Shown here: positions 1-64,000 of the stretch, piece after piece
How positions within the stretch are numbered: position 1 is the first letter of the stretch
Layout of the letters: each line of letters begins with the position of its first letter
NCBI GenBank assembly: GCA_951406725.2
Contig: OX597828.1
Location: 21,142,001-21,206,000, forward strand
DNA from: Octopus vulgaris
Taxonomy: Eukaryota
Length of the DNA stretch: 64,000 nt
Direction: 5' to 3'
The notes under the pieces: model-generated
What the model saw: the letters and a program-made list of their open reading frames with translations, nothing else
Told to the model about the DNA's origin: nothing
The model's database searches: none
Made by a program: the position numbers and the translations under genes

Positions 1-75
1 ACTGTTATGCGTGTGTGTGTATTTGTATGTGTGTGTGCGTGCGTGAGTGAGTGTGTGCGAGCGAGTGTGAGTGCG

Positions 76-107
<32 letters not shown>

Positions 108-127
108 AGAAAGAGAGAGAGAGAGAG
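1..127. repeat. (GT)n/(GA)n compound microsatellite
   Basis: Direct reading of the sequence. Confidence 0.95.
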
Positions 128-292
128 TTGATCTGATGAACTAGGTTTCTTTCGTTATTTGCATTAACACAATATAATTGTAGAAACGGTGAGCGTACAT
201 ATTAATGAAAAACATGTATGCATAATTCCATGCAAACTGAAATTAGTACTACAAGAAGAAGGTTGCGAAACGGCTGTAACCCTATAGAAGTC

Positions 293-1590
293 ACGTGGTT
301 TGTTGTGATGCTCTTATGGTTACTGTATTGAAAGTGTTTTGCGTAGGATGTGTGCAGTGCCCAGTAGTGCAATTTTGTGTATGTTATATATATTTGTAAG
401 TCCTGGTGTTTTTGTTGTGTATTTGTCTGAATATTTTTTTATCATACCTAATGCGCTTACTATGACAGGAATGACAGGAATTGTTTCTGTTTTTAAATAC
501 CACATTTGAGTTACCTCTATTTCCAGATCTTTGTATTTTGATAATTTCTCCATTTCTTTTTGAGAAACGTTGTCATCTACTGGTATTGATACATCAGTTA
601 GAAAGCATTTTTTTTCATCGTGACTCTGACAACTATATCTGGCCTATTGGCCTTAATTTCTCTATCTGTGTGTATTGGCATATCCCATAGTATGGTTGCT
701 TTCTCGTTTTCTGTGACCTTTTCTGGCGTGTGCTTATACCATCTTTCTTCTGTTGTCATTCCATAGTGTTGTCATAGCTTCCAGTGTATGTAGGTTCCAA
801 CTCTATCGTGTTTGTGAATATATTCCTTCTTAGCCAGGACTGGGCAGCCAGAGATAATATGATTTATTGTTTCTTGTCCATCTCCACATATTCTGTAGTT
901 AGTCGTTATGTTTCTTTTCATTATATGTTTTTCGTAATTTCTGGTGGGGGGGCTTTAGTCTCGTGCTGCAATTAAAAATCCCTCAGTCTCTGCTTTGAGT
1001 CCTGAGCTTCTCAACCATTTCTGGAATTTTTCTCTGTCTATCTCTTTTGCGTTTAGTTTAGCCCAGTATTTGCCATGAAGGGGCTTTTCTTGCCATCATT
1101 TTATCAAGGTCCATTGCTATTCTAGTTTTAGTTTGGATTTCATTTGTTTTATAGCTTTTGTTTCTTCTTCTTCTTCTTCTTCTTCTTCTTCTTCTTCTTC
1201 TTCTTCTTCTTCTTCTTCTTCTTCTTCTTCTTCTTCTTCTTCTTCTTCTTCTTCTTCTTCTTCATATTTGTTAAGTTGTATGACTTCTTGTTTGTATTTG
1301 TCAGCTTCCTTAAATACTAAAAACAGCTTTTTGTGTTGCTCGTATTTTGTGGCTATTTGTATTAGTTTTCCTTGCTTTTGAAGTAGATATTTTTGCAGTC
1401 CTATGGTGGTTATTTTATAATAGTTTCCCAGCTATATAAGGCCTCTACCACCTTCGATACGTTGTATATATAGCCTTTCTAAGTCACATTTTGGGTGGTG
1501 CATCCCAGATCCTGTCATTATTTTTCTTGTTTTCCTGTCTATTTAGGTTAGTTCATTTAGTGTCCAGTTAAGGATATTGTAGCTGTAACT
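293..1590 (-). mobile_element. Decayed 3' part of a non-LTR retrotransposon with a restriction-like endonuclease (R4/Dong-like)
   Basis: The minus strand encodes HHPKCDLERLYIQRIEGGRGL, NRPDIVV (PD-D/ExK motif) and EKLSKYKDLEIEV...KIALLGTAHILRKTL. It has frameshifts and an internal (TTC)n expansion at 1162-1263. Confidence 0.8.
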
Positions 1591-2053
1591 TATATAGAGC
1601 AGCGGACAATTTACCTTCCCGTATTTGAAACCGTTCTTTACATTCTGTGTTCGAATCCTACCGAGGTCAGTTTTATCTTTTGTTCTTCAAAGGTCGATAA
1701 AATAAAGTACCAATCAATTACCAGTCGATGGTATCGACTAAATCTATACCTTTCAAAATTGCTGGCTTTGACCCTGAATCAGACGTCAGTATTAAGGGAG
1801 CCCAGGGTACAATAAGAAAAAAGACACCTTCTAATAACTATTTACGCCTTTGTATGTTTCGTGTTCGAATCTCACCGATGTTGAACTGCGCATTTTCTAT
1901 ATATCAGGATTTTGTTATGATAAAACATCAATCAAATATTGGCGGGAGTCGATTTCATAGTTTTATAAAAACACCTTGGATGTGAATGGAATTATAATTA
2001 GATGCAGATTCCTGGCTTTGCATTGAATGTTGGAATTCTTTCCCCTCCTCCTA

Positions 2054-2303
2054 TCTTCTTCTTCTTCTTCTTCTTCTTCTTCTTCTTCTTCTTCTTCTTC
2101 TTCTTCTTCTTCTTCTTCTTCTTCTTCTTCTTCTTCTTCTTCTTCTTCTTCTTCTTCTTCTTCTTCTTCTTCTTCTTCTTCTTCTTCTTCTTCTTCTTCT
2201 TCTCATAACGATCATTATTGCCGACGCCATCGTCATCGTCGCTGTTGCCGCTGCCGCTGTCACTCGCCGGTTGTTATTGTTATTGTGGTGGTGGTGGAGG
2301 TGG

Positions 2304-2351
<48 letters not shown>

Positions 2352-2510
2352 ATGTCATCATTATGGTGATTTGGTGGTGATGGTATTGGTGGTCGACGGC
2401 GTCGTCGTCGTCGTCATCGTCATCATCATCATCATCATCATCATCATCACCATCACCATCACCATCATCGCCATCGTCGTCGACGTCTTCGTCCTTGGTC
2501 ATCGTCTTCA
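2054..2510. repeat. (TTC)n followed by a CAT/CGT/GGT triplet mosaic
   Basis: Direct reading; this tract produces the poly-S/F/R/H ORFs in the track. Confidence 0.95.
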
Positions 2511-3533
2511 AGCAGGTTTCGTGAGATTTTCGCAATGGCTAACGAGATTTGACAAGGTGAGTAACAATTGAATTATGGAACTACTACATAAAACGAATAA
2601 CGCAACATGTCAGTTTATGCTGTGAACTATAATGGAGAAGCAATTAAATTAAGACTAACATTATTAGCATCTCTAGGCTTAATGACGTCACCATTGCTCG
2701 TCATCTGACATGGCGGCGATCGTCTGCTTGAGAGCTTTTAGAAGTGGACATATAGATATTGCTAAATGGATTGAATGAGTTAATGCCGAATTGAACAAAA
2801 GTGATCAAGAAAATGGCTAGGGGTTCGTACCATGTCATTGAATGGCAAATAACCGAATGATTAAGAAGTTTTTTTGTAATACCTAAATCCTGGTTTCGTT
2901 CCTACTGTGCTGCTTCTGAGGTAAGTGTCTTTTATTATCTGTATTGTCTTGGGTTAATCCGTGTCTTGTTAGTGAAATTGTGTAGACGGAAACTGTACGG
3001 AAACCCGTCTGATAGATTATAACAAGTCGAAAGGTTCAGCCCTGGCATACATCCTAGATGGGAACAGGGCTTTTTTAGCATCATTATAGTTCTCCAGGCA
3101 AATCAATGCGCTGAGCTGCATAGTATCTATTTTTTTTTTAGAACAAGCTACACCATATATACATCAGAATTGGGCTCCTAGACCTGTAAGGGCTGCAGGC
3201 AACTGCCTGCTGTGCGCATACTTTAAAACGACCCTGGATGGGAATTGAACTATAAAAGACGCAAATTCATGACTTTGGACCGAATGTTAGAATCCTCCTC
3301 CCTCCTCCCTCCCTTAGTTGTTGTTTTTACGGTGGTGGTGGTGGGGGGGTGATGGTGGCTGTTGTCATTGACATCACCATCATCATCACCATCATCATTG
3401 TCATCGTCGTCGTCATTTGATTGGACGTCGTCATCGCTCACCACCACGACGATCATCATCATCATCATCCCCATTGTTTACGTCGTGGTCATCACTTGGA
3501 GGTGTTTTGTGATCATGGTGCTAATGGTAGTGA

Positions 3534-3658
3534 CAGGGCAGGCCCTAGGTTTGCTGGCGCCATGGGCAAGCTGAACCTCGGCGTGTAACGCTATCCTTGC
3601 CCTAGCAGTTGGCGCCCCGAGTGACTGCCCGAGTTGCCGGTACCTTGAGCCGGCCCTG
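3534..3658. mobile_element. 125-bp hAT-type MITE
   Basis: Termini CAGGGCAGGC...GCCGGCCCTG with an 8-bp TSD GGTAGTGA/GGTAGTGG. Confidence 0.75.
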
Positions 3659-4039
3659 GGTAGTGGTCGTCTTACCGGTTCTGGCAGACAATTCCGTTAA
3701 AGGTACACATATCTGCAGATTACCCAGCCGTTTTCAGTTCAAATCCTGTCATCTTCCAAGATGGGAAGAGGAAGCGGGTGGCACTTCAATTAAGAGTTGT
3801 GACCACCGACAAATTGTTTCAGTAATGTGATTTAGAAAAAAAAAAAAAAAAGAAAGAGGAAAAAATCGGAAACATCATTTGTTTGGTTCGATTGGAAGAT
3901 GGTCAGAGATGCGACAATTAAACCGGTAACCAATTTTTTCACACAAAATAATTTTTTTCAAACAAAGTAAATAAAACACAAAATAAATAATTTTCTCACA
4001 CAAAGTAAATAATTTTTTTTAAACAAAGTAAATAAAATA

Positions 4040-4425
4040 GGCGCAGGAGTGGCTGTGTGGTAAGTAGCTTGTCTACCAACCACATGGTTCCGGGTTCAGT
4101 CCCACTGCGTGGCACCTTGGGCAAGTGTCTTCTACTATAGCCTCGGGCCGACCAAAGCCTTGTGAGTGGATTTGGTAGACGGAAACTGAAAGAAGCCCGT
4201 CGTATATATGTATATATATATATGCGTGTGTGTGTTTGTGTGTCTCTGTTTGTCCCCTAGTGTTTATGTCCCCGTTACTTAGCAGTTCGGCAAAAGAGAC
4301 CGATAGAATAAGTACTGGGCTTACAAAAGAATAAGTCCTGGGGTCGAGTTGCTCGATTAAAGGCGGTGCTCCAGCATGGCCGCAGTCAAATGACTGAAAC
4401 AAGTGAAAGAGAAAGAGTGAAAGAG
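4040..4425 (+). mobile_element. tRNA-derived SINE, family A (head GGCGCAGGAGTGGCTGTGTGGTAAG)
   Basis: A-box/B-box-like head, internal (TA)/(TG) microsatellite and GAGTGAAA tail. Further copies at about 4974-5670, 18149-18565, 22545-22942(-), 46660-47100, 47101-47352(-), 48841 and 51098-51260(-). Confidence 0.9.
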
Positions 4426-5257
4426 TGAAGACACAAAGTAAGGATCGACTAGTCACGACTAACAAGTGCGCGCACCGGGGCCACTCTTCTTAAGTAGGAC
4501 CCTATAAATAATATATGGATAAATATATCTCTCCCCCACTTTCCTTCTTTCTCATTCAGGTTATGTCGTCTCCAACGTCGCCACCACCCGTCCATCATTC
4601 TACCCCATTCTACCCACAGATCAACAATCCTTTTGTTTTTATTAATCTAGTTTTACAAAATTAAATTAGAGAATTGGTCAAAACAGGGAACACAATTGAA
4701 AAAAGTTAAAAAGAAAAAAAGAGAAAGAAAATCTGGAATGTTAATCCGTGTCTTGTTAGTGAAATTGTGTAGACGGAAACTGTACGGAAACCCGTCTGAT
4801 AGATTATAACAAGTCGAAAGGTTCAGCCCTGGCATACATCCTAGATGGGAACAGGGCCTTTTTAGCATCATTATAGTTCTCCAGGCAAATCAATGCGCTG
4901 AGCTGCATAGTATCTATTTTTTTTAGAACAAGCTACACCATATATACATCAGAATTGGGCTCCTAGGCCATACAGGCGTAGGAATGGATGTGTGGTAAAG
5001 TAGCTTGCTTACCAACCATATGTGTCTACTACTATAGCCTTGGGCCGACCAAAGCCTTGTGAGTGGATTTGGTAGACGGAAACTGAAAGCCCGTCGTATA
5101 TATGTATATATATATTAGAAGGTTTGGAGATGATGTACAGGTATTTTATATTAGAAGAAATGCGGTACTCAGAAATGTATCAGTATGTGACCTCGTCTGT
5201 ACCACTAGCGATTTTTTTCCCCCTGTCTTCCCTTCTCGGCATCTTTCCTTCTCCTAT

Positions 5258-5292
5258 GTTTCCGACGAAGAGCTCCGCTTGAAACGTCAAAC
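5258..5292 (+). ncRNA. Minimal hammerhead-ribozyme-like motif in a Penelope-like insert (about 5117-5400)
   Basis: GTTT-CCGACGA-AGAGCTCCGCTT-GAA-ACGT-C-AAAC gives stem I GTTT/AAAC, a core with one U>C change, a stem II, and palindromic stem III ACGT. Confidence 0.55.
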
Positions 5293-5398
5293 CCCACTTC
5301 TTCCCTTTTTTTCCTAAGCGTCCAATAATACTTTATTTGTTCCATGTCCTTGCGTTGTTGTGTTTTTTTGTTTTTGTTTTCTTGTTTGGATTAACTTC

Positions 5399-5485
<87 letters not shown>

Positions 5486-5777
5486 TATATATATGTGTGT
5501 GTGTTTGTGTGTCTGTGTTTGTCCCTGTAACTTAGCGGTTCGGCAATAGAGGCCGATAAAATAAGTTCTAGGCTTACAAAGAATAAGTCCTGGGGTCGAT
5601 TTGCTCGACTAAAGGCGATACTCCAGCATGGCCACAGTCAAATGACTGAAACAAATGAAAGAATAAAAGAACATAGATAGTTACACAGAGGCATGTTTTA
5701 ATACATATGTCCACTTTCACACTTTAAGTAGGGGCTTTTGTCCGTACCTCTGTTCAGGACCCCCAGCTATCAAGATA

Positions 5778-6012
5778 GCTATTTCTTTACAGCCCACAAG
5801 GGGCTAAACACAGAAGGGACAAACAAGGACAGACATAGGTATTAAGTCGATTACATCGACCCCAGTGCGTAACTGGTACCTAATTTATCGACCCCGAAAG
5901 GATGAAAGGCAAAGTCGACCTCGGCGGAATTTGAACCCATAACGTAACGGCAGACGAAATACAGCTACGCATTTCGCCCAGCGTGCTAACGTTTCTGCCA
6001 GCTCGCCGCCTT
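5778..6012 (-). mobile_element. tRNA-derived SINE, family B (core resembling the Meta domain)
   Basis: Head GGCGGCGAGCTGGCAGAAACG and core GCCTTTCATCCTTTCGGGGTCGATAAA. Other copies at about 21689-22060, 24855-25565, 28432-28655, 37467-37698, 41342-41785 and 55700-57045. Confidence 0.85.
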
Positions 6013-6066
6013 AAAAACACATCAAGATAGCACCCCCCCAGTTGCAATCGGCTGGCTACGTGGCTG

Positions 6067-6871
6067 CCTGCTACCCAGCAGCCAGTAAACACTGCCGCTA
6101 GTGTTGCTGCTGATAAGTAAGTGATTCACCATACTCCCTATGTTGGTGACGACACTTGTCTTAGACGTTTACTTTATATAATGGTAAGAACGTATATTTA
6201 CCATTCAACATACAATATCTATATAAACTTTAAAATAATTGATTTAAAGATATTAAAAATATTTTAAACTACAAAATGTAAGGATTGAATATCTTGACAA
6301 TATAGCAGGTAATTAAATGTGATTGGAATAAATAATTTACACATCAGTGGGTGTAACATTAACTTTGTAAATATAGTCTGTGGTAAAGAGGAAAAAATTA
6401 TCGCTTCTCGGCCTTTTGGCTAAGATCAAAGTGTAGTATCTGTTCTTATCAGCTTAATATCTGATACGGTCCCTATTTGGGACCATCGATATTAAACCGA
6501 TTTTTAGAACGAGGCGAAGTGTTAGGGGCTTGCTCCGCCTTTGCCACGGGTTGGCCTGGTATTGCAGTGCTTCCAGGATTCAGCCCATCTCCCACCCGGG
6601 AGATACAAATAAATAATAATGTCAGATATGTTATTACAGCCCCTCCCTTCAACGTTTATTATTTTTTTTGTTCATCATCGCAGCGGGTTTTCCGTTAGTT
6701 TATCTAATCGTTGCTAAAAAGACCTTCCTCGCCGTCAGCAAGCGATTTACGTTCGATCCCGCCTCAACCCATTTCCTTCCTCTTTGCTTTCTCATTTCAA
6801 ATCCCGTCATCGCTTTCACACCACCGCCTGCCAGCTTCAGTGTCTTTAGAGGGGACCCTTTTTTCTTCTAA
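6067..6871 (+). repeat. Left arm of an ~800-bp inverted repeat (U2 gene plus flanks)
   Basis: Reverse complement of 12710-13500, highly similar from CCTGCTACCCAGCAGCCAGT to TTTTCTTCTAA. Confidence 0.95.
6400..6591 (+). ncRNA. U2: U2 spliceosomal snRNA
   Basis: Starts ATCGCTTCTCGGCCTTTTGGCTAAGATCAAAGTGTAGTATCTGTTCTT, includes the branch-pairing GTAGTA, an Sm-like GATTTTTAG and loop IV TATTGCAGT; about 192 nt. Confidence 0.97.
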
Positions 6872-7456
6872 GCCCCACACGGCTTCGGCAGAAGGTAATG
6901 GGCGAAGCTTCTGCTGACTCTTTCGCCACAACTTGCTCTCACTCTTTCCTCTTGCAGCTAACCTGCAACGAACCGGCGTCCCATCCAGGTAAGGAACCTA
7001 TATGCCAAGGAAGAGACGGAAATACATACTGGCGTTTATTGTGATTTAAAAACCTCCCACCCGTGACAATCGCATCTGCTGTTTTCTCCCAGAGACTATG
7101 CTCGTAAGTAGTTATGGTGTCAGATACCAGAATTCCTACCAATTGAGCCTGTCTGTTAGCTGCTATTTCTACTTGGTTGATAGATAGGGAATGTCACTTC
7201 TTTCGTGCACCTACATTGTTTGCAGCTATTATACTTACCTGGCACAGATTTTTCCTCGGATTACGTCGGATTATTTTACGCTGTAAGCTGTTATGTTAGT
7301 TCGTTCTGTTTGTTCTGGATTTACACGTACAATTTTTGGATTATTATCTTGTGGAACAAAGTAATTTTCGCCCTTCGGGGGTAGAAAATTTCTTTTTATA
7401 TATGAACTATTAACTCAGTGTGGAATTAACTTTTATCTTGTCACTTGAATTTTAAT

Positions 7457-8937
7457 ATGGATCTTGACTTAACGTCAAATTCTGATTTTCCCGAGATGGG
7501 AGAAGGTATAAATAATGGAAAGCAAAAGGATACAAAGGAGAAACAAAGTTTTTCGGAAGCCGTTGGAGGCAATGTTATAGAACTGGAAGTAGCAATGGGG
7601 GAACTCTTCCAGTTCAGAAAGTTAATGCAAAGGAATGGAGAAGAAACAAGATTAATACCGCCCCCTGAAACGTTACAAGCAATCCGTGAGAAGACGGTAA
7701 TTTACAAATTAATGAGAAAAAAGTAGCGGATGTAAAAAATGAATTGGTAAAACGTTGTATGGCGCCAATTTGGAATAAGGTTCGCTATGTTGGCCGAGGA
7801 GTGAGAAGCGCTACGATAGAAGCGCATTTCGAGTCGGCTAGCATAGCGAAGGAAATTTCAACACAAACGTTGAAAAGTGAAGACATCCTGTTGCTGCCCA
7901 CTTACTTAGGCCGCAGAACAGCTAAAGTAACAATAGAGGACATACCAAGAGGTTACGATGTAATGTGGGCAGCAACAGCAGACATATTTGACGTAGAGGA
8001 GAAATTGAACATTTTAAACATGAGGATGAAAGAGGCGAAATTTTGGAAAGGCTAGCAGCTTGAAATGACCATTCAAGCGGACAACCGCAACGCTGGAGAG
8101 TTTGTCAGACAGGGTCTTCGTGGGGTATGGATACACTATGCGGGTATCGGTGGAGGGACGTAGGCCCAGATGTTTCAAATGTGGACAGAAGGGTCACGTT
8201 CGCTCAGAATGCAAAAAGAAAAAAACCCTTAATGCCCCCCTTCAAACCGCTGTGGAAAACAAAGCAGACATCACAGCAACAACAAAAGAGAACACCCGGA
8301 AAAAGCAAACTGAAAGTCAAAAGGAGGAAAAGAAAATGAATGGAAAACAAAACGAAAACGAAAAGTTGGAAATTTTTTATCAAATGGAAAAGAACTGGAA
8401 GTAATGGAATATACGACTGTAACCAACAAAAGGAAGAAATCCAATACCCCGGACTCCCCACCCCAAACAAAAAGAAAAACAAACGCAGAAGAACAACACA
8501 AAAAAATTATCCAATCCCACCCCGCTGGCACTACTTTTGTAGGCCAGCATTTCATTAAACCCCAGCCCCCAACTTTAAAAGGATTCAAAAAAAACATAGG
8601 TGCATTGCTTATAATGCGAAAAACGAGAGAGTGGTATGGTTCATAAAGGCGAAACCAAACATAAAATGTTTCAAGTCGACGGAAAAAGACCCGGATTGGA
8701 GGTATGCGAAGGTTGGAGAGGAAGAGTGAAAGGAGAGACTCTTCCAACTACACGTAAAAGACAACCTAATAAAAGATGTCACACAAGAGGTGATAGCTGG
8801 GAAATTGAATATTAGCCCGGCAGCCACTCCATCCCAGAGCCCGGTGGCAACGCCGGTGAAATGCCCAGCAGCTACGGAGAGTGTGGGGGAGACAGGCAGA
8901 CATAAGTTGCCATGCTCCCTCTCACAAACGTAAGTAA
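7457..8937 (+). pseudogene. Tx1 ORF1 (gag-like, zinc knuckle), disrupted
   Basis: Fragments 7445-7726, 7744-8055, 8102-8404 and 8404-8646. Contains CFKCGQKGHVRSEC and aligns with the 60519 ORF1 (PIW...V.RG, LPTYLGRRT vs FPSYRGRRT). One frame ends KRK-TAA. Confidence 0.85.
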
Positions 8938-8957
8938 CAAACTTTCTTCATTCATTG

Positions 8958-11900
8958 ATGATTAAGTTGGGCTGTATAAATGTGCGTGGAATGGAGTCGA
9001 AATGGAAACAGGCTTGTTTGCTGAACGACCTCATGACACACAGAATAGATGTAGCCATTGTCACCGAGTTCAAGATGAGAGGAACCCAAGCGTTCTCGCA
9101 TCTTCTCAATGGTTACGAGAAATTTATTTCTCCTAGCCGAGGAGGAAGTGCAGGCGTGGCAGTCCTCATCAGGAAGAACTTGGACTTACAGGTAAGTACT
9201 GTGTTTCTGGACCCAGAAGGTAGGCTGGTTGTCCTCGATGTAACTCACATGAGTAAGCAGTCCTTCAGGTTGGTAGCTGTTTATGCTCCTAATGAGGGTA
9301 GGCAGAATGGTTTTTATCGGAACTTGGAGCACTTTCTAGTGACGTCTAAAACGGTAGTATTGGTAGGGGATTTCAACACTATCATCGATGCGCAGATCGA
9401 TAGTGTGGGCTCGTCTGATAGAAGAGGGAATCCTTGCCTCAAGGGTCTACTGACGAGCTTTAATCTAGTAGATCGGTTTCGAATGGATGAGCCGAGCATT
9501 CCACAGTGGACGTGGAGTAACAATGACGGCTCACGCAGATCGTATAAAGAAAGGGTATTTGTTAGAGAACGAGATAGGAATAGCATTAGCTGTCCACAAT
9601 TTTGTATTGTGCCATACACGGATCACAAACTAGTGACGTGTGAGGTACATGTAGATAAATGCCATAGACAGGGACCCGGGTACTGGAAAATGAACAAGTC
9701 TATTTTGGCTTGTGAAGCTTTCCGTAACCGGATTATGGAATTAGTCCAGAGGGCATTATGTGGAACCATCATTAATAATAGATGGTGGATCGCCCTCAAA
9801 AGAGCCATCCGTTTGGAGTCCATTAGATTTAGCAACCAGCTAAGTTTAGAGAGGACTAGAATAGAGGGCGATTTAGTTAAGAACTTAGACGAGGCAATGG
9901 GATCTGGCTGTGCATCTAGAGTGTTAGCAGAGAGAACGGTCTTGTACCGTCACCTCAATGCCAAGCATGAAGGGTGTAGAGTCAGAGCTAAGCTACGTGC
10001 AGTGAAATGAGAAGGTATTAGTGTTGCCGGATGGGCACGTCGTGTGGAGAGTCAGAAGGGCAAAAAGTCCTGTATTAAGTCTTTAACTGACGAACAGGGA
10101 CGCAAAATCTATGGACAGGAGGTGATATAGAAGGTCTTTCAACAGCATTTCGCTCGGTTGTTTGGGGAGGGCGATCCACTCGAGCGAGGGGAGGACTTAC
10201 AGAACTTCCTAGCTGGTGGGCCTCGGCTCTCGCCACGCGGAGCGGAATGCTGTGAAGGACCGATTACTCCCGCGGAGGTAAGAGAGGTTTTGGCTGAATG
10301 CGCCCGGGAAAAGTCGCCGGGACTGGATGGTCTGCCCTATGAGTTTTATTGTTGTATGCCGGACTTGTTCGGGGACATACTGGCAAGCGTCTACGCAAAC
10401 TGGCAACAGAATGGGAGGATTCCCAGTTCTGTGAGCCGGGGAGTTGTGACGCTGATCCAGAAAGACCCGAGCAAGGGGGATAATATTAGTAATTATAGGC
10501 CCATAACTCTACTTAGTGTAGAGTTAAAGATTTTGGCCAAGGTGTTAGCAGAAAGGTTGAAGGTCGTCATGAAGAAACTTGTCGGGAAGGCACAGACATG
10601 TGCAATCCCAGGCAGGTCGATCGAAGATAATCTTCACCTTCTCTGCTACACTATAGACAGGGTTGAGCAATTAGCCGGCAAAGGAGGGGCATTGGTCCAT
10701 TTAGACCAAAGTAAAGCATTTGATAGGGTAGATCATCAGTACCTGGCGACGGTTCTCGAAGCGGCTGGGCTAGGCCCTGACTTTCGCCGGTGGATCGCAG
10801 CTATGTACAGCGGTATCAAGTCCACAGTCCAGGTAAAAGGTTACCTAACGGAACCGTTTTCGATTAAGCGTTCAGTTCGTCAAGGATGTCCCTTGTCCCC
10901 TCTCCTGTACGTTTTGGCTCTTGAGCCATTGCTGCGGAAGTTGGAGACGGTGGGATGCAATCCTAATGAAATCGGATGCGGTAAGTCTGTTTCTGCTTAT
11001 GCGGATGACGTCACCTTCATCGTGTCCAACGAAGCACAACTAACTCGTGTAGAAGGTGCTCTCCGAAGATACGAAGCGGTGGCAGGGGCAAAAGTTAACA
11101 AGGACAAGTCCACTGGTTTGCGCCTCGGCACCTGGAGGAACAAGCCGATATCGTCCAGTGCTGTTGGACACTGGACAGATGGTCCTATTAAATTGCTTGG
11201 AGTTTGGTTTGGTTCAGACTCCCAGACGGAGAAGAATTGGAGCGAGGTAGTGACCAAGGTAGAAGCATTAGCACGGAAGTGGTCCGGAAGGCATCTATCC
11301 TTGAAAGGGAGGGCGGAGGTAGTACAGGTGTTTATAGCATCTGTCATCACCTATCGCCTGACCGTCGTGCCTTGCCCCGATTTGTGGCTAAGCAAGTTGG
11401 ATCGACTCCTTTTCCGCTTTTTGTGGAAGGGAGTAAAGCCACTTGTAAGGCGCTCCGTGTGTTGCCAGGAACCACTAAAGGGTGGGCTGGGGATGCCTTG
11501 GTTAATGATGCGCAGGCATGCGCTGAGACCGAGACATCTCTGGTTTCACCTGGCGGGTGATAAGGTGTGGAGTCCGCTGGCAGATAAATTCTTCCCGCGA
11601 CCGGACTCTATGGAGAGATTTAAACCCGGTTTCATTAAAAGACGGAATCTGACTTTATGGCAGAAGGAGTGTCGACAGGCACTCTGGCTGATCCACAAGA
11701 TAGGCAAAGCCGGCAGCGGGAATACCACCTCGACATTTTATAGATGGATGGTAGAGGCAAAAAATGACGGCATCTTAGGAGGGGCTCTGGGGTTCGATGA
11801 GGATCAACTATCCAACCTGTTTAAGAAGACTTTCAGGCCGGGGTATTTGGACAATTACCAAAAATCCCTGACTTGGCAGTGCTATAGGAATGCTCTACCT

Positions 11901-12356
11901 GTTCGCGATAAGTTATATAGGCATGGAATGTCAGTGCCACCGACATGTCCAAGATGTGGGTTGGACGATGAAACCGTTCAGCACGCTTTTGTACATTGTC
12001 AGGAGCTGTCAGGCTTAATAAGTTACGTAGAACACGTGTTGTCGCATCTGGGACGAGTACAGCTATCGGCTGGCTCTATAATAAAGATGATACCGCCAGC
12101 TGGACTCTCAAAGGAAGGTGAGGCTTGTTTTCACTGTACGGTGGCAGTACTGAAAGAGTGTGTGTGGAGAACTAGAATGGAAGGTTTGGTGACAGGATCC
12201 TTTGTCTCTGGATATGGTATGTTAAAATACTTCAGATATCATCTGAAGAGCAAGATGGATTTGGAGAAGAGGAACCTGACACAGAAAAAGTATGTGAATC
12301 GATGGAAGGATGTGATAAAAAAGGTGGGTGTGAGTAACCCTGCTTCGTCATCATGA
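8958..12356 (+). pseudogene. Tx1 ORF2 (APE endonuclease, reverse transcriptase, zinc finger) with two in-frame stops
   Basis: Motifs NVRG, VYAP, GDFN, TDH; KSPGLDG, YRPITLL, DQSKAFD, QGCPLSP, YADD; CPRC...H...C. ORFs 8955-10010 and 10158-12356 share a frame and are split by TGA at 10008 and TAG at 10128. Confidence 0.93.
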
Positions 12357-12709
12357 AAGGAGAAAATAGTCTCTGGGCTCTTAGGCTGTCGGGTAAGAAT
12401 ATTTACTGTGATATACCTATCTGGCCAAAATTATTTTAAATAAAAAAAAAAAAGGAGAAAAGTAAAGTCTAGAATTGTAATCAATAATCAACATATGTAA
12501 ATATCAAATGAACAACATAAACTTTTTGTAATTATGTTTTGTATTGTAATGTCCTATCTCTGTAACGATTTTTATAATCATAAAGATTTTATACTTTGTA
12601 GTAGTAAAGGGGAAATGCAGTTTCACCGTAACTTTGCTTGGCACCTGAGACTGGTGTGAAAGATAGAGAGGGGAAAAGTATACTTAACATGGAGACCTGA
12701 ATCGACTGT

Positions 12710-13500
12710 TTAGAAGAAAAAAGGGTCCCCTCTAAAGGCACTGAAGCTGGCAGGCGGTGGTGTGAAAGCGATGACGGGATTTGAAATGAGAAAGCAAAGA
12801 GGAAGGAAATGGGTTGAGGCGGGATCGAACGTGAATCGCTTGCTGACGGCGAGGAAGGTCTTTTTAGCAACGATAGATAACTAACGAAAAACCCGCTGCG
12901 ATGATGAACAAAAAAAAATATATATTGAGGGAAGGGGCTGTAATAACATATCTGACATTATTATTTATTTGTATCTCCCGGGTGGGAGATGGGCTGAATC
13001 CTGGAAGCACTGCAATACCAGGCCAACCAGTGGCAAAGGCGGAGCAAGCCCCTAACACTTCGCCTCGTTCTAAAAATCAGTTTAATATCGATGGTCCCAA
13101 ATAGGGACCGTATCAGATATTAAGCTGATAAGAACAGATACTACACTTTGATCTTAGCCAAAAGGCCGAGAAGCGATAATTTTTTCCTCTTTACCACAGA
13201 CTTTATTAACACAAGTTAATGTTACACCCACTGATGTGTAAATTATTTATTCCAATCACATTTAATTACCTGCTATATTGTCAAGATATTCAATCCTTAC
13301 ATTTTCTAGTTTAAGATATTTTTAATATCTTTAAATCAATTATTTTAAAGTTTATGTAGATATTGTATGTTGAATGGTAAATATACGTTCTTACCATTGT
13401 GTAAAGTAAACGTTTAAGACAAGTGACGTCACCAAGCTAGGGGGGCTCGGCGAATCACTTATCAGCAGTGTGGGCTATTGACTGGCTGCTGGGTAGCAGG
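12710..13500 (-). repeat. Right arm of the ~800-bp inverted repeat
   Basis: Reverse complement of 6067-6871. Confidence 0.95.
12986..13177 (-). ncRNA. U2: U2 spliceosomal snRNA, second copy
   Basis: Reverse complement of 6400-6591 with two substitutions that I could see (AAACCGAT/AAACTGAT and CACGGGTT/CACTGGTT). Confidence 0.97.
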
Positions 13501-13637
13501 TCACACTGCATGAATCTGACTGACCTCTGACCAGAGCGTTCATTCCTCAATTAATACATCTTACATTCAAGTCATATTTATAGATCAATAATAAATATCT
13601 ATTTCAGCGACACCGCTACGGAAAATGGGATTTTTGT

Positions 13638-13974
13638 CTAGCGGTGTCAAATGAAATTGTCACCCATAATTATAACCCTAGTATCGATCTATTGCATTTC
13701 AATCTATTTTAGGGTTAGGTTTAGAGTTATGGTTTGGGTTAGGGGTGGGGAAGGGTATCTTTTTTTCTTCGCAAATGTAAATACACCCAAACTGTTTCTG
13801 AGGGACATATTCATACAGCACGGAATGTTTTCACCCCAAATGGAGGAGAGCGATTGGTTAAAATTGCCGAAATGCTCGAAATTAAAGTCGAAATATGTTA
13901 TTTTCTCAATAAAGCCAAGAAAAAAAATGATGTTTTATAAACATTGAAAACTGCCGTTCAAAAGGAAAAGATCC
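13638..13974 (+). mobile_element. Partial MITE of the same family as 38477-38899
   Basis: Shares the body CTAGCGGTGTCA...TTAGGG... and the right TIR AAAACTGCCGTTCAAA..GAAAAGATCC; the left TIR is missing. Confidence 0.75.
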
Positions 13975-14811
13975 ACGGATTTTAGTATGCCTCCCCACAG
14001 AAGACGTACAGTCCACCAGACACGCTTCCGCGTAGATTTCGTCACTCACAAGGATTAATTGTCGCATCTCTGACTCCACCTTGTTTCGGTCTTTCGTAGA
14101 CATCTTCAGTGAAACATAAGGATATGAGATGTTTTGGAGCCAACTATTTGGCATCGTTGATTCGACGCTGGCTTATTTGACATCAAACGTTTTTACATTT
14201 TTTTCTCAGTCTCTCCTTTTTTCCCTGTTTATGTGTGTGAGCATACTATTCTTTATGTGCATGGAGAGAAAAAAATGTGCTTATGTCAGTTGTGTTCGCA
14301 CCCTTTCCATCTGAATGTGTATATTTCTGTGGAAACATGCGTATGTGAGTGCTTGCCCCCGAGCGCCCAGAAGTACTGTCGCTAAACACACTTGGTGTCC
14401 AGTCAGCTACAACAAATCGTCTGTACCTAAACAGCTCTGTCTTGTCGCTTCATTCCGGAAGCATAAACTTCAGAGACTTTGCTGAAGTAGTAATGAGAAA
14501 ATCTGTTGTAATTAGAACTGTTAATGTCTCTACTGAATTCTCAGTTAATGCAATCGCATTGTATTGAATTCTAACATCTCGAATATAAACGGAAGACGTG
14601 CAAGGATAGTAGAAATTGTTGCACACTTATACAACATAATATAAGCACTAGCAATCGAAGTTACGTTATGCCAGGTCTAACAAGATTCGTATGTATATGA
14701 CTGGATTTATATTATCTCAAATTGCTATACTGTATGTTGCTCACAGATGTGTCACCGTTTCCTCCTCTTTCAATACCTGAAGGTGACAGGTAGCGGAATT
14801 TCATCTCAGAA

Positions 14812-15110
14812 CAGAAAATGCCGGAATAGAACGGACAAAGTAGGAACAGAGCGGACGAACTTGGAACGGAATGGAAAAATCCGGAACAGAACGGACAAAG
14901 ACGTAACAGAACGGACGAATCATGAACAGAACGGACAAATCAAGAACAGAACGGACAAAGACGAAACAGAACGGACGAATCTGGAATGGAATGGACAAAC
15001 CCGGAACAGAACGGACAAAGACGGAACAGAGCGAAAAAATCGGGAACAGAACGGACAAAGACATAACAGAACGGATAAATCGAGGACAGCATGGACAAAG
15101 CCAGAACAGC
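14812..15110. repeat. 20-bp minisatellite (GGAACAGAACGGACAAA..) with a 60-bp higher-order period
   Basis: Successive 60-nt lines from 14821 to 15060 align unit for unit. Confidence 0.9.
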
Positions 15111-15890
15111 GGGATTTGGCCCAGAATTGACAAAATCACAAAATGTCCCATCCTACACTTTTCGGACAATCCCGTGAGTACAACGCCTTAGACTCATATT
15201 TTATTTTCTCGACCTCCAAAAGGATGAAAGGCAAATTTGACCACGATGGAATTTGAACACAGAATCGCAGTCTGGTTACAGAAGAAACGTGAGAAGCAAG
15301 TAGTCACTTGGAAAGGTAGTATATAAAATTACCTGGACAGAAGAAGATTTAGTGGAAGTGGTATAATTAGTTAAACAAAATAATCACCACGGAATCTGTA
15401 AGAAGATAAATGTACCACATTATTCTGGAGTAGACGTCAAATATCAATATATTTAAGGGGTAAAAAAATCACGGAGCGAAATTACTCTGATGAGGTTTGG
15501 TAAGGCAGAAATATATAGCGGGTTATCTTCCGTATTTGTAAAGATATGCGAAATAATATCAACGAATGATCACTTGCCTATAAAAATTTTTTTCACGTGA
15601 ACTTTTAAAAATATTCCTTGACCTAATAAGTCACCAGTAGGTTAAGTTCAAGCGCCCCCCACCACCACACACAAACCCAAAAAAAAACAAAAAACCAAAG
15701 ACAAAAAGAAGCTTCTTTATGTATTTGTTTCAGACCTTGGTCTTTGACCCTTTTTTGCTTATCAGAGGCCGTCACTGCCTCTCCTTTAATTTTCACACCA
15801 GAACGTACAGGAAACTAGTACAACAACCACCATCAACAACATTACCATCACTATCGCTACTACTAACTTTCACCATCATATATTCATACC

Positions 15891-15979
<89 letters not shown>

Positions 15980-17359
15980 GGCACCGCGAGTGTCGCGTTG
16001 CTCTCAAGCAACTCTGCCGTCCTGGGTCGACCTTGAGTGACTTCAACACAACCAAAGCATTCTATAGGGGTTTAGTGGAGGGGAGGTACGACGACGAGCT
16101 CGGGGCGAACCTGGACGTCGACGAGGAGTACCTGACCCGCCTATTCAGGACGACTTTCGGGCCAGGGCCCATGGACAACTTCTAGAGATCCCTGGCCTGG
16201 CAGTGCTACTGAGAAGCGCTACCCGTTCGGGATAAGCTCTACAGACACGGCTCGAGAAACACGGGGCCGACCTGCCCGAGATGCGGTCAGAGCGACGAAA
16301 CCGTTCTGCACGCACTCGTGCAGTGTCCAACAATTTCCGACCTGTGGGCTTGTGTCGAACAACTGCTGTCACGTGTGGGACGAGTCGGTTTATCAGCTGA
16401 GTCTATCGTTAATATTGTCACGCCTCCCTCCTTCACACGGGAAGGAAGAGCTATTTTCATCATCCTTGTGGCTATGGCGAAAGAATGTATCTGGTGGACG
16501 CGTCTGAAAGGATTGGAGACAAACACTTTCCTCTCTGGTCAATCTCTCATCAACTTCTTCAAGTACCACTTGAAAAGGAAAGTGAGAGTAGAGAGGCAAG
16601 TTTTGTCTAGCGAATGTTTTAAAAAAAGATGGGTGAATGTAGCAAGAATGGCACGTATGAATGACGAAGCCACCTTGAGCATGATCCTATGAACCCAGAA
16701 ATTGAAAACAGAGAGTTGCTTATTTGCAAAAAAAAAAAAAAAGAAATATAACATGTGACTCCATTGACCGAGGTTACCGTGGTCTTTTCCGTAGGCTTTT
16801 CTTTCCACGGGTAAACCTCACCTGTCCTCCCCTTTACACTTCATATTGACATTTCTGTGATAACGATCCCTATTGATCAATTTTTTTTTTTCTTCCTCTC
16901 CCCCTTTTTTTTTAAACCCCCTTTTTTTGTCCTCTTTCTCTCCTTTTACGATCCCTTTTGATCGAAACTCCCCCTTCCTTTTTTTTTTTTTTTTTTTTAA
17001 ACCTTCAAAAGAAAAGCTCTACCTTGTAATTTGTTCTATCTGTGTGCAGCCCTGTGTGGCTAATAAAGAAACATATCTATCTATCAGGCTTTTCTTTCCA
17101 CGGGCAAACCTCACCTGTCCTCCCCTTTACACTTCATATTGACATTTCTGTGATAACGATCCCTATTGATCAATCCCCCCCCTTTTTTTAAATCCACCCC
17201 CTTTTTTTGTCCTCTTTCTTTCCTTTTACAATCCCTTTTGATCGAAAATCAACCCCCCTTTTTTCTTTTTTTTAAAAAATTTTTTTACCCCCAAAAGAAA
17301 AGCTCTACCTTGTAATTTGTTCTATCTGTGTGCAGCCCTGTGTGGCCAATAAAGAAACT
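15980..17359 (+). mobile_element. 5'-truncated Tx1 element plus a second 3'-UTR-only copy, embedded in (TATC)n
   Basis: WQCY*EALPVRDKLYRHG...CPRCGQSDETVLHALVQC is homologous to the copy-1 ORF2 C-terminus. 3'UTR segment 16793-17073 is repeated at 17086-17359. TATC runs lie at 15891-15979, 17074-17085 and 17360-17377. Confidence 0.9.
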
Positions 17360-18320
17360 TATCTATCTATCTATCTACTTGTGTCTAACACAGGGCTCGG
17401 GGAACATGTTTTAACCAATAACCCCAAAATATATTTATTTATGCTGACGTTACCCCGTTTGATTTGAAAGGAAGAACATCAGTCTTTGAATTCAAAAGGT
17501 TCATTGAATCTATTTTAAAAAATCTATTTACACGTTCATTACATTGCACAGATGCAGCGTTGCCAAAAGGAAAATTTCTATCGCAACAAGGAACACGTTT
17601 TTTTTTAATGTAATTTTACTTATGTTTAACGAGTCCTCATTACCCCCAAGAATTTCATTTTTACTGCACCTAGGGTAATTTAATCCAGGTATATGAAATC
17701 TTTACACCGGTTCGCTGACACCTGCTCTAACATGTTTTGCGGTATTTCGTCCGTCTTTATATTTTGTACACCGAGGTCGACTTTGCTATTCTACCTCTCG
17801 GGGTCGATAACATAAATATTAGTTGTTCATTACTCCTGCCGCCCAGAAATTGCAGGCCTTGTGCCAAAATTTGAAATCATTATTGCACGAGTAGGTATTC
17901 AAAGCAGCGAACTGGTTGGCCGGGCGAAATGCTAAACGGCACTTTGTCCGTCTTTACATGCTGAATTCAAATTCCGCTGAAGGCGACTTTGCCTTTCGTC
18001 CTTACGGTGTTCGATAAAATAAGTACCAGTCATGTGCTGAGAGGCCGATGTAATCGACTTCACCACCCCTACACAATTTAAGCGTTTAGAAAGAATATAA
18101 AATAACCGGCATTGAAAACCTTAAATTTGAGAAAAAAGAATTCAGAATAGGCGCAGGAGTGGCTGTGTGGTAAGTAGCTTGCTAACCAGCCACATGGTTC
18201 CGGGTTCAGTCCCACTGCGCGGCATCTTGGGCAAGTGTCTTCTGCTATAGCCCCAGGCCGACCAATGCCTTGTGAGTGGATTTGGTAGACGGAAACTGAA
18301 AGAAGCCTGTCGTATATATG

Positions 18321-18355
<35 letters not shown>

Positions 18356-19165
18356 GTGTGTCTGTGTTTGTCCCCCTAGCATTGCTTGACAACCGATGCT
18401 GGTGTGTTTACGTCCCCGTCACTTAGCGGTTCGGCAAAAGAGACTGACAGAATAAGTACTGGGCTCACAAAGAATAAGTCCTGGGGTTGATTTGCTCGAC
18501 TAAAGGCGGTGCTCCAGCATGGCCGCAGTCAAAATGACTGAAACAAAAGAGTAAAAAGAGTAAAAGAGTAATTGTAATTTTATTTTTAATGTGAACTTAA
18601 AAAAGAAAAGGAAAATCCGAAAAAAAAGTAACAAAATCAAAAAAATTAGTGGGGGTTGAATGAAAATTTGAAAAGCTGCTTTATATTTTTGCAAAAATTG
18701 TAATCTTAGTTGTTGACGACGTAGGGGGTAAAAAAAAACATACGGGCAGAGTGTCTATTCGATATGTCCATCAAGAAATTACTGAAAAATATCAATATTT
18801 CTACAAGTATTGTGTGATTAAAAATCGAAACAATGTCACAATTGATAGAACAACAGCTAAGTCAAAACTTAACAATCGTATATGCGGCTATGTAAAGTAA
18901 CACTGCTAGCTCAGTATAATCTTCCTCGCTCACACACTCTCTATCTCTCTCATTGTCGGCCTGTGTATCTCTCTCTCTCTTTATATATATCTCTCTTTCT
19001 CTCTCTAATACCCCTCTATTTTTTCTTTATCTACCTCTCTCTTTTCCTCTCTCTGTCTTTCTCCTTTCTGTGTCTCTACATCATCTCTTACCTGTCTTTA
19101 CGTCTGTGCTTCTCTCTCTATCTCATCTGTCTGTCTCCCTTCTTTACCCTCTTTGCTGTTGCTCG

Positions 19166-19196
<31 letters not shown>

Positions 19197-19350
19197 ATCT
19201 CGCGTCCTTCTATACCCCTCTCTCTATCTCTTTCTCTATCTATCTCTTTCTCTATCTATCTCCCTTCTATACCCCTCCCTCTGTATCTCTCCCTTACTCT
19301 TATCCCCTCTCTCTATTTCCATAGTTTCAGTATTATATCTTCCCATCGAA

Positions 19351-19392
19351 ATGTTGTCTTCGTGCAGACATCCTGGGTTTCGTACTCTTCTG
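19351..19392 (+). CDS. ETFA: ETFA exon 1 (mitochondrial targeting peptide MLSSCRHPGFRTLL)
   Basis: ATG, an Arg/Ser-rich acid-free peptide and a phase-0 donor CTG|GTGAGT that fits exon 2. Follows a CT-rich tract. Assignment is inferred because this region is poorly conserved. Confidence 0.7.
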
Positions 19393-19571
19393 GTGAGTTT
19401 TTCGAAATTATTAAAACTTATTGAAAGCCCACTACTTTCACAACTCTCCCTACGGCTACGTCCACCTCGACAGCGTATTTATATGTTACCATATATTCAT
19501 GTTTGCTTGATATTTATCATTGCTCTTGAGCTTCTCTTTCTAGTGTTCTATACCACGTATTTATATAAGAG

Positions 19572-19606
<35 letters not shown>

Positions 19607-20572
19607 CACACACACACACATGTATGTGCTAGAGCGTGTATGTGTATATATATATATATATATACACATACACGCTCTAGCACATACATGTGTGTATATA
19701 TATATATATATAGTATGTATTTATACACACACACGTGTATGTGTTGCAGCATGTATATAAAATCGCACTCCTATATGTATGTGTATATATACACACACAT
19801 ACATGTGTATTATTTACATAAGTGTACGGTGAAGTTGTGGTCCGTTTGGCGATATCGATATTTCGACCTCCGGTTGTTGTCATTAAAACATTCCAATTAG
19901 ATTCGATTAATGTCTTTGGGAAAGGCATGAACCTCACACAATCTCATTTCCCTTATTAGATCTCAACGACTTTAGAATAACGCCTGAACATTATCTCTGT
20001 GATGTAGGTCGGTATCCTCCCTTTTAAACCTAAACAATACCGGACTTTGATTCTTGTTAATGAAAACACTTTGATGTAGGACGATTACTGGAGGTATTAG
20101 AAATAGCAGCCAAATGTTCCCCAAATCATATCCTATATTCTAATGTGTAGAGGGAAGCATTCATCGCATGCTGTAGGCCTACATATACTGTGGACAGAGG
20201 AGAAAAATATGCGGTGGTTACGACCGAGGGTTAAACAAGGCGCATTATGTCTCGGTGCCCTTGCGAAAGAAAGGCAATGGACGTAACAACATTGTTACTG
20301 CTTATTCTCACCTATATCTAGGGCTTCAAGGCTTATAGTTAGAATTGGCTGAAGACAGACACTTTCCCCTATAGCCAAGCCTTTCGAATTCCACTTCAAG
20401 AAGGCATGTATGGCCTCCTGTGTGCAGAGAACACAGATTAGAGAAGAGTGCATTTGCCCTTGCTGGTCATAATAATCCATGATCTGCCGGGTTCCTTGAT
20501 TGCTGGTCTCTGTAGTAGGGGCTATTTATCTTATTCTTTCAATGTTTATTTCTTTTCATAAAGATTTTGTGT

Positions 20573-20904
20573 AGTACCCCACCCCTTCGTTTTTGAAATT
20601 TATCCTTTTTATATTCATCCACTCCTTTCATCGCCCATGGGATTAAATAAACGAAAGCATTAGTAAAGTATCGGAGTTTATTTAATCAACAAACCCTTCC
20701 ACATATATTTCCTGTTGAACAGTCAAAGCATCGGACAAAGTACCCCACCCCTTCGGTTTTGAAATTTATCCTTTTTATATTCATCCACCCCTTTCATCGC
20801 CCATGTGATTAAATAAACGAAAGCATTAGTAAAGTATCGGAGTTTATTTAATCAACAAACCCTTCCACATATATTTCCTGTTGAACAGTCAAAGCATCGG
20901 ACAA
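20573..20904. repeat. Tandem duplication of a 166-bp unit
   Basis: AGTACCCCACCCCTTCG...GGACAA occurs at 20573 and 20739 with only a few substitutions. Confidence 0.92.
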
Positions 20905-21084
20905 AATGCTTTGTGGAATTTTTTTCCGGCTGTTTTCGTTCTGAGTTCAAATCTGGTCGAGGTCAACTTTTCCTTTCGTATTTTCGTGGTCGATAAAATT
21001 AAGTACCAGTGCAGTACTGGAATCTGTAATATCGACAAACCCACCTTCCCTCTAAATTGCTGACCATGCGTTTATATAAAAACC

Positions 21085-21141
<57 letters not shown>

Positions 21142-21146
21142 GGCGA

Positions 21147-21228
21147 AGGTAAAGAATACGCACACCCGGTTTTTAGGACTCAGGGTTAGGGTTACGCCGA
21201 AGACGGGCGGTGTGCGTATTCTTTACCT
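21147..21228. mobile_element. 82-bp mini foldback element
   Basis: Perfect 20-bp inverted repeat AGGTAAAGAATACGCACACC/GGTGTGCGTATTCTTTACCT around a spacer containing AGGGTTAGGGTTA. Confidence 0.7.
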
Positions 21229-23749
21229 CCTCAATCGTCAATGTTGTTTACGTAAATGACTTGTCTGTATACAACAACAAAAGTCCAAGGTTACATAATA
21301 CAAACATCGTTTAGAGATGTGTTTCTCAACCATATCTTTTTTTTATTTGCTTATAGACCACTTTGATACCTGTTTTATTCTACTGGACCCCGGATAGCTG
21401 TTCGATATTTGAAAAATACTATTATACTTTTAAAATTAAAAGAAGTTATTAAGGTATTTTGTGTATAGCAGAAAGTCTGACCAATTTAATGCACGTAAAT
21501 TTTAACAAGAAAATCTTATATGGATCCCGGTTGAAAACCACTGAGAATTTGACACATGTTGTACTTGAATGCTACAACGTGTATTTCCTATTTTACAGTC
21601 CTAAATAGAATATTTTTTCAAAACAAATACTTGACCGTCAGATTTATTTTTGGCACTTCTGTCCACATGCTTGCAATAGTATTTAATGAAGGCGGCGAGT
21701 TGGCAGAATCGTTAGCGCGCCGGGCAAAATGCTTAGTATTTCGTCTGTCTTTACGTTCTTAGTTCAAATTCCACCGAGGTCGACTTTGCCTTTCATCCTT
21801 TCGGGGTCGATAAATTAAGTACCAGTTACGCACTGGGGTCGATATAATCGACTTAATCAGTTTGTCTGTCCTTTTTTGTCCTCTGTATTTAGCCCCTTGT
21901 GAGTGGTAAAGAAATAGAAATAGGTATTTCGTCTGTCTTTATGTTCTGAGTTCAAATTCCACCGAGGTCGACTTTACCTTTCATCCTTTCGGGGTCGATA
22001 AATTAAGTACCAGTTGCGTCCTGGGGTTGATCCAATCGACTGGCCCCCTACCCTTGTGCCTAGAGTAGAAAAGAATACTATTTAATGAAATTTAATCCAA
22101 TTTATGACATGTATCATTAGTTAGGGTTTCTGGTTAAGGTTGAGTTTAGTGGTTAGGGTTTAGAGTTGTGGTTAGAGAATGGGGTCAGTAGCGAGTTAGT
22201 GAGCAGGGGGTGAGGGGCATCACTTTTGGGTCTGCTGTATAAGGTTTGTGTAGGGGACAGCAAACTTAAGAGCTGCCCTAGGCGTCACATACTCTAGGTA
22301 TGCTACTACATAAGGTTGATCTTAGGGTTAGGGGCCTATGGAAGGAGTCTGGGTATAGAGTTGGAGTTTGGGTTTCTGTACTTTTATCTAATGTTTTTTT
22401 TTTGTTTTAGAAGATATTAAGGTGAAGCATGAGGGAGATTTGTCCGCTATTTCTAATAGGTCTCTTAACCAGTTAGAAACTCTGTTACATAAGGTAATGG
22501 TAACTGGGCCCCTTCGAAATCACATTGTTGGTAATATTCTCTCTTTTACTTTTTTTACTTGTTTCAGTCATTTGACTGCGGCCATGCTAGAGCACCGCCT
22601 TTAGTTGAGCAAATTGACCCCAGGACTTATTCTTTGTAAGCCTAGTACTTATTCTATCGGTCTCTTTTGCCAAACCGCTAAGTTACAGGGACGTAATCAC
22701 ACCACCATCGGTTATCAAGCGATGTTGGGGGGACAGACACAGAAACACAAACATACACATACATCTATATATATATATACATATATATGACAGGCTTCTT
22801 TCAGTTTCTGTCTACCAAATCCACTCACAAGGCTTTGGTCGGCCTGAGGCTATAGTAGAAGACACTTGCCCAAAGTGCCATGCAGTGTGGGAATGAACCT
22901 GGAACCATGTGGCTGGTTAGCAAGCTACTTACCACACAGCCACAAAAATGACTTTAAAAGGCCATCTCCATGATCAATGAGAGAAAAAGACAGATGTCTT
23001 AGCTAAATGCCTGCTAGAGCAGACATGCAAAACCTTTTCCAAGAAGCAAGCTGCCTGAAACATGGCTGATCATCAAGCAGGCCTCATTACTCAAAAAATT
23101 TAAGGTAATTTTTTTCATTTAGACATACCATTCAAAAAGTCCCATGGGCTATTGTTTACCCATTAATGCTATGAAGTTATAGAGTGGGCCCTGCTAAAAG
23201 GCATCCAAGGGCCAAATGCTTTGGTATTAAACTGGGTGATAAGATAAAGAATAAAGCTCCTTCCCGAGTCATGTAGACTCCTAGGGCTGGTTTCCCAGTT
23301 TCTGAGACACATATATTCTCCCTGGATGGGATGCCAGTCTTTCGCAGGGTTACTAATTTTTGCCCCCTGGGTGGACTGGAGCAATGTGAAATGAAGTGTT
23401 TTGCTCAAGAACATAACACATTGCCTGGTCTAGGAATTGAAACTACAATCTTGTGATAATGGGCCTAACACCCTTACCACTAGACCAAGCGCCTCCACTT
23501 GGGCGATGGATTACTTCTGACATTGAAGAATAGATGCAGTCTATGCGATGGATTTCTACCTGGTTTCTGTCTTTCCAAAGTCTCTCACAATTCTTTGGTC
23601 TAGTTGGAGTTATGGTAGGAGGTACCTGCCTAAGGTGTCCTGCTGTTGGATCAAAACGAGGACTGTCTGATAACGCAGCATGTTCTTGACTACACAGCTA
23701 TGTCTGTAATTTAGATTGAATATGAAATGACATAATTAACGCTATCCTC

Positions 23750-24490
23750 ACACCACTACCACCCTCTCTTATTGCCATCACTACCATCACAATCCTACCA
23801 CCACCACCACTACAACACTATCATAACCAACACTACCACCACTGTCACCATCACCACAACCACCACTGCCATCACAATCCTGCTGCCAGTAACACTGCAA
23901 CACTCATCACCACCACTACAATAACCACTGACCTTTATCACAACCATACCTATACCACTACCACACTATCACCACCATTACCAACACTATCATCACAACA
24001 CTAAAACTGCTTCCGCCACCACCACCACATCACTATCACCACAGCCACTGCCACCAACGCTACTATCACTAACACTACAGTCATACCACCACTACTACCA
24101 CCAACACTATCATCAATAACACTACAACTTGAATAACACCACCACATCACTATCACCACAACCACTACCACCAACGCTACCATCACCAACACTACAGTCA
24201 TACCACCAACACTATCATCAATATCACTACAATCATACCACCACCACCACTTCAATACTATCACCACGACTACTACCACCAACGCTACCATCACCAACAC
24301 TACAGTCATACCACCACCAACACTATCATCAATATCACTACAATCATACCACCACCACCATTTCAATACTATCACCACCAATGCTACCATCACTAACACT
24401 ACAATCATACCACCACTACCCCCCCCCCCCCCCCCACCAACGCTATCGTCAATAACACTGCAATCACCACCACCACCACCACCACCATCA
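23750..24490. repeat. CAC/CTA-rich degenerate triplet tract with ~100-bp internal repeats
   Basis: Repeated AACACTACAGTCATACCACCA...ACTATCATCAATA blocks. Confidence 0.85.
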
Positions 24491-24813
24491 CAGGAGTCTG
24501 TTATAAGAGGATATCGGATATTGAATATTAGATATCTTTCCTGATATCCTATTCTCTGCTCTCTTCCCAACTTGCACGTTTGCACAAACATTATTCATCA
24601 GGTCATTATATAGGACAATGGCTTCTCCCCTCCTTTCGTTATATTTTCAATTTTTTTTTATTTTGTCTACATGGTATTGTTGATGAGGTTTTTTAACCCC
24701 AGGTCAGCCCTCATTGAGTAGACCTATAATTAAAAGAAGTCATTCCAGTTGTGACCACCCTTCCTTTTTTAGGGATGTGTGTGTATATATAACTATTCTG
24801 CCAGCTCTTCACC

Positions 24814-24855
<42 letters not shown>

Positions 24856-25269
24856 CCTTTCTATTATAGGCACAAGGCCCGAATATTTTTTGTAGGGTTA
24901 GGGACTAGTTGATTACATCAGTCCCAATACTCAGCTAGTACTTATTCCATCAACCCCGCAAGGATGAAAGGAACAATTGACCTTAGTGGAATTTGAACCC
25001 TACCATACTACTACTATTACTACTACTACTGATTATAACAATAAAAAAAATAATGTTAATTATTTCAGATTTTGGCACAAGGCCAGAAATTTCAGGATCG
25101 GGGGTAAGTCAAGTGCATTGACATCCACCCCCCAGTACTCAAATGGTATTGACCACCAAAAGGATGAAAAGCAAGCTTGACCTTGGTGGAATTTGAACTC
25201 AGAATGTAAAGACAGAACTGCCACTAAGCATTTTGCCCAGCATGCTAACAGTTCTGCCAAGTTAACACC

Positions 25270-25352
<83 letters not shown>

Positions 25353-25982
25353 TTCAAATTTTACCACAAGAGCAGTCATTTTGTGGGGAGAGGATGAGTC
25401 GATTACATTGACCCCAGTGTTTAACTGGTACTTATTTTATCAACTCAGAAAGGATGGAAGCTAAAGTCGACCTTGGTGGAATTTGAACTCAGAATGTAGC
25501 GACGGGTGAAATGCCACTAAGCATTTCATCCAGTGTGCTAACGATTCTGCCAGCTCACCACCTTCAATAATAATAATAATAATGGTAATTTTAGTTTTTC
25601 TTTTTTTTTTTTCTTGTTTCAGTCATTGGACTGTGGCCCTCCTGGGGCACCACCTTGAAAAGTTTAGTTCAACAAATCAACCCCAGTACTTAAGTTGGGT
25701 ACTTACTCTGTCAGTCTCTTTTGCCAAACTGCTAAGTTACGGAGACGTAAATAAATCAACACCCGGTGTCAAGAAGCCGTTGTGGTGGTAGGGGGCACAC
25801 ACACACACACATATATAAATGATAGACTTCTACTCAGTTTCCAGTTATCAAATTCAACCAAAAGACATTGGTTGGCCCAGGGTTATAGTAGGAGGCACTT
25901 GCTCAAGGTGCCACATGGTTGCAAAGTGAGCTTAAGCTTATTTGCTCTAGAATCTACTTGCACCTTCTTTGTACCCTTTCAC

Positions 25983-26412
25983 CAGGGCCGGATTAAGACC
26001 CATTGAGGCCCTAAGCACTTAAAAGATTTTGGTGCCCCCATAAAAGATTATGTAATTCAAAATATAAACAATAACAAACCATAAAATAAATTTTTATTTT
26101 TCAAAACGAAACAAAACAGTAAGAAGGGAAAATAATGTTTATTTTTGTATACTTCCACTTTATTTATATTTGAAAAGTTTCCTCCTACTTATTTGAGTTG
26201 CTAAGTCTTTGATCAGATCCTCAAAATCAATCTCAGGTAACACATCTTCATCTGTACTTAGTAGAGATAAAGGCATCCTGAATATTACTTTAGCAAGTTT
26301 AATGTGATTTCTTTTGTGCTGTAAACCATTTACCATTTCTGTAGTTCCCCCCCCACCTTCCCTTGATGCCCTAAGCATGTGCTTATTTTACTTAATGGTT
26401 AATCCAGTGCTG
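25983..26412 (-). mobile_element. Internally deleted hAT transposon
   Basis: TIRs CAGGGCCGGATTAA/TTAATCCAGTGCTG and TSD CCTTTCAC/CCTTTTAC. The minus-strand peptide LSLLSTDEDVLPEIDFEDLIKDLATQISRRKLF resembles the end of a hAT dimerisation domain. Confidence 0.85.
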
Positions 26413-26486
26413 CCTTTTACCATTTTTGTTTGCTTCCATTTAACTAGCCTCAACAAATTTTTATCGTTTCCATTTCCCCATTTCAG

Positions 26487-26642
26487 AGGAACTTCGCTAA
26501 ACAGCAGCGCTTTGCCAGTACATTGGTAATTGCTGAACACAACAATGATACACTCGGCTCTATTACTCTGAATGCAATTAGTGCCGCAGCAAAGATTGGT
26601 GGAGATATCACATGTTTGGTGGCAGGAACTCAATGTGCCAAG
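26487..26642 (+). CDS. ETFA: ETFA exon 2
   Basis: TTTCAG|[52 protein letters not shown]|GT. Confidence 0.95.
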
Positions 26643-26988
26643 GTCTGTATGTTTACTTTATGTTTGTTCCGTGTTGTCTTTGTTTTTGCTTTAGTTTAGT
26701 TTTATTTTATTTGCTAAACACCAAAAAACTGCATCTAGTGCCAGAGTGCTTCTTTTTTTTTTTGGGATTAAGTATCCATTTTTCTTTGCTTGCATGGGTT
26801 GGACAAAATTTGTTGAGGCAAATTTTCTACTGTCGGATGCTCTCCCTGTTGCCAACTCTCACCTGTTTCCAAGCAAGAAGATAATAGTCAGACATGTTTT
26901 CCATAGAAGAGAGGAGACATGCAACACTGATTGTATGATGGTGATGTTCACTTATGATTATCACATGATGTCAAGATATGGTTTCACA

Positions 26989-27024
<36 letters not shown>

Positions 27025-27177
27025 GTGAGCTTCTTTCAGTTTTTGTCTACCAAATCCACTCACAAGGCTTTGGTTGATTCAAGGCTATAGTAGAAGATGC
27101 CTGCCCTAGGTGCCACTCAATGGGACTGAACTCAAGACCACATGATGATGGAGCAAGCTTCTTGTCCCCTTTACCAC

Positions 27178-27467
27178 CAGGGCTGTAGAGTAAAAAAAAA
27201 AAAAAACTTCGACTCTGTCTCTGACTCCTGCACTATTGGCACCTCCGACTCTGACTCCCCTTTATGTAATTGATTGTGGTCTACATATCTCATAAAGCAT
27301 ACGCTTGTACTTTGAGTAGGCCTAAATGTTATAACTGGTTTATATTAGAGAATAAAGATATTCTGAGTCGGAATCAGAGTCGGTATAGTTTTACTGACTC
27401 TGACTCTAACTCCAGCTACTCCTTAATTATTTCTGACTCAGACGCCAACTCCGACTCCACAACCCTG
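27178..27467. mobile_element. hAT-type MITE with GACTCC/GACTCT subterminal repeats
   Basis: Termini CAGGGCTGTAGAGT...ACTCCACAACCCTG and TSD TTTACCAC/ATTACCAC. Confidence 0.8.
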
Positions 27468-29133
27468 ATTACCACACCCCTAGATGTTGAGAAGAATTGA
27501 GTTACTTTTTAACTGTTATTTCTCCCAAGTCTGTCCTGACTCACAGCAGTTGATTCTGCAAGTGTTGCAGAATAAACTTCATTGTTAAATCACACTGACT
27601 CCCCCCCTACCACGACCACCACATAGGGTCCTGGATTTGGCTGTAGCCAATAACTCACTATGGTCAACTAGGGACTGTTACGTCACAGGGTGATTCTCGA
27701 AGTTCAAAGTCTATGGGATCATACAGAAATAGAAAAGGAGCTGTTGCCTTGTAGATTGGATTGCAGAGCATGAAAGGGTCAAGGAACCAACCCCAACAGA
27801 AAAAGGGGTTGCTGAAGGACTTGCTGCACCTTTAGTGTATTGTCTGCAAATTGACAAAATGAATAGATGTAGGCATGTAATCGACTTTGTCTGTCCTTGT
27901 TTATCCCCTCTATGTTTAGCCCCTTGTGGGCAATAAAGAAATAAGAATCTGAATGCTTAAGGGTTAAATTACATTATTATTTCTTTCTGTTTCTGTCATT
28001 TTTGCAAGTTACTTGGTGACTGTGCTGGTGCCATGTAAAATGCATCTAGTTTACACTGTGAAGTGGTTGGCATTTGGAAGGGCATTCAGCTGTAAAACCA
28101 TGCGGAAACTGACCTTGCTTGTGCTGGTGTCATGTAAAAAAGCCCTCAGTTCACTTTGTAGGGTGGTTGGTGTTAGGAAGGGAGGGCATCCATCCGTAAA
28201 ATCCATGGCAAAACAGACACAGTAGCCTGGGGTACTCTTCAGCTGTCCAACCCATGCCAGGTGAACTTTAAACGATGACATGATGATGACTGCTGTGTAT
28301 GTAGAGAGCTTTCATGAGTTTCGTAAGGTGTTATGGTGACTCAAAAAGTAAAAATCAGACATCTGGAAAATTCAGTTATCCAACAAACATCCAGTCCTTG
28401 TGGTACCAAGAAAGAGGTAGTTGATTTCTTAACTACCCACAAGGGGCTAAACACAGAGGGGACAAACAAGGACAGACAAAGGGATTAAGTCGATTACATC
28501 GACCCCAGTACGCAACTGGTACTTAATTTATCGACCCCGGAAGGATGAAAGGCAAAGTCGACCTTGGCGGAATTTGAACTCGGAACGTAACAACAGACGA
28601 AATACGGCTACGCATTTCGCTCGGCGTGCTAACGTTTCTGCCAGCTAGCCACCTTATGAAAGAGGTAGTTTACTATGTAAACACCTAGGGTACATCTTTC
28701 TTTGTTGTTGATCCCAGGTCATCCTTGATTGTGCAGAGATTCCAGCTTTGGCCATCCTGCCTTTGGATATACATAAATCACATGACTAGCAATAATGCCT
28801 GTTATATAATTCCTCCCTTCTGCTAATATCAGGTTATTGTTTGACTGTAGTCAAGTAAAATCAGTGGTGGTTAAACATACCTTTGTTTTCTTTTGCTGGG
28901 GTCTATAGAAAAGAGAGACTGCAAGTGAGAGGTGTAGATTGTTCAGCTCATTGGAGTGGATATTATAATTAGTGAAATTGGGTTAGCTTGTTGTCACCAT
29001 TGTCCCATATTGCTATGTTTAGTCAGCATAATGTTGTATGAAGGTAAGAGATAAGGCAGGTAGTCGTAAGTCCTAATTTAAATTTCATTGAACCTCTTCA
29101 GTAGACTTTGTACCTCTGTCATAGCAAATTGCT

Positions 29134-29173
<40 letters not shown>

Positions 29174-29471
29174 GATTGCAGCATGGAAGGTGTTTATAAG
29201 CCATTTAAGAAACACACCAAATCTGTTAGATTCACTTCAACATATAAATTTAATTTGTCGAAATATTTTCGTTGCTTTGAGACCGCGACCTATTCACTGA
29301 CAAAATTCTGTGCTGCATAATGTACACACACACACACAGATGTGTGTGTGTGCATGTGTGTATATATGTGTGTATGTGTATATATGTGTGTGTATGTATA
29401 TATATATATATGTGTATGTGTGTGTATGTATGTACATGTGTGTGTATGCATATGCCTGTGTTTGTATGTCA

Positions 29472-29511
<40 letters not shown>

Positions 29512-30017
29512 TTATATATTTTTATATATGCAAAAACATATATTCAAGAGTGTGTGTGTTTGAAAAGGTTTAACGAAAGCTCTCACACACTAGAAAAAAA
29601 TGCTTCTTCCCCCACCCAAAGGTTAGTAACATCCTCATTTTCATAAGATTAAAAAAAAATATTTTGTTTTTTAGAAAAATCACCTTTACACTTCAAAAAC
29701 TATTAAATAATCCTGATAGACTTTCAAATATATATTTATGTATATAAGGAAAAAAAGAAAATGGAGATAAAATTGATAATTGATAAACATCAATTATCAT
29801 TTATTGATTATGGAATGGTTTTTTTCCTTAAATATAGATAAACTTTGGTTTATTGTTTTCCTTACCTATCGTTTATGAGTATCAATACTAATACTCATAA
29901 AATCACATTAAGGGTAAGACACCAGTTAATTTATTGGATAGAAGTATACCTTAGACGGTTGTTATAACCTCTAATTTAACTCACCCTTATTTACACACAC
30001 ACACACACACACATATA

Positions 30018-30054
<37 letters not shown>

Positions 30055-30338
30055 ATATATATATATGTGTATATATGTGTGTATATATATATATATGTGT
30101 ATATATGTGTGTATATATATATATGTGTATATATGTGTGTGTATATATATGTGTATATATATGTATATATATATGTGTATATATATATGTATATATATAT
30201 ATATGTGTATATATATATACACACATATATATACACACACATATATATATATATCTATACACACACACACACACACATATATACATACACACACATATAT
30301 ACATATATATATGTATACACACACAAACATATATACAT

Positions 30339-30397
<59 letters not shown>

Positions 30398-31251
30398 TAT
30401 ATACTCACAAATACATACACATACATACATATGCACACACACACACATACACATAATCACAGGCAAAAGCATGTCTGTGTTGTTAAAATTATTTTGTAAT
30501 TTCTAGTACCGATCACCCTGGGCAAGTATCTTCTATCCAAAGCCTTGCGAGTAGAATTGATTGGTGAAAACTAAAAGAATCCCATCATATACGTATATCC
30601 TATCTTATTTTCAGACATTGTGTGTCGAAGACCATCCTGTCTTATTTTCCATCATGGTGTATCTGGGTCATAATGTATCCAGTGTGTTCTTTCTTTGGTT
30701 TTTAACGATAATAGACTTAGTCTTGCTTGAAGGTGGTTTACTGTTATTTCTAGTAGTTTCAGCAACCAGCTAATGGCTCCCTTAATGGTTTATGTGCAGC
30801 TATTACCAACGTTAGGTTCCTGTAAATGTAACTTGACACAAGCTCACCTCTTCCAATGCCTCCTCCCCTCTCGAACGACCTTTGTCTTGCAAAGTGCAGG
30901 TACTGTGTATAAAAAGCATCCAGTCCACAATCTGAAGTGGTTGGCATTTGGAAGGGCATCCAACTGTAAAAGCCAAGCCAAAACTGACCTCGCCTGTGTT
31001 GGTGCCACTTAAAAATCACTCAGTCCACACTGTAATTTTCTTCAAACTTGGCATGAAGGAAGGAAAGACTATTTGGTTTCTCAAGAAGTTATTATTTTTT
31101 TTTTGCCTTAACTTCGTTTAACAAAACCCAAAATTTTATTGAAATAAAGGCATGCTTAATTATTTTTTAATGAAAAGAAAACACTGATTGCTTTATGTTC
31201 AGCAGATATGATTCAGCACCGTCCATTGGATGGAGGGGGGGCGTTTTGCTC

Positions 31252-31284
<33 letters not shown>

Positions 31285-31287
<3 letters not shown>

Positions 31288-31615
31288 TCACCATCGTTTA
31301 GCGTCCGTTTTCCATGCTAGCATGGGTTGGACGGTTCTACTGGGGTCTCTGAAGCCAGAAGGCTTCATCAGGCCCAGTCAAATCTGGCCCAGTCAAATCT
31401 GGCCCAGTCAAATCTGGCAGTGTTTCTACGGCTGGATGCCCTTCCTAACGCCAACCACTCCGTGAGTGTAGTGGGTGCTTTTTACGTGCCACCCGCACAG
31501 GTGCCAGACAGAGCTGGCAAACGGCCACGAACGGATAGTGCTTTTTATGTGCCACCGGCACGAGGGCCAGGTGTAGGCTGGCAACGGACACGAACGGATG
31601 GTGCTTTTTACGTGC

Positions 31616-31616
<1 letters not shown>
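31285..31616 (-). mobile_element. SINE family C (GGCGTTAGGAAGGGCATCCAGCCGTAGAAA core, (GAT)n tail)
   Basis: Homologous copies at about 28000-28290, 35965-36275, 40140-40560, 44220-44480 and 49005-49340; internal short tandem duplications. Confidence 0.75.
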
Positions 31617-31646
<30 letters not shown>

Positions 31647-31797
31647 GAGACAAACCACTATTTAGTTATTCTATCAATATATGTAAAAACTTATACATAC
31701 ACACACACACACTCTCTTCCTGAATGGGATAGCAATCCTTTACAGGATTACTAATTTCTACAATTGAGTTAACTGGAATGGTGTGAGATAAAGTGTC

Positions 31798-32257
31798 GGC
31801 GATGTTTCGCTTGTCGTAGCACAAGTTTCCGTCGATTTCCGTAAAAAACTTTTATTTTTTTACATAAGTAATGAGAGCGAAAGAGACTAAGAGAAAGCGA
31901 TTGTATGACGAGGGAAGTTCTTTTGAAGTTACCGTGCATGGCAAGCATTGATGTACATGTGTGTGTGTGTGTTTGATGGGGTGTGGGAGACAGACAGTAT
32001 GTTGTGTAAGTGAAGTGCTTCTGTTAGTGTGTGTGAAGAGACAGAGTAATGTGTGAAAGAGAGAGATAACTGAAATTTTTACTCGGTGTATGTGTATGTC
32101 TGCATTTATGTGTGTGTGTATGTATCTATGTATGTGTGTATGTGTATGTATGTGTGTATGTATGTATGTATCTATGTATGTATGTATGGCCGATTCAGTG
32201 TTTACATTTTTTACGGAAATCGACGGAAACGTGTGCTATGACAAGCGAAACATCGCC
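31798..32257. mobile_element. Merlin-like MITE
   Basis: ~50-bp TIRs beginning GGCGATGTTTCGCTTGTC and a perfect 8-bp TSD AAAGTGTC (31790-31797 and 32258-32265); it interrupts a SINE. Confidence 0.85.
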
Positions 32258-32413
32258 AAAGTGTCTTGCTGAAGAAGACAATGCGTTGCCTGGGCCATAT
32301 ATCGAAACCATGACGTTACGATCATGAGTCTAACACCCTAACCACTAACCCACACGTCTCCGCTCTCTCTTCATTAACTCACCTGAATCTCTGAACGATA
32401 TTGTTTCTTGAAG

Positions 32414-32495
32414 GTTGCAGAATCTGTGAGCAAAGTAAAAGGTGTTGGAAAAGTTCTAGTCGCCGAAAATGAATCCTTCAGTGGTTTCTTACCAG
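32414..32495 (+). CDS. ETFA: ETFA exon 3
   Basis: AAG|VAESVSKVKGVGKVLVAENESFSGFLP-G|GTAAG, 82 nt. Confidence 0.95.
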
Positions 32496-32524
32496 GTAAG
32501 TGTGTTTGGACCTTACATACTTTG

Positions 32525-33160
32525 GAGTTTGGAGTGGGGAGTACTTAATAACGAGATGGGGGGGTACTTAGTAATGAGGCGGGGGTACTTGATAATGAGG
32601 TGGAGATGCTTAGTAATGAGATAGGGGGTAGTTAATAATGTGATGGGAGTACTTAATAACGAAGTGGAGGGGTACTTGATAATGAGGTGAGGATGCTTAG
32701 TAATGAGATGGGGGTAGTTAATAATATGATTTGAGTACTTAATAACGAGGTGGGGGATAGTTAATAATGTGATGGGAGTACTTAATAATGAGGTGGAGGT
32801 ACTTAGTAATGAGATGGGGGGTAGTTAATAATATGATGGGAGTACTTAGTAATGAGGTGGGGGTACTTAATAACGAGTTGGGGATGCTTAGTAATGAGAT
32901 GGGGTGTAGTTAATAATGTGATGGGAGTACTTAATAATGAGGTGGGGGGTACTTAGTAATGAGGTGGGGGTATTTGATAATGAGGTGGGGATGCTTAGTA
33001 ATGAGATGGGAGGTTGTTAATAATGTGATGGGAGTACTTAATAACGAGGTGGGGGGTACTTGATAATGAGGTGAGGATGCTTAGTAATGAGATTGGTGTA
33101 GTTAATAATGTGATGGGAGTACTTAATAAGGTGGGGCGTATTTAATAATGAAGTGGGGAG
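32525..33160. repeat. G-rich ~21-bp minisatellite (GGGAGTACTTAATAATGAGGT)
   Basis: About 30 variant units starting just after the ETFA exon 3 donor. Confidence 0.9.
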
Positions 33161-33935
33161 GTGCTATTTATTCTTTTGTTGTTTAGCCCCAGGTCAGCTG
33201 TGACTGATCAGACTTTGGTTCAAAGGTATTCTAACAATGATCATCCTAACTTTTTTTTTTTATTTAGGCATAATATATCTTGGATAACACTGTTCAGTGT
33301 TGTTAATTATTTATCAAAGAGTAGAGAGTAATTTAATGGTTATTGGGCTGCTATTTTTAGCAAGACTAGTGATCACATATAAGTTTCTTTCTCAGCATTT
33401 TTTTGTTTGATAAGAAGAGGAAAGTACTTACAGCTTTGTCTTTATTTTCCTAAGGACCATCAGTCAACCAGCTGCACAGGCCCTCCTATTATTGTGGCTC
33501 AGTCTACTTAGCTGTAAGTAGAAACCACAAGATACCTGTTTATGCTGCTGTAGCACATTGTGGAGTTGTTGAGTAACACAATACTATAATGCACTGGTTA
33601 ACCCTTTTGATATGGCTGTGTGGTCTGAAGCTTGCTTCACAATCACATGGTTCTAGGTTCAGTCCCAGTGTGTGGCACATTGGGCATGTGTCTTTTACTA
33701 AGGCCTTGGGACTGGATTTGGTTGACAGAAACTGAAAGAAGCATCCAACTCATGCCAGCATGGAGACAGGCTACTAAATGATGATGACAAGATGTGCATG
33801 AGGGTGTAGATATTCTGTGACAAAAATATCTGACTGACAACTGCAAGGATGAAAAAATGAATGTTAAAATGAGGATGATGAATGATACACACACACAGAC
33901 ACAGTTATAATTTTTATCTTTCTCTTTCTTTCCAG

Positions 33936-34018
33936 AATCCCTGACTCCATTGATAGTTAACCTGCAGAATCAGTTCAAATTTAGTCATGTTTTGGCCGGT
34001 GCCACAGCTATTGGGAAA
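33936..34018 (+). CDS. ETFA: ETFA exon 4
   Basis: CCAG|(E)SLTPLIVNLQNQFKFSHVLAGATAIGK|GTAAGT. Confidence 0.95.
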
Positions 34019-35543
34019 GTAAGTTCAACATTCCAGTTTTGCTACAGTTTGTATCAGATGTTTCACTTGATCCCCACTCTATTTTATTCTTTATTGTTAA
34101 AGTTGTCTACTGTTTCATTACTTCATGTTTTGAGAAAAAGAAATATCATAAGAAGTATCATTGAAAGGATTTGAAATTGAAGTCGGTCAATATTGTGTTG
34201 TCAGAACTCAAATGGACAAAGCTGAAACACCTGCATGCAATTACCGAAATCAAAGCACCTTCCTACTATGAGGATTGTGCCTCTCTAAGGCAGCGGTCTA
34301 TAAAACAGCTTCCCACACAATCTAATTGTATTCCAAGATACTACACATGACTTACAACAAATACTTTCAGAAAAGGTTTGTCCAGCACATGCATACCTTC
34401 CGCATCAGGGTAAACAAAAAATTCTGTTTCTTTATACTGTTTTATCTTGCAATTCTGAGTCCCAATATAACCTAGAAAATTCTTGACAACCCCTTCCTAT
34501 TTATCCAAAGTGCACAGTTCTGACCATTTTTCTCATTAAGAAACTAGAAATATTATTATAATAGTTAGATAAGAAAACTGTTCAGTCATTCTGGTGCCAC
34601 TAGCAGAGCTCCCTACTGGCTAACTTTAAACTGCTAGCTGTTAATGCTATATCATTAGTTGTTTTACTCTACGTGTATCAATGGATCACTTGTTTCTTTT
34701 ATATGATATCTGAACTGTCTTCCAACTTCTTACAACATAACTATATCCAGGTTATTAGCTGTTAATACAATTCATGTACTTTTGCTGGTACCTACAAAAA
34801 TTTTACTTCCAACACTAATTTTTAAACAGAACAAGGGAGATTACTTCTTCACACTGTTCATTAGTTGCCAGCCACTGATCCTCTGACTAACCAGTAGCAG
34901 TCCTCTTCAGTAGTCAGTTGCACCTACCATCTGTTAGCAGCTGACACCAGTAGATAGCTATCACCTTTACCATGTGAGCCAAACCAGCCAATGAAAGGCT
35001 CTTTACTCCTCATCTAATGACAGCTAGTCTTACCTAGAAGCTTTGAAAGCCTTGTTACTTAGAAACAGGTGTTGGAAAGATAAGGAGTGTTTTCTTCACT
35101 TCTGTGAAACTTTAAAGTGATTAGCCTCAAGCTGACCAAAGCCTTGTGAATGTACTTGAGAGATGGAAACTGAAAGAAGCCCATCTTATATATATATATA
35201 TAATAATATTAGGGAATAAATCCAAATTTACAGGGAAAAATTAGATTTAGGATTAAATCCAATTTTATAGTATAAATATATTATATTATGTTAAATAAGA
35301 GATAAAACCACTATTAGGCAAATCAAACAGTGAAAAACATAAGCCAATACATAAAATTAATTTAAAAATATAAAAGTTAAAAATAAAAAATTATTTAAAT
35401 AATTTAAACTTATAAATTTTATATATGTATACAAATATATATATATATATGTATGTATGTATGTATATTTTAATATTTATATATTATTTTATTTATTAAT
35501 TAATTAATTAATTAATTTATTTATTTTAATTTTTTATTTTTTT

Positions 35544-35580
<37 letters not shown>

Positions 35581-35929
35581 AAATGTATGTATGCATGTGT
35601 GCGTGTGAACATGCTTGTGTGTCTGTGTTTGTCCCCTCTACTATCGCTTGACAACCAATGTTGGTTTGTTTCTGTCCCCATAATTTAGTGGCTCAGCAAA
35701 AGAGCCCAATACAATAAGTACTAGGCTTGCAAAGTATAAGTCCTGAGGTCGATTAGTTTGACTAAAGCCGGTACTCCAGCATATATATATATATATATAT
35801 ATATAACATTAAGGGTACACGTGTCTGTGGAGTGCTCAGCCACTTACACGTTAATTTCATGAGCAGGCTGTTCCGTTGATTCGGATCAACCGGAACTCTC
35901 GTCGTCGTAACCGACGGAGTGCTTCCACA

Positions 35930-35965
<36 letters not shown>

Positions 35966-36629
35966 CTGGCACGTAAAAAGCACCATCCGAACGTGGTTGA
36001 TGCCAGTACCCACTGACTGGCCCCCGTGCTGGTGGCACGCAAAAAGCTTTATCTGAACGTGATTCATGCCAGGCCCACCTGACTGGCTCCTATGCCAGTG
36101 GCGGATAAAAAGCACCCGCTACACCCTCAGAGTGGCTGGCTTTAGGAAGGGCATCAAGCTGTAGAAACATTGCCAGATCAGATTGGAGCCTGGTGCAGCC
36201 GTTGGCTCTCCAGACCACAGTCAAACCGTCCAATCCATGCCAGCATGGAAAACAGATGTTAAACAATGATGATGATATATATATTTGTGTGTATGCATGC
36301 GTGTGTGTGTGTGTATGCATGCGTGTGTGTTGTTACTGTCATTGTCTCAACATCGCATAATCAAGTGTCACTATCATGCTAGCAGTGGCCTTCATATCCA
36401 ATATTCTGAGATATGGCTGGCCATGGGGAAATATCACCTTACTAGGAAACACGTGAGGGCTGGCGATGTGAAGGGCAACCAGCTGTAGAAAGATTACTAC
36501 CTCAACAAATTCTGTCCTGCCTAAGCAAGCATGCTAAAATAGACATTAAAGCAATGCTAACCAAAACCATCTACACACACACATATACACAAATTAATAT
36601 AGATACTTACGTTTACCCTTATCTTTCAG

Positions 36630-36729
36630 AACCTGTTACCCCGAGTTGCTGCTAAACTTGATATTTCACCAGTTAGTGATATCATAGGTATTAAATCAGA
36701 AGATACATTCGTACGCACTATTTATGCTG
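36630..36729 (+). CDS. ETFA: ETFA exon 5
   Basis: TTTCAG|[34 protein letters not shown]|GTAAGT. Confidence 0.97.
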
Positions 36730-36982
36730 GTAAGTGAATTCTCTCCACCGCATCGACTTTACTTATTGCTTTCCGATCAACCCTCAATATATATTGGACT
36801 TTGCTCATCATATCCATTATTGTTTATCCACAATGTCTTTTATAGTTTACACATATTATGCTTTGTGGGTTTCACGCAAGTTTTTCATTAGGATTTAGCC
36901 AATAATATCAGTTGTGCTTTACCCATATTATATATACGGCGGTGACTGGCAGAAACGTTAACATGCCGGGCAAAATGCTTAG

Positions 36983-37461
36983 TCCTGCTGGGTGTCCAAA
37001 TCAACCTCCTCACCAAGCTGAGATGGGCGGGCCACGTCTCCCGCATGTCCGACACTCGCATCCCAAAATAGCTCTTCTACGGTGAACTCAGCCAGGGCAA
37101 ACGCAAAGTCGGAGGGCAGAAGAAGCGCTTCAAGGACAGTCTCAAGGTCTCTCTCAAAGACTTCTCCATCGGCACAGAGACTTGGGAGACACTTGCTGCT
37201 GACCGCTCATCCTGGCGCAGTGCAATCACCACAGGAGCAGGGATAGCCGAGGAGGGACGGATTCGGTCAGCAGAGCAGAAACGCCAGATGCGGAAAGCCA
37301 GAGCTGCCTGCACCAGTAGCACGGCCCCTACCCACTTCTGCCCCACCTGTGGGAGGGGCTTCCTTGCCCGGATTGGCCTCACCAGCCACCTCCGGTCTCA
37401 TAGCGGCAGTTCCACCAGATGATGTCAGTGGTCATCTTCGAACCCGAAGGACGAACATTAT
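36983..37461 (+). mobile_element. 5'-truncated RTE-clade LINE
   Basis: [42 protein letters not shown]...CPTCGRGFLARIGLTSHLRSH, with a short 3'UTR and an (ATT)n tail. Confidence 0.9.
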
Positions 37462-38476
37462 TATATACGGCGGTGACTGGCAGAAACGTTAACATGCCGG
37501 GCAAAATACTTAGCGGTATGTCGTCTGCCGTTACGTTCTGAGTTCAAATTCCGCCGAGGTCGACTTTGCCTTTCATCCTTTCGAGGTCGATAAATTAAAT
37601 ACCAGTTGTGCACTGGGGTGGATGTAATCGACTTAATCTCTTTGTTTGTCCTTGTTTGTCCCCTCTGTGTTTAGCCCCTTGTGGGCAATAAAGAAATAAA
37701 AATATATTGTGGTTTAGCTCTTTAGATTTTAAGCTGGCTAAGTCTGGTCCAAGTGTTTTACCTGCTTGATGTTTTTATTGACCGAGTATTTTACCTGTTT
37801 GACTGTCCAGATCTGGCCTCTTCCATCTAGTTTCCTATATTGTTCTAGCAACGTCTTAAACAATCACATCATTGAAATATTGCAGCCATAAGATAATGTG
37901 TTATTAGCTCAAAACAATGTGAATAAATAAGCATTCCATTTGACAGAGTAGTCTGAATGATAAATAGTTAACACATCTTTGCCGGCTTTATCATTAGTTC
38001 TGGCGTTTCTCATTTGGAATTTGTGAGAAACTTCAGTCACTCATGCACACACGCATATATATAATCATAAGAAACTCACTCGTACACACAAACACAACCA
38101 CAGACATGTACACACACACACACACACAAACACACTTACACAAATGAACACAGAGGCATGCACACAGAGTGAGACACATGGACACACAGACACACACACA
38201 CACCGTTATTCATATTACTTGTGCTGGAAGGCAACGAGCTGGTAGAATTGTTTGTCTGCTGGGCAAAAACGCTTAGCAGCATTATTATGTCCGTCTTCTC
38301 GTTATGAGTTCAATTTCCACCGAGGTCGACTCTGCCTTTCATCCTTTCAGCGTCGATAAAATAATTACTTGTTGGACACTGGAGGAGGGTCGATGTAATC
38401 CACTTACGACTTCCCCCCACCTAATTGCTAGCCTTGTATCAAGATTTAAAGCCAATATTACTTGTACTGTATTATT

Positions 38477-38899
38477 GGATCTTTTCAGTCTGAACGGCAG
38501 TTTTTTCTAGCGGTGTCATATGAAATTGTCACCCATAATTATGACCCTAGAATCGATCTATTGCATTTCAATCTCTTTTAGGGTTAGGGTTTGGGGTGGG
38601 GGAAGGGTATTTTTTTTCTTCACAAATGTAAATAAACCCAATCTGTTTCTTAAACGGGGACATATTCATACGGCACAGAATGTTTTGTTTTTTTTACCTC
38701 AATAGACGTCATTGATTGGTTGAAATTGCAGAAATTGAAGAAAAAACAACAACAAATATCTTACAAACCATAGAATTTTCTCAATAAAGCCAAGAGAAAA
38801 AGATGTTTTATAAACACATTCTACCAGTATACGAAGTGTAAAATTTTTTAGTTACGTGGAAATTATTTTAAAAAACTGCCGTTCAAACCGAAAAGATCC
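38477..38899. mobile_element. MITE with ~30-bp TIRs and internal TTAGGG-like repeats
   Basis: GGATCTTTTCAGTCTGAACGGCAGTTTTT / AAAAACTGCCGTTCAAACCGAAAAGATCC; no obvious TSD. Confidence 0.8.
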
Positions 38900-39917
38900 G
38901 TTTTGTCTTAAATACATGCTGCCGAAATTGGGGCCTGTCTAATATACCCATGTGTCTTTTACGCAATCAAATACAGTATTTAATATTACCTTCAGAATAA
39001 GGAGTGGGGAAATATGGAGTCCAACGACTTATGTTAACAAGAAAGCTGATCAGTGCACAAGGGAGACAACTCTGGAATCAATTTTTTTTTTAATATTCGA
39101 ATAAGGCATGCAGTGAAACGACGAACGCATTAGTTTGAAAACTCTAGGACTGATATTAATTATATAGGATCTTTGAGGATGTGTAAGCGCGTAGCCTTGT
39201 GGTTAGGGTGTTGTACTCACGATAGTCAAATCTTGGGTTCGATTCCTGGACTGGATGGCGTGTTGTGTTCTTGAGCAAAAGACTTCATTTTACATTGCTC
39301 TAGTGCTGTGTGGGAACTGACATGTCAAAGAGTAAACTCAACGTTTCCACTGGGTGTCGTCAAAGGCGACTAAAAGATGTTGAGGCAGGATTTGCACTCC
39401 GACCTCGTAAAGCCCTCACCAGCAATGACTACCGAAACAGACCCATGGAGGGTTGGAGGGTTGTTGCTCGAATGGTGCACAGATCACATCTGCCATTAGT
39501 AGGGAATCAGTGATGTGTTGTTACAACTCATGCCCCGAGCCTATAACTACTTCTTCGACAGTCACAGGGGTGACAACACTAGTCATGTTTCAGGCTTATA
39601 AGACCTCCTCAGTGAAGCATAAATTTTGTGTAATACATGTTACAATTTAATGATAAAGCATCACAATATAAATGTACATGACATATAGATCAGAAGACAT
39701 GATAACTTAATGAGAGAGAGAGAGAGAGAAATTACCAAAGGTCCCCATTTGCATAAAACACAACAGTTAAGTGTTACCATAATTAATGAGCAAACAAATT
39801 TCAAAATATACACCTGTGCTCATTCTCATGCTCTATGTTTGTTGATTGCTTGAATACTTACTCAAGTCATCTCCCACTCTAATTACTTTTTATCTCTCCT
39901 GATATTTCTATTTACAG

Positions 39918-40028
39918 GTAATGCCATCCAAACAGTACAGGTGACTGAGAGTGTAAAGGTGGTTACTGTACGAGGTACTTCTTTCGACCCGGCTTCTACA
40001 GATGGTTCTGGTGCTGCTATTGAAAATG
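39918..40028 (+). CDS. ETFA: ETFA exon 6
   Basis: TACAG|(G)NAIQTVQVTESVKVVTVRGTSFDPASTDGSGAAIEN-G|GTATGT. Confidence 0.95.
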
Positions 40029-40766
40029 GTATGTGTGTATATGTATATATGTTATATTTAAAGTTTAGGTAGGAGACTTTAAGGTGTAGTAGCCAACCCT
40101 ATGGGTTTGTCCCTTGTGTATGTATATATATCATCATCATCATCATATATATCATCATCATCATCATCGTTTAATGTCCGTTTTCCATGTTGGCATGGGT
40201 TGGATGGTTCGACTGGGATCTGGGAAACCAGGAAGCTGCACCAGACTCCAGTCTGATCTGGCAGTGTTTCTACAGTTGGATGCCCTTCCTAACGCCAACC
40301 ACTCTTAGAGTGTAGTGGGTATTTTTATGTGCCGCCGGTACAGGGGCCAGAGGGGGCTGGTAACAACCACAATCGGTTGGTGCTTTTTACGTGCCAATGG
40401 CGTAAGGGCCAGAGGGGGCTGGCAACAACCACAGTCGGTTGGTGCTTTTTATGTGCCACCGGCATGGAAGCCTGTTGAGGCAGCGCTGGCATCAGCCACA
40501 TTCGGACGGTGCTTTTTACATGCCACTGGAGATCACAACTACAATTTCCATTTGATTTTGGTTTTGATGAACATGACTCAATAGGTCTCTTCATGCATGG
40601 CATGTCACCCTCTCTCTCTCTCTCTCTCTCTTTCACTTTCTTTCTTACTCTCTCTTTCACTATTCCTCTCTCTTTCACGCTCTCTCTCTCTTTCTCTCTG
40701 TCTCTGTTTGTCTGTCTGTCCCCCGCCTCTCTAAATATGTATTTATCATGTTTTTTTCTTTTCCAG

Positions 40767-40871
40767 TTCCTGATGCCACTGTTGAGAACTCTGTTTCCAA
40801 ATTTCAAGGCCAACAACTGTCAAAAAGTGACCGGCCTGAGCTGTCCAGTGCCAGTATTGTTATATCTGGAG
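40767..40871 (+). CDS. ETFA: ETFA exon 7
   Basis: TTCCAG|(V)PDATVENSVSKFQGQQLSKSDRPELSSASIVISG-G|GTCAGT. Confidence 0.95.
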
Positions 40872-41914
40872 GTCAGTACCTATTTCCGTCAAATTCACAC
40901 CAGTTGAGTCATTGACTGAACCTCTAGCAGACTGCACCACCTGATCTATTAGAAATAACCAAACCACCGTCAAATCACTTCCTACTAGCACAAAATGAAG
41001 TCAACTTTACCTGTCATTCCTTTTGGGGGGTCAATAAAATAAGTTGAGGACTGGGGTTGATGTAACCCCAGTGCAGTCCTATCAGTCATACACTGGTTTC
41101 AGCAAACCTAAGAGCTTGTTGAAACTAGTGTGAGTGATAAGACTGAGGAGGAGTATTTTCCTCATCAGCTTAAGAACTCATTGATTTTTACAAGAGTGTT
41201 CTCTCATGCATGTATCTCTAAATCAGGTAATAACAGGTGAGAGAAAGCACTAATCCTAGGTAGCCTTGATCTGTGGGATCTCTTTATTAAATCTTGGTAA
41301 ATCTCTTCTTATTTTTTTGGACTTTCACAAGCATGTCTCAAAGCGGCGAGCTGGCAGAAACGTTAGCACGCTAGGCAAAATGCTTAGCAGTATTTCGTCT
41401 GCCGCTATGTTCTGAGTTCAAATTCTGTGTTCAAATTCTGCCGAGGTCGACTTTGCCTTTCATCCTTTCGGGGTCAATTAAATAAATACCAGTCACTCAC
41501 TGGGGTCGATATAATCGACTTAATCTGTTTGTCTGTCCTTGTTTGTCCCCTCTGTGTATAGCCCCCTGTGGGCAATAAAGAAATAGGAAACGTTAGCATG
41601 CCGGGCGAAATGCTTAGCGGTATTTTATCTGTTGCTATGTTCTGAGTTCAAATTCTGCTGAGGTCAACTTTACCTTTCATCCTTTTGGGGTTGATGAATT
41701 AAGTACCATTTGTATACTGGGGTCGATCTAATCGACTGGCCCCCTCCCCCCAAATTTCACGCCTTGTGCCTAGAGTAGAAAAGATTATGCGCATGACTGT
41801 AAATTTCACATTGGAGTCTGTTTCCATAGCAACAAGCAATGCTGTAATCTGTTCTGTTTTCATTGTTATGCGGATGCTGTATGTGCATTACTGTAATACT
41901 TACACCACTGCAAG

Positions 41915-42290
41915 TGGAGGCGCAATGGCCCAGTGGTTAGGGCAGCGGACTCGCGGTCGTAGGATCGCGGTTTCGATTCCCAGACCGGGCGTTGTGAGTG
42001 TTTATTGAGCGAAAACACCTAAAAGCTCCACGAGGCTCCGGCAGGGGATGGTGGTTATCCCTGCTGTACTCTTTCACCACAACTTTCTCTTACTTCCTGT
42101 TTCTGTTGTACCTGTATTTCAAGGAGCTGGCCTTGTCACTCTCTGTGTCACGCTGAATATCCCTGAGAACTACGTTAAGGGTACACATGTCTGTGGAGTG
42201 CTCAGCCACTTACACGTTAATCTCACGAGCAGGCTGTTCCGTTGATCGGATCAACCGGAACTTCATCGTCGGAACCGACGGAGTGCTTTC
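41915..42290 (+). mobile_element. tRNA-derived SINE, family D
   Basis: Head GGAGGCGCAATGGCCCAGTGGTTAGG...GTTTCGATTCCC; the 3' part is also present at 35806-35930 and 54470-54640(-). Confidence 0.8.
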
Positions 42291-42547
42291 ATCCATCCAC
42301 ACCACTCCAACCACCACAGCCACCACCACCAGTTTTGATGAGTAATTTTTGACAGACAGCTATCATGCAGCAAATGCCGATTTTCAATTCCTGTTCTTTG
42401 ATCAGCTAAAATTTATCATACTTTGAACCTCTTACATTTCCCTAAATTTTTTTTTCTGGAGTAAATGATTGTGACAGCAACCAAAAAGATCCATGTTTAC
42501 CAATGAAAGAACTTAATACAAGTCATAGTTAAATTTATGATTTTTTT

Positions 42548-43282
42548 GAGGAGTTTGCTGAAAAGTTCCTGGCTTTAAGGGCATCACAAAAGGCCTGGTT
42601 CGAGGCTCAACCTTCTGAGTTCTTTTATGTGGCTTACAAAAACTGAAGGATCGCTGCAGTAAGCATGTGAATCTGAGAGGAGAATATCTATATATATAAA
42701 ACTGTAGTTGTGTGAGTGTCTGTCTCCTACGATTTAGATTCCTAACTCCTCCCACATTTTGCGGTGCAGTTTAACCAAATTCGGGTATCTTATAGTCGTG
42801 ATTAATATCGAGCCCGTCTGGCTATTAGCGCGCATCTACGATGAGTCTACGATTTTAAAAATAATTTAACATCATTTTTTATTCCATTTTAATGCATAAT
42901 TTTTCGTGTGTCGATGGCGGCGGAGTTGGTGTCCACGCTCAAACACCTGCACCTGTGTTTGCTTCTCCCCCTTCTTCCCTCCCTCGTGAAGCTGTGGGGA
43001 AAGGAGTTTAAGGAAATCAACGTCATAATGCGTTGTCAAGGAGACCAGCGTTCTTTTAGAACAACGACTTCATGGCTTGAAGACACCAAAACAAAAATGG
43101 CTAATAAAGCCCGAATTGGCATCTATAAAGGAAGTAACTCTCTAAAAATGCTTATATAGTTATTTCCCTTACAAACCCGAGCAACGCCGGGCGATACTGC
43201 TAGTGTTGAATAAAACCATAATCAACTGATCCTCCTGTATTATCTTTTACCCAAAGCCACGATCTTCCCAGCATCCCCTCAT
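42548..43282. mobile_element. Tc1/mariner-type MITE hosting a Helitron
   Basis: TIRs TGAGGAGTTTGCTGAAAAGTTCCTGGCTTT / AAAGCCACGATCTTCCCAGCATCCCCTCA; a related end lies at about 44677-44743. Confidence 0.7.
42687..43203 (+). mobile_element. Non-autonomous Helitron
   Basis: 5' TC, a 3' hairpin CCCGAGCAACGCCGGG then CTAG, inserted between A and T with no TSD. Confidence 0.88.
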
Positions 43283-43341
43283 ATATATATATACAGACAG
43301 GCACACACACAATATATACATACATATTACATATACATATA

Positions 43342-43844
43342 CCGTAAATCCTCGAGTATGGTCCGCCCTTGAGTATAATACGCAGGGGATTTTTAGGGGG
43401 CTGTACCTCTGAAAAACCTAAACCTTGTGTATAATACGCACCCCTTCTCTAACTTGAGTCAAGGAGGTCTATATAACGTCCTTGGTTTGTAAAACTGTAT
43501 ATGGTAACGTCCTTTATTATTATTGTATAAATAACATAATGCAAACGTGTAGCTTTTTTGTGCATTTTGTTTGCAGAAAATGAAGAAATAACATTTAATA
43601 AATGTTGCTTACTGCAAGTTATGGATGATTCTTTTATGACTTCTTTGCTTTCAGGCTTAGCTTAAGGTATTTTCATGCCCGACATCAGAAAATGCGTCTG
43701 AATAAACATTGCCGGACAGCAAATAGAGACTCGGACATTGCTTAGAAAATAATTTTCATTTGAAACCTCATATATAGTACACACTAGGGATTTTGACCTT
43801 TAAATTTTGGGGAAAAAATGCGGATTGTACTCGAGGATTTATGG
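43342..43844. mobile_element. pogo/Tigger-like MITE
   Basis: TA-CCGTAAATCCTCGAGTA...TACTCGAGGATTTATGG-TA. Confidence 0.85.
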
Positions 43845-43955
43845 TATATATGTATATATTGCATGTTTTATACACACAGGTATTATATAGATGTATGCGC
43901 CCTCACATAGATTGTTTCCATTTAAATGATTGTGTGTATGTATGTTTCTATTCAG

Positions 43956-44107
43956 GACGTGGAATGAAGAGCGGAGACAACTTCAAGCTCCTTTATGATC
44001 TTGCTGATAAAATGAATGCAGCTGTTGGTGCATCTCGTGCTGCAGTTGATGCTGGTTTTGTCCCTAATGATCTTCAGGTTGGGCAGACAGGCAAGATTGT
44101 GGCACCG
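43956..44107 (+). CDS. ETFA: ETFA exon 8
   Basis: TTCAG|(G)[50 protein letters not shown]|GTAAGT, part of the FAD-binding domain. Confidence 0.98.
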
Positions 44108-45985
44108 GTAAGTTTTGCTTTGGCTTTTTTGTTTTTGCACCTGAAATTCCAGGTGCTGTCCCTCTCTTTCTTCTCTTTCTCTATCTATCCATCCATCCAT
44201 CTATCCATCCTTCCTTCCTCATTTAATCTCCATTGTCCATGCTGGCATGGGTTGGACAGTTTGACCAGAACTGAAGAGCTGCATGATTTGGCTTGATTTC
44301 TACGGCTGGATGCCCTTCCTAGCACCAACCTCTTTATAGAGTGTGCTGACCACTTTCACATGGCACCACATGCGTGCTTTTGTGTGGCACCATGCAGGTG
44401 TTTTCACTTGGCACTGTCATGTGTGCTTTTCACCACCAGAGGGACTAGTCTTAACACTTCTGCTGTGGGGTATGGATCTTCTTGAGTACAGCAAGGTACC
44501 AGGCATCTTGATTCTTATATGTATACATATATGTGAAGGCACGTGGCTTAGTGGTTAGGGCATTCAGCTTATGGTCTTAAGGTCATGAGTTCAATTCCCA
44601 GCGACGCGTTGTGTCCTTGAGCAAGACACTTTATTTCACGTTGCTCCAGTCTACTCAGCTGGTAAAAATGAGTATCACAAAAGGCCTCCAACTAGGCCTT
44701 TTGTGATACCGTTAAAACCAGGAACTTTTCAACACCCCCTCATACATGTAAATATATATAAAATATAAAGAGAAACAAAAGCTGAAAATATCCGGAAGAT
44801 GAACATTCATGTTTAAGCATTGAGGTATTTATAGAGTAGATTTACATGGAGTACAAATAATAGAGAAAACTAAGGGGAAAAGGCATGATATTTCAGGTCC
44901 GACAGCTGTTTCTGGGAATTTGGAATTATGTAATAGTTGTAATAATGGCAGATGGAGTGTGCAAAATCTCAAGAATATGTAACCAGTTGCAGATGCATAT
45001 AAATGCTAGTGTAAATCTGGCTTCTGTTATCAGAGTGGAGAGGTTGGCATCTAACTTTTCCTGTTCATAATGTGGTGGAGGGATTTAAGGTTAAAATGAG
45101 TGAAGAAGGTAAATAGAAATTGGTTGGTGGAAGTAGGCAGTTCAAGGGAGCAAAGGAGTGCTGAAAGAAAAGAAGGGCAAGAAGAGAGAAGAGAGGCAGA
45201 GCAGGGAGAGGATGGGGTTGAGTGACCAAGGGATTAAGAGATGTAGTAGTGGTGGTGAGTAATGTGAAGGGTGGTGGTGGTGTTGGGTTTGACAAAATGT
45301 TATTAATCAGGGATGGTGGAGCCCATGGAACTGAGTAGTGGTTATCATGAGAGAAGGGACCCAGTTATAGATGCCTGATTTGAACAACAATGACAGATAT
45401 CAATATTTACTGTTATTTCAGCTGATTGCTGCCATAAATGCCTATGTGTATGTATGTATGCATGCATGTGTGTGTGTGTATGTGTATATATACATACACA
45501 TACATACATACATACATACATATATACACACACATATACACACATATACATATACACAGATACACACACATACATATACATGCACATACATATACACACA
45601 TACACATATACATACATAGATATGCACACATACATATACGTACATCATCATCATCATCGTTTAACGTCCGCTGATGATGATGTGTGTATATATATGTATA
45701 TGTATGTGTGCATATCTATGTATATGTGTATATATATGTATGTGTGTATGTATGTGTGTGTATATCAGTGTATATGTGTGTATGTATATGTATGCACACA
45801 TACATATACACAGATACACACACATATACATATGCACACATACATAACACACACACATACACATGTACATATACAGAGATATGCACACATATACATACAT
45901 ATACACACACACATGCATAGATATGCATACACACACATATATACACACTCATTTATGCATTTATACATACATGTCAAGTTCATTG

Positions 45986-46023
<38 letters not shown>

Positions 46024-47354
46024 ATGACTCACACATTCACATCTAAACACAAAAGAAATGTTTTTTATTTTTTTCTGTTTTTGTTGTTTTTGTTAGGTTT
46101 TTTGATTCCAAGCTTTTATTACTACTTATATATTGTGTATATTGTCACACAGACCTCCTCCCTCTCCACACACACACACACACACAGAATGGCTTTACTG
46201 TGCCAAGACACACCATTTAGGAATGAAGGTTCTTAATAGTTTGTAGTGAGTCAGTCTTATCACATCTTCTGCCAAAATGGATCCTACACCTCCACCTCCG
46301 TCCCCTTACTGCATTTCAAAGAGAAGTAGCTGACTGTATGCTTTCGCCTCTTCATAACTGGCAGAAACGAGGCTTCTGCGTGACCACTGGACATGCTAGA
46401 AATATCAGCTACCTCAGATCTACCTCAAACCACACTCCAGGTATTTGAAGTTGATTTGGCTGATATTTCTAGCATGAGATAGTGTAAATCTAGTTAGCCT
46501 CCTCCCCCCCTCCTCCTCCACCCCCTTACATTCTGAGATTGGAAAAGCCCCTGTTCAGCATGGGTCTATGAAATCAACTATCCTCTACCTCCCAAATTTA
46601 AGGCCTTGTGTCTGTCAATAATAATAATATTTATAGTAGTTAATGATAATATTTATAGTCGTAGGAATGGCTGTGTGGTAAGTAGCTTGCTTACCAACCA
46701 CATGTTTCTGGGTTCAGTCCTACTGCGTGGCACCTTGGGCAAGTGTCTTCTACTACAGCCTTGGGCCGACCAAAGCCTTGTAAGTGGATTTGGTAGATGG
46801 AAACTGAAAGAAGCCCATCATATATATGTGTGTGTGTATATATATATGTACGTGTGTGTGTATATGTTTGTGTGTCTGTGTTTGCACCCCCCCCCCCCCC
46901 AACATCGCTTGACAACCGATGTTGGTGTGTTTATGTCCCCGTAAGTTAGCAGTTCAGCAAAAGAGACTAATAGAATAAGTACTAGGCTTACAAAGAATAA
47001 GTCCTGGAGTTGATTTGCTTGACTAAACGCGGTGCTTCAGCATGGCCACAGTCAAATGACTGAAACAAGTAAAAGTGTAAAATAGTAAAAGAATAATAAT
47101 AATAAGCGATGTTGGGGGGGGGGGGGACAAACACAGACACAGAAACACACACACACACACACACATACATATATATTTATACATATATACGACAAGCTTC
47201 TTTCAGTTTCCGTCTTCCAAGTCCACTCGCAAGGCTTTGGTCGGCCCGAGGCTATAGTAGAAAACACTTGCTCCCAAAGTGCCATGAAGTGGGACTGAAC
47301 CCGAAACCATGTGGTTCGTAAGCAAGCTACTTACCACGCAGCCACTCCTACACC

Positions 47355-47399
<45 letters not shown>

Positions 47400-47953
47400 C
47401 TCCTTCTCCTCATCTCCCAACTACCAACGTACCATCTGTAACCTTTTATTTGTGATTAAATTCTGCCAAAGTTTGCTGAATGGAATTTAAATAATTCTTC
47501 ATGTCAATATTTCTGTGTGTGTATGTGTATGTGTGTGTGTGTGTTTGAGTATGTTTGTGTGTGAGAGACTGCTGTTGTTGTTATTGTTATTTTCATTGTT
47601 TTTCTTTTACTTTTTTGTTGTTGTTGTTGTTGTATTTTTCTGTTATTATGTCAAGCAAGTCTTGTGGTTTAGTTTCGTCTCATGAATGACAGGTTGTGTG
47701 TGTGTGTGTGTGTATGTGAGAGATTGATTATATGTATGCAACCGTGTGTGTGTGTATGTGTGTGATGTGTGATTGTGTATGTGATTGCAAGTGCATTTTG
47801 GCATATGACTGTATGTGTGTCTGTGTGTGCATAAATGAATACGTGTGTTTGTGTGTGCGCACGTATTTGTGTGTGTGTGTGCATATATGTGTCTATGACT
47901 GTGCTAGTGACTGCATGTGTGTGTATATGTGTATGTAGCTGTATTGGTGACTG

Positions 47954-47986
<33 letters not shown>

Positions 47987-48168
47987 CTCTGTGTGAGTGA
48001 GAGAGAAAGAGAAAGAGACTCCCTGTGTGTGTGCATGCATATATGTATATATACAACTGTATTGGTGACCAAGTGTGAATATATATGTATGTGTGTATAT
48101 ATATGTATGTACATATATATATATATATTCATGTGTGTGTGTATGTATATATGTGTGTGTATGTACAC

Positions 48169-48204
<36 letters not shown>

Positions 48205-48583
48205 GTGTGTGTGTGAGACAGTGTATATATGTGTTAATGTGTATGTAATAGATTATTTTGTAGTTTTTACAGTGTCTTCAGTTATTCTAAAGAATGTGTG
48301 TTTAGGCTCATCGGTGTGTGTGTGTGTGGCCCGAGGGCAGCACATGTCCAACAGACCCATGGCGCCAAGGTAGTCTGCCAAAAGATTAAACTCTGAGATT
48401 TCTATGTATGCATGTGTGTAGGGTTCATGTGAGTGGCCTGTGTGGGACGATGTATGTGTGTGTGTATGTGGTATTTGTATGTATGTGTGTGTGTATTTGT
48501 GTGTGATGTTTGTGTATGTTTATGATATGTGTGTTTGTGCGAGTGTGTGGTATTTGTGTGTGTGTATATGTGTATCATATCTA

Positions 48584-48633
<50 letters not shown>

Positions 48634-48804
48634 GTGTGTGTGTATGTGTGTGATATGCATGTTATGTGATATCTATGTGCAATATGCATGTGTATGTATA
48701 TATTTAAGTATTACTGATGTATTTGTGTGTGTGTATGTGTGTCTGTTTGATATGTACAAATGTACAACTACCTGTGTGTATGTTGTATATTATAAAATGT
48801 ATCT

Positions 48805-48843
<39 letters not shown>

Positions 48844-49340
48844 GCTGTGTGGTAAGAAGCTAGCTTCCCAACCACATGGATCAGGGTTCAGTCCCATTGT
48901 GCGGCACCTTGGGCACCTTCTATCATAGCCTCAGGCCAACTAAGGCCTTGTGAGTGGGTTTTGTGGACAGAAACTGAAATAAGCTCATTGTATATATATA
49001 TATCATCATCATCATCATCATTTAGCGTCCGTTTTCCATGCTAGCATGGGTTGGACGGTTCAACTGGGGTCTGTGAAGCTGGAAGGCTTCATCAGGCCCA
49101 GTCAGATCTGGCAGTGTTTCTACGGCTGGATGCCCTTCCTAACGCCAACCACTCCGTGAGTGTAGTGGGTGCTTTTTACGTGCCACCGGCACAGGTGCCA
49201 GACAGAGCTGGCAAACGGCCACGAACGGATGGTGCTTTTACGTGTCACCGGCACGGGGGCCAGACAGAGCTGGCAAACGGCCACGAAACGGATGGTGCTT
49301 TTACGTGTCACCGGCACGGGGGCCAGGCGAGGCTGGCAAC

Positions 49341-49381
<41 letters not shown>

Positions 49382-50451
49382 GTGTGTGTTTGTCACCCCC
49401 CTCACCATAACTTGAAAACTGAGTAGACTCAGTGCTTTTTAAATCTCGGGGTCAATTTGTTCAACTAAAACTCCTTCAAGGTGGTGCTCCCTCATGGCAT
49501 CCACCAAAGGATTGAAAACAAGTAAAAGAATAAAAGAATATATGTATGTTGTTTTTATGTTTGTTTATATGTGTATGTATGTGTGTATGTATGTATATGT
49601 GAATTTCTTTGTGTATGTATGTATGAATATTATTGTTTATGTGTGTGTGTGCGTGTATCATTGTTTGTATACGTATGTTTTCTTGTGTGTGTGTGATATC
49701 GTTTGTATGTATGTATATATATACATATATCTTGTTTGCATGTATGTGTGTATGTGGTTATATTCACAATGTGGTGTTGCTCCCAATAGCTTTATGGCTA
49801 ATTCCTCTCTTCTCCTGCCTTGCATTTAAAAGGATACGTATGACAGCCAAGACATTCTAATCTCAACCTATTTAGGTCTCATTAACCTTCAGAGCATCTT
49901 TGAGTGCTTGTCTTTCTGACTGTCTTTTTTTCTTTGTCATTTGTCTGAGCCCCACATAAAAAGATGCACACACCCCCAGCTCTGAAATCAACTCAACTAC
50001 TCTCACAAATGAGAATACTAAAAATGAACCCGACCGGTCTCAAAATTTAAGTAAAAAAAAACACAGGAAAAATAATCCAGAATCCTTGACCGGTACCGGA
50101 TCAATCCCCAAATCTAATCAGTTTTAATATGGTTACCCAGCCAGAGAGAGAGAGAGAAAGAAAGAAAGGAAGGTTGTGTGTGTTTGTCCTACAGTTGACA
50201 ACTGGTGTTGGTTTGTTCCATGTCCCTATGCATTAGCAGTTTAGCAAAAGGGACAGTTTGAATAAGCACCAGGCTCCAGAAAAAATAAGTCTATGGTTGA
50301 TTTGTTCAACTAAACCCTTCGTGGCTGTGCCCCAGCATGGCCACAGTCCAATGACTGAAGCAAGTAAAAAATGAATTTAAAAAATAGAAAAAAAAAAAGA
50401 TAGACATATTTTATACCACATAACAAATCTCCCTGTTTTATCGTTTTCCAG

Positions 50452-50598
50452 GACCTTTATATGGCTGTTGGTATATCCGGTGCAATCCAGCATTTAGCTG
50501 GCATGAAAGACAGTAAGATTATTGTCGCTATCAATAAGGATCCAGACGCTCCTATCTTTCAAGTTGCGGATTATGGATTAGTGATGGACTTATTCAAG
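50452..50598 (+). CDS. ETFA: ETFA exon 9
   Basis: CCAG|[49 protein letters not shown]|GTATGT, the ETF-alpha signature. Confidence 0.98.
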
Positions 50599-50702
50599 GT
50601 ATGTAACACTGTTAATTCATTACAACACACTGTGCTATTTTTGGATAGTGACTGGATTTAGGAGCTGGAAGCTGAAAGAACCTGTTGAATGTGTGTGTGC
50701 AC

Positions 50703-50736
<34 letters not shown>

Positions 50737-50779
50737 GCTAGCATGGAGAACAGACGTTAAACGATGATGATGATGATGA

Positions 50780-50831
<52 letters not shown>

Positions 50832-51059
50832 ATGTATATAGGGAGGATTTACAACCGTGTTTCGTGGTCTGCTACCACAACAGCTCCTTTATAGGATCCA
50901 GTTAGCTCAAGACATCATCAGGAGGAAAAACGTCCGGTTTCGGCCCCTACTCCTCTACCGTTTTGACGTGGCGGGGCTCTCACTTTCGGAGGTGTCTTCA
51001 GCTCTGGTGTTGGGTGCATGTCTTCTTTCTTCTTCTTTCTTCTGTTCCCTGGCCTCTTC

Positions 51060-51099
<40 letters not shown>

Positions 51100-51295
51100 A
51101 CGGGCTTCTTTCAGTTTCTGTCTTCCAAATCCACTCACAAGGCTTTCGTCGGCCCGAGGCTATAGTAGAAAACACTTGCCAAGGTGCCATGAAGTGGGAC
51201 TGAACCCAGAACAATGTGGTTGGTAAGCAAGCTACTTACCACACAGCCACTCCTGCACCTGTTCACTAACTCTGTCTTTTCTCTATTATTTCCAG

Positions 51296-51334
51296 GCTGT
51301 TCCTGAGATGACAAACCTTATCAAGAGTTCCTGA
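51296..51334 (+). CDS. ETFA: ETFA exon 10 (last coding exon)
   Basis: TCCAG|AVPEMTNLIKSS-TGA. Total CDS is 1017 nt (338 aa) with consistent exon phases. Confidence 0.93.
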   Translation, partial: AVPEMTNLIKSS

Positions 51335-51755
51335 TGTTCTCACACTGTGTGACCTAGTGATCAGGTGATGGTGTAACACAGAACATTGGCTGGTTTGGTC
51401 TGACCAGATGTAACGTGGAGACACTTGATTATAGTAACCACACACACACACACACATTTATAAAATAAATTCACACACACACATAGGCATACATTAATCT
51501 CTAAGGACACACATACATTTACTTACACTGTTTAATACAAACACACACAGACACACACGTATATACAGTCTGGTATACACACATACTCTCTAGCATATGC
51601 TTCTGAGACTGCTACACACATACAAAACAGTGTCATACATACGCATACTACATGCACACAAATGTATATATGTATACACACACACACACACACACATATA
51701 TACATACTGACTTAAATATACACATATACAGTTATGTAAATGTTCTTTACTGATG

Positions 51756-51761
51756 AATAAA
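51756..51761 (+). terminator. Candidate ETFA polyadenylation signal
   Basis: AATAAA followed by a GT/T-rich tract; an alternative AATAAA lies near 51464. Confidence 0.55.
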
Positions 51762-51907
51762 CAAAGTTGTGATAATTTTATTTACATTTTGTAGTTTGTC
51801 TTTATTGTTTTCATGTTGTTTTGCAGTTGTTTTTCTTAAATTATGAATGAAGCTAACAAGTGTTCTTGTGCTCATTTAATGTGTGTACATGTGTATATAT
51901 GTATGTG

Positions 51908-51946
<39 letters not shown>

Positions 51947-52032
51947 GTACCCATATATGCATGTATATATACATATAGATGTAGGTATGTACATATATGT
52001 ATGTATATATGCATATGTTTATATATTATTTA

Positions 52033-52069
<37 letters not shown>

Positions 52070-52334
52070 ATATATATATATATAGGCAGAATGAGGTACT
52101 TTTATCTGTTGGCTGAAACAGCTGTAAGTTATTTTACCAATTTATATTTGTTTTTTATAATAATTACTCGTATCCTTATATATCACTATATTTTATATCT
52201 TATATGCAAAGAATAATATGCTATATGTATGTATGTATGTTATTATAATTATCAATTTAATAAATAAATAAGTTAACATTTTAATGTCCAAAAGTTGATG
52301 AACCACCTATTGTTCTCCTCTATTTTCTTATTTG

Positions 52335-52380
<46 letters not shown>

Positions 52381-52627
52381 TTTTGTTTCCTTCTCTTGAC
52401 ATTGTCTCATAGTTGTAAATGAGTGTCACCGTCATACAAGTGGTGTTCCTGATTATCAATTTGTTGTGAAAAAATCTCTGGTCATGAGGAAATATTACCT
52501 TGCTTGGAAAGAGATGAGAGTTGGTGACAGGAAGGGCATCCATCCAGCTGTAGAGAATCTGTCTCATCGTATTCCATCAGACTCATGCAAGTTTTGAAAA
52601 GTAGACATAACAACGGGGATAATCATG

Positions 52628-52676
<49 letters not shown>

Positions 52677-54365
52677 CATACATACATACATGTGATGTAT
52701 ATGTTAATGCATGTGTGTATATGTCTGTAATAGTGTGTGGACTGTACAATCAGGGCTGACCTGGGTTTAAAAACATCAATAGCAAGAGCAACAACAATTT
52801 CTTGCTAGCTCGGGAGCTGCTTTAACAACAACTACAACTATAACTCATAGCTCCTTGGTAAGTAATTCTCACCCATACATTGAAACTGATGTATCAATCA
52901 ATCAATCATCAATCAAACTTCCAACTGGTTTTATATTTCTAACTTTCCAAGACAGTTCAATGTTGTTTAATGTTTCAAAATTGTCATCCTTAATTAGTTC
53001 GTTAATTTCTTACGAATACAAAAACCAGTTTTTAATTTTTAACTTCATTTACAGCCAGGAACTGACGATTCTTATTTATCTTAATTATCTTCTGTTTCTT
53101 CTACTAGTTTCAGTCATTAGACTGCGGCCATGCTGGGGGCACCGCCTTGAAGGGTTTTTGTCAAATGAATCGATTCCAGCCTGATATTTATTCTATTGGG
53201 CCCTTTTTGTTGAACAGCTAAGTTACGGGCGTATAAACAAACCAACACCAGTTGTCAAGCTGTGTGGTGGAAAACAGACATAGACACACACACAAATATA
53301 TACACACATAAACGTGCGTACACACATATATACACACAGATAAAGTTAGCTATTGTTGCATGAAAAATATGAACACGATCGTAGGTAGTAGAATTACCAA
53401 ATCACTTAAGAAACCCAAGAACCAGGAAACAAAATCTGTAGGGGTTTATTGCAAAACCTCGTCAATCTAGGAGTCGGTGGGCAATAAATGCAATTATTAA
53501 AATAGTCTATTTCCTTCGGCAATTTGTGGAATGCCCTAATCCCCCAATATACCGAACTACTTACTGTCTCAGTTTCGGAGACATATTAGCCACCTCACGA
53601 ATTTTATATCGGAATGTGCAAAGGGCAACTTTAAGACCCGATTCTGAGCTACATGTCCACCTCCAAACATGTAAACCAAATAAAGAACACAGCGTTGTCA
53701 ATCTAAATGTGGTACTTGATCAGCATTAATATCGTTTGGCCTATATTGCTCTTCAGCAAAACGAACAACACGTGTGAATGTTACTACGGACTACAGAACA
53801 ACGAGAGACACTATTCTTGTTGAAACAGACACCATAAATGCGGCAAAGTCAATTTCTAGATACCGAAATGGAAATAAATTCTACATTACTAACATCAACA
53901 TAGCTCCCAACCGGAAGTCTGTAGACTACTACTCCGTATTCAAGATGATCGGAAGTTTAAAAATAAACGACAGCGCTAATAAAAACTTCTGCAAAACGTA
54001 TTCCCTACGCCAGCCAGATCCAGCCAAGATTTATCCATCGAGAGGGACGTGAAAGTTTTGTATTTCCCGTCTGTATCGTAAAATTACCATGCACGTAAAA
54101 AGATGATGCTTGCAAACCCGTGGTCCCATGATTGTGAAGCAAACTTTTTAACCATTTGGTAATACAACCGTTTTTTTTTTTTATCTTTCTTCTTTTACTT
54201 GTTTCAATCATTGGACTGCGGCCATGCTGGGACACTGCCTTAGTCGAACGGATCGGCCCTAGTAATTATTTTTTTAAAAGCGCGGTACTTATTCTATCCG
54301 TCTTTCTTTTGCTGAACCCAATAAGTTACGAGGACGTAAAAAATCAACACGGGTTGTTAAGCGGT

Positions 54366-54461
<96 letters not shown>

Positions 54462-55924
54462 TGGTACTCCATCAATTACGGTGATGAAGGTTCCAGTCGA
54501 TCCAATTAACGGGCCAGACTTCTCGTGAAATTAACGTGCAAAGTGGGTTGTGCGCGTGGACCCTTAACGTAGTTTTCAGGGATATTCAGCGTGACACAGA
54601 ATGTGACAAGGCTGGCCCTTTCGAATTACAGGTACAACTCAAATTTGCAAGCCGAGTGGACTGGAATAAAGGTTATTGCTCAAGGACATAACCTGCTGCC
54701 GGGAATCGAACTCACCCACTTACGATCGTTAGCCGAACACCCTAACCACAAAGCCACGTGCTTTCATGCACATATGAAAGACTTCTTACAGGTTCCGTCT
54801 ACGAAATTCACTCACAAGGCTTTAGTCGGTTTAGGACTATAGAAGACATTTGCCCAAGGTGACACGCAGCGGGACCGAACCCGGAACGACGTGATTTAGG
54901 AAGCAAGCTTCTAACCACACAGCCACACCTGCGCCTAAAGTGTTATATAATAATTTAGATACGTTTCTATAAATTTCCATAATTCCTGAACGTAGTTGAT
55001 AAAATCAATACCATACTAAAATCAGTATGCTAAAAGCGAACAAGACATATTTAATTCAATCAAAAGAATTTGATGTTGGCCAATCAGTTTTATTATAATC
55101 GTTTAAAATTCTATGTTACATGGTAATTCTTGAAGACGGCGAACACTCCGAACGCACGGTCGATTTGCAAGCTGTCCCGAGGACAACTGTACTAACATAA
55201 CGAATACATTTACTTCTTTCATGTGATTTGATCACATGGTCTCATGACAATTGATAGAATTAAGAAAGAGCTTTGGAATCAGAGTCAGATCTAGCTGGAA
55301 TTTGATTTTATAATAATAATAATAATAATAATTTAAAAATAAATAAAATAAATAAATGCTGTTTTTGAAAGTCTGCTTTTGGAATTGTTCTTTGAGCTCC
55401 AAGTCTCATATGACCGGTTTCACGGTTTCCATGACGTATAAACGACCGAAATAACAAAAGCCCTCGATAAACGGGACGCCGGTCTGTTGCGGGGTTCGAG
55501 GCCAGCGATTTTGAAGGGACGGGAGAGTAGAGGAGAAGTCGATAAGTTCTTGGCAGGTTCTTCATTATATTGACACCGGAGGGATGAAAAGTAAAGTTTA
55601 CTTGGGCTGGATTTGAACTCAGAACGCAAAGAACCGGAAGAAATGTCGCTAAACAATGATCCTGGCAGCTCGCTGCCTAAGTACTACTACTACTTCTACT
55701 CTTTTATGTTATAGGCACAAAGCCTGAAAATTTGGGGGAGGGGGTTAGTCGATTACATCGACCCCTGACACTTAATTCACGGACCCGGAAAGGATGGAAG
55801 GCAAAGTCAACCTCGGCGGAATTTAAACTCAAAACGTAGCGAAGCATTTTGCCCGGCGTTCTAACGATTCTGCTAGCCCACCGCCTTCTTCTTAATAATA
55901 ATAATAATAATAATAATAATCTTT

Positions 55925-56844
55925 TCTACTCTAGGCACAAGGCCCGAAATTTTGGGGGAGGGGGGCCAGTCGATTAGATCGACCACAGTACGCAAATGGT
56001 ACTTAATTTATCGACACCGAAAGAATGAAAGACAAAGTCGACCTCAGTGGAATTTGAACTCAGAACGTAAAGACGGGTGAAATACCTATTTCTTTATTAC
56101 ACAGAAGGGACAGACAAACGGATTAAGTCGATTATATCGACCCCAGTGCGTAACTGGTACTTATATAATCAACCCCGAAAGGATGAAAGGCAAAGTCGAC
56201 CTCGGCGGAATTTGAACTCAGAACGTAGCGGCAGACGAAATACCTATTTCTTTACTACCCACAAGGGGCTAAACACAGAGAAGACAAAACAAGGACAGAC
56301 AACGGGATTAAGTCGATGAGATCGACTCCAGTACGCAACTGGTACTTAATTTATCGACCCCGAAAGGATGAAAGGCAAAGTCGACCTCGGCGGAATTTGA
56401 ACTCAGAACGTAACGGCATACGAAATACCTATTTCTTTATTACCCACAAGGGGCTAAACACGGAGGGGACAAACAAGGACAGACATAGGTATTAAGTCGA
56501 TTACATCGACCCCAGTGCGTAACTGGTACTTAATTTATCGACCCCGAATGGATGAAAGGCAAAGTCGACCTCGGCGGAATTTGAACTCAGAACGTAGCGG
56601 CAGACGAAATACCTATTTCTTTACTACCCACAAGGGGCTAAACACAGAGAGGACTAACAAGGACAGACAAACGGATTAAGTCGATTATATCGACCCCAGT
56701 ACGCAAATGGTACTTAATTTATCGACCCCGAAAGGATGAAAGGCAAGTCGACCTCGGCGGAATTTGAACTCAGAACGTAACGGCATGCGAAATACCGCTA
56801 AGCATTTCGCCCGGCGTGCTAACGTTTCGGCCAGGTCGCCGCCT

Positions 56845-56846
<2 letters not shown>
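55925..56846 (-). repeat. Tandem array of family-B SINE bodies behind a single head
   Basis: GAAATACC junctions at 56079, 56237, 56422, 56606 and 56789, a period of about 184 bp. Confidence 0.9.
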
Positions 56847-56907
<61 letters not shown>

Positions 56908-57459
56908 AATGTTGACACAAGGCCAGTAAATATGGGAGGAGCGAGTAAGTCGATCACATCGACTCTAGTGTTTAACTGGTGTCTATTTTATCGATCTGAA
57001 AAAAATGAAAGGCAAAGACGACTTCGGCGAATTTGAACTCAGAACCTGAAAAAAAAAAAGAAAAATAAATAGAAAAAAAACGGTCGAAATGACAATAAAC
57101 ATTTTCTTGAACGTGTTAACAATTCTACCAGCTCATCGTCGTTATAATAAAATAGCGAGACCAGAATAACCGACATACTATCAAGGGAGACAAATGCAAC
57201 ATCAATCTCTCTTATAATTTGCACTTGCAGTTCATTTTCAGCGAATAATGAATAATGATTGGTTATGATTCGAGATCGCAGACGTTCAGCTGACAGCGTT
57301 TTATATACAGAAAGATTGCTTCCAATTGGACATGATTTAAAGCGACTAAATGCATAGATACGGACGTTCATATGCTGGTATGTATATGTATGAATCCGTA
57401 GATATGTTCGTATGTACACACATACGCAAACACACGTGCGCGCGCGCGTGCATGTGTGT

Positions 57460-57501
<42 letters not shown>

Positions 57502-57653
57502 AATGACATCCATTCCTGAAACCATATATGCGTGTGCACATACATATGTATACATGCGTACATACACACGTGCACATGCGTATATGTATGTATATATATA
57601 TATATATATAAATAAATGAAAGAATGGAGTCGAACGAAGATGTTAACAAAATT

Positions 57654-57746
57654 CCTTTACTCTCGACATATGTTTCGAAGACAACATGGTTTCATTCCAA
57701 AGGAATAAAGGGTGCATTATGCAATCTTCTCATCAGGAAAGAAAAG
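57654..57746 (-). ncRNA. Type I hammerhead ribozyme, mirror copy
   Basis: Reverse complement of the 57953-58045 motif (TCATCAG at 57730-57736, GACATATGTTTC at 57665). Confidence 0.78.
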
Positions 57747-57952
57747 GAGCCTCTCTCGACAACAAGACAAACAAAAATTTCGATGACTGCCTACATGGTA
57801 AACAAAACGATAATGAGTGTTTTTTTAAAAACCGTTAGAAAAATTGACGTCAATTCTTCTAACGGTTTTTTTAAAAAAGCACTCATTATCGTTTTGTTTA
57901 CCATGTAGGCAGTCATCGAAATTTTTGTTTGTCTTGTTGTCGAAAGAGGCTC

Positions 57953-58045
57953 CCTTTCTTTCCTGATGAGAAGATTGCATAATGCACCATTTATTCCTTT
58001 GGAATGAAACCATGTTGTCTTCGAAACATATGTCGAGAGTAAAGG
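57953..58045 (+). ncRNA. Type I hammerhead ribozyme
   Basis: CCTTTCTTTC-CTGATGA-GAAGA...TCTTC-GAAA-CATATG-TC|GAGAGTAAAGG has an intact core and stems I-III; predicted cleavage after GUC at 58034. Confidence 0.8.
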
Positions 58046-58243
58046 AATTTTGTTAACATCTTCGTTCGACTCTATTCTTTCATTTATTCATATACAACGC
58101 ACAAATTTATGCGCATGAACCCGGAGTTTCTACCCTTGGACAAGTCGCTTCAACCGTGTTTCTGACGTGAATTTGCTACCCAGGTTTCGGTTAAACGATT
58201 TTTCCATGCTGACGATAAACATAGGATAATTCATTTACCTATT

Positions 58244-58319
<76 letters not shown>

Positions 58320-58901
58320 TATATGTATATATGTGTATATATGCATATATAAATATATGCATATGTGTATATTTGTATGTATTTATGTATACACACACAC
58401 ATATACACATGTTTTTCTTAATTATAGTAGAGGGTACAAAGGCGTCGATCTGGCAGAAACATTAGCACGCCGGGCGAAATGCTTAGCGGTATTTCGTCTG
58501 TCTTTACGTTCAAAGTTCTAATTCCGCCGAGGTCGGCTTTACCTTTCATCCTTTCGGGGTCGATGAATTAAGTATCGATCTAATCGACTGGCCCCCTCTC
58601 TTAAAATTTTCTTATCATTATCAAAGAATGTGTAACTGTATTTTAATACTTTTATGATAACCAGTACGTAACACAACAAATCTCATACAAAGCTTTTCAT
58701 TTTGCTTTTGACAATTTTTTTCTAGAAAAGTGAAACCGGTCAAGTCAATAAACATTTCTAAAAGTCCATTGCCTTTTCAAACCTTCTTTCATATATATTT
58801 CCACTCGTGCGGTACCTTACAACCTAACTTTGTTTATTATTATGTTTGACCTTAAAGTTTCTTATGTGGTGGTTTAATAAAGTATGTGATATATGTATAT
58901 A

Positions 58902-58996
<95 letters not shown>

Positions 58997-59232
58997 GAAA
59001 TATGTTACAAAAAGAAAATATAAAATACACGTGGAAATGTAAGGGTAAAATATGAAAAATCAACGAAAATGCACATTGCAAATAGAAAAGGCTATTTATG
59101 ACAGGTAACGACAAATATATACATTTAGATTGACTGAGGTAGTAATACGAGTCATAAAAGTCATTATTATGAGATGATTAAAAGATGATAATAAAGTAAG
59201 AGAACAAAACGGACCAGTGGTTTACGCACCGG

Positions 59233-59332
<100 letters not shown>

Positions 59333-59591
59333 TGTATGTATGTATGTATGTATGTATATGTTTGTGTGTCAGTGTTTGTCCGGCAATCATCGCTTGACAA
59401 CTGATGTTGTTGTGTTTACGTCCCCGTAACTTAACGGTTCGACAAAAAAACCGATCGAATGAGTACTAGACTTACAAAGAATAAGTCCTTGCGTCGATTT
59501 GATTTGTTTGACTGAAGGCGGTGCTCCAGCTTGGCCGCAGTCAAACGATTGAAAAAAAGTAAACGAATAAAAGAATTCATACATACATACG

Positions 59592-59628
<37 letters not shown>

Positions 59629-60518
59629 GTGTGTGTGTGTGGCACCATTGGTAAATATATAATTAATGAAGATTAATACAATTAATAAGATTAGAGTAAT
59701 ATAAAATTTATGAAGTTGCTGATTTGCAAGTTGAATGTAGACAAATATAGTTAAACACAATAGCGGATGACGGTAGATAGTTGCTGTTGATGGTGATGAT
59801 GATGACGATGACGAATACGATGACGACGACGATGACAATGACGACGACGACGACGACGACGATGACGATGTTGATTACGACGATGATAACGACGTCATCG
59901 ACACTGATGATGATGAGAAAGGAAATGACATCGATACGGAAATGAATCTCAAAATCTATTTAATGCAGTTATATGTCTTGCGACATTACGGAAATTTGTC
60001 AATGTAAAGGTTACGTACAGCTCAACCAGTTTGTAAATAGGTAAAATATTTTCGAAAATGTCCAATCGGAAAGAAATATTCATAATAAAAAACAGCAGGA
60101 GTGGCTGTGTGGTAAGTAGCTTGCTAACCTCACTGACAGAAGAGTGACTTTGCTTACCGTACTACGGTTTGGACGCGTTTTCTTCCCGGTAAGAGTTTTG
60201 CTGTGTTGTTAATTGTTGAATTCCTACTACTGAAAATTTGCCTTTAAACGTTGCTGAACTGTCTTGTTCTCCGGTTTTACCGGGAAATAATTGAATAATT
60301 TCTTACCGTTGAACTGTTAGCCACTGTGGCTTTTTATTTACGTGATTATATATAGTCCTGCCAGACTATTTTCGTGCCCCTCCCCCGAATGGGGGTGGGA
60401 ATTGGAATTTTTGAACTGCTTTTTTGAACTACTTTGGAAGAAAAACTTTCTATAGGTTTCCCAGTTTTGTGGGAAACCAATACTCGTAATTTTTGTGTTG
60501 TCTAATTTCAACAGAATA

Positions 60519-61924
60519 ATGTCTGTTGAAATTATTCACGAAAGTAGTGCTCTTGAGGAGAGCAATGTTAAAAAATTTTCTGCGGTAGCCGCAGTGGCTA
60601 CCGAGAACATTGACATCGATGTCAACCAGCTCGTCGAGCTATTTAAAAGAATGCAAGAGGAGGGTGGTGATGTTAAAATATCACCCTCCGCCAGTATCGT
60701 GGAGACCGAGAAGCGGACCGTAGTGTTTAAAACTTTCTGTCCACAAAGCAGAAGGTTCAAACACTTTGAAAAAAGCACCATCGAGAAATGCCTGTCCCCG
60801 ATTTGGAAGGACATCGTGTACGTCGCCAGGGGACGGGCATATGGCACTGTGGATGTCCGCTTCTCGGGGGAAGAAATGGCCCGCGGGCATTCTGTGAACC
60901 CCCTAAAAACCAAGGAGGTGGTACTTTTCCCAAGCTATAGGGGACGCAGGACGTCCCGGGTCAGGATTGTAGAAGCCCCGCCGGAAGTAGATCCGGCAGA
61001 GGTAGTGGCCGCCCTGTTATATAAAAGGGCGGACAAAATTAAAATACTAGAAGTAACATGCTCTGCCCCTCTATTTTGGCTCGGGCGTAACATTAATATA
61101 TTAATTCAAGGAACAGCGGAGGACCTGCAGCTCCTTCCTGAGAGGGTGCTCGTGGGCGAGAACATAGCCCTCAGGGTACAGGTCGAAGGCCGAAAACCCA
61201 CCTGTTACGCCTGCGGCAAAAAAAGGCTACATTCGTGTAGACTGTCCAGACAAGCAAAAGAAACCGCAGACACCAGGCCCCTCAGATAATAAAAAAGTCC
61301 CTACCCTTGCAAACTCCCCTACCCCTACAAAAACAAAAAATCCCACTCCTGCTGTTACGGTGCCAACCCCAAAACAGACTGAAGAAAAAACCCAGCCCTC
61401 GCACTCACAAACCCCTACATTATTAAAACCTCCCACCCCCCCTAAAAACTGTGGCGCCTACCGAACAAACTTTTGCTACCCCAGACGATACCATGGAGGT
61501 ATCAGAGGGGGGATTTACACCAGTTCGTAAAAGAATTCGTGCATCATCCCCGTCCACATCCCCTACAAAAAATAATAAAAACAAAGACACACCACAGACA
61601 CGGAAAAAAAAATCCCGCTCAACTGGCCCAGAAAAAGAAGACAAAAAAGAAAATGAACTCATATTAATGGAATTCGACACACAAGACAAATACATAAACG
61701 ATATTGTGGTTCAGCATCAGTCAGCAAGACTGTACAACAAATACAAAGATCGAAATAGACACGCGTGGATTGCGGAAACAACGTTCAAACAATTAAAAGA
61801 CAGACACCCAAACGCCATCCGGTATATCGCGAACTTGCCGGACTATCTGAAGAAAGAGGAGAAAGAAGGGGCCCACAAACGTGTGGTGAGGTCGGCCCCC
61901 ACCTCTCCAACGAAACGTAAGTAG
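60519..61924 (+). pseudogene. Tx1 ORF1 with two apparent frameshifts
   Basis: ORFs 60495-61289 and 61451-61924. Removing one A from the A7 run at 61218-61224 gives CYACGKKGYIRVDC. The ORF ends KRK-TAG. Confidence 0.8.
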
Positions 61925-61941
61925 AACTTTTACTTTTTGTA

Positions 61942-64000
61942 ATGGCTTCGCTTAACCTTGGTTGTTTAAATGTGCGTGGTCTGAGTTCGAAGTGGAAGCA
62001 GGCTTGTTTCCTCGACGACCTCAGATCACATGATATACATGTGATGGTTGCTACAGAGACCAAGCTGGACAGCCTACAAACCTTCTCGCCTCTCCTGAAT
62101 GGCTACGAGAAAATCATGTCTCCTGGCCAGACCGGAGGGCGAGGGGGCGTAGTGGTACTGATCCGTAAAGACTTGGCTCTACAGACAAGTACAGTCTATG
62201 TAGACCCAGAAGGTGGGCTGGTCGTCCTTGATGTGACATGCAGCAGTAAGGCCTTCAGGTTGATCGGACTCTATGCACCTTGTGCTAGAGGTTTCCAAAC
62301 TGATTTTTATCGGCGCCTAGAGGGCTTTCTCGTGACGTCGAAGACTTTAGTGATATTAGGGGACTTTAATGCTATCGTTGACGTACACATCGATAGCGTT
62401 GGCTCGATCTATAGGAAAGTGAACTCACGTCTCGTGGATCTGCTTAAGCGGTTTCAGCTGGCAGATCGTTACAGACTTGACCATCCGAACGTCCCAGAGT
62501 GGACCTGGATGAGTGGCGACGGAAGGTTCAAGTCTTATCTAGACAGGATAGTGATAAAAACTAGAGATAAGTCTAGTTTTAGTTGTCCACAGCTCGTCCA
62601 GGTACCCTATACTGACCATAGAATGGTCACGTGTAGACTGGACATAGATAGCACACTTAAGATAGGAACCGGCTACTGGAAGCTGAACAAGTCCATTTTG
62701 ACACGCGAGGCATACCGTAGCCGGATTAAGGTGTTAGTGCAGAGGGCGTTAACCGGAGCCGTGGTTAATAACCGGTGGTGGTTCGTCCTCAAAAGAGCCA
62801 TTCGATTCGAGTCCATTAGATTTAGTAAACAACTAAGACTAGATAGGGCTAGAATAGAAGGGCAACTAGTTAAGAACTTAGAGGAAGCGTTGAGGTTGGG
62901 CTCTGCATCTCACATTTTAGCGGCGAGAACGGCATTAGACCGTCACCTCAAAACCAAACATGAGGGATGTAGAGTTCGGGCTAAAGTACGAGCATTGAGC
63001 CGTGAGGGAATTAATGTTGCCGGATGGGCCCGTACGATAGAAACACAGCGTGGAAACGATGCCACAATTGGGTCTCTTGTTGATGAAAACGGATGCACGA
63101 TCAAGAAGCGGGACGAGATGTGTGAGGCACTTCACAAGCACTTCGCCGAGTTGTTCGGGAGGTGCGGGACGCTGGATCATGGTGAGGCCCTTAGGGACTT
63201 CCTGTCTGGTGGCCCGCGCCTCTCGACACGAGAGGCTGAGTGCTGTGAAGGGCCAATCACAGCCGAGGAAGTAATCGAGGTGTTGGGCAAATGCCCCGGG
63301 GAGAAGTCGCCGGGTCTCGATGGTCTGCCCTATGAATTTTATAGAAGTATGCCAGACTTGTTCGGGCACCTGCTGGCTAGCGTCTACGCCAACTGGCAGC
63401 AGAATGGGAGAATTCCCAAGTCTGCGAGCCGGGGGGCGGTGACGTTGATCAGGAAGGACCCGAACAAGGGGGACGAGATAGGGAACTTCAGGCCCATAAC
63501 TCTGTTAAACACAGAGTTAAAGATTCTGGCCAAGGTGCTAGCAAAAAGGTTGGCGCGGGTCGTGGACAAACTTGTCGGGGAAGCGCAAACGTGCGCTATC
63601 CCCGGCAGAACGATCCACGACAATCTCCACCTTATACGCTACTCCTTAGAGAGGGTGGGGAAGCTTTCTGGCGCAGGGGGAGCACTGGTACATTTAGACC
63701 AGTCCAAAGCATTTGATAGGGTCGACCATCGGTACCTGGCGGCGGTCCTCGGAGAGGCTGGCCTAGGCCCGACCTTTCGAGGTTGGATCGCTGCTTTGTA
63801 TAGCGACATCGATTCTGTAGTCAAGGTGAACGGTTCCTTTTCGAAGCCGTTCAGGATCGAGCGTTCAGTTCGTCAAGGGTGTCCCCTGTCCTCGCTCCTA
63901 TACGTATTGGCTCTTGAGCCCTTGCTGCGGAAGTTAGAGGCACTAGGGGGCGCGCCGCATGATCTATGGTGTGGAAGAGGAGCTACGGCGTATGCGGATG
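61942..64000 (+). CDS. Tx1 ORF2 (APE and RT), apparently open to the window edge
   Basis: MASLNLGCLNVRGLSSKWKQ...GDFN...TDH...KSPGLDG...DQSKAFD...RQGCPLS...AYAD in one frame (686 codons). It is probably missing from the track because no stop is reached. Confidence 0.88.
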   Translation, partial: MASLNLGCLNVRGLSSKWKQACFLDDLRSHDIHVMVATETKLDSLQTFSPLLNGYEKIMSPGQTGGRGGVVVLIRKDLALQTSTVYVDPEGGLVVLDVTCSSKAFRLIGLYAPCARGFQTDFYRRLEGFLVTSKTLVILGDFNAIVDVHIDSVGSIYRKVNSRLVDLLKRFQLADRYRLDHPNVPEWTWMSGDGRFKSYLDRIVIKTRDKSSFSCPQLVQVPYTDHRMVTCRLDIDSTLKIGTGYWKLNKSILTREAYRSRIKVLVQRALTGAVVNNRWWFVLKRAIRFESIRFSKQLRLDRARIEGQLVKNLEEALRLGSASHILAARTALDRHLKTKHEGCRVRAKVRALSREGINVAGWARTIETQRGNDATIGSLVDENGCTIKKRDEMCEALHKHFAELFGRCGTLDHGEALRDFLSGGPRLSTREAECCEGPITAEEVIEVLGKCPGEKSPGLDGLPYEFYRSMPDLFGHLLASVYANWQQNGRIPKSASRGAVTLIRKDPNKGDEIGNFRPITLLNTELKILAKVLAKRLARVVDKLVGEAQTCAIPGRTIHDNLHLIRYSLERVGKLSGAGGALVHLDQSKAFDRVDHRYLAAVLGEAGLGPTFRGWIAALYSDIDSVVKVNGSFSKPFRIERSVRQGCPLSSLLYVLALEPLLRKLEALGGAPHDLWCGRGATAYAD

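Follow-up and report, generated by a model that had tools for sequence, protein, structure and literature searches.

A Tx1-like LINE in a U2 snRNA gene cluster of Octopus vulgaris with the U1 snRNA 5' end on its 5' junction

Here, we report that 17 bases in a 64,000-nt stretch of Octopus vulgaris DNA (the window, analysed at its full length) reproduce the 5' end of U1 snRNA exactly and are located at the 5' junction of a Tx1-like LINE that is decayed but full-length (Table 1). The U1 sequence stands at the 5' end of the element and inside the insertion and, judged from this single site, the LINE works like the U1-headed Tx1 elements of crocodilians and has their structure. The locus is neither a U1 gene nor, for this copy, a Keno-like insertion. 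We give an even chance to the explanation that the head stems from a jump of the reverse transcriptase onto U1 RNA, at this insertion or in an ancestor. As a U1-headed Tx1, the element extends the crocodilian pattern to a mollusc.

Table 1. Features at and around the U1-headed LINE, in window coordinates
Feature	Position	Strand	Remarks
U2 cassette, left (upstream region, gene and 280-nt 3' flank)	6067..6871	+	
U2 snRNA gene, complete	6400..6593	+	Rfam RF00004, 184 bits, model 1-192
Fragment of very high-copy repeat	6868..7010	.	Right end approximate
Left spacer (target flank)	7011..7228	.	Empty-site joints leave at 7218-7221
Target-site duplication, left copy, 8 bp TTATACTT	7229..7236	+	Last six bases are U1 nt 1-6
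Exact U1 snRNA nt 1-17	7231..7247	+	nt 7-17 (7237-7247) within insert
5' leader of LINE	7237..7456	+	Junction contigs; ATG at 7457
Sm-like 9-mer AATTTTTGG	7331..7339	+	Offset and spacing wrong for U1
UUCG hairpin CCC-TTCG-GGG, stem 7358-7395	7358..7395	+	
ORF1 with frame changes and stops, CCHC-type motif	7457..8933	+	End approximate
ORF2: AP-type endonuclease, reverse transcriptase, zf-RVT	8958..12356	+	In-frame stops at 10008 and 10128
3' UTR and very short tail	12357..12588	+	Sister copies align up to 12583
Target-site duplication, right copy	12589..12596	+	Empty-site joints enter at 12589-12593
Right spacer, without U1 body	12597..12709	.	U1 profile and Rfam
U2 snRNA gene no. 2, complete, facing the first	12984..13177	-	Rfam RF00004, 182 bits

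The 5' end of U1 snRNA is single-stranded and pairs with 5' splice sites. The original prediction had placed an exact U1 5' end of 13 nt at 7231, 640 nt past a U2 gene. The place, the letters (ATACTTACCTGGC at 7231-7243) and the U2 gene were confirmed; the match itself is longer, with 17 of 17 nt identical to invertebrate U1 genes, for which the reference came from metagenome loci and not from the host's own U1. A U1 profile run over the window gave a sole match, at 7231-7268 (E 0.0056), and it found nothing in the right flank or in the modelled empty site. A scan for the 17-mer listed 125 exact metagenome matches (hence at least 125, at partly redundant loci). Among those listed, 60 were full U1 sequences, a class that is partly circular because the profile was made from 48 of the same metagenome sequences; 25 were U1 sequences ended by a contig edge, 16 were U1 5' pieces of at least 26 nt, and 24 were short matches only. 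With Rfam RF00003, the seven U1-looking loci among 12 chosen ones scored 132-160 bits, and the five non-U1-looking loci gave no match.

To delimit the insertion, DNA contigs from four of the 24 listed runs (X1, X2, X3 and X5, the run type of X3 being unrecorded), which carry three organism labels, were aligned on 6600-12712, and the output was read for the 40 of 1185 difference rows and the 24 of 3472 loose ends listed. Three empty alleles, found under two organism labels, skip the whole element, and none of them holds a U1 body. Their joints lead from 7218 to 12589 (X1, depth 75.7), from 7219 to 12593 (X1, depth 63.6; 13 of the 15 letters in between equal window 7218-7230) and from 7221 to 12591 (X5, depth 110.3). 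The occupied junction is crossed by contigs in all four runs (records 1, 9, 17 and 26, with 1, 1, 6 and 7 differing letters), all of them from the same site as the window copy. The insert is flanked by the 8-bp duplication (a repeat this long arose with 29 of 3000 random partners) and ends at 12588; it starts at 7237 or, with the overlap included, at 7231. U1 nt 1-6 overlap the duplication, and the insert proper opens with the eleven bases of nt 7-17. ATACTT is found at the site in two of the three empty alleles, and the third is without two of those bases; because two of the three carry it, we conclude that ATACTT predates the insertion. Neither of the 5' ends that had been proposed for the element, about 6938 and about 7246, was upheld; rather, the junction contigs and the duplication place it at 7231-7237. 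A start at 6938 was rejected because this position falls inside the high-copy repeat, and an end at the A run near 12450 was rejected because sister copies align on to 12583.

The empty alleles also bear on the first of the readings originally offered, that the element had either inserted into or captured the start of a U1 gene. Capture stands, in that U1 nt 1-17 head the LINE. The other form, in which the element landed in a genuine U1 gene here and the remainder was lost later, could be imagined in a neighborhood where snRNA genes are clustered, as the two U2 genes are, and where the sequence at 12680 is another U1-like start, though a mismatched one; however, in the empty alleles under both organism labels the flanks meet with no U1 body between them, the duplication is intact, no U1 match was obtained in 12350-12950 (where Rfam gave one chance match), and the upstream DNA does not resemble that of the U2 genes. 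For the 80 nt upstream of 7231, 300 of 2000 shuffles compared as well with the U2 upstream region, as did 258 of 500 in a second comparison. We therefore consider such an insertion extremely improbable.

Chance would have to work at the same junction: ATACTT of the target and the LINE's own first bases would together happen to spell the U1 5' end or, equally, a flawless minus-strand 5' splice site. Six of the bases do come from the target, about 250,000 windows were read and rare matches selected among them, the 24 short metagenome matches lie in unrelated DNA, and a second LINE in the window begins with a few similar bases. Even so, a coincidence appears improbable to us, as it has to supply eleven further bases in exact register at one junction (1e-7 expected per site), the 11-mer at 7231-7241 occurs only once in the window, and U1 heads are documented on Tx1 families (PMC4494074).

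In the explanation that we prefer, the reverse transcriptase, on reaching the end of the element's RNA, would jump to U1 RNA and thereby add a U1-derived head. The resulting cDNA would terminate in a stretch complementary to U1 nt 1-17; the final six bases of this cDNA could anneal to ATACTT of the target top strand, and this six-base pairing would set where the junction falls and how long the duplication is. Such a jump may date from this insertion, or it may be older and have taken place in a master copy that passed the head on to its descendants. During TPRT, the end of the cDNA can anneal to a few top-strand bases of the target before second-strand synthesis, and such microhomology annealing is known at LINE 5' junctions (PMC2718515). 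A template jump is further supported by an exact match that begins at U1 +1 (expected number of exact matches per window, both strands counted, 6.5e-6 for 17 nt and 1.8e-3 for 13 nt), by the three empty-site joints together with the duplication, by the presence of ATACTT at the target in two of the three empty alleles, by the spanning of the occupied junction in four of four runs under three organism labels, and by the 35-nt SINE head of the second LINE, a parallel capture of the 5' part of a small RNA. On the other hand, just 11 of the 17 bases can be assigned to the insert without ambiguity, and their match is somewhat weakened in that the first bases of the second LINE resemble the last few of the eleven. 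A microhomology of 6 nt exceeds the 1-5 nt of R1 and R2 (PMC2718515) and would be simpler if the endonuclease prefers U1-like DNA. In the available part of a study of human U1 copies, template-switch chimeras of U1 and L1 are absent among 33 copies (PMC4476161). Finally, the sister copies are nearly all full-length, with a seemingly common 3' continuation, a pattern not expected from a one-off jump.

The sister copies were characterized by contig depth. Relative to the ORF1 contigs of the family, the junction contig has a depth of ~5% in X1 and X2 (60 versus ~1040-1200 and 17 versus 250-296), about a quarter in X3 (48 versus 171-191) and ~40% in X5 (294 versus 646-731). Depth is not a copy number, but these ratios suggest that most family copies in organism A are located elsewhere. 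If contigs at a depth of ~60 in X1 and ~17 in X2 were single-copy, the family would comprise ~17-18 copies, depth being unreliable as a measure of copy number. In X5, the contig of the U2 flank has a depth of 281, similar to the raised depth of the element's 5' junction, suggesting, with the same caveat that depth does not count copies, that the U2 flank and the element head were amplified as a unit in organism C. Sister ORF1 sequences differ by ~5-7% from the window copy and assemble into long contigs, and depth is nearly even over leader, ORF1 and 3' UTR in X1 (1123, 1039-1207 and 1001-1050) and X2 (242, 250-296 and 283-334), while the leader of X3 has a depth of only 55 at 7341. The sister copies thus look young and mostly full-length. 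The alignments of two family-level contigs stop at 12583: X2 record 16, at a depth of 283, leaves 40 letters, and X1 record 8, at a depth of 1001, leaves 9. A head-to-tail array in the four runs was considered and rejected, no 3'-to-5' joint being present among the rows listed.

An alternative is a LINE family resident in U1 genes, whose master copy would sit just after U1 nt 17, so that transcripts from the U1 promoter would start with nt 1-17; the window copy would then be an off-target insertion at the look-alike TTATACTT in an snRNA gene cluster. Residence in U1 genes would explain in one step why the head starts at U1 +1 and why the target is ATACTT, and it agrees with the nearly even sister depth from leader to 3' UTR, which implies that the copies are mostly full-length and alike. 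The letters past 12583, if they are 3' sequence, would represent a continuation that is common to the sisters, unlike the window flank and unreported as a joint, and Keno provides a precedent for a U2-targeting Tx1. However, no U1-flanked copy was seen among the contigs, the letters left over past 12583 may extend the 3' UTR, two of the ATACTT bases are missing from one of the three empty alleles, amplification of an array also gives an even depth, and distant relatives lie in plain head-to-tail arrays without U1 or U2. On balance, we regard U1 residence as possible, if somewhat unlikely. In its fullest form, which we hold to be doubtful, a cephalopod Tx1 lineage would home to the 5' ends of U1 genes and borrow the U1 promoter, the head would guide second-strand joining at U1-like targets, and the window copy would have landed off target and then been amplified with the U2 repeat unit in at least one species.

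The original prediction had further noted that the U1 5' end, an Sm-like site and a UUCG hairpin form a span close to U1 length, and had suggested a U1 mimic in the leader or an intramolecular mask for a splice donor. The three motifs lie where they had been reported and cover 161 nt, near U1 length; nevertheless, they do not form one U1-like unit. A search of 6900-7700 with Rfam, including RF00003, at E ≤ 10 returned no match, and the segment 7279-7391 fits U1 nt 49-165 no better than shuffles do (138 of 200 score as well), which bears out the remark that stem-loops I-III are not recognizable. The Sm-like motif has an offset of 101 and a spacing of 43 nt to the UUCG loop; in the real U1 sequences, of which 46 of 48 were listed, the Sm offset is 124-127 and the spacing to the loop 23-25. 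Thus, relative to RF00003, there is no U1 cloverleaf with stem-loops I-III, and the Sm site and terminal hairpin are misplaced; the rest of U1, beyond the identical nt 1-17, is not matched. The fold of the 165-mer is at shuffle level (z -0.44). A candidate decayed stem-loop I at 7248-7278 is a weak hint at most, given that its best-of-48 score was reached by 42 shuffles and 80 window pieces, out of 1500 each, and its mean score by 317 of 1500 shuffles.

We conclude that the Sm-like motif and the hairpin belong to the LINE leader and not to U1. The Sm-like 9-mer probably reflects a T-rich leader; the window has 22 looser Sm-type motifs and nine copies of CTTCGG. The second LINE, which is without a U1 head, has a comparable C-rich/G-rich hairpin with comparable flanks in its leader (60362-60417), a likeness judged by eye and unscored. 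Conservation of the hairpin region in sister contigs, which cover it with one G fewer in the G run (row 7377) as the sole difference, would agree with a functional mimic. Similarly, a mask gains from the pairing of the 15-mer with the donor-like CCAGGTAAG at 6985-6993 (-15.3 kcal/mol) and with a donor-like site in ORF2 at 9184-9199 (-15.1). However, other sites pair as well as the proposed donor (-16.6 at 12382, in addition to 9184), and this donor lies outside the element, within the high-copy repeat that also contains position 6938. Accordingly, the mimic fails on body, Sm spacing and fold, the mask fails on the position of its donor, and we consider either of them very improbable. A U1 mimic, unsupported here, would have been the most surprising outcome.

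The assignment of the element to the Tx1/L1 group is based on the ORF2 domains, the CCHC motif of ORF1 and the target-site duplication. ORF2 is 35% identical to that of Xenopus Tx1 (E 1.6e-68), and its closest named relatives are a protein of Argonauta hians (55%) and one of cuttlefish (47%). In BLAST with the reverse transcriptase, Xenopus Tx1 scored 188 bits versus 158 for an L1-type fish protein. In a reverse transcriptase tree of 35 rows, from which short matches were excluded, the backbone between Tx1 and L1 was not firmly separated; because the tree did not firmly part the two groups, we call the element Tx1-like. The second, related element begins near 60130 (60130-64000+), is 72% identical over ORF2, and has its 3' end beyond the window. 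Its head of 35 nt (60095-60129) agrees at every base with the 5' part of the SINE that is common in the window (35/35, copy at 18153); this head is without the first four bases of the SINE and is preceded by an A-rich run.

Several known systems resemble the window LINE, as far as the available parts of the cited papers describe them. Kojima (2015) reported U1 heads on Tx1-2_Crp, Tx1-2B_Crp and Tx1-4_AMi, a U2 head on Tx1-11_Crp, and the repeated addition of 3'-truncated U1 pieces (PMC4494074). With the crocodilian Tx1-Mar, the window LINE shares a Tx1-type organization with AP-endonuclease, a sense U1 5' part at the 5' end, a target duplication (~10 bp there, 8 bp here) and the lack of an evident internal promoter (PMC4494074). 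It differs in that the head has 17 nt and overlaps the target duplication, while the heads of SINEU-2 reach ~50 nt, and in that the host is a cephalopod and the target a U2-linked spacer, in contrast to crocodilians and a Mariner target (PMC4494074). Keno, of the Tx1 clade, and Utopia, of RLE type, target U2 snRNA genes (PMC4640811, PMC4494074), and a Tx1-type element at an snRNA gene cluster is shared with Keno. However, unlike in Keno and Utopia, both U2 genes are intact here, the left one is separated from the insert by 640 nt, and the snRNA piece is from U1. The rest of an snRNA gene, which follows the 3' end in Keno-like insertions, was not found, with neither U1 nor U2 after 12596 in this copy. 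Mammalian snRNA/L1 chimeras likewise consist of an snRNA fused 5' to a LINE within one target duplication but involve mostly U6 or U6atac on 5'-truncated L1, whereas the window holds a short U1 5' piece on a full-length LINE (PMC4476161). Dada-U1 is also tied to U1 but is a DNA transposon inside U1 genes, with a 6-bp duplication and an unrelated protein and structure (PMC3706591). A paper on Octopus vulgaris repeats describes recently active L1-Tx1 families, and the word "snRNA" was not found in its available text (PMC13282606). Our literature search, with Repbase and most subscription papers outside it, revealed no U1-headed Tx1 outside crocodilians and no LINE that targets U1 genes; the U1-linked mobile elements it found were U1-headed Tx1 families and U1-targeting DNA transposons. 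The junction described here is unusually clean, with empty alleles, a target duplication and a 6-nt overlap, for the study of how snRNA heads join LINEs, and it bears on how such heads seed U1- and U2-headed SINEs.

The two U2 genes are the only Rfam matches in the entire window. The right U2 cassette (12710-13500) is an inverted copy of the left one (94% identical, ~800 bp each), and the likeness stops at the same base in both; without the LINE, the unit would be a convergent U2 pair with ~1 kb in between. The repeat at 6868-~7010 has a bin depth of 1.7e5-9.4e5, versus ~1e2-1e3 on both sides, and contains loose contig ends at 6868, 6952 and 6956; we infer that it is SINE-like. A related piece lies at 42061-42094. 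The donor-like 9-mer at 6985-6993 is followed, at 7081-7108, by a pyrimidine tract with CAG, an 11-nt stretch with ATG and a second donor-like site, an arrangement that may resemble a micro-exon, with chance as another possibility.

On the right side, the first 30 nt past the duplication (12597-12625) show a faint likeness, by eye, to the Sm-site region of U1 and were left unscored by both the U1 profile and Rfam. The U1-like start at 12680 (region 12624-12692) also has no U1 match by profile or Rfam. A motif 56 nt upstream of it may resemble a vertebrate snRNA promoter element, and the DNA upstream of 12680 is not significantly similar to the U2 upstream region (146 of 2000 shuffles as good).

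Single-protein scans of prokaryote-genome contigs and of viral contigs revealed no sister loci, and neither did an alignment-based viral scan. An alignment-based scan of genome contigs identified 40 loci of distant relatives (39 at 41-43% and one at 33%), none with a U1 profile match or a U2 match, and Rfam on nine of the 40 found one 5S rRNA. A bacterial MAG record (L126-L162, L164 and L165) consists largely of 6.4-kb head-to-tail arrays of Tx1-like LINEs, 41-43% identical to ORF2, and is most likely misbinned DNA of an animal host. Several leaders in these arrays have a C-rich/G-rich hairpin before ORF1, and in L140 and L146 its loop contains U1 nt 1-8. At L163 (4422-4534), a 5S rRNA gene without its 5' end lies behind a Tx1-like element that is more distantly related, as expected for a 5S-targeting family.

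Among the metagenome matches, L092, L093 and L096 run from U1 nt 1 to ~25-38 and then continue into one common foreign sequence, with a short duplication in L096; these loci possibly represent a U1-targeting element in another organism. In L017, L022, L035, L061, L065, L101, L115 and L117, U1 5' pieces of 34-95 nt are followed by unrelated DNA, and the contig of L022 carries further copies of U1.

What the first reader, a model, noticed from the sequence alone, without database searches (positions are those of the whole stretch)
60095..60200. Tx1 copy begins inside the tRNA-like head of a SINE
Seen: GCAGGAGTGGCTGTGTGGTAAGTAGCTTGCTAACC, the first 35 nt of SINE family A, is followed abruptly by the LINE leader CTCACTG. 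Known: Xenopus Tx1L targets another transposon. Inference: a LINE using an abundant SINE as a landing site, or a chimera made by template switching. With the two other copies, one lineage shows three different multicopy targets within 60 kb, suggesting rapid target-specificity switching.
Basis: partly seen in the sequence, partly recalled or inferred. Interest (0 to 1): 0.7.

Follow-up and report, generated by a model that had tools for sequence, protein, structure and literature searches.

The report
LINE capped by SINE head fragment
A young, near full-length LINE retrotransposon in a likely octopus genome starts right behind 35 bases of an abundant short repeat's head; this is likely a one-off copying chimera or chance landing of a known kind rather than a new targeting system.

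Summary
The junction is real: 60095-60129 equals 35/35 the head of SINE copy 18153, and sequence shared by the LINE family begins within 9 nt of it. The LINE (ORF1 with two frameshifts; open APE-RT ORF2) belongs to a young family of roughly 35-46 5'-complete copies in run X9. The 3' end lies beyond the window and no genome is held, so the decisive test (SINE resumes? TSD?) could not be run. Indirect evidence goes against family-wide SINE targeting: none of the 15 joints shown (of 38) joins the SINE head to a truncated LINE, although such joints look detectable. 'One lineage, three targets, rapid switching' fails: the three copies are three families (copy 1 vs 3: 64% amino acid, dS about 1; copy 2 closer to another protein), each seen once; only copy 2's (CTAT)n target is supported. 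Best reading (0.4): a SINE-RNA 5' fragment added by template switching, as Kojima 2015 describes for Tx1-mobilised elements. Rivals: chance insertion into a SINE, true targeting, an inherited head. Side finding: about 50 or more head-to-head SINE junctions in X9.

The parts
59920..60094 (+). A-rich 5' flank (30% GC), not repeated in the window; ends AAAAAACA, like the A-rich flanks of ordinary SINE copies
   Evidence: depth 0 in run X9 for 59920-60056
60095..60129 (+). 35-nt SINE head fragment: tRNA-equivalent nt 1-35, A-box-like motif at 60102-60112, no B box; by box numbering it ends just 3' of the anticodon-equivalent (inferred)
   Evidence: 35/35 to 18153-18187; only head-truncated hit of 17
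60130..60518 (+). LINE 5' leader; family-shared from at least 60139; splice-donor-like site at 60189 and acceptor-like site ending at 60514 just before the ORF1 ATG
   Evidence: X9 contig 60139-60284, 0 differences, depth 2158; motif scan
60519..61924 (+). ORF1, broken in this copy by two one-base frameshifts (near 61218 and 61436); CCHC-knuckle / RNA-binding look-alikes
   Evidence: three-frame translation; X9 contigs lack one base at 61218 and 61436 (table 4); ESM Atlas zf-CCHC and ZCCHC3-like clusters, scores 0.91-0.94
61942..64000 (+). ORF2, 686 codons open to the window end: APE endonuclease plus reverse transcriptase of the L1 group
   Evidence: Pfam PF03372 E 1.8e-12, PF00078 E 5.6e-21; best PDB hit human L1 ORF2p E 4e-54
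18150..18569 (+). Complete reference copy of the SINE family
7496..12356 (+). Copy 1: coding span of a sister LINE family (decayed ORF1; ORF2 with 2 stops in the part compared); ends not determined; lies between inverted U2-bearing arms
15980..17358 (+). Copy 2: 5'-truncated LINE of a third family, with a duplicated 3' end, in a (CTAT)n microsatellite
   Evidence: CTAT repeats before 15980 and after both 3' ends at 17072 and 17358

Best explanation
This near full-length L1-group LINE copy carries the first 35 tRNA-like bases of an abundant SINE at its 5' end, likely because its reverse transcriptase, on finishing the LINE RNA, jumped onto a SINE RNA and copied it to near its 5' end, giving a one-off chimera. 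Shown: the junction, the identity of the head to a young SINE copy, that the LINE is almost 5'-complete, and that the family is young and multi-copy. Inferred: target-primed reverse transcription at an A-rich site, the jump, and that the SINE RNA was broken at or near its anticodon-loop equivalent. Predicted: no SINE remainder after the 3' tail, and a target-site duplication enclosing head plus LINE. The fragment lacks the B box, so it would not act as a Pol III promoter.
For: Same orientation, 35/35 identity to a young copy (other full heads 29-34/35), start at the tRNA-equivalent +1 without the 3-nt genomic leader. Family sequence starts by 60139, so the copy is nearly full length, where an end jump is expected (table 8). 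0 of 15 joints shown (38 found; the 15 deepest) join the head to an internal LINE position, though joints with 21-28-nt sides and head-to-head joints were detected (tables 5 and 5c); if 8 of the 38 were such joints the chance of seeing none is 0.010, if 20, 5e-8. All 12 rows shown of 39 in table 5c are head fragments ending at nt 27 or 32 joined to another SINE start, so head fragments do get added to 5' ends in this genome. Kojima 2015 (PMC4494074): 26 SINEU-2 copies have independent U1-like 5' extensions with variable 3' ends, ascribed to template jumping by Tx1-type machinery.
Against: No 3' junction and no TSD seen. Missing a few 5' bases is also common in ordinary SINE copies (3 more start at model positions 9-11), so it does not single out a jump. 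The A-rich flank looks like a normal SINE insertion site, which fits a pre-existing SINE equally well. The joint test is from one run of another organism label; 23 rows of table 5, 27 of table 5c and 270 loose-end rows were not shown; the deepest-15 rows are treated as a random draw, which is an assumption. The head-to-head junctions mostly share one variant letter and may descend from one event. Raw-read runs X20-X22 gave 4, 2 and 0 reads and were no test.
Confidence: 0.4

Rival explanations
1. Chance insertion: a LINE with little or no sequence specificity landed inside a pre-existing SINE copy; the rest of the SINE follows the LINE's 3' end.
For: The SINE's two modules cover 7.1% of the window (4564 of 64000 bases); SINEs are 11.6% of the O. 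vulgaris assembly (PMC13282606 passage). The flank is A-rich like other SINE flanks. No head-to-LINE joints among 15 shown. The endonuclease hairpin loop aligns to human L1 without a gap.
Against: Heads are only about 1.2% of the window (12 x 66 nt), half that in the same orientation, and this head is mutation-free against a young copy. These are after-the-fact odds.
Confidence: 0.23
2. Sequence-specific or preferential targeting: the family's APE endonuclease cuts the conserved SINE head near nt 35, using the SINE as a safe, abundant landing site.
For: Many Tx1 families target multicopy sequences, transposons included (Tx1D, Mariner-N4, Harbinger, LTR elements; PMC4494074). Copy 2 in this window shows microsatellite targeting. 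Head-to-head SINE junctions at nt 27 and 32 lie 3-8 nt from the LINE junction. DNA transposons (Dada) target anticodon regions of tRNA genes (PMC8869645 passages).
Against: Depth rises from 2158 in the leader to about 3100-3250 at 61200-61800, which suggests some 15-24 shorter copies; each should give a head-to-LINE joint, and 0 of 15 shown do. One copy only. No loop extension in the endonuclease (weak).
Confidence: 0.19
3. Inherited head: an ancestral chimera became the master, so all full-length copies begin with the same 35-nt SINE head, as crocodilian Tx1-2_Crp, Tx1-4_AMi and Tx1-11_Crp begin with U1 or U2 heads.
For: Precedent in PMC4494074. Predicts no head on truncated copies, as seen.
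Against: The longest 5' contig starts at 60139 and does not run into the head (weak, because contigs break every few tens of bases). The fragment has no B box, so no evident promoter gain.
Confidence: 0.16

Closest known systems
Crocodilian Tx1-Mar families and SINEU (Kojima 2015, PMC4494074; parts 1-4 of 5 read)
   Same: Tx1-type LINEs or their passengers with short small-RNA-derived 5' heads; recurrent 5' additions with variable 3' breakpoints; Tx1 families that target other transposons.
   Different: There the heads come from U1/U2 and the targets are DNA transposons or LTR elements, shown over hundreds of copies; here a tRNA-type SINE head in one copy, with no family-level proof.
Xenopus Tx1L (target Tx1D), as summarised in PMC4494074
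   Same: APE-RT LINE next to another transposable element.
   Different: Tx1L specificity is shown biochemically and across copies; here not. The LTX chimera chain (PDB 2v0r, 240 aa) is 2 residues longer than L1 endonuclease chain 1vyb (238 aa); this element's loop aligns to L1 without a gap. That the 2 residues are the grafted Tx1L loop is recalled.
Kibi / Koshi microsatellite-specific Tx1 families
   Same: Copy 2 sits in (CTAT)n at its 5' end and both 3' ends.
   Different: Different repeat unit; concerns copy 2, not the finding.
U6/L1 and other small-RNA/L1 chimeras of mammals (cited in PMC4494074)
   Same: 5' fragment of a small RNA fused in sense to a LINE.
   Different: Here the donor is a SINE head and the LINE is nearly full length.
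Octopus tRNA-derived SINEs OK/OR1/OR2 (Ohshima and Okada 1994; seen only as a citation in PMC4758252; OK and OR1 recalled)
   Same: Likely the class to which SINE family A belongs (inference).
   Different: No sequence comparison was possible; a full-text search with a head stretch found 0 papers.

Membership tests
L1 group non-LTR retrotransposon | ORF2 with APE endonuclease followed by RT, closest to L1 | tested here: met
   Pfam; L1 ORF2p E 4e-54 against R2 E 6e-19 in PDB
L1 group non-LTR retrotransposon | Separate ORF1 with RNA-binding / CCHC features | tested here: met
   ORF1 60519-61924, frameshifted; Atlas look-alikes zf-CCHC and ZCCHC3-type at 0.91-0.94; Pfam itself found none
Tx1 clade | RT phylogeny grouping with named Tx1 references | tested here: inconclusive
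Target-specific Tx1 family (Kojima criterion) | More than 20% of family insertions flanked by one type of sequence | tested here: inconclusive
   One copy in hand; 0 of 15 joints shown (38 found) link SINE head to truncated copies, which leans against; hidden rows leave it open
Target-specific Tx1 family (Kojima criterion) | Target resumes after the 3' end, with TSD or defined target alteration | not testable with these tools
   3' end about 1.6 kb beyond the window by comparison with copy 1; no genome held; no loci of this family in the scanned collections
Template-switch chimera | Sense 5' fragment of another RNA joined to the LINE 5' end | tested here: met
Template-switch chimera | One TSD enclosing both parts; no donor remainder at the 3' end | not testable with these tools
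   3' end outside the window
tRNA-derived SINE (SINE2) | Head with Pol III A and B boxes / tRNA homology | tested here: inconclusive
   A-box-like at nt 8 and B-box-like at nt 51 (recalled motifs); no tRNA call by ARAGORN or Rfam at E up to 10; cloverleaf not the predicted fold

The most novel reading that the evidence does not exclude
An octopus Tx1 family whose endonuclease targets the anticodon-loop equivalent of the host's most abundant tRNA-derived SINE, a LINE that lives inside SINEs and also drops SINE copies into the same site (the head-to-head junctions in run X9). No SINE-specific LINE turned up in the paper searches, but Repbase Reports and subscription journals are not in that library.
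Probability: 0.15. Interest if true: 0.55.

Novelty: new member of a known kind. Interest (0 to 1): 0.25.

Why it matters
As a one-off chimera or chance nesting it is ordinary: such events are described for L1 and Tx1. It would matter if the family proved SINE-specific: it would add SINEs to the list of safe-harbour targets, give a young, near-intact APE endonuclease with a short known target for studying how specificity arises from tRNA-like sequence, and link a LINE to the turnover of a repeat class that makes up about a tenth of an octopus genome. One alignment against a public octopus assembly would settle it.

Tried and rejected
No genome for this window. Leader pattern: 0 matches in metagenome, genome and viral contigs; SINE-head pattern: 0 in genome and viral contigs. 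ORF2 search: 80 metagenome loci kept of 262, best-segment identity 23-48%, none with DNA similarity to the SINE, leader or ORF2; no tRNA gene in 31 of those 80 loci scanned; none in viral contigs. ORF1 search among longer proteins: none. Raw-read runs X20-X22: 4, 2, 0 reads laid of 12.9 million each, so no test of copy number or empty allele; only 4 of 24 listed runs could be laid. The loose-end table shows 8 of 278 rows and none at 60130, which is uninformative. Copy 1 as a U1-targeting element: a 5'-U1-like stretch at 7231-7247 (likeness recalled) is also the reverse of a splice-donor consensus, Rfam finds no U1 in 6600-13000, and the longest word shared by the two ends is 8 nt: not established. 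A by-eye likeness of copy 1 near 6938 to the copy 3 junction (CTTGCT then CTCACT, donor-like site 50-60 nt later) did not survive shuffles (669 and 564 of 1000 scored as high; alignment). Copy 2 as the missing 3' end of copy 3's family: unlikely, since copy 3 is sister to copy 1 while copy 2 is much closer to P0001 (indirect, no overlap between copies 2 and 3). No ribozyme or known RNA in the leader above gathering scores. Folding of head and junction no better than shuffles. No head-to-head SINE in the window. Earlier scan findings: none returned.

Full report
Observation. Bases 60095-60129 are identical over 35 nt to the head of SINE copy 18153; a 22-nt head pattern occurs 7 times in the window against 0.00 expected. 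Of 17 hits of the SINE 5' module, 16 run to model position 153-161 and only this one stops in the head. The 7 other copies with a full head carry three more bases before this G, as does the consensus of 78 contigs of run X9, so the fragment lacks the genomic start of the SINE; it begins where tRNA numbering puts +1 (A-box-like motif at nt 8, B-box-like at nt 51, motifs recalled) and by that numbering ends just after the anticodon-equivalent (inference). ARAGORN and Rfam do not call the head a tRNA. The fragment holds the A box but not the B box.

The LINE. A 389-nt leader precedes ORF1 (60519-61924; two one-base frameshifts in this copy, both absent from deep X9 contigs) and ORF2 (61942 to the window end, open, APE plus RT). 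The best solved relative is human L1 ORF2p (E 4e-54); ORF1 resembles CCHC / ZCCHC3-type clusters. The nearest named proteins are from Argonauta hians (51%) and Sepia pharaonis (47%), so the host is a coleoid, likely an octopus (inference). Tx1-clade membership could not be tested against named references. The family is young and multi-copy: 15 of 24 listed runs hold half or more of the sampled words, even small runs; in X9, contigs of the 5' region differ by 0-1 base in 132-173 and have depth 2158-3075 against 46-61 for contigs that look single-locus, roughly 35-46 5'-complete copies (rough, the single-locus depth is my reading). Family sequence starts by 60139, within 9 nt of the head, so this copy is nearly full length.

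Is the SINE the family's target? The 3' junction lies about 1.6 kb beyond the window, no genome is held, and seven collection scans gave no locus of this family. The single read-laying run was used on 59920-64000. Three raw-read runs carried almost nothing (4, 2, 0 reads) and were no test. X9 contigs allow an indirect test, the one Kojima used (5'-truncated copies should still abut the target; PMC4494074). Depth rises from 2158 in the leader to about 3100-3250 at 61200-61800, which suggests some 15-24 shorter copies there and more in ORF2; under targeting each should give a joint from the head to an internal LINE position. Of 38 joints the 15 deepest were shown (depth 51-111, sides 21-49 nt): all lie within the LINE body, none starts in the head. 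If 5, 8 or 20 of the 38 were head joints, the chance of seeing none is 0.067, 0.010 or 5e-8. Limits: one run, of an organism label in which the window's flank has depth 0; 23 rows of that table, 27 of table 5c and 270 loose-end rows were not shown; heads of another subfamily could fall into table 5c; extra depth could come from subfamilies with another leader. This lowers family-wide targeting but does not exclude it.

A side result in the same call: all 12 rows shown (of 39) in table 5c join a SINE head ending at nt 32 (11 rows) or nt 27 (1 row) to the start of another SINE head, summed depth about 2800, some 50 copies or more. Most share one variant letter at the second head's +1, so they may be one amplified subfamily or a tandem array; short contigs of the unmutated form may have escaped detection. 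None is in the window. It shows that head fragments ending 3-8 nt from our junction sit in front of other retrocopies, which fits both recurrent 5' addition and a cutting hot spot.

Three targets, one lineage? No. Copies 1 and 3 are sisters (98/95) but 57.6% identical in the endonuclease, 72% in RT, with dS 0.97 over 680 codons. On the calibration in PMC13282606 (JC 0.2 = 56 My; passage) that is of the order of 100 My at the host's neutral rate; LINE lineages may run faster, but it is not rapid. Copy 2 is 47% identical to copy 1 and 65.5% to P0001. Only copy 2's target is supported: (CTAT)n before 15980 and after both 3' ends, as with Kibi/Koshi. Copy 1 lies between two inverted arms each holding an intact U2 gene, not in U2; its ends are undefined, the U1-like stretch at 7231 is unproven (likeness recalled) and no TSD over 8 nt was found. 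The hairpin loops differ (copy 3 MSGDGRFK, copy 1 SNNDGSRR), both of L1 length; this says nothing firm about specificity.

Mechanism. I favour (0.4) a template switch at the end of reverse transcription onto a SINE RNA: sense orientation, mutation-free young head, start at +1, near full-length LINE, no sign of head joints in truncated copies, and precedent for repeated 5' additions in Tx1-mobilised SINEU-2. Chance insertion into a SINE (0.23) fits the A-rich flank and the SINE's 7.1% share of the window. True targeting (0.19) and an inherited head like those of Tx1-2_Crp or Tx1-11_Crp (0.16) remain. These odds are my judgement, not a computed result.

Literature seen. PMC4494074: parts 1-4 of 5 of the text, figures and supplements not seen; the flank alignments there could bear on known targets. 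PMC13282606: passages and a term search of its one supplement (80 L1-Tx1 families, 56 Mb). PMC4640811, PMC8869645, PMC4758252, PMC3706591, PMC5786205: passages only. Searches listed no paper whose title, abstract start or read passages describe a SINE-targeting LINE or octopus Tx1 targets; Kojima and Fujiwara 2004, Ohshima and Okada 1994 and Repbase Reports were not seen.

Verdict. Real junction, known kinds of event, decisive half missing. New member of a known kind; interest 0.25. If the family proved SINE-specific (probability 0.15) it would deserve about 0.55.

Noticed in passing
run X9 contigs laid on window 60095-60126 (table 5c): Head-to-head SINE junctions: head nt 1-32 (or 1-27) followed by 5-7 bases and another head start; 12 of 12 rows shown (39 found), summed depth about 2800. 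Subfamily with a doubled head, 37-nt tandem array or nested insertions.
   Followed up: partly
window 6118-6871 and 12710-13461: A 756-nt inverted repeat at 95.9% identity, each arm with an intact U2 snRNA gene (6400-6593 +, 12984-13177 -), encloses LINE copy 1; possibly a U2-cluster spacer insertion or an inversion linked to the LINE.
   Followed up: partly
window 60189 and 60514; 6989, 7104 and 7495: Both sister LINE copies have a splice-acceptor-like signal directly before the ORF1 ATG and donor-like sites upstream, as if the leader held an intron (motif scan; no control run).
   Followed up: partly
window 7231-7247: Stretch resembling the 5' end of U1 snRNA (recalled) inside or before copy 1's leader; also reads as a strong splice donor on the minus strand.
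   Followed up: partly
window 15980-17358: 5'-truncated LINE in (CTAT)n with a tandemly duplicated 3' end (86% identical copies), a likely microsatellite-specific family.
   Followed up: partly
window 59236-59574: Orphan 3' half of the same SINE family (microsatellite plus 3' module) without its 5' module, 520 nt upstream of the head fragment.
   Followed up: no
window 60153-60194 and 60275-60307: Short inverted repeats in the LINE leader (CTTACCG / CGGTAAG), and a TTGCTTACC word shared with the commoner SINE head variant.
   Followed up: no
window 43841-44296: Exon-like stretch resembling electron transfer flavoprotein alpha (recalled likeness, not searched).
   Followed up: no
window 55968-56846: Tandem run of about 184-nt units of a second abundant repeat family.
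   Followed up: no
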